Shown: piece after piece, positions 1 to 20,000 of the stretch
Layout of the letters: every line of letters begins with the position of its first letter
Position numbering within the stretch: position 1 is the first letter of the stretch
IMG/VR virus record: IMGVR_UViG_3300050821_011071
Length of the DNA: 20,000 nucleotides
Source: an uncultured virus (IMG/VR IMGVR_UViG_3300050821_011071)
Taxonomy: Duplodnaviria; Heunggongvirae; Uroviricota; Caudoviricetes
Direction: 5' to 3' (one strand)
Made by a program: the position numbers and the translations under genes
Notes under the pieces: model-generated
Databases searched by the model: none
Seen by the model: only the letters and a program-made list of their open reading frames with translations
What the model was told of the DNA's origin: nothing

Positions 1-41
1 ACCGCCGTCGACTTGATTTTTTAAACTCTTGGACGCTGTAC

Positions 42-314
42 TCATTCGCCCCTGCGCAGAACTTTAAGAATTTCCTTTTCCTTCGGGTGGCCTTTGACAG
101 CCACCTTTGCCTTTCTCATAAACTTGGCGGCCTTTGTTTGTACTTCCTTATCGTCAGTCGTTTTTCTCGCGCGGCCTTTGTTTGCGTTAGACCGACTAGC
201 TGCTCTGCCGTTTACAAATTGCTGCGGGTCACTGCCTTTTCCTATGTCGCGGTCGAACTGATGCTCTTGAAAAAACACTTCTTGTGGTGCGGGTGGGAGT
301 TTAGTTACCTTCAT
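42..314 (-). CDS. Hypothetical basic protein (90 aa)
   Basis: ATGA overlap with the upstream nuclease stop at 311-314. Lys/Arg-rich, no motif recognised. Confidence 0.7.
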   Translation of the reverse strand: MKVTKLPPAPQEVFFQEHQFDRDIGKGSDPQQFVNGRAASRSNANKGRARKTTDDKEVQTKAAKFMRKAKVAVKGHPKEKEILKVLRRGE

Positions 315-1528
315 TCGGCCTCGTTGTCTTGCTCTGCGAACAAATCATCGACGGTTTCCTCGTCTGTCTTTGTGAAGTTCAATTTCTTAAATGCTTCGTC
401 GCCTAATACGAATGCTTGGAAGTACGGGTCGCTCCGGTCGTCGTGCGGGTAGCGGATGCCAAAAGTGTTCGGGTATCCTTTACCGCCAGCGCTGTGTTTC
501 TTCCACGCGTTCACGATGTTAACGATTTGACGTTCTGCGATTGCGCCCGCATCGTTAGCTGATTCAACACTAACATAACCCGCGTTAAATTGCAAGCGTT
601 GTTTTGTAACAATCTCCGCGGGCACCGAAACTCCGTTGGTCTTGAGCCACTCATCACGACGCGCCTTGGCGACTTTCGTTTGCTCAGTCTTGCCGTCTTC
701 CTTCTTTCCTTGAGCTTTCTCCATTTCCTCAATCATGAAATCATTGGCTACAAGAATTAAATCTTCGTCATTGACTTGAGCGACTACGGCCTCGGCACCG
801 GCCTTGAAGATTCCGGCGTCTTCCAAGAGCGTAACCGAAGAGCCCTTTTGATACGAGCGCCCTTTTTTGACGAACCAAAGAAGACCAACGTCGCGTATCC
901 CGCTGAGCCAACTGTAACGTCGCAGTTGAGTATCGAACGCAGCGATGCCATAAGATTCGGGGAAATCTTGTCCAGCAGTTTTGATATCAACGATGACCGG
1001 ACGAAAAGGACCGTACTCGGGCCTCCAATCGAGTCTCGGAAGCATAGGATGTTGGGGGTCGACATACGCGACGATGTCGAGCTTGCCCGCGTCTTCGATT
1101 TCTCCATAGTTCGGGTCATTGGGAAATACCTCTTTCGCATATTCGCGTTGAAACAAAGTGTTGCCGCCTAGCGGAATCGGGAGGCTGGGCTGACGAATCA
1201 TATAAAGCTTGAGCCACTCGATGCCGATTTGCAAGCAGTTCGCCCAATCCTTCTCGACCTTGGTATATTGTAGCTCGTTGTTGCTGACGTGCGCCATCCA
1301 CTCTTGACGGAAGCGGTCGATAGCGCCTTCGCCATTGTGCTCGTGGTAGTGCTGAATGGCGGTTTCGAATGCTTTACCGAGCTCGAAACGCGCTTTGTTA
1401 TTCTTCTCTTTCCATCCAAGCACCTTTTGAAGGAAATATTTAAGCGCGCACTGGTCGAACGTGTTGCCCGCCGAGTAACTGTGGCGTCGCCACGGGTTGC
1501 CTTTCGAATTGATGTAAAGAAAAGCCAT
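311..1528 (-). CDS. PD-(D/E)XK nuclease, RecB/AddB-like (PDDEXK_1 family)
   Basis: N-terminal SYSAGNTFDQCALKYF, G..FE..IQ helix, catalytic GKLDIV and IVDIKT, and QLRRYS motif. Confidence 0.85.
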   Translation of the reverse strand: MAFLYINSKGNPWRRHSYSAGNTFDQCALKYFLQKVLGWKEKNNKARFELGKAFETAIQHYHEHNGEGAIDRFRQEWMAHVSNNELQYTKVEKDWANCLQIGIEWLKLYMIRQPSLPIPLGGNTLFQREYAKEVFPNDPNYGEIEDAGKLDIVAYVDPQHPMLPRLDWRPEYGPFRPVIVDIKTAGQDFPESYGIAAFDTQLRRYSWLSGIRDVGLLWFVKKGRSYQKGSSVTLLEDAGIFKAGAEAVVAQVNDEDLILVANDFMIEEMEKAQGKKEDGKTEQTKVAKARRDEWLKTNGVSVPAEIVTKQRLQFNAGYVSVESANDAGAIAERQIVNIVNAWKKHSAGGKGYPNTFGIRYPHDDRSDPYFQAFVLGDEAFKKLNFTKTDEETVDDLFAEQDNEAE

Positions 1529-1902
1529 TATTCGTTCCTTGGGTCAGTAAAGGTGAAATGCCCGTCGATGCGGTACTCATCGTACTTGTCGGGGTCTTCT
1601 GTGTCTTCATCCTCGGCCCACTTGTAAAACTCGTCGAGTTCCTCGACCTTGATGAAGTACTCGTGACCGCTGTTGTCGCCTCCGATTGCGTATCGCTGTG
1701 GTTCTTTGGTTTTTTCTACAGTCTTCTTTTTCGTTGGTTTATTCTCCGGCATCGGCTTTCGTCCTAAGTCGGCTACGAAAGGCGAACAGTCGCAAACGTC
1801 TCCTGCTGCGTCAAGACCGCCACATTTCATTTCTGGGCCGCTGTGCATCGCGCCACTGTGCGGGCAACGAAGGCAATAATAGTTAGGAATTTTCTTCGCC
1901 AT
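1528..1902 (-). CDS. Hypothetical protein with Cys/His-rich (probable Zn-binding) N-terminus
   Basis: CLRCPH..MH..KC..CDC pattern. ATG at 1902 has GAGGAG upstream, so it is preferred over 1911. TAATG overlap with the next gene. Confidence 0.65.
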   Translation of the reverse strand: MAKKIPNYYCLRCPHSGAMHSGPEMKCGGLDAAGDVCDCSPFVADLGRKPMPENKPTKKKTVEKTKEPQRYAIGGDNSGHEYFIKVEELDEFYKWAEDEDTEDPDKYDEYRIDGHFTFTDPRNE

Positions 1903-3481
1903 AAATCTCAATCTCCTCTGAAAAGTCGTTCAAAAACTGGCTCGGCGAGCCGTAAAAGCTGATGTCAAGCGTATCCGCGGCCCGAGAGCATGCGACAAAA
2001 AAGATGCGGTGTTCTTCCAGCAGCTCTCCGTCCTTATGTGGCATCAGTCCCTGTTTTACGCCGATAACGAAAACGTGCTTCCACTCCCGGCCCTTGGCTT
2101 GGTGCACCGTCGTTAGGCTGAGCGAAGGCTTCTTGTCACTCTTCGCCCCGAAGGTGAGCTTGCGGAGCCACGTTAAGAACTCCGGGACGGTCCCGCGCTT
2201 TGCGCTCATTTTAATGATGTCGTTCAGGTTCTCGATTGGGTCTTTCTCCATCGGGGAGCCTGAGTTGCGGTACACGTAAGCTAAGTTATGCGTCTCCATC
2301 AATTGCTTCATCACTTCGTGTGCCGGTCGGTCACCGAATCCACTACCCTGCTCTTTCGTGAGCTCTAGGAGGTGGCGGACCTCGTTTTGCTCCCAGACAT
2401 TCTTGCGCCCGAGTATCTTCGACTTGAGGTTTCGAGCCATCGCCATCTTTTGAACGGTCATGAGCTGGCGATTCGTGCGCGCGATAATAGCTGTGTTCGC
2501 CGGGTCGGTCACGCACCCGAGCACAATTGACGCTTCCTCAATTTCATCTCCGAATTTGGTGATGGTCGGGTCAACTCCTTCTTCTCGCATCGAAACCATG
2601 TGACTCGCTAACCCGTTGTCGACCGGGATTGTTCGTTTAAAAAAGGCGACAAGTCGTTGAGTAGAGCGGTAATTTTGTCCAAGATAAAGAGTCTTTGCTC
2701 CGGGGAAGGTCCGGGAGAAATTTGAAAGATTCCCAGATTGTGCCGAGCGCCATTCATAGATAAGCTGATTCTCGTCCCCGACGACGAAAATATTTCCATT
2801 ATATATGAGTTGGAGGAGTCTAAATTGGACCACGTCCGTATCTTGGCATTCATCGACGCTGATGTACTTTCGTTTATTTCTTTCTCTGACTTCATCGTTT
2901 GTCTCCAATAACTTAACTGCTTCCTTCATCAGTCCATGAAAATCAAGCCACCCTTGCTCGCGACTTTTCTTCTCGTAATCTCGGTACGCGGCAGCGTAAA
3001 AGTACTCCGTACCTTTGAGGTTGTGGCTCTCTTCAATCGCGCGGTCCGGGTCAATGTTCCCGCTCTGCCACTCCTCAATTTTGCTCTTGAGTGAGTTGAA
3101 AGTGGTGATGGGCGGGTACAATTTCATCAAATCTTTGATGAGCTGAAACTGCTCCCCGCGGACCGGGATGATAGTATCGCAAAGCTCGAATCCAACGTGC
3201 TCTCGCTCGCGTTGCAAAAGGTCGAGGGCGAAGCTGTGGAAAGTTCGGAATATTTCTTTAGCGTCAAGCATGCCGGTTCGTTCGACCATTTCGGTGGCCG
3301 CTGAATTCGTGAACGTCAGGTTCAGGATATCTTTTTGCGGGATGCCGTGTTTCGTAATCATCCCCATGTATCGCTGAATCAGCGTGGCGGTCTTGCCTGA
3401 GCCCGGGCCCGCGATACAAACATAGTCGCCATTGACTGCGTCCGCTACGATTTGTTGGTCCGGATTAAGATTTAAGAACAC
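1883..3481 (-). CDS. uvrD: UvrD/PcrA/Rep-family SF1 DNA helicase (compact, 532 aa)
   Basis: Motifs AGPGSGKT, LTFTN, TFHS, VDECQD, VGDENQLIYEWR, NYRS, TVHQAKGREW and FFVACSRA. GTG start. Confidence 0.95.
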   Translation of the reverse strand: MFLNLNPDQQIVADAVNGDYVCIAGPGSGKTATLIQRYMGMITKHGIPQKDILNLTFTNSAATEMVERTGMLDAKEIFRTFHSFALDLLQREREHVGFELCDTIIPVRGEQFQLIKDLMKLYPPITTFNSLKSKIEEWQSGNIDPDRAIEESHNLKGTEYFYAAAYRDYEKKSREQGWLDFHGLMKEAVKLLETNDEVRERNKRKYISVDECQDTDVVQFRLLQLIYNGNIFVVGDENQLIYEWRSAQSGNLSNFSRTFPGAKTLYLGQNYRSTQRLVAFFKRTIPVDNGLASHMVSMREEGVDPTITKFGDEIEEASIVLGCVTDPANTAIIARTNRQLMTVQKMAMARNLKSKILGRKNVWEQNEVRHLLELTKEQGSGFGDRPAHEVMKQLMETHNLAYVYRNSGSPMEKDPIENLNDIIKMSAKRGTVPEFLTWLRKLTFGAKSDKKPSLSLTTVHQAKGREWKHVFVIGVKQGLMPHKDGELLEEHRIFFVACSRAADTLDISFYGSPSQFLNDFSEEIEIYGEENS

Positions 3482-4684
3482 TTACTTGGTCACTCCAATT
3501 GCGCGGTCGATGTACTGAACCAGCGCTTGCGCCCCGTTCGTCTTGGTGTAGTTGTCAAGGAAGTCGAACAAATCTTCCCATTGAGCCAAGCTGAGAGAGT
3601 TCATATCTCCCGCGCCTGTGTGCGTGGTGGCGAACTTGCGCATCTTCATCGTGGGGCCGCCGATATTTTCGCTTGGCAGCATTCCGCCCTTCGGGAGCAC
3701 GTCGTTGTAGTACACCCGGAGGCGTTCGCGGAATTCTTTCGCTTTCTCAGGGTCGAGAGCGGCTGTCGGCGGAGCAGAGGGGGGCGCAACCGATGCCTGT
3801 GCCGGAACCGGCTGCGCCTTCTCGACCGCGACCGCGGGAGGTGCCGACACAGGAACCTCAATCGCGGGGGTCGAAACTTGTGGTGTCAAAGATGGTGTCA
3901 CAGGCTCTTGGCCGGGACTGGCAATCGAGACTGTGTTGCGACGAGCTCGCGTTCGCTTTTGTTTCGCCGGAGCCGCTGGTGCCAAGTTAGGCGGGTCGGA
4001 AATACCATAACCCGCGGGTTCTCCCGGCATTGATTTTGCCATAAGTTGCGCCTTGGCTTCGTCGCGAAGGGCTTGCTGGGCGGCGCTAAATTCTTCCGGG
4101 GTTTGGTCTATGGTAGTTTTGATTGGCTCCGAATTTGGAGTTATATCTCGGCCCGGAGAGGCGTTTGTGGACGTCGGAGGGGCGGGCGGTGGGATGACCA
4201 TAGGACTGCCTGCTAAAACGGCTCCTGAAGCCGCGGGAGGGCCGTCCGTAAGCAATTGGAGGCGAACCTCAGATTCGTCCAAAAGACCGTGCCCGGCGAA
4301 CTGTAGGGCCAATCTGCGCAAGCCCCGGGTACTGGCGGTCATTACTGCGCTGGCGAGCCGTTCGCCTCGTAAACCCTCGGTTGCCGCTGAACCTATAGAA
4401 ATCTCTCTTCGACCGGCCTTATTGGTGCCTTCTACTTCAAAACTCACAAATCCCGGGCCGTCTTCTCGGGTCATTTTAGTGACACTCACACCGTGAATTT
4501 CTCGGAGAAGTTCGGTAGCGTTTCGTTTAGCGTACAAAACAAGGCCACGCATGCCATCTTCTTGAACCATCCAGAAATAATCTAACATTCCTAGTGCCGG
4601 GTCTGGGTCAAGACCAACCGCTTTGCAAACCGCCGCGCGGTGCGCTTCTCTCTGTTCGTTTGTTAGCTCGCTTAAATTTGCCAT
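3482..4684 (-). CDS. Putative single-strand annealing/recombination protein (Bet/Rad52-like N-domain, Pro/Ala-rich linker, helical C-domain)
   Basis: AGGAG RBS. VCKAVGLDP...LYAK and AVMTASTRGLRRLAL...GLLDESE resemble phage SSAP N-domains. Adjacent to a helicase and nuclease. The function is inferred. Confidence 0.5.
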   Translation of the reverse strand: MANLSELTNEQREAHRAAVCKAVGLDPDPALGMLDYFWMVQEDGMRGLVLYAKRNATELLREIHGVSVTKMTREDGPGFVSFEVEGTNKAGRREISIGSAATEGLRGERLASAVMTASTRGLRRLALQFAGHGLLDESEVRLQLLTDGPPAASGAVLAGSPMVIPPPAPPTSTNASPGRDITPNSEPIKTTIDQTPEEFSAAQQALRDEAKAQLMAKSMPGEPAGYGISDPPNLAPAAPAKQKRTRARRNTVSIASPGQEPVTPSLTPQVSTPAIEVPVSAPPAVAVEKAQPVPAQASVAPPSAPPTAALDPEKAKEFRERLRVYYNDVLPKGGMLPSENIGGPTMKMRKFATTHTGAGDMNSLSLAQWEDLFDFLDNYTKTNGAQALVQYIDRAIGVTK

Positions 4685-4705
4685 TCAAAATCTCCTAAAA
4701 ATTAA

Positions 4706-5345
4706 ATCTTGTCTTTTCATGTCCCGTAATATCCCGTTCGGCCCCGTGCCGTCTCATCGCTTCATTTCGTGTCAAAAGAAATTTTTAATCTCGTCTTATT
4801 TCGTCCTGCCGTATCGTGTCCCACGCCGTCCCGTGCTATCGCATCCCGCCAAAGAGCAGGAGAAAACCGCCGAAGCGGCTTTCCTCTATTCTTGTTTTAC
4901 CGCGCTGCGCCGAACCATATCCCACTAAATCGCATCGTATAATATCTCGTCTTAAGAAAATTTTGGTCTTGTCCTGTTTTACCTTGTCCAATTGAATCCC
5001 GTCGTATAATGTCGGTTCCCGTCATGTCCTGAGAAAATTTTGGTCTTGTCTCATTCTATCTTATCTAATCGAACCACGTTTTGTCATTTCCCGCCAATTC
5101 GTATCATGAGAATTTTTTTTTGTCTTATCTTGTTATGCCCCGTTATACCAAATTAAATCTTATTTCGTCGTACCTTGCCGCGAGAAAATTTTAGTCTTGT
5201 CGTAGCTCATCGGGCCGATTCGGATTCTATCATGTCCGGTCATTTCCTGTCGGGTCATAAGAAAATTTTGGTCTTATCTTGTTTAATCGCATTGAGTCTG
5301 GTCCCGCCGGGTCCTGTTACATCAAGTCTCGTTCAGTCCTGTCGT
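4706..5345 (-). repeat. Non-coding array of 8 units, each 12-15 pentamers (variable NN + conserved RRY, mostly GAY), separated by a CAAAATTTTCTY linker; putative guide-RNA (VIPR-like vrRNA) array
   Basis: Units at 5271-5345, 5194-5258, 5122-5181, 5043-5107, 4966-5030, 4889-4953, 4788-4852 and 4706-4775. Linkers (+ strand ragaaaattttg-like) at 5259, 5182, 5108, 5031, 4954 and 4776. Hand count: 90 of 106 pentamers carry RRY in phase. Confidence 0.9.
4858..4887 (-). terminator. C(UUCG)G hairpin plus U tract inside the array (intrinsic terminator or processing stem)
   Basis: Minus strand reads AGAGGAAAGCCGC-TTCG-GCGGTTTTCTCCT. The G-U pairs and UUCG loop work only on the minus strand. Confidence 0.7.
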
Positions 5346-5375
5346 ATAAAGAAGGCGGCCTCTGAACAGGCCGCC
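5346..5375 (-). terminator. GC-rich hairpin between the RAMP gene and the array
   Basis: GGCGGCCT-GTTCAG-AGGCCGCC (perfect 8-bp stem) followed by TTCTTTAT, 13 nt after the stop codon. Confidence 0.65.
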
Positions 5376-5388
5376 CACCCTGTCAGAC

Positions 5389-5967
5389 TTACTTCGCCTC
5401 CGCAATCGAAAGGACCTTGAAGCGACCGCTGATACCGCCATTAGCGACGCGCATTGCTCCGAGCCCAATGAAATTCCCCGCTTCGGTCAAATGGCGAAGA
5501 AGGACATCCTTCGTGATGACCTCATCGAGAACGTGGATATCGACGTTCCCTTGCCATTCCTTGACTTGAGGGAACGCCTTGGGCACGCGCTTCGTGCCGC
5601 CGGTCATACCATCGGAAGGAACATTTAGCCAAAGAGGCTCAACTGCCTCGGCTTTAATGGTCGAACCTTTGCCGTCTTTCAAAGGAATCTGTTCAAAAAC
5701 CATCACGCCCGACTTGAAGTGCTTCGTGTAGGTCGACTTTCCTTTGCCGGGAATTTGTTCGCTGAGATATTTCGCGGCGTCGCGAAGGCAGTTTTTCAAA
5801 GAGAGCGGGCTAAGCACGACGTTGCCCTGTTCATCTTTGTGCAACCGCTCCGACCACGTACGCTCTTCGTACTCAGCGTGTGATTCTTTGTTCAACTTAG
5901 GCACAACGTATTGCCGACCGAATAGCATCGGAGTCGTGCCTTGTAGCTTCACTGTGTATACCTTCAT
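5389..5967 (-). CDS. Stand-alone Cas7/Csm3-like RAMP protein (Vipr-like RNA-binding effector), 192 aa
   Basis: RAMP hallmarks: beta1 VKLQGTTPMLFG, VVLSPLSLKNCLRDAA (compare IPGSSLKGxLR), and a C-terminal Gly-rich loop GNFIGLGAMRVANGGISGRFKV. No other cas genes in the window. Confidence 0.8.
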   Translation of the reverse strand: MKVYTVKLQGTTPMLFGRQYVVPKLNKESHAEYEERTWSERLHKDEQGNVVLSPLSLKNCLRDAAKYLSEQIPGKGKSTYTKHFKSGVMVFEQIPLKDGKGSTIKAEAVEPLWLNVPSDGMTGGTKRVPKAFPQVKEWQGNVDIHVLDEVITKDVLLRHLTEAGNFIGLGAMRVANGGISGRFKVLSIAEAK

Positions 5968-6449
5968 TTTATTGCCTTTTTCTGCCCGACTTTTGAGTAC
6001 GGGCTTTTTGGCGGCTCTGCCTCAACTATGCTGTGCGGTCGGACTGAGCCTGTGCGAGAGACGGGTGGTGCTGTCCTCGATTTAGCTTCTCCCAACTCTA
6101 CAGGCGCTATGCTGATGGGTCCGTCAAAACCTATCGGTCGGTGATAAACTAATACAGAATCACCGGACAAGATTTCTTTAAGCTTGTGCTGAAAGAAGCT
6201 AACCATATCAGGAGATAATTTGTACCACTCGTCTCCGCCGCTTCCGATGCGATACTCTTCGAAGCGAAAATGAATTTCTGCTTCTAGCGGCTGTCCTCCG
6301 ATTAAGGTAAAAAGGACCAGCAACTTGCGGTAGTTTCCGGCCTTGTATCCGGCTGGCCGGTTAACTGGGTCAACTGAATGCCCTATTTTGACTAAGGACG
6401 GGTCGCCGCCTTCTTCAATTAGTATATAAACATAATCTGGTCTTGTCAA
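5964..6449 (-). CDS. GIY-YIG superfamily protein (T5orf172/MUG113-like) with low-complexity C-terminal tail
   Basis: YVYIL...LVKIGHS.DP..R....AGN...LE..IH..F..YRI....EWY. TTG start. ATGA overlap with the RAMP gene. Confidence 0.8.
   Translation of the reverse strand: MTRPDYVYILIEEGGDPSLVKIGHSVDPVNRPAGYKAGNYRKLLVLFTLIGGQPLEAEIHFRFEEYRIGSGGDEWYKLSPDMVSFFQHKLKEILSGDSVLVYHRPIGFDGPISIAPVELGEAKSRTAPPVSRTGSVRPHSIVEAEPPKSPYSKVGQKKAIK
5984..6009. other. Stem-loop just upstream of the RAMP start codon
   Basis: GCCCGACT-TTTG-AGT(A)CGGGC followed by TTTTT on the + strand. Could be an antisense terminator or a leader structure. Confidence 0.4.
6421..6449 (-). promoter_or_regulatory. Sigma70-type promoter P2, TTGACA-N17-TATACT, embedded in the first 10 codons of the GIY-YIG gene
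   Basis: -35 at 6449-6444, -10 at 6426-6421, 17-nt spacer. Confidence 0.65.
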
Positions 6450-6509
6450 GGTGCACCCTATTGCATCAAATTAAATCACGGCGCTTCGCATCAAGTCGCT
6501 ACAAAAAAT

Positions 6510-6538
6510 ATCCTATCATAAGTACTAGAGCTTGTCAA
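6510..6538 (-). promoter_or_regulatory. Sigma70-type promoter P1, TTGACA-N17-TAGGAT with extended TGn
   Basis: -35 at 6538-6533 and -10 at 6515-6510, immediately after the polymerase stop codon. Confidence 0.7.
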
Positions 6539-6541
6539 GCA

Positions 6542-7633
6542 CTATTTATGGTAGAACGAATCTTCAAAACCATCAGCACCAAGTAATAAACCCGGGGCCC
6601 AACTCACCGGGCGGCTCATAATCTCGACCATATCCTCGACTCCCGGGCTAAACGGGTCATCCGGAACCAGACAGATTCCTTCGTCGTGAACGTGTCCGAC
6701 GACCGGCATGTCTTGTTCCTCGAATTCGAGGAGCTTTACCGCGAGGACATCGCGTGCAATCGCTTGCACAAGATTTTCAAAGAGCTTCCCGCCGTGAGAA
6801 GTGGTGTATCCCCAAACCCCGGTGACTTGGTCGGCTCCGGCATAAACCAGCGCGGGGCGGTACACCGGACGCTCTTCGCCGGTCTGCTGGTCTTTCTGGG
6901 TCCACGGCATCAAAGTATTTTCCATGCGCGCGTCGATGTAATGCAGGCGGCGACCGCTGGGAAGCTGCATACGCATCAAGCTGTCGCGGCCCGCTATATT
7001 GAGCTTATCGATTAGCACGCAGCCGCCGGGACCGACGCGGCGAGTTGTCGCCGGGTGGTTCGGGTCCATTACGTCAGCGACCGCGTCTTCCAACGTCTTC
7101 CAGAACGCCGGAATCTCTGCGTACGCTTCTCGGAACATCCGCACAACGAAATGGGCTTGCTCTTGGTCCATCTCGACGCCCATGTTCCACGCGTAGCCCC
7201 AAAGGCCGGTGCGGATGCGGTCGTAAACGGTCGGACACGCACAGTACTTCTTGCCGAATTGCTCTGCATCACACGTCTCGTCGTGTTCCTTGTGCCCGTG
7301 CTTCCCGCGGCCCCACTGGCCTCCGCCTAGTCGATAGATAGCGCCGAGCACGCCGGGCTTCGCGGTCTGACGTTTCTTTTTGGCTTCAATTTGCGCGGCT
7401 TCGCCGTTCTTGTCCTTGTAATCGGCCCAAAGTTTTTCGTACGGGATTCCGTACATCTTACCAGCGAAATCCAAATATGGGTCTTTACCGTTCGGATAAA
7501 AGACACCGAAGGGGTCGGTGAACGGTTCGAAAACATTCATGAGCGGACCACAATCCGCTAACCAAGCACCCACACGGGTCTCAATTGCATTCAGGTCGCA
7601 GACATTGAAGCGTTGAATCACTTTAAAATCCAT
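6542..7633 (-). CDS. polA: DNA polymerase family A, C-terminal part (motifs A, B, C)
   Basis: Motif A VCDLNAIETRV, motif B RQTAKPGVLGAIY, GGKLFENLVQAIARD, and motif C HVHDE. Alternative GTG start at 7621. Confidence 0.92.
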   Translation of the reverse strand: MDFKVIQRFNVCDLNAIETRVGAWLADCGPLMNVFEPFTDPFGVFYPNGKDPYLDFAGKMYGIPYEKLWADYKDKNGEAAQIEAKKKRQTAKPGVLGAIYRLGGGQWGRGKHGHKEHDETCDAEQFGKKYCACPTVYDRIRTGLWGYAWNMGVEMDQEQAHFVVRMFREAYAEIPAFWKTLEDAVADVMDPNHPATTRRVGPGGCVLIDKLNIAGRDSLMRMQLPSGRRLHYIDARMENTLMPWTQKDQQTGEERPVYRPALVYAGADQVTGVWGYTTSHGGKLFENLVQAIARDVLAVKLLEFEEQDMPVVGHVHDEGICLVPDDPFSPGVEDMVEIMSRPVSWAPGLLLGADGFEDSFYHK

Positions 7634-7782
7634 CCTTCTTTGTGCTCATCCGTCAGTTCTTCGAATACGTGCGCTGGGTCATCCTTCGTCATAGCCGAGC
7701 GAGTCCAGCGCCAGTATGTGCCGCGCCAGTAATACAAAAGCTCGTTCACTTTATAACCTATAAATGTGAATTCTTCTTTCAT
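7618..7782 (-). CDS. Small hypothetical protein (54 aa) inserted between the polymerase halves
   Basis: ATG at 7782 overlaps the stop of the N-half (ATGA). Its TGA overlaps the in-frame GTG of the C-half (GTGA). Confidence 0.55.
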   Translation of the reverse strand: MKEEFTFIGYKVNELLYYWRGTYWRWTRSAMTKDDPAHVFEELTDEHKEGWILK

Positions 7783-9014
7783 GCGACTCTCGGTGCGACG
7801 AACACGGTGCGGATGCAATTCTTGATAACAAGCAACACGCTGCCCGGCTTCCCGGTCTTTTCGTCTTTGAAGCGCTCTTTGATGCCCTCATAATCCTCTG
7901 CGTAAATCAACGCGCGAGCATCTTCCAAATTTTTTCGCTTTTCAAAAGTACCGTCAGGACGAGCAAAATTATGAAGCTGGACAGCGTTACCAGACCAACG
8001 ACCACAACGGGAAGAACCCATAAATATAAACTGATTCCGTAATCTACCATCTGGGCACACCTGTCTCAAGATTGCAGCCAGTTTTGTATAACTGGTGCTC
8101 GCGGCCTCGCGGCGCGCTTTCAAAACTTCTCGGCACTCTGGGGTAATCTTGGTCTCGGGGTCTTTCAAGACCGCGTCGACCGTTTCTTTGCGCAGCGTAT
8201 TGAACAAGTAGCCGCGCGCTCTCACCCACGGCAAAAGTTGCGCCTGACTATTCGCGTTCTCTAACCCGGTGAGTTTGTTTTGGCGGTCGAGGGCTTCTTT
8301 CTTGGCCCGGAGAGCAAGTCGTAAAGCCTTTTGTACAAAATCCACGTCAACAGGCATTCCGCGGTCGTTGACTCTCTGGTCAAATACCCAAAGTTTTCTC
8401 TCAAAAGGAGGGAGAGGGAGGGCCCCGAGAATCTCCATTCGTCGGCTAATTTCTTCTTCGGTGGTAACATCTTGTGCTCCATATTCGCAAAATTCTTTCC
8501 ACTCTTTGGGGTGTGAAGTCCAGTCGTTGAAATAGACTCCGCCACCTTCTTTTTTCTTGCGAGTCTTGGGCAACGAGAATAAATCAATCAGCGCTTCGCC
8601 GCGCTTGTCCTTGCGAAGATTTGCGGGCAAATCGAGAACGTCGCCAACCTCCTCCAAGCTCGCGGGCATCGAAAGATATCGCGCACCGACTTGAGGGTCT
8701 AAGAATTTAGAGGCAGGAATTGTGATGCCGACTTTGAATTGCGTTATGTAGCGCTCAAAAGCAGAGTTGAACGCAGAGAAGTAGTAGTCCGAGCTTGGGT
8801 CTGCGATTACTCGAAGAATTGAGCCTAGGGGGTCTGGTAGTTCTGGGTGGATGTGAGGGAACCACTGGTCGACAAAATTGGTCCCGTGAACCTTATATGA
8901 GAGCATAAGAATACCGGTTTCCGGGTGATTAGCGTAATTGTAAAGACCAACGGAGTTCTTGCCGCTAAGTTCTGCGGTGCCTTTGGTCTCGTAATCGCCT
9001 CTCAGTATTCTCAT
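7779..9014 (-). CDS. polA: DNA polymerase family A, N-terminal part (3'-5' exonuclease, thumb, start of palm)
   Basis: Exo motifs DYET, AFNSAFE and YGAQDV; also VNDRGMPVD, RCGRWSG..VQLHN, and IRTVFVAP. ATG at 9014 overlaps the primase stop. Confidence 0.92.
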   Translation of the reverse strand: MRILRGDYETKGTAELSGKNSVGLYNYANHPETGILMLSYKVHGTNFVDQWFPHIHPELPDPLGSILRVIADPSSDYYFSAFNSAFERYITQFKVGITIPASKFLDPQVGARYLSMPASLEEVGDVLDLPANLRKDKRGEALIDLFSLPKTRKKKEGGGVYFNDWTSHPKEWKEFCEYGAQDVTTEEEISRRMEILGALPLPPFERKLWVFDQRVNDRGMPVDVDFVQKALRLALRAKKEALDRQNKLTGLENANSQAQLLPWVRARGYLFNTLRKETVDAVLKDPETKITPECREVLKARREAASTSYTKLAAILRQVCPDGRLRNQFIFMGSSRCGRWSGNAVQLHNFARPDGTFEKRKNLEDARALIYAEDYEGIKERFKDEKTGKPGSVLLVIKNCIRTVFVAPRVA

Positions 9015-11005
9015 TCGTCCTCTTGCTTCACTAGCCCGGTCATTCGGGTGTCGCGCTTGCCGGGGGTTCGGCTCTCGAAGAACTCGCAAACAATTTCGGC
9101 CCTAATGAGCCCTTTGTATGCGCGGTCCCACTCAAACATACCGTAACGCTGATAATCCAAATTCTTGCAAAGCGCCCGATAAGACATCTTACCACAGTTT
9201 TGCTGAAGTTCGCGAATGATTTCTTTTTGAAGGCGGCCTTCTTTGCTGTCTGCCTCGATTGGAGACAGGAACGCTGCGGCCTGATTGCGGTAATTCACAA
9301 GCGCGATAGCACGTTCAACATGTTCATCGTCAATGACAGATGCGCCCGTATCGATGGCAAAATACACAGCCAGCTTTTGAGCCAAGTCTATCGAGCGCGG
9401 GTCCATTCCAACGACTTTCTTAGCAAAAGTTTCCGGGGATTCGAATTCGAACTTCCCTTGATTAATAGCTTTGTCAACGAGCTGTCGTGTACGAACGGCG
9501 CGTTCTACATAGTTTGGGTCTTGGTATGGCGCGGCTGGTTTCGGCTTCTCCGGGCTGACCACGAAGAACATGCGGTCTTCCAATCCAGAGCTAATACCGG
9601 CCAACTTCGGCCAATGGCGGTTGAATCCGCGGTCTGTAGTCGCCCACAGCCACCCGAAACAATAATCGCCTGATTGAAAACTAAACGCGTTCTTGGGATT
9701 GGTGGTGTTGTTGCCAAATAACGCGGAGCCGTACCAACTCAACAAGTCGCTTGAGAATGAGGAACTATCAATCCCGGCCTTTGCTACAAATTTTCCCAAT
9801 TCGTCGTTGAACAAGATGGCGTGCTTCGCGTTCAATCTCTGCATCTGAATCCCGAGACCTTCCGGACTCCCCGCTTGCGAAACAGCGATTCTATTATCTG
9901 CACTTTTCGAGTCACGTCCTGCGGAGAATAGCATTCCGATGAATGTGAAATAATCCATAGCCAACGCGCAGCTCGTGGATTTGAAAAAGCTCCCGTAGGG
10001 TGAAATCAGTCCCACGAAGATATTTAAATTTGAAGGACGGATGCCGACTGTGATGTGCCCGGACAAGTAATTCAACATTATTTGAATTGCAGGCATCGCG
10101 ATGAACTCAGCATGCTTTGAGCTAGTTGCAATAGCGGGCTCAATAAGATTCTCGTAAATCGATGTACCTTTCAAAGCCCAGATAGGAAACTCAGGTCGTG
10201 TCGCAGCGGTATTCGTATCAATCTCGGGAGGCGGAGCCAACGATACCGCAGTCTGAGAAGCTTGAGTGAAAAGGAGTTCGGTTGGTCTGCCTTCCTCGAA
10301 ATTACAAATCGAGTGGGCCATTGTGTCGACCTTGGTCCAGTCGATTGGGCCTTCGCAGTTCTTATCGACCAATTCACGAAGAGCCACGCGAATAGCTTCT
10401 TCCCCGAGGCCTTTGGCTCGCAAGCTTCCGGCTTGGGCCAGCATCCAGTTATGGATTTGACCTCGTGGGACCTGCCCAGCCGCGTTACGAACGACTTCCT
10501 TATGAGTAGAACCTTTAGAAGAACGTAGACGAGAAAGCAAATCCGCGGGAAGTGGGGCAATCGCAGCTCTGTGCGCAACTGAGTATTCAGGACCGTCCGG
10601 GTGAATTGAAAATGCAGACAGCACGTACCCGCCCGTAGATTTGATTTCTCCTACGTGCTCATCCTTGAAAAACATGTTGCCTTGTTCGGACGCGCCTGTG
10701 AAATAAACGTGCGTGCCGCGGCTAGTGTTAACGAGCAAGGTCTCGGGGAGATTTAATTCGGCGGGCGGTTTGCCGTGGTCAAAATCAAGAACAGTTAGAT
10801 TGCTGCGTCCAAGGTCGATACCAACATTTGCGCGCGGAGCTTTGGCCCACCATTCACGAATCTGATTAGAGTCGTTTGAAGAAGAATTGAATCCGTTCGG
10901 AGCGAGCTCTGAGTGAGGCTTTTTGGTTTTCTCGAAGAGAGGGAACACGTACCAGCCCTTATCCAGACAAACTAGTGCAGCCGTCAATTGATTGGACTGG
11001 GTCAT
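9011..11005 (-). CDS. Prim-Pol (bifunctional primase/polymerase) fused to a PriCT-like region and a DUF3987/helicase-like C-terminal domain
   Basis: WYVFPL..KKP, IREWW...PRANVGI, VLDFD, TSRGTHVYF, GGYVL..SIHPDG. C-terminal GSFFKSTS and ILFNDELG. Confidence 0.85.
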   Translation of the reverse strand: MTQSNQLTAALVCLDKGWYVFPLFEKTKKPHSELAPNGFNSSSNDSNQIREWWAKAPRANVGIDLGRSNLTVLDFDHGKPPAELNLPETLLVNTSRGTHVYFTGASEQGNMFFKDEHVGEIKSTGGYVLSAFSIHPDGPEYSVAHRAAIAPLPADLLSRLRSSKGSTHKEVVRNAAGQVPRGQIHNWMLAQAGSLRAKGLGEEAIRVALRELVDKNCEGPIDWTKVDTMAHSICNFEEGRPTELLFTQASQTAVSLAPPPEIDTNTAATRPEFPIWALKGTSIYENLIEPAIATSSKHAEFIAMPAIQIMLNYLSGHITVGIRPSNLNIFVGLISPYGSFFKSTSCALAMDYFTFIGMLFSAGRDSKSADNRIAVSQAGSPEGLGIQMQRLNAKHAILFNDELGKFVAKAGIDSSSFSSDLLSWYGSALFGNNTTNPKNAFSFQSGDYCFGWLWATTDRGFNRHWPKLAGISSGLEDRMFFVVSPEKPKPAAPYQDPNYVERAVRTRQLVDKAINQGKFEFESPETFAKKVVGMDPRSIDLAQKLAVYFAIDTGASVIDDEHVERAIALVNYRNQAAAFLSPIEADSKEGRLQKEIIRELQQNCGKMSYRALCKNLDYQRYGMFEWDRAYKGLIRAEIVCEFFESRTPGKRDTRMTGLVKQEDE

Positions 11006-11020
11006 CTTCCCTCGAATAAA

Positions 11021-11049
11021 ATTATAGGGCGTCTCTCCGCCCTTGTCAA
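11021..11049 (-). promoter_or_regulatory. Perfect consensus sigma70 promoter TTGACA-N17-TATAAT whose spacer is an inverted repeat
   Basis: Minus strand reads TTGACA AGGGCGGAGAGACGCCC TATAAT, upstream of the primase RBS (GAGGG) and ATG at 11005. Confidence 0.85.
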
Positions 11050-11088
11050 GCCTGTTCGTCGGCTTTCACGCGCCCTGTAGGAGGTTTA

Positions 11089-11682
11089 TTAGAATTGAAC
11101 GTTATTGCTTGCTGGCGGTTGACCGACCGGCTGTCCCGCTGGTTGAGCCGGGGGCTGCGAGTAGGTTGCAACCGGTTGTCCGTTCGGGCCCGCTTGGACC
11201 TTCGGACGGTCCTTCGCACGCACGAAGCCCGTAGGCGTCGGAGGAATCGGCTGCCCGGGGCCGAGAGGCATGATGCCTACGATGTTGACGTAGAAATCGC
11301 CTTGCTTCTCCGGGTTCGGTTCCTTCGTCAGCATCAAGCCATTCGCGCGCCCAAGCAAAAGCTGCTCTAGTTGCGCGGTCGACGTGATGAGAGGCGGCTG
11401 GCCGCCGAGGATTCCGTAAATAATCTTGAACAGATTACGGAAGAAAGGCTGGGTCGACTTCTCTTGAATTGTTGCGGTCACGTACGCAGTGGCCTGAAAT
11501 GGCTGTCCCTCCGGGTCCAAGTACTGCTGACCGTTCATCTGCGTGATGGTCCAAACAATCATCACTTTGTTCTTTGGGCCGTACTTGGTAACGACTCCCG
11601 GCTTCTCGACGATGTCGATGATTTTGCCAAGATACATACCAGCTTCCGGCTTGTAAAATACTTTACCTTGTCCGATTTCCAT
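11089..11682 (-). CDS. Putative phage ssDNA-binding protein
   Basis: Beta-rich N-domain (PEAGMYLGKIIDI) and a Pro/Gln-rich tail ending in Phe, located next to primase. The function is inferred. Confidence 0.5.
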   Translation of the reverse strand: MEIGQGKVFYKPEAGMYLGKIIDIVEKPGVVTKYGPKNKVMIVWTITQMNGQQYLDPEGQPFQATAYVTATIQEKSTQPFFRNLFKIIYGILGGQPPLITSTAQLEQLLLGRANGLMLTKEPNPEKQGDFYVNIVGIMPLGPGQPIPPTPTGFVRAKDRPKVQAGPNGQPVATYSQPPAQPAGQPVGQPPASNNVQF

Positions 11683-11713
11683 GATTTATCCTTCGCCCGT
11701 AGGCTTTTTGATT

Positions 11714-12442
11714 TTATCCTTTGAGTTGTTCTATCGTTACTGATTTGTCGAGCACGGATATTTGAAACGGAACTCGATTAGCAAGTTCCTGAACATCCGT
11801 TTCCTTCACCGCTTTCCACCAGAACCCAAATGGTGCCGGGGCCCAGCGGAATTTGTACTTCTTATTCTCCGAGTTCGTATTTGTTCTAGGCGCGTGGCTT
11901 TGAACGATTACAGTCGGAATCTTTGCGCGCGCTACAATCGTATCTATGTCGTAGCTCATCGCGAGCTTCATTGTGGCTTGTGCGTCGTTTAGTGCGCTGT
12001 GTTGCTCCGGGTTGACAAAGCCCTTTTTCGCACACATTGTGATAAGTTGCTCGCCTTCGACGCTCGGGATATCTTCCATTGTGTCGACGAGAAGAACCGG
12101 CGGAAGCTGAGCGCCCAGTCTCTTCGCCCAGTTCTCGATTATAGGCCAATCGAAATAACGAATGTTGTGGCCGATGACGGCGTCCGCTTGTTTTACGAAC
12201 TCAATCAGAGTATTGAGTGCGTCCGCTGGGTCATACCCGAAGTGGTCAACTGCGGCTTGAGTGATGCCTGTAATGCCGGTAATCTCGGCAGTCACTGCGA
12301 CACCATCACTTTGCACCAACTGACCGACGCTGTCAAGATATTTCTTCTGTCCGGTCGAATAAAGGCATACACCTAGTTCGATGACGCGGTCGTTTACCTT
12401 GTCGAGTCCGGTTGTTTCTACGTCAAGAGGTGCAAGTATCAC
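11714..12442 (-). CDS. DEDDh 3'-5' exonuclease (DnaQ/epsilon-like)
   Basis: LDVETTG, GHNIRYFD and HSALNDA. Confidence 0.92.
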   Translation of the reverse strand: MILAPLDVETTGLDKVNDRVIELGVCLYSTGQKKYLDSVGQLVQSDGVAVTAEITGITGITQAAVDHFGYDPADALNTLIEFVKQADAVIGHNIRYFDWPIIENWAKRLGAQLPPVLLVDTMEDIPSVEGEQLITMCAKKGFVNPEQHSALNDAQATMKLAMSYDIDTIVARAKIPTVIVQSHAPRTNTNSENKKYKFRWAPAPFGFWWKAVKETDVQELANRVPFQISVLDKSVTIEQLKG

Positions 12443-12933
12443 GATTTCTCTTCCTTGTGCTTAGCGCCTTTAATCGGGTTATCCGGTTGCCCGAAAACAA
12501 AAGGGTCGTATGTTGTCTTGGGTGCTACAGCGTGCGGGTTGCCGAGCTCAACTTTACCGTTTGGTTTTGGATTGAGCATAACTTCGGAACTTGAGGGTGT
12601 GTTAGACGAACAGTTAACCATCTTCATTCCTTCCGCCCACTTAAAACGAAACTCTGGCAAATTCCAAACTTCCCACCCGCAAGACAAACATTTAATTCTT
12701 TTCCTCCCATCGATGAAAGTATGCAAACTGATATTGAAATCTACCCTCGGGCCGCGGGGATAGCCAAGAGCACCTTTCAAATGCCGACAGCGCTGCTGAC
12801 GAGATATTTCTGTAGGCGTAAAAGTGCGCGACAACCAGTACGGCGTAGGTTTGGCGTAACCGAGACCGGTAACACGTAAAAACCAATACCAAATACTCAA
12901 GAGAAAAACTTCTATTCTTTTTGATGTTCTCAT
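12439..12933 (-). CDS. Hypothetical protein, hydrophobic N-terminus and Cys/His motif
   Basis: CRH...CLSCG. Overlaps both neighbours by coupled start/stop codons. Confidence 0.65.
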   Translation of the reverse strand: MRTSKRIEVFLLSIWYWFLRVTGLGYAKPTPYWLSRTFTPTEISRQQRCRHLKGALGYPRGPRVDFNISLHTFIDGRKRIKCLSCGWEVWNLPEFRFKWAEGMKMVNCSSNTPSSSEVMLNPKPNGKVELGNPHAVAPKTTYDPFVFGQPDNPIKGAKHKEEKS

Positions 12934-13319
12934 TAATGTTTAACCGCTTCCTTCCCATCCGTATTCGTTAATACACCGCCCTCGATATGCGGGGTCTCGC
13001 CAGTCAGTCGCTTGTGCTCGGCGGTGATGGCACAAATCATATTGTGAAATATGAAGATGCGGCCCATGTCAACAATGGCGGGATTCTCTAATGCGCTCGG
13101 GTCAACCCTTAACGCAACACCTACCCGAGGCATGCCGTTCGGGAAATTCAAGTACTGAACCGACTCCCGGTTGACTGCCTCGACTAACATTTCTTTGCTC
13201 CCGTCCGTCGCGACGTGCTTCATATCGGTCATCTTCACGGGAATCCCGAGCAAGGCCGCACGAAGGGGGTCTAAGTGAAACGTGTACGTAATCAGGTACT
13301 CTACGTGATTCTCCGCCAT
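12933..13319 (-). CDS. Hypothetical protein (128 aa)
   Basis: GAGGGG RBS and operon spacing. Confidence 0.7.
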   Translation of the reverse strand: MAENHVEYLITYTFHLDPLRAALLGIPVKMTDMKHVATDGSKEMLVEAVNRESVQYLNFPNGMPRVGVALRVDPSALENPAIVDMGRIFIFHNMICAITAEHKRLTGETPHIEGGVLTNTDGKEAVKH

Positions 13320-13328
13320 TATCCCCTC

Positions 13329-13526
13329 TTAGAAAACGTCGATTATTCCTTCGAACTCTACCGCAGTTACTCGGTACTGAACGTAACCGTTCTTTTTGAG
13401 CCAGCGAACAGCCTTGTCTGTGGCTTGGGTTGCAGATTTTGCCAGAATCAAAAGAGAGCCTTCTGGTAATGCGTAACCGCGGCCTTTGTCATTTCGTGCT
13501 TCTACTTTCCAAAGTTTATCGCTCAT
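13329..13526 (-). CDS. Hypothetical protein (65 aa)
   Basis: ATGA overlap with the upstream gene. Confidence 0.65.
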   Translation of the reverse strand: MSDKLWKVEARNDKGRGYALPEGSLLILAKSATQATDKAVRWLKKNGYVQYRVTAVEFEGIIDVF

Positions 13527-13900
13527 CCCAGCACCACCGGTCCTTGTCCTGACTTCAAAGCGTTTGTGGCTTCTTCAGCACGCTTGGCTGCCGCAGCGGC
13601 TGCTGCTACTTGCTCCGCGTTAACGCCGGGACCGCTAACGATGCGCTTCGGCTCGGGAAGATTATGCACACCTAGTCCGGTGCCCTTGACCTCACAGGCA
13701 TCCGAACAATACAGAAACACGAGCTTGTTAGGATTCTGCGGGTCTTGGAGCAAGGGCTGCACTAGCCGCGCGGTCTTCGTCCATGCGTTTTCGGGCAAGG
13801 TTAAAGTTTGACGCGCTTGACCAGTCTCGTAGGTCACGGTGTTCTTACAATCCGGACCGTTACAAGTGATGGTTTCATAAACTATTTGATTGATAGACAT
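13523..13900 (-). CDS. Hypothetical protein with probable Zn finger
   Basis: CNGPDC...YCSDAC and an AGGAG RBS. Confidence 0.7.
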   Translation of the reverse strand: MSINQIVYETITCNGPDCKNTVTYETGQARQTLTLPENAWTKTARLVQPLLQDPQNPNKLVFLYCSDACEVKGTGLGVHNLPEPKRIVSGPGVNAEQVAAAAAAAKRAEEATNALKSGQGPVVLG

Positions 13901-13908
13901 TGAGTCTC

Positions 13909-14442
13909 CTATTTTTGTAGCTGAAAAAATCTTTCTAAGTACAAACGCTTGTTGTCATAGAACGAAGTCTCGACAATCTTAACATCAGCTTCTTCTTGCG
14001 TCTCGCTCCACTTATGTCCCCAAGTTACACCGAACATGAGCTGAGCTTTTTCTGCATACAGCATCGCATTATCGACACGCTTTACTTGAGCTGGTTCGTG
14101 CTCTGAGATGCCGAAAACGTGAGCAATAACTTTCCAAATCTTTGCTTCGACTTTGCGGTACTCGTCGCCTGCCAAACTAAAATGTTTCAAAGGGCGGTTC
14201 ATATCGCCGATGTAGCTTTCTGCCGCGTCGTGCAAAAGAAAGTCTAGCGCAAGCTCCGGTTCAACTATGTAACTTCCGATGCGCTCGTGCTGAGTAACCG
14301 GATACGGGAATCGGCAATGACCTGTGAATCGATTCATCTGACTACCAGCGTGTGCGATATCCTCGATGCAAACCATGTCGGGTTGCGGGTCGAGAACATC
14401 GAACTTCAAGCCAGTAAATGTTTCAATCCACACTGTGCTCAT
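13909..14442 (-). CDS. HD-domain phosphohydrolase (YfbR-like 5'-deoxynucleotidase)
   Basis: IEDIAH..SQMNRFTGH..YPVTQH, LLHDAAESYIGD and VDNAML. Confidence 0.88.
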   Translation of the reverse strand: MSTVWIETFTGLKFDVLDPQPDMVCIEDIAHAGSQMNRFTGHCRFPYPVTQHERIGSYIVEPELALDFLLHDAAESYIGDMNRPLKHFSLAGDEYRKVEAKIWKVIAHVFGISEHEPAQVKRVDNAMLYAEKAQLMFGVTWGHKWSETQEEADVKIVETSFYDNKRLYLERFFQLQK

Positions 14443-14963
14443 TTTGCTCCCGCGTACTCAAGGCTGATTAGGTCCCAGTACAGCGCCAACGTTTTCACCT
14501 TGAGTTGTTCCAACGTCCCGTGATTGTCGATAACATAATCGGCCATGCCCGCGGTCACTGTGTTAGAAGTTGTTGGCTCCGGTGGGAGAATTTTGCTCCG
14601 GTCCACCCAGATGCTGTAATTAAAGAGACCTTCCTTCTTGACGGCCTCGAATTCTTCCTTGCGGCGAATGCCGACGTAAATATCGCTTACCGCGTAAATC
14701 TCGCGAGCCAAGCGAGCTTCGTCGGGCGTATTATATGCCGCGATTTGCTCAAACCATTCTTGGCGATGGTTGACACGGTCCGCGTAGCAAGTGTTCCAAT
14801 CTGGATAGACGATTCCCTTGCTTGCGAAGTACGGCATCATCACTTGCTTGCCTGCGAATTGGCTCGAATCTTCTTTCGTCAGCCCGAGGTTAGTGGACAG
14901 AATGTCAGCCACCGTGTCCTTGCCGTGTCGAGCGTAGCCGAGAATCATGAGCTTCAACTTCAC
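14439..14963 (-). CDS. Deoxynucleoside monophosphate kinase-like P-loop protein
   Basis: ILGYARHGKDTVA, VGIRRKEE and ADYVIDNHGTLEQL. Confidence 0.8.
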   Translation of the reverse strand: MKLKLMILGYARHGKDTVADILSTNLGLTKEDSSQFAGKQVMMPYFASKGIVYPDWNTCYADRVNHRQEWFEQIAAYNTPDEARLAREIYAVSDIYVGIRRKEEFEAVKKEGLFNYSIWVDRSKILPPEPTTSNTVTAGMADYVIDNHGTLEQLKVKTLALYWDLISLEYAGAK

Positions 14964-15142
14964 TCAAACACCGCCGTAATCTTGTGTTCGTCGGCCACAA
15001 TACTTCCGGGCGCACCCCACAATTCTTCGGTTGTCATGTTGCTAGCAATCGCTAAGGCGTCTGTGATTGTGTCTGCCTTGATTTTTGCTTCGAATAAAAC
15101 ATCCCTCTTCACATGGACGACGAATTCCTTCTTCTTTGCCAT
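14960..15142 (-). CDS. Hypothetical protein (~60 aa)
   Basis: ATG at 15142 in a TAATG overlap with a GGAGG RBS. Confidence 0.65.
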   Translation of the reverse strand: MAKKKEFVVHVKRDVLFEAKIKADTITDALAIASNMTTEELWGAPGSIVADEHKITAVFE

Positions 15143-16800
15143 TATGCCCTCCAATTTCCGTTATAAATCGTGATGATGGTGCGTTTGCCATTCGAGTATG
15201 TTACAACGTGGCTGTTTGTCCAATTGCTAGGACCTTTGGTATAATCCCAGCGCAACTTCGAGCTGGTGCCTGCTACATACAAACCGTTGAAGATGCCGGT
15301 CGCATGCGTGTGTGCCGTGTTGGCTTTACGTGCCATCTTAGACAAATTCTCCGGCGTTCCGAAGCGCCCCGCGGGTCCGAGGTGGCCGTGCATGCCGTTC
15401 TCAATCTTACCGTTGCAGGTCTTGAAAGGTTCATCAGCGAGCAAAAACTTCGTCTTGGGCTTGTAACCGCCAAACTTTCTGAGTGCGTATTCGAGCACGT
15501 TGACGTCGCGCGGCATTTTCGGATTCGCTACCCGGGCGCGGGATTGTTCATCAGTTACACCGTTGCGAATCTGTCCGTACAAATACGCTTGCAGGTCGAG
15601 AAAGATTTCCGTGTTCGGCGGGTCCTTGCGATAATCGTACTCGCGGAGCCAGCGTTTAATCCACGCGTCGTCATGATTCGAATCGACAATTACGGTCTTC
15701 GAGAATGGGCGCTCGTAGCGCTCAAGCAACTTAGCCGTGTCTACGAGCTCATTGTCGAGCTTGTGATAGCCGCGAAGCCAAGTGTGAAACTTCTCGTGGT
15801 TCGTGTTATACTTGCGCTGATGCGGGTTAACCGCGGCACCCTCCATTACATCATGCAAGAACTGATACTTTGGTTGAAGCTCGTCGACCATCTTCAATGA
15901 TGTCTCAACCACTGTTGGGTCGGCAAAAGTCCCGTGCAGGTCGCCGTGCGTAATTGATTCGACGCGGACACCTTCCGTAACCTTACCATCTTTGACGAGC
16001 ACTCCCAAATCTTGCAAGGTGCCGGTGCCTTCGTCCTGATTAAGCTGGCGAACCCACCAATTACCTTCTGAATTCACCTCGACCAGCAAGGCACCGTAGA
16101 TGTGATGAAACTCAGCTATCACACCTTCGCGCTTCTGAATATAATTGCGCTGAGTGACGGTGCCCGTGGTGTAATTCAACTTCACGCCCTCGCCTTGCAT
16201 AGTTGCGATTGAGCGCATCGCGAGTTTAGCATGAGGAAAAATTGCAGACTTGCGACCAGTATATGATTCAAGGCCCGCGAGCGGACTCACGTTCGTTGGC
16301 AAAGCGTTGTACTCTCCGGCCCACACGAGGCCTTTGCCGAGCTCGATGCGGTAATCCTTGATGTATAGCTCAATGGCTGGGTCATACCAAAGCTGGTTTT
16401 GATACCCTTTGTGTTTTCCGCGTTTCACGGCGAGCTTGCCGTAGTGATTTTGATTGTATGTGTACGTGCCTACGATAATTTCCGCGTCATAATACTTAGC
16501 TAGCGCTTCGAGATTGTCTAAGAGTTCACGGTGGACATATGTGTTGTTTTGCGCCGATGTTAAGATGTAGCGATTAATTTGTCCCTTCGCAGGAAGCTTG
16601 CGAACTTCAGTCTTGGTGCCTTCTTTGGTCCCGGCGGCCAGTGGCTTCTTGCCAAGACCGGCCTTGAGGATTCGCTCGCGGACAGTGCTACGCGCGACGC
16701 CTAGTTCTTTCGCAGTGGCGCGAATGTTTCCGCCATTCGATTCGTACACAGCTACCGTAGCTTCTACAAGCTTCTGTTCTGCTTCCTTGTTATGCGCCAT
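15142..16800 (-). CDS. Phage T5 A1-like nuclease: N-terminal HTH plus calcineurin-like metallophosphoesterase domain
   Basis: HTH NIRATAKELGVARSTVR and metal motifs GDLHG, HDV, DSNHD, HGH and AHTH. TSAQNNT, NYIQK..G..AEFHH.YGALLVE and the C-terminal TYSNGKRT match the T5 A1 family as I recall it. Confidence 0.8.
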   Translation of the reverse strand: MAHNKEAEQKLVEATVAVYESNGGNIRATAKELGVARSTVRERILKAGLGKKPLAAGTKEGTKTEVRKLPAKGQINRYILTSAQNNTYVHRELLDNLEALAKYYDAEIIVGTYTYNQNHYGKLAVKRGKHKGYQNQLWYDPAIELYIKDYRIELGKGLVWAGEYNALPTNVSPLAGLESYTGRKSAIFPHAKLAMRSIATMQGEGVKLNYTTGTVTQRNYIQKREGVIAEFHHIYGALLVEVNSEGNWWVRQLNQDEGTGTLQDLGVLVKDGKVTEGVRVESITHGDLHGTFADPTVVETSLKMVDELQPKYQFLHDVMEGAAVNPHQRKYNTNHEKFHTWLRGYHKLDNELVDTAKLLERYERPFSKTVIVDSNHDDAWIKRWLREYDYRKDPPNTEIFLDLQAYLYGQIRNGVTDEQSRARVANPKMPRDVNVLEYALRKFGGYKPKTKFLLADEPFKTCNGKIENGMHGHLGPAGRFGTPENLSKMARKANTAHTHATGIFNGLYVAGTSSKLRWDYTKGPSNWTNSHVVTYSNGKRTIITIYNGNWRA

Positions 16801-16811
16801 CTTGTCTCCGG

Positions 16812-17042
16812 TTAGTAAACTTTTTCAACAACAGAAGTTCTAGTTACGGTCTTCTTGTACTTTTCGACTCGTATCAATTCGTAAACTGCGACTTCCTTTT
16901 CTTTATCGTTATCCGGGACTACGCTCTCTAAATGTCCGCTGCCGACTAATCGCTTCGGTGGGTTACTACAGGATGAAAATCCCAGATAAATTGGTTCTTC
17001 AGTCACATACAGTCTTGTGGGGAATTCCTTTTTCTCTTCCAT
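16812..17042 (-). CDS. Hypothetical protein (76 aa)
   Basis: Abuts the upstream stop codon, with a GAGGAG RBS. Confidence 0.65.
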   Translation of the reverse strand: MEEKKEFPTRLYVTEEPIYLGFSSCSNPPKRLVGSGHLESVVPDNDKEKEVAVYELIRVEKYKKTVTRTSVVEKVY

Positions 17043-17777
17043 CTATACTGCTCCTCTGACCCAGATGCCGCCCACAAATCCTACAATCGCCCCCCACTTG
17101 AATCCGCTAAGCCATGCTTTCTTTTGCTTCACTGCCGCGAGCTTCTGGTCATCTTTGCGTGCTGCTTGTTCATCAGTCAATTGCTTTGATAGTCCAGTTA
17201 TTGATTCATCTTTCTTGGCTGAGAGTGTATTGCAGCCTTTGAGTTCGTTCTGTGTGTCGAGGAGTTGTTCGGTGAGCGGCGCGACCTTTTCTAGCTCGTT
17301 GACTGTGGTGTGGGCGGCATCAGTGGTGACCGCAATGGTTCCGTCTGGTTTTGGTGTGACACTGTCCGCCGGGAGCGAGAGAAGTGATATCCATCGCGCG
17401 GAGAGCTCAGGCAGCGGGAGATTTTGGTCAATTTTTTGCTGCACAATTAACTTTTGTTTAGAAGCTGCAATCTGGGCTTCGAGCTGCAAATTCTTAGCTG
17501 CGATTTCGAGTTTAAGTTGTGCCAGTTGTTCGCTTAATGCTTTATTAGCTGCGGTGTCCGTGTCGACTTTTTGCTGGGCGATGTTCGCAATTCGCTTATC
17601 GTGATTTTCCCATGCGGTCAATCCCTTCTCCCCGAAGTGAAACAGGAGAGCGGCGGACAGCCCGATGACTATCAGTTTCTCGTGTGCTTTAATGAACGCG
17701 GCCCAATGCTTGACTATCGCCTCTGTTGTTGTAATCCATGATGGTATCAGTGTCGGATTTGCTGACGTTTCTGTCAT
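17043..17777 (-). CDS. Membrane-anchored coiled-coil protein
   Basis: Hydrophobic segments LIVIGLSAALLFHF and WGAIVGFVGGIWV flank heptad-rich regions. Confidence 0.7.
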   Translation of the reverse strand: MTETSANPTLIPSWITTTEAIVKHWAAFIKAHEKLIVIGLSAALLFHFGEKGLTAWENHDKRIANIAQQKVDTDTAANKALSEQLAQLKLEIAAKNLQLEAQIAASKQKLIVQQKIDQNLPLPELSARWISLLSLPADSVTPKPDGTIAVTTDAAHTTVNELEKVAPLTEQLLDTQNELKGCNTLSAKKDESITGLSKQLTDEQAARKDDQKLAAVKQKKAWLSGFKWGAIVGFVGGIWVRGAV

Positions 17778-17793
17778 TTATGTCTCCAACTGA

Positions 17794-18228
17794 CTACGAT
17801 TCTGGGGCATGTCTTTTCTTCGCTTTTTGTTCTCTCTTCAAGAGTTTTCGATGTTTTTTCGTCCCGACTCGCCCGGCGTATCCGTACACCTTTGTGCCTA
17901 ATGCCTTTACCGCTGGCGGGTCTTTCACGTAGGCCGCTAGCTTCTCAATGATTGTGACTAACGAGATGCCGGGAATCTTGTGCATGCCCAGACGTACGAA
18001 CGCGTTCTCTATCTTGCCGAGAAGCGGATTACATTTGCTGCACAAAAGACCGCGGATGAGCCCATCCAAGTGACTGTGGTCGACGGCCAATCTTTGACCA
18101 GCGCGGTCGTTGGGTCTGCCACAAATCCAACAAACTTTGTTCTGATAACAATAGATAATTTCCCACTGCTTAACAGTGAGCTTAAAATTGTCCCACAACC
18201 GTTTCGCTCGCGCTTTCTCGCTTTCCAC
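17794..18228 (-). CDS. Recombination endonuclease VII family (His-Me finger)
   Basis: QNKVCWIC...LAVDHSH..GLIRGLLCSKCN.LLG. GTG start. Confidence 0.9.
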   Translation of the reverse strand: MESEKARAKRLWDNFKLTVKQWEIIYCYQNKVCWICGRPNDRAGQRLAVDHSHLDGLIRGLLCSKCNPLLGKIENAFVRLGMHKIPGISLVTIIEKLAAYVKDPPAVKALGTKVYGYAGRVGTKKHRKLLKREQKAKKRHAPES

Positions 18229-18374
18229 CGGGGTTCTCCCCTTGACTGGTAAAGTGGGGCATCCTCCCAGTGAGAGTACCCCTCGGGGAATCTCAAAATT
18301 CGACTATCACTTTCTGACTGATATGATTTTTACCATTTCCGAAATCACGTTTCGCCCGGGTTACCTTTCGCTGT

Positions 18375-18611
18375 TTATTCGATATTTATTCGCCTGTGGT
18401 CGACCTCGGTTCCCTCCGTGTCGCGGTAAAATGTTGATATGCTTCGAGTTGGGTCTTCGTAGACCATTGCCGCAGCACAAATGTGGCAGTACACGGGCTC
18501 CGTGGTGCCTTCCTCTACGTAAAAAGGCCCGATATCATCAGCGAAGATGCGCTTATTACACCCTCGGCAAAATGTGTTGTGCTTTGGCCCATTGATTGCT
18601 ACGAGTTTCAC
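18375..18611 (-). CDS. Hypothetical Zn-finger protein (78 aa)
   Basis: CRGC...CHIC. GTG at 18611 overlaps the upstream stop, with a GGAGG RBS. Confidence 0.6.
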   Translation of the reverse strand: MKLVAINGPKHNTFCRGCNKRIFADDIGPFYVEEGTTEPVYCHICAAAMVYEDPTRSISTFYRDTEGTEVDHRRINIE

Positions 18612-18763
18612 TGCGCCTCCCGGGCGAGCTCTGGGTGGCTTGCTAGAATGCGCGTAATAATTTCGCACTCGGGCCCGTCGTCTGCCGGGTCATATTCGTA
18701 CACACCATTGAATAGCGCTAGTTGGTACTCTTGATGCGCAGTGAATTCGGCTTTTTCAATCAT
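18608..18763 (-). CDS. Hypothetical protein (51 aa)
   Basis: ATG at 18763 in an ATGA overlap, with a GGAGG RBS. Confidence 0.55.
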   Translation of the reverse strand: MIEKAEFTAHQEYQLALFNGVYEYDPADDGPECEIITRILASHPELAREAQ

Positions 18764-19146
18764 TGTTTTGCCTCCGGATTGCATGACTTGTATTTCTTTG
18801 CTCGCCACTGGCGGTCAATCACAAGATTGGTTAATCCGTAACGCTTGGCTGTGATGAAACAGACTTTGCATTCCATGATATCGTACACTCCCATACGCGG
18901 GTCGACCACGGTTATCGCGTTCATCTTCTGCCAGTCGTGTTGCGCTACAGCATCGTTTCCCTCGAACGTAACATCTAAAAGCTTGCGCACCTTCTCTCCC
19001 GGGCGTAGTGTGTTGTTAAAGTTTTCGACGGTCGCCTCTGCCCATTCGCGCGCTTCCTTTTCGGTGCGAATGTCGGTCTTATTATAATCCTCAATCCACG
19101 GCGCGTCTTCCTTGCCGAGGTGAGCAACATGTAGATTGAACTTCAT
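18760..19146 (-). CDS. Hypothetical protein (128 aa)
   Basis: AGGAGG RBS, ATGA overlap, CKVC motif. Confidence 0.7.
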   Translation of the reverse strand: MKFNLHVAHLGKEDAPWIEDYNKTDIRTEKEAREWAEATVENFNNTLRPGEKVRKLLDVTFEGNDAVAQHDWQKMNAITVVDPRMGVYDIMECKVCFITAKRYGLTNLVIDRQWRAKKYKSCNPEAKQ

Positions 19147-19328
19147 TGTGTCGCCTCCTGAAATTGTGCGGGCTGCTCATACGGAGTACGGGCGCAATGC
19201 TCGCACGCGGGCAGCCAAGGGCCTTGCTGGGCATATTGTGGGCGTCGCTGATAGCCTGCCTCGGTCTTGAGGCAGCCCGGGAGCCTGACTTCACATTTGT
19301 CCTTTTCATATCCTACGCGGTCACTCAT
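19143..19328 (-). CDS. Small Cys-rich hypothetical protein
   Basis: CEVRLPGC...ACEHC, with ATGA overlaps. Confidence 0.6.
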   Translation of the reverse strand: MSDRVGYEKDKCEVRLPGCLKTEAGYQRRPQYAQQGPWLPACEHCARTPYEQPAQFQEATQ

Positions 19329-19534
19329 CGAATGCGTTCCTCGTGGTCATAGAGCAAACCTAAGATTCCCGAAAACAAATTTTGCTCTTTAGTAAACGCG
19401 CCGCGTGGGTTCAGATTCCACATTTGTATAGCTAGTTCGTCTAGCCTTTCTTGAAAAGAGACGGTGGTCCTATTTACTTGTGGTGGCGGATTGAAAAGGT
19501 CGCGCGGGGTCGGTCGATATTTCATATTAACCAT
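19325..19534 (-). CDS. Hypothetical protein (69 aa)
   Basis: AGGAGG RBS and operon continuity. Confidence 0.6.
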   Translation of the reverse strand: MVNMKYRPTPRDLFNPPPQVNRTTVSFQERLDELAIQMWNLNPRGAFTKEQNLFSGILGLLYDHEERIR

Positions 19535-19680
19535 ATCCCTCCTGCGGCAGTTTGTTTCCAGCCGGAATATTTCATCCAGCTAGGTCGCAAGCCGGGCTGC
19601 CACTCTTCGCGGTAGTGCTCCAATGTGTACTTGCGAAGTTGAGAAAGGTGCTCCCACTCGCCTTCGGGGTTTGGTTTCAT
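19522..19680 (-). CDS. Hypothetical protein (52 aa)
   Basis: ATG at 19680, directly after the upstream stop at 19682. Confidence 0.5.
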   Translation of the reverse strand: MKPNPEGEWEHLSQLRKYTLEHYREEWQPGLRPSWMKYSGWKQTAAGGIWLI

Positions 19681-19681
19681 G

Positions 19682-20000
19682 CTACTTTCCAATCTTTGCG
19701 AACATTTGAATGAAGAGGCCGTATTGTTCAATCTCTTCCTTCGTGTACCCCTCGGCGTGACCGATGGCTTTGTAGTGCTCTTGCCAGTAAGCAAACGTGT
19801 GCTCATGGCAGCCAATAGCAATATGACCGTACTTGCTATTAGTGAGAGCGTGTTTGGTGCCTTGGATATAAAGAGGAGAAGACACCCACGCGTCGCCGGA
19901 CACCCGCGCGTTGCCGTACACCCGCGCGTTGCCGTACACCCACGCGTCGCCGTACACCCACGCGTCGCCGGACACCTGCGCGTTGCCGTACACCCGCGCG
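19682..20000 (-). CDS. Partial phage hexapeptide-repeat (V[YS]G[ND]A[RWQ]) beta-helix protein, 5' end outside the window
   Basis: Repeats followed by IAIGCHEHTFAYW. Confidence 0.75.
   Translation of the reverse strand, partial: ARVYGNAQVSGDAWVYGDAWVYGNARVYGNARVSGDAWVSSPLYIQGTKHALTNSKYGHIAIGCHEHTFAYWQEHYKAIGHAEGYTKEEIEQYGLFIQMFAKIGK
19881..20000. repeat. 18-bp coding tandem repeat, at least 6.7 copies
   Basis: kacaccyrcgcgtygccg units start at 19881, 19899, 19917, 19935, 19953, 19971 and 19989. Confidence 0.95.

Follow-up and report, generated by a model that had tools for sequence, protein, structure and literature searches.

VIPR systems, whose description dates from 2026 and from which class 1 CRISPR is proposed to descend, comprise seven types in the available text of the discovery preprint, all with GGY/NN 'or a related consensus', and the alternatives listed there (NNNGG, YNNNG and NNNNG) all have G at scaffold position 2 (10.64898/2026.04.26.720920). 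According to the same text, the NN bases pair with the target while one target base, usually the wobble base, is skipped, and silencing was abolished when the GGY of SUSP1 was perturbed, a GGY>GAY guide being among the substitutions tested (10.64898/2026.04.26.720920). Predicted nuclease accessory genes are tied to host-defence VIPR types in the published text available. In the cryo-EM account of SUSP1 Vipr, as far as its text could be consulted, G1 is read by H17 and D177, G2 is read by R138 and W178 with R138 cradling the base, and the Y3 pocket includes R179 (10.64898/2026.04.26.720927). Non-GGY motifs beside Vipr-like folds were reported for 21 clusters with 6,318 sequences (10.64898/2026.10.21.760802, section 2.3, Fig. 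S10), and GAC/NN and CAC/NN units are named among these non-canonical clusters; the accessible passages of that work hold neither a residue-level explanation nor a test of the targeting rule ('G-loop' and 'arginine', 0 occurrences). Satellite decoy guides were described to hijack SUSP1 Vipr (10.64898/2026.10.15.759431, section 7), and 'G-loop' has 0 occurrences in the accessible text of that work. Since GAC/NN arrays beside Vipr folds have already been reported (10.64898/2026.10.21.760802), the GAY variant itself is not new. In the texts available, the VIPR scaffold has hitherto been treated as GGY, with GAC/NN noted once and given no mechanism.

The window (the whole stretch of 20,000 nucleotides that was analysed) encodes a DNA polymerase, a UvrD helicase, a primase-polymerase and nucleases, and was read as phage DNA. 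The family-A-like DNA polymerase (phrog_17) is located in two ORFs (9089-7779 and 7633-6542) about 150 bp apart, which may reflect a frameshift, an element lying between them or a naturally split gene. On the minus strand from 5348 to 4709, eight tracts with 12-16 phased pentamers apiece were found, with short A/T-rich linkers between them, and a ninth (unit 0) with a promoter-like site upstream was found beyond the region covered by the first-pass annotation of this DNA (Table 1). The A/T-rich linker (~12 nt) is conserved after seven of the eight array units, with a hairpin instead after unit 6, and a similar linker is also present in L104 (loci of relatives are given by L numbers). At its 3' end, unit 0 runs into the first part of the GIY-YIG-like ORF, and the promoter-like site there may be the vipr promoter or a chance match. 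Promoter-like sites in 4500-6700 numbered 4, as compared with 1.8 +/- 1.5 in shuffles, and the sites with a GC-rich hairpin and T run numbered 3, as compared with 2.7 in shuffles (no excess). No notable structure was found in the nine units by a tool without pseudoknot modelling (folding z-scores from -0.9 to +1.2), and the Rfam search of 4500-6700 gave no match. A single RNA-library contig (with a small share of words) covers only 5401-5657 within vipr, and no RNA reads were found over the array in these contig data, which cannot reveal small RNAs. The Pro/Ala-rich 400-aa ORF that adjoins the array had no Pfam or PHROG match, and its relatives among the first 195 loci were identical copies only.

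Table 1. Features of the putative VIPR locus in the window, in the order of transcription on the minus strand.
Feature	Positions	Strand	Remarks
Sigma-70-type promoter-like site (10/12, extended -10)	6510..6538	-	Just upstream of unit 0; consensus match only
vrRNA-like unit 0	6433..6497	-	13 GAY-dominated pentamers; ends like the array units
Second promoter-like site (11/12 of sigma-70 consensus)	6421..6449	-	In the 3' end of unit 0 and the first GIY-YIG-like codons
T5orf172/MUG113 (GIY-YIG-like) gene, 161 aa	5964..6449	-	Stop overlaps the vipr start
vipr, 192-aa single-RRM RAMP with G-loop	5389..5967	-	Residues 171 = Ala, 173 = Arg, 132 = Phe
GC-rich hairpin and T run between vipr and the array	5353..5376	-	Terminator-like or processing stem
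vrRNA-like unit 1	5269..5348	-	16 pentamers
Unit 2	5192..5256	-	13 pentamers
Unit 3	5120..5179	-	12 pentamers
Unit 4	5041..5105	-	13 pentamers
Unit 5 (example unit of the first-pass annotation)	4964..5028	-	13 pentamers
Unit 6	4887..4951	-	13 pentamers
10-bp hairpin between units 6 and 7, substituting for the A/T linker	4861..4884	-	
Unit 7	4786..4850	-	13 pentamers
Unit 8	4709..4773	-	13 pentamers; the ribosome-binding region of the 400-aa ORF (4684-3482) comes next

The triplets in the 106 pentamers of the eight array units were recounted as GAC 34, GAT 22, AAY 16, GGY 15, GAA 9, AGY 2 and other 8, which differs by one pentamer from the earlier hand count (34, 23, 16, 15, 9, 2 and 7, respectively); the example unit given earlier (5030-4966) was correct in sequence. 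GAY was present in 56 and RRY in 89 of the 106 pentamers. Triplet position 2 was occupied by A in 87, G in 18, C in 1 and T in 0 of them, and the information at pentamer positions 1-5 was 0.95, 1.27, 0.68, 0.20 and 0.04 bits, respectively. The departures from GAY at positions 1 and 2 were mostly purine transitions. One phase is kept per unit and shifts solely at the A/T-rich linkers, and indels were found inside none of the nine units, in agreement with the first-pass annotation. The NN dinucleotides, which had been said to vary freely, do not do so fully: 15 of the 16 kinds are present, and AA (19/106) is concentrated in the last units preceding each linker.

The period-5 autocorrelation (mean of lags 5-25) was 0.381, as compared with 0.268 +/- 0.008 in 1000 dinucleotide-preserving shuffles (shuffle maximum 0.292; z=14), and the signal was restricted to the array region of the window, so the observation of a 5-nt period stands. 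A decayed microsatellite or a chance periodicity without relation to the neighbouring gene, the former of which had already been argued against in the first-pass annotation, could draw only on the fact that slippage readily creates short repeats in general; it is refuted by the z value, by the phased XYZ/NN tracts beside 164 of the 189 full-length homologues and by the way in which the triplet tracks a residue of the protein (see below), and it was given next to no probability.

The 192-aa ORF directly upstream of the array had no Pfam family above the cut-off. Its sole significant PDB sequence match was SUSP1 Vipr (36PP_D, E 8e-4), which was matched at E 3e-8 when a 91-sequence profile was used, and its PHROG match was phrog_4652. 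The structure model (pLDDT 96.6) has a RAMP fold, and its top Foldseek matches were Cas7-like RAMPs (TM ~0.5-0.6) in a library that predates the Vipr structures. H17, R138, D177, W178 and R179 of SUSP1 were aligned to G17, F132, A171, M172 and R173 of the window, respectively; the last four pairs were the same in both SUSP1 alignments, and the pair at position 17 came from a weak pairwise alignment. Only R179 (R173 in the window) is retained among the five. Residue 132 is Phe in 91 of 91 aligned homologues, and because Phe132 is invariant and the arginine for G2 of SUSP1 is absent, another residue must favour G2 in the Vipr family of the window. The closest relative among GTDB genomes was 52% identical, and annotated phages gave one match at 26%.

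The 161-aa neighbour matched Pfam MUG113 with 27.8 bits (cut-off 22.3) and T5orf172 with 20.1 (cut-off 20), with an atlas value of 0.92. Homologues of this GIY-YIG-like gene were found directly upstream of vipr in L102, L103 and L104, the three nearest loci that are not identical to the window (48, 48 and 34% identity, respectively), and none beside vipr in more distant loci among the first 195 loci; the coupling was thus seen only in the clade of the window. The gene is a candidate accessory (vap) gene. L102 and L103 are probably one phage. L100 and L101 share vipr and the compared neighbours with the window without any difference and so were not taken as independent. No cas families were found among the neighbours scanned (11 and 10 proteins), which gave phage replication families instead, and no CRISPR-type repeats were found in 3000-8000. 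The combination of the phased array, the Vipr homology and the RAMP fold identifies a phage VIPR locus with a non-canonical scaffold; the assignment to VIPR was considered almost certain, and the locus is VIPR in the broad sense, not canonical GGY/type II. In this broad sense a VIPR locus is minimal and usually viral, and has a stand-alone small RAMP flanked, on the strand of its gene, by non-coding tracts of ~9-16 pentamers that each carry a conserved 3' extension.

For the comparison of scaffolds, four scans were run and gave 195 loci, 189 of them with the full ORF and 164 with a scaffold label from a motif-free caller and a filter for [G/C][A/G/T]Y, by which purine-third and A-first scaffolds were dropped. 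The non-redundant set consisted of 120 relatives (<90% identity), in which the scaffolds were GG in 51, GA in 30, CG in 20, GT in 10, CT in 5 and CA in 4, so that GAY is common among the relatives. When the triplet consensus was mapped onto the phylogeny, as had been proposed earlier, switches of scaffold base 2 recurred across the tree, with 17 A/G changes on the best tree (weakly supported). The scaffold had been ascribed in the first-pass annotation to a RAMP clade with altered or relaxed triplet specificity. The RAMP is confirmed as Vipr and its preference does differ from GGY in step with the protein, but a single clade is contradicted by the six scaffold types in 120 relatives and the 17 changes at base 2, and relaxation is not a trait of the class: the median of exact triplet matches was 87% in 29 GA loci versus 72% in 43 GG loci, the GA arrays being the stricter ones as a class. 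Relaxation fits the window only, where exact GAY (52%) is near the bottom of the range of 48-100% over the 29 GA loci.

This low value, together with the higher ones of the close relatives (L102, 91%; L104, 72%) and the predominance of purine transitions among the departures at positions 1 and 2, is what would be expected if a once strict GAY array were drifting by transitions and remained partly functional. Such decay was considered very unlikely for the window, which has nine indel-free units, a purine at position 2 of 105/106 pentamers, conserved linkers, an uninterrupted vipr frame and promoter-like sites.

Several further features of the scaffolds were recorded. Scaffolds outside the label filter were seen in L067, L076, L119 and L190 (AGC, AGT, ATA/ATG and ATT). 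C at scaffold position 1 was associated with thumb positions 116-117 (CG, CA and CT loci, e.g. L005, L041, L050, L167 and L188), Pro117 being replaced by Asn in 16 of 29 C-type loci and in 0 of 91 G-type loci, which may reflect a second code position or a clade effect. The conserved linkers between the GAY units of L020 (5531-6220) differ from those of the window in being longer and in having a short stem, and by analogy with what is described for some VIPR types these are possibly ribozyme-type spacers.

The protein residue that goes with scaffold base 2 was searched by a mutual-information scan of all alignment columns, in which residue 171 of the G-loop was top with 0.55 (next column, 0.34). 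Among the 120 relatives, Arg171 was found with G at base 2 in 69, with A in 3 and with T in 9 rows, residues other than Arg with A in 31, G in 1 and T in 6 rows, and one row was gapped. For the G/A cases only, Arg171 thus goes with G in 69/72 and any other residue with A in 31/32 (Fisher p 7e-21; 1e-16 at <70% identity), and nine different residues occupy position 171 in the 31 non-Arg rows with A. The window has Ala171 and a GAY array. When columns 169-176 were left out of the tree, each of the 13 Arg171 changes coincided with one at base 2 (17 changes between G and A), as compared with an average of 2.9 and a maximum of 10 coincident changes for 93 control columns with 10-22 changes. Base 2 was predicted correctly from residue 171 in 100 and from the nearest relative in 82 of 104 rows.

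For a held-out prediction, which was fixed in writing before a new scan, peptide patterns outside the G-loop were used; 80 loci were found, 33 of which were <90% identical to the earlier ones and 28 of which remained after de-duplication. Arg171 was found there with G in 15, A in 1, T in 3 and no label in 1, and the other residues with A in 4, G in 0, T in 2 and no label in 2, so 19 of the 20 G/A loci were correctly predicted (p 0.001). Arg donates hydrogen bonds to a keto oxygen (O6 of G or O4 of U), which fits the occurrence of Arg171 with G and T and rarely with A. We infer that residue 171 touches base 2 directly; since the equivalent D177 of SUSP1 contacts G1 and not G2, the contact may be indirect. 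At the level of sequence, the association hints at a simple protein-RNA code.

The same locus could be VIPR with residue 171 not the cause and any purine tolerated at position 2, the GAY scaffold and the G-loop changes travelling together through shared descent or through another residue (e.g. 112 or the segment around 15-17). This was considered unlikely, although several observations speak for it. Support for the tree is low, with 18 of 117 branches starred, and it offers few well-supported independent contrasts, namely 2-3 independent pairs on starred branches (sign test p 0.5). Four loci combine Arg with A in 148 loci (L065 and L313 with clean GAC, L146 with CAC and L037 with mixed GAC/GGC), and the reverse exception is L167 (CGC with Thr171). 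Columns 15 and 112 also co-change (8/11 and 10/18, respectively), and 18 of the 106 pentamers in the window itself carry G at position 2. Shared descent or tolerance of any purine is opposed by the nine replacement residues, all with A, by the complete coincidence of the Arg171 changes with base 2, by the better prediction from residue 171 than from the nearest relative, by the held-out result and by the GA arrays being tighter than the GG arrays; the effect of GGY perturbation in SUSP1, with GGY>GAY among the tested guides, also stands against it in the text available (10.64898/2026.04.26.720920).

Other G-loop positions were also seen to vary with the scaffold. Leu or Met at position 170 was often found with the U-rich scaffolds GTT and ATT (L092, L137, L289, L291, L339 and L190), and it was also found with a GAC scaffold in L107, L151 and L283. 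Three of the four Ala173 loci with a called tract have A at scaffold position 3 (L150, L154 and L290; GCA/GAA and CGA), and in the fourth, L114, GAC occurs together with GAA and GCC; the third base is a purine in L119, which keeps Arg173. The loss of the otherwise near-invariant Arg173 with A at position 3 is in line with the Y3 pocket of SUSP1.

For the targeting rule, 381 tracts from 120 loci were searched against vipr coding sequences. Two tracts, from L188 (CGY) and L033 (GTY), matched 20/20 with a 1-nt skip in the wobble phase, and skips of 0 and 2 nt reached at best 18 and 17 of 20, respectively. Both guides (L188:5578-5640 and L033:5416-5470) lie directly after their own vipr and read G-loop codons of vipr genes, that of L188 from the codon of residue 171 onwards. 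The L188 guide matched other vipr genes at best in 24/24 and its own in 21/24 bases, and the L033 guide in 21/22 and 18/22, respectively. At least 21/24 bases of the L188 guide were matched in 29 of 67 GG loci as compared with 1 of 41 GA loci (not de-duplicated). These guides may serve for anti-VIPR targeting or for autoregulation, for which the 21/24 match of L188 to its own gene leaves room. Two non-GGY scaffolds thus keep the 1-nt-skip code, the targeting code looks unchanged in non-GGY scaffolds as judged from these sequence matches, and from the CGY and GTY relatives we infer the 1-nt skip rule for GAY guides as well. The first-pass annotation had seen a possible new code variant in the triplet; this description goes too far, since the triplet is a protein-bound scaffold, no sign of a changed NN code was found and GAC/NN is already in print.

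The GAY guides were then taken through exact scans. In viral_contigs, 8-unit exact scans with window units 1, 2 and 6 gave no target above chance level: 4 matches with at most 7/16 further bases agreeing, 6 matches with at most 5/12 and 69 matches with at most 6/12, respectively. Protein-like readings of the best unit-1 and unit-2 matches (L265 and L269) were absent from the listed ORFs and were counted as chance. The GAY guide of L107 gave 0 matches with nine exact units, and that of L020 gave 8 matches with eight exact units, at most 9/20 further bases agreeing. Local matches of the L107 and L020 guides (20/22) were rejected as near chance, the 0-nt-skip control also reaching 20; the ORFs concerned are presumably methyltransferase-like and ATPase-like, to judge from their motifs. 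Within loci, self-targeting showed a slight excess at skip 1 (8 tracts with at least 17/20, versus 2 and 3 at the other skips). Guides common to different loci were not found, and in no class, GG guides included, did NN show significant codon-phase overdispersion (z <=1.1).

A true new code, with GAY systems recognising their targets in some other way (a skip of a different length, or RNA as the target), would account for GAY guides having no target by the 1-nt rule in five exact scans and the local searches, and the window protein does differ from SUSP1 at H17, R138, D177 and W178. As the scans were exact-match only and no host was found, however, a missed GAY target is expected. Two non-GGY scaffolds of the protein family of the window obey the 1-nt rule without deviation, the period is still that of a pentamer and no excess was seen for 0- or 2-nt skips in the local searches; a new code was regarded as highly improbable.

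The preferred reading as a whole, with a probability of roughly 0.7, is a VIPR repressor with a GAY/NN scaffold, for which residue 171 is a main determinant. Each unit would be transcribed and cut or terminated at the A/U-rich linker to give a guide of ~75 nt, on which Vipr protomers would polymerise, one per pentamer, with the triplet flipped out. The GAY triplet would be the scaffold held by the protein, and double-stranded DNA would be read by the NN pairs, which would pass over one target base per unit. The preference for GAY would be set by the protein, Arg171 favouring G (sometimes U) at base 2 and the loss of Arg (Ala here) favouring A. The outcome would be the silencing of genes of competing phages or other mobile elements.

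A wider joint reading, in which the Vipr family of the window uses a modular G-loop protein-RNA code, is tentative and, taken with all its parts, was regarded as rather doubtful. Arg171 would select G or U, the keto bases, at position 2, which would become A once this Arg is lost, and Arg173 would enforce a pyrimidine at position 3, where A would be allowed without it. Changing the scaffold would be a step in an arms race: rival guides would hit G-loop codons and skip the wobble base, so that only amino-acid changes escape, satellite decoy guides would require a compatible scaffold, and a GAY system would therefore escape both. GAY would further be orthogonal to GGY and would provide independent programmable repressors with a one-residue switch. 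The bias of the L188 matches towards GG over GA loci and the satellite decoys suggest, as a speculation, why scaffolds might switch often.

The window locus alone is one more member of an already reported variant. New here are the tracking of residue 171 by base 2, the skip-rule evidence from non-GGY relatives and the GIY-YIG-like neighbour; among the searchable VIPR texts, the link with residue 171 is not in print. It offers a single G-loop residue as the putative determinant of scaffold base 2, which is cheap to test. If it holds, natural Vipr variants would be orthogonal guide-protein pairs for multiplexed repression, and array callers restricted to GGY would miss about half of the arrays of the family (69/120 non-redundant loci are not GG).

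In comparison with canonical GGY/NN VIPR (SUSP1 and P. fulva type II), the window shares a phage single-RRM RAMP of ~20 kDa, a two-gene operon preceded by one guide unit and followed by an array, units of 12-16 pentamers, a pyrimidine as the third base and variable NN, and its order of guide unit, accessory gene, vipr and guide array resembles the layout of SUSP1. It differs in the scaffold (GAY 56/106, GGY 15/106), in having G, F, A and M where SUSP1 has H17, R138, D177 and W178, in a short unstructured A/U-rich linker instead of the ~40-nt pseudoknot tail, and in the GIY-YIG-like neighbour, 'GIY' being absent from the accessible supplement text of that paper. Unlike the host-defence VIPR types with nuclease accessory genes, the GIY-YIG-like gene of the window sits in a phage. 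Class 1 CRISPR RAMPs (Cas7/Csm3 and type VII Cas7) share the fold of RRM, thumb and G-loop with the Vipr of the window, whose guide is a pentamer tract and not a contiguous spacer, with no repeat-spacer array in 3000-8000. The non-canonical GAC/NN and CAC/NN clusters, according to the passages accessible, have the same class of scaffold as the window, beside a Vipr-like fold (10.64898/2026.10.21.760802).
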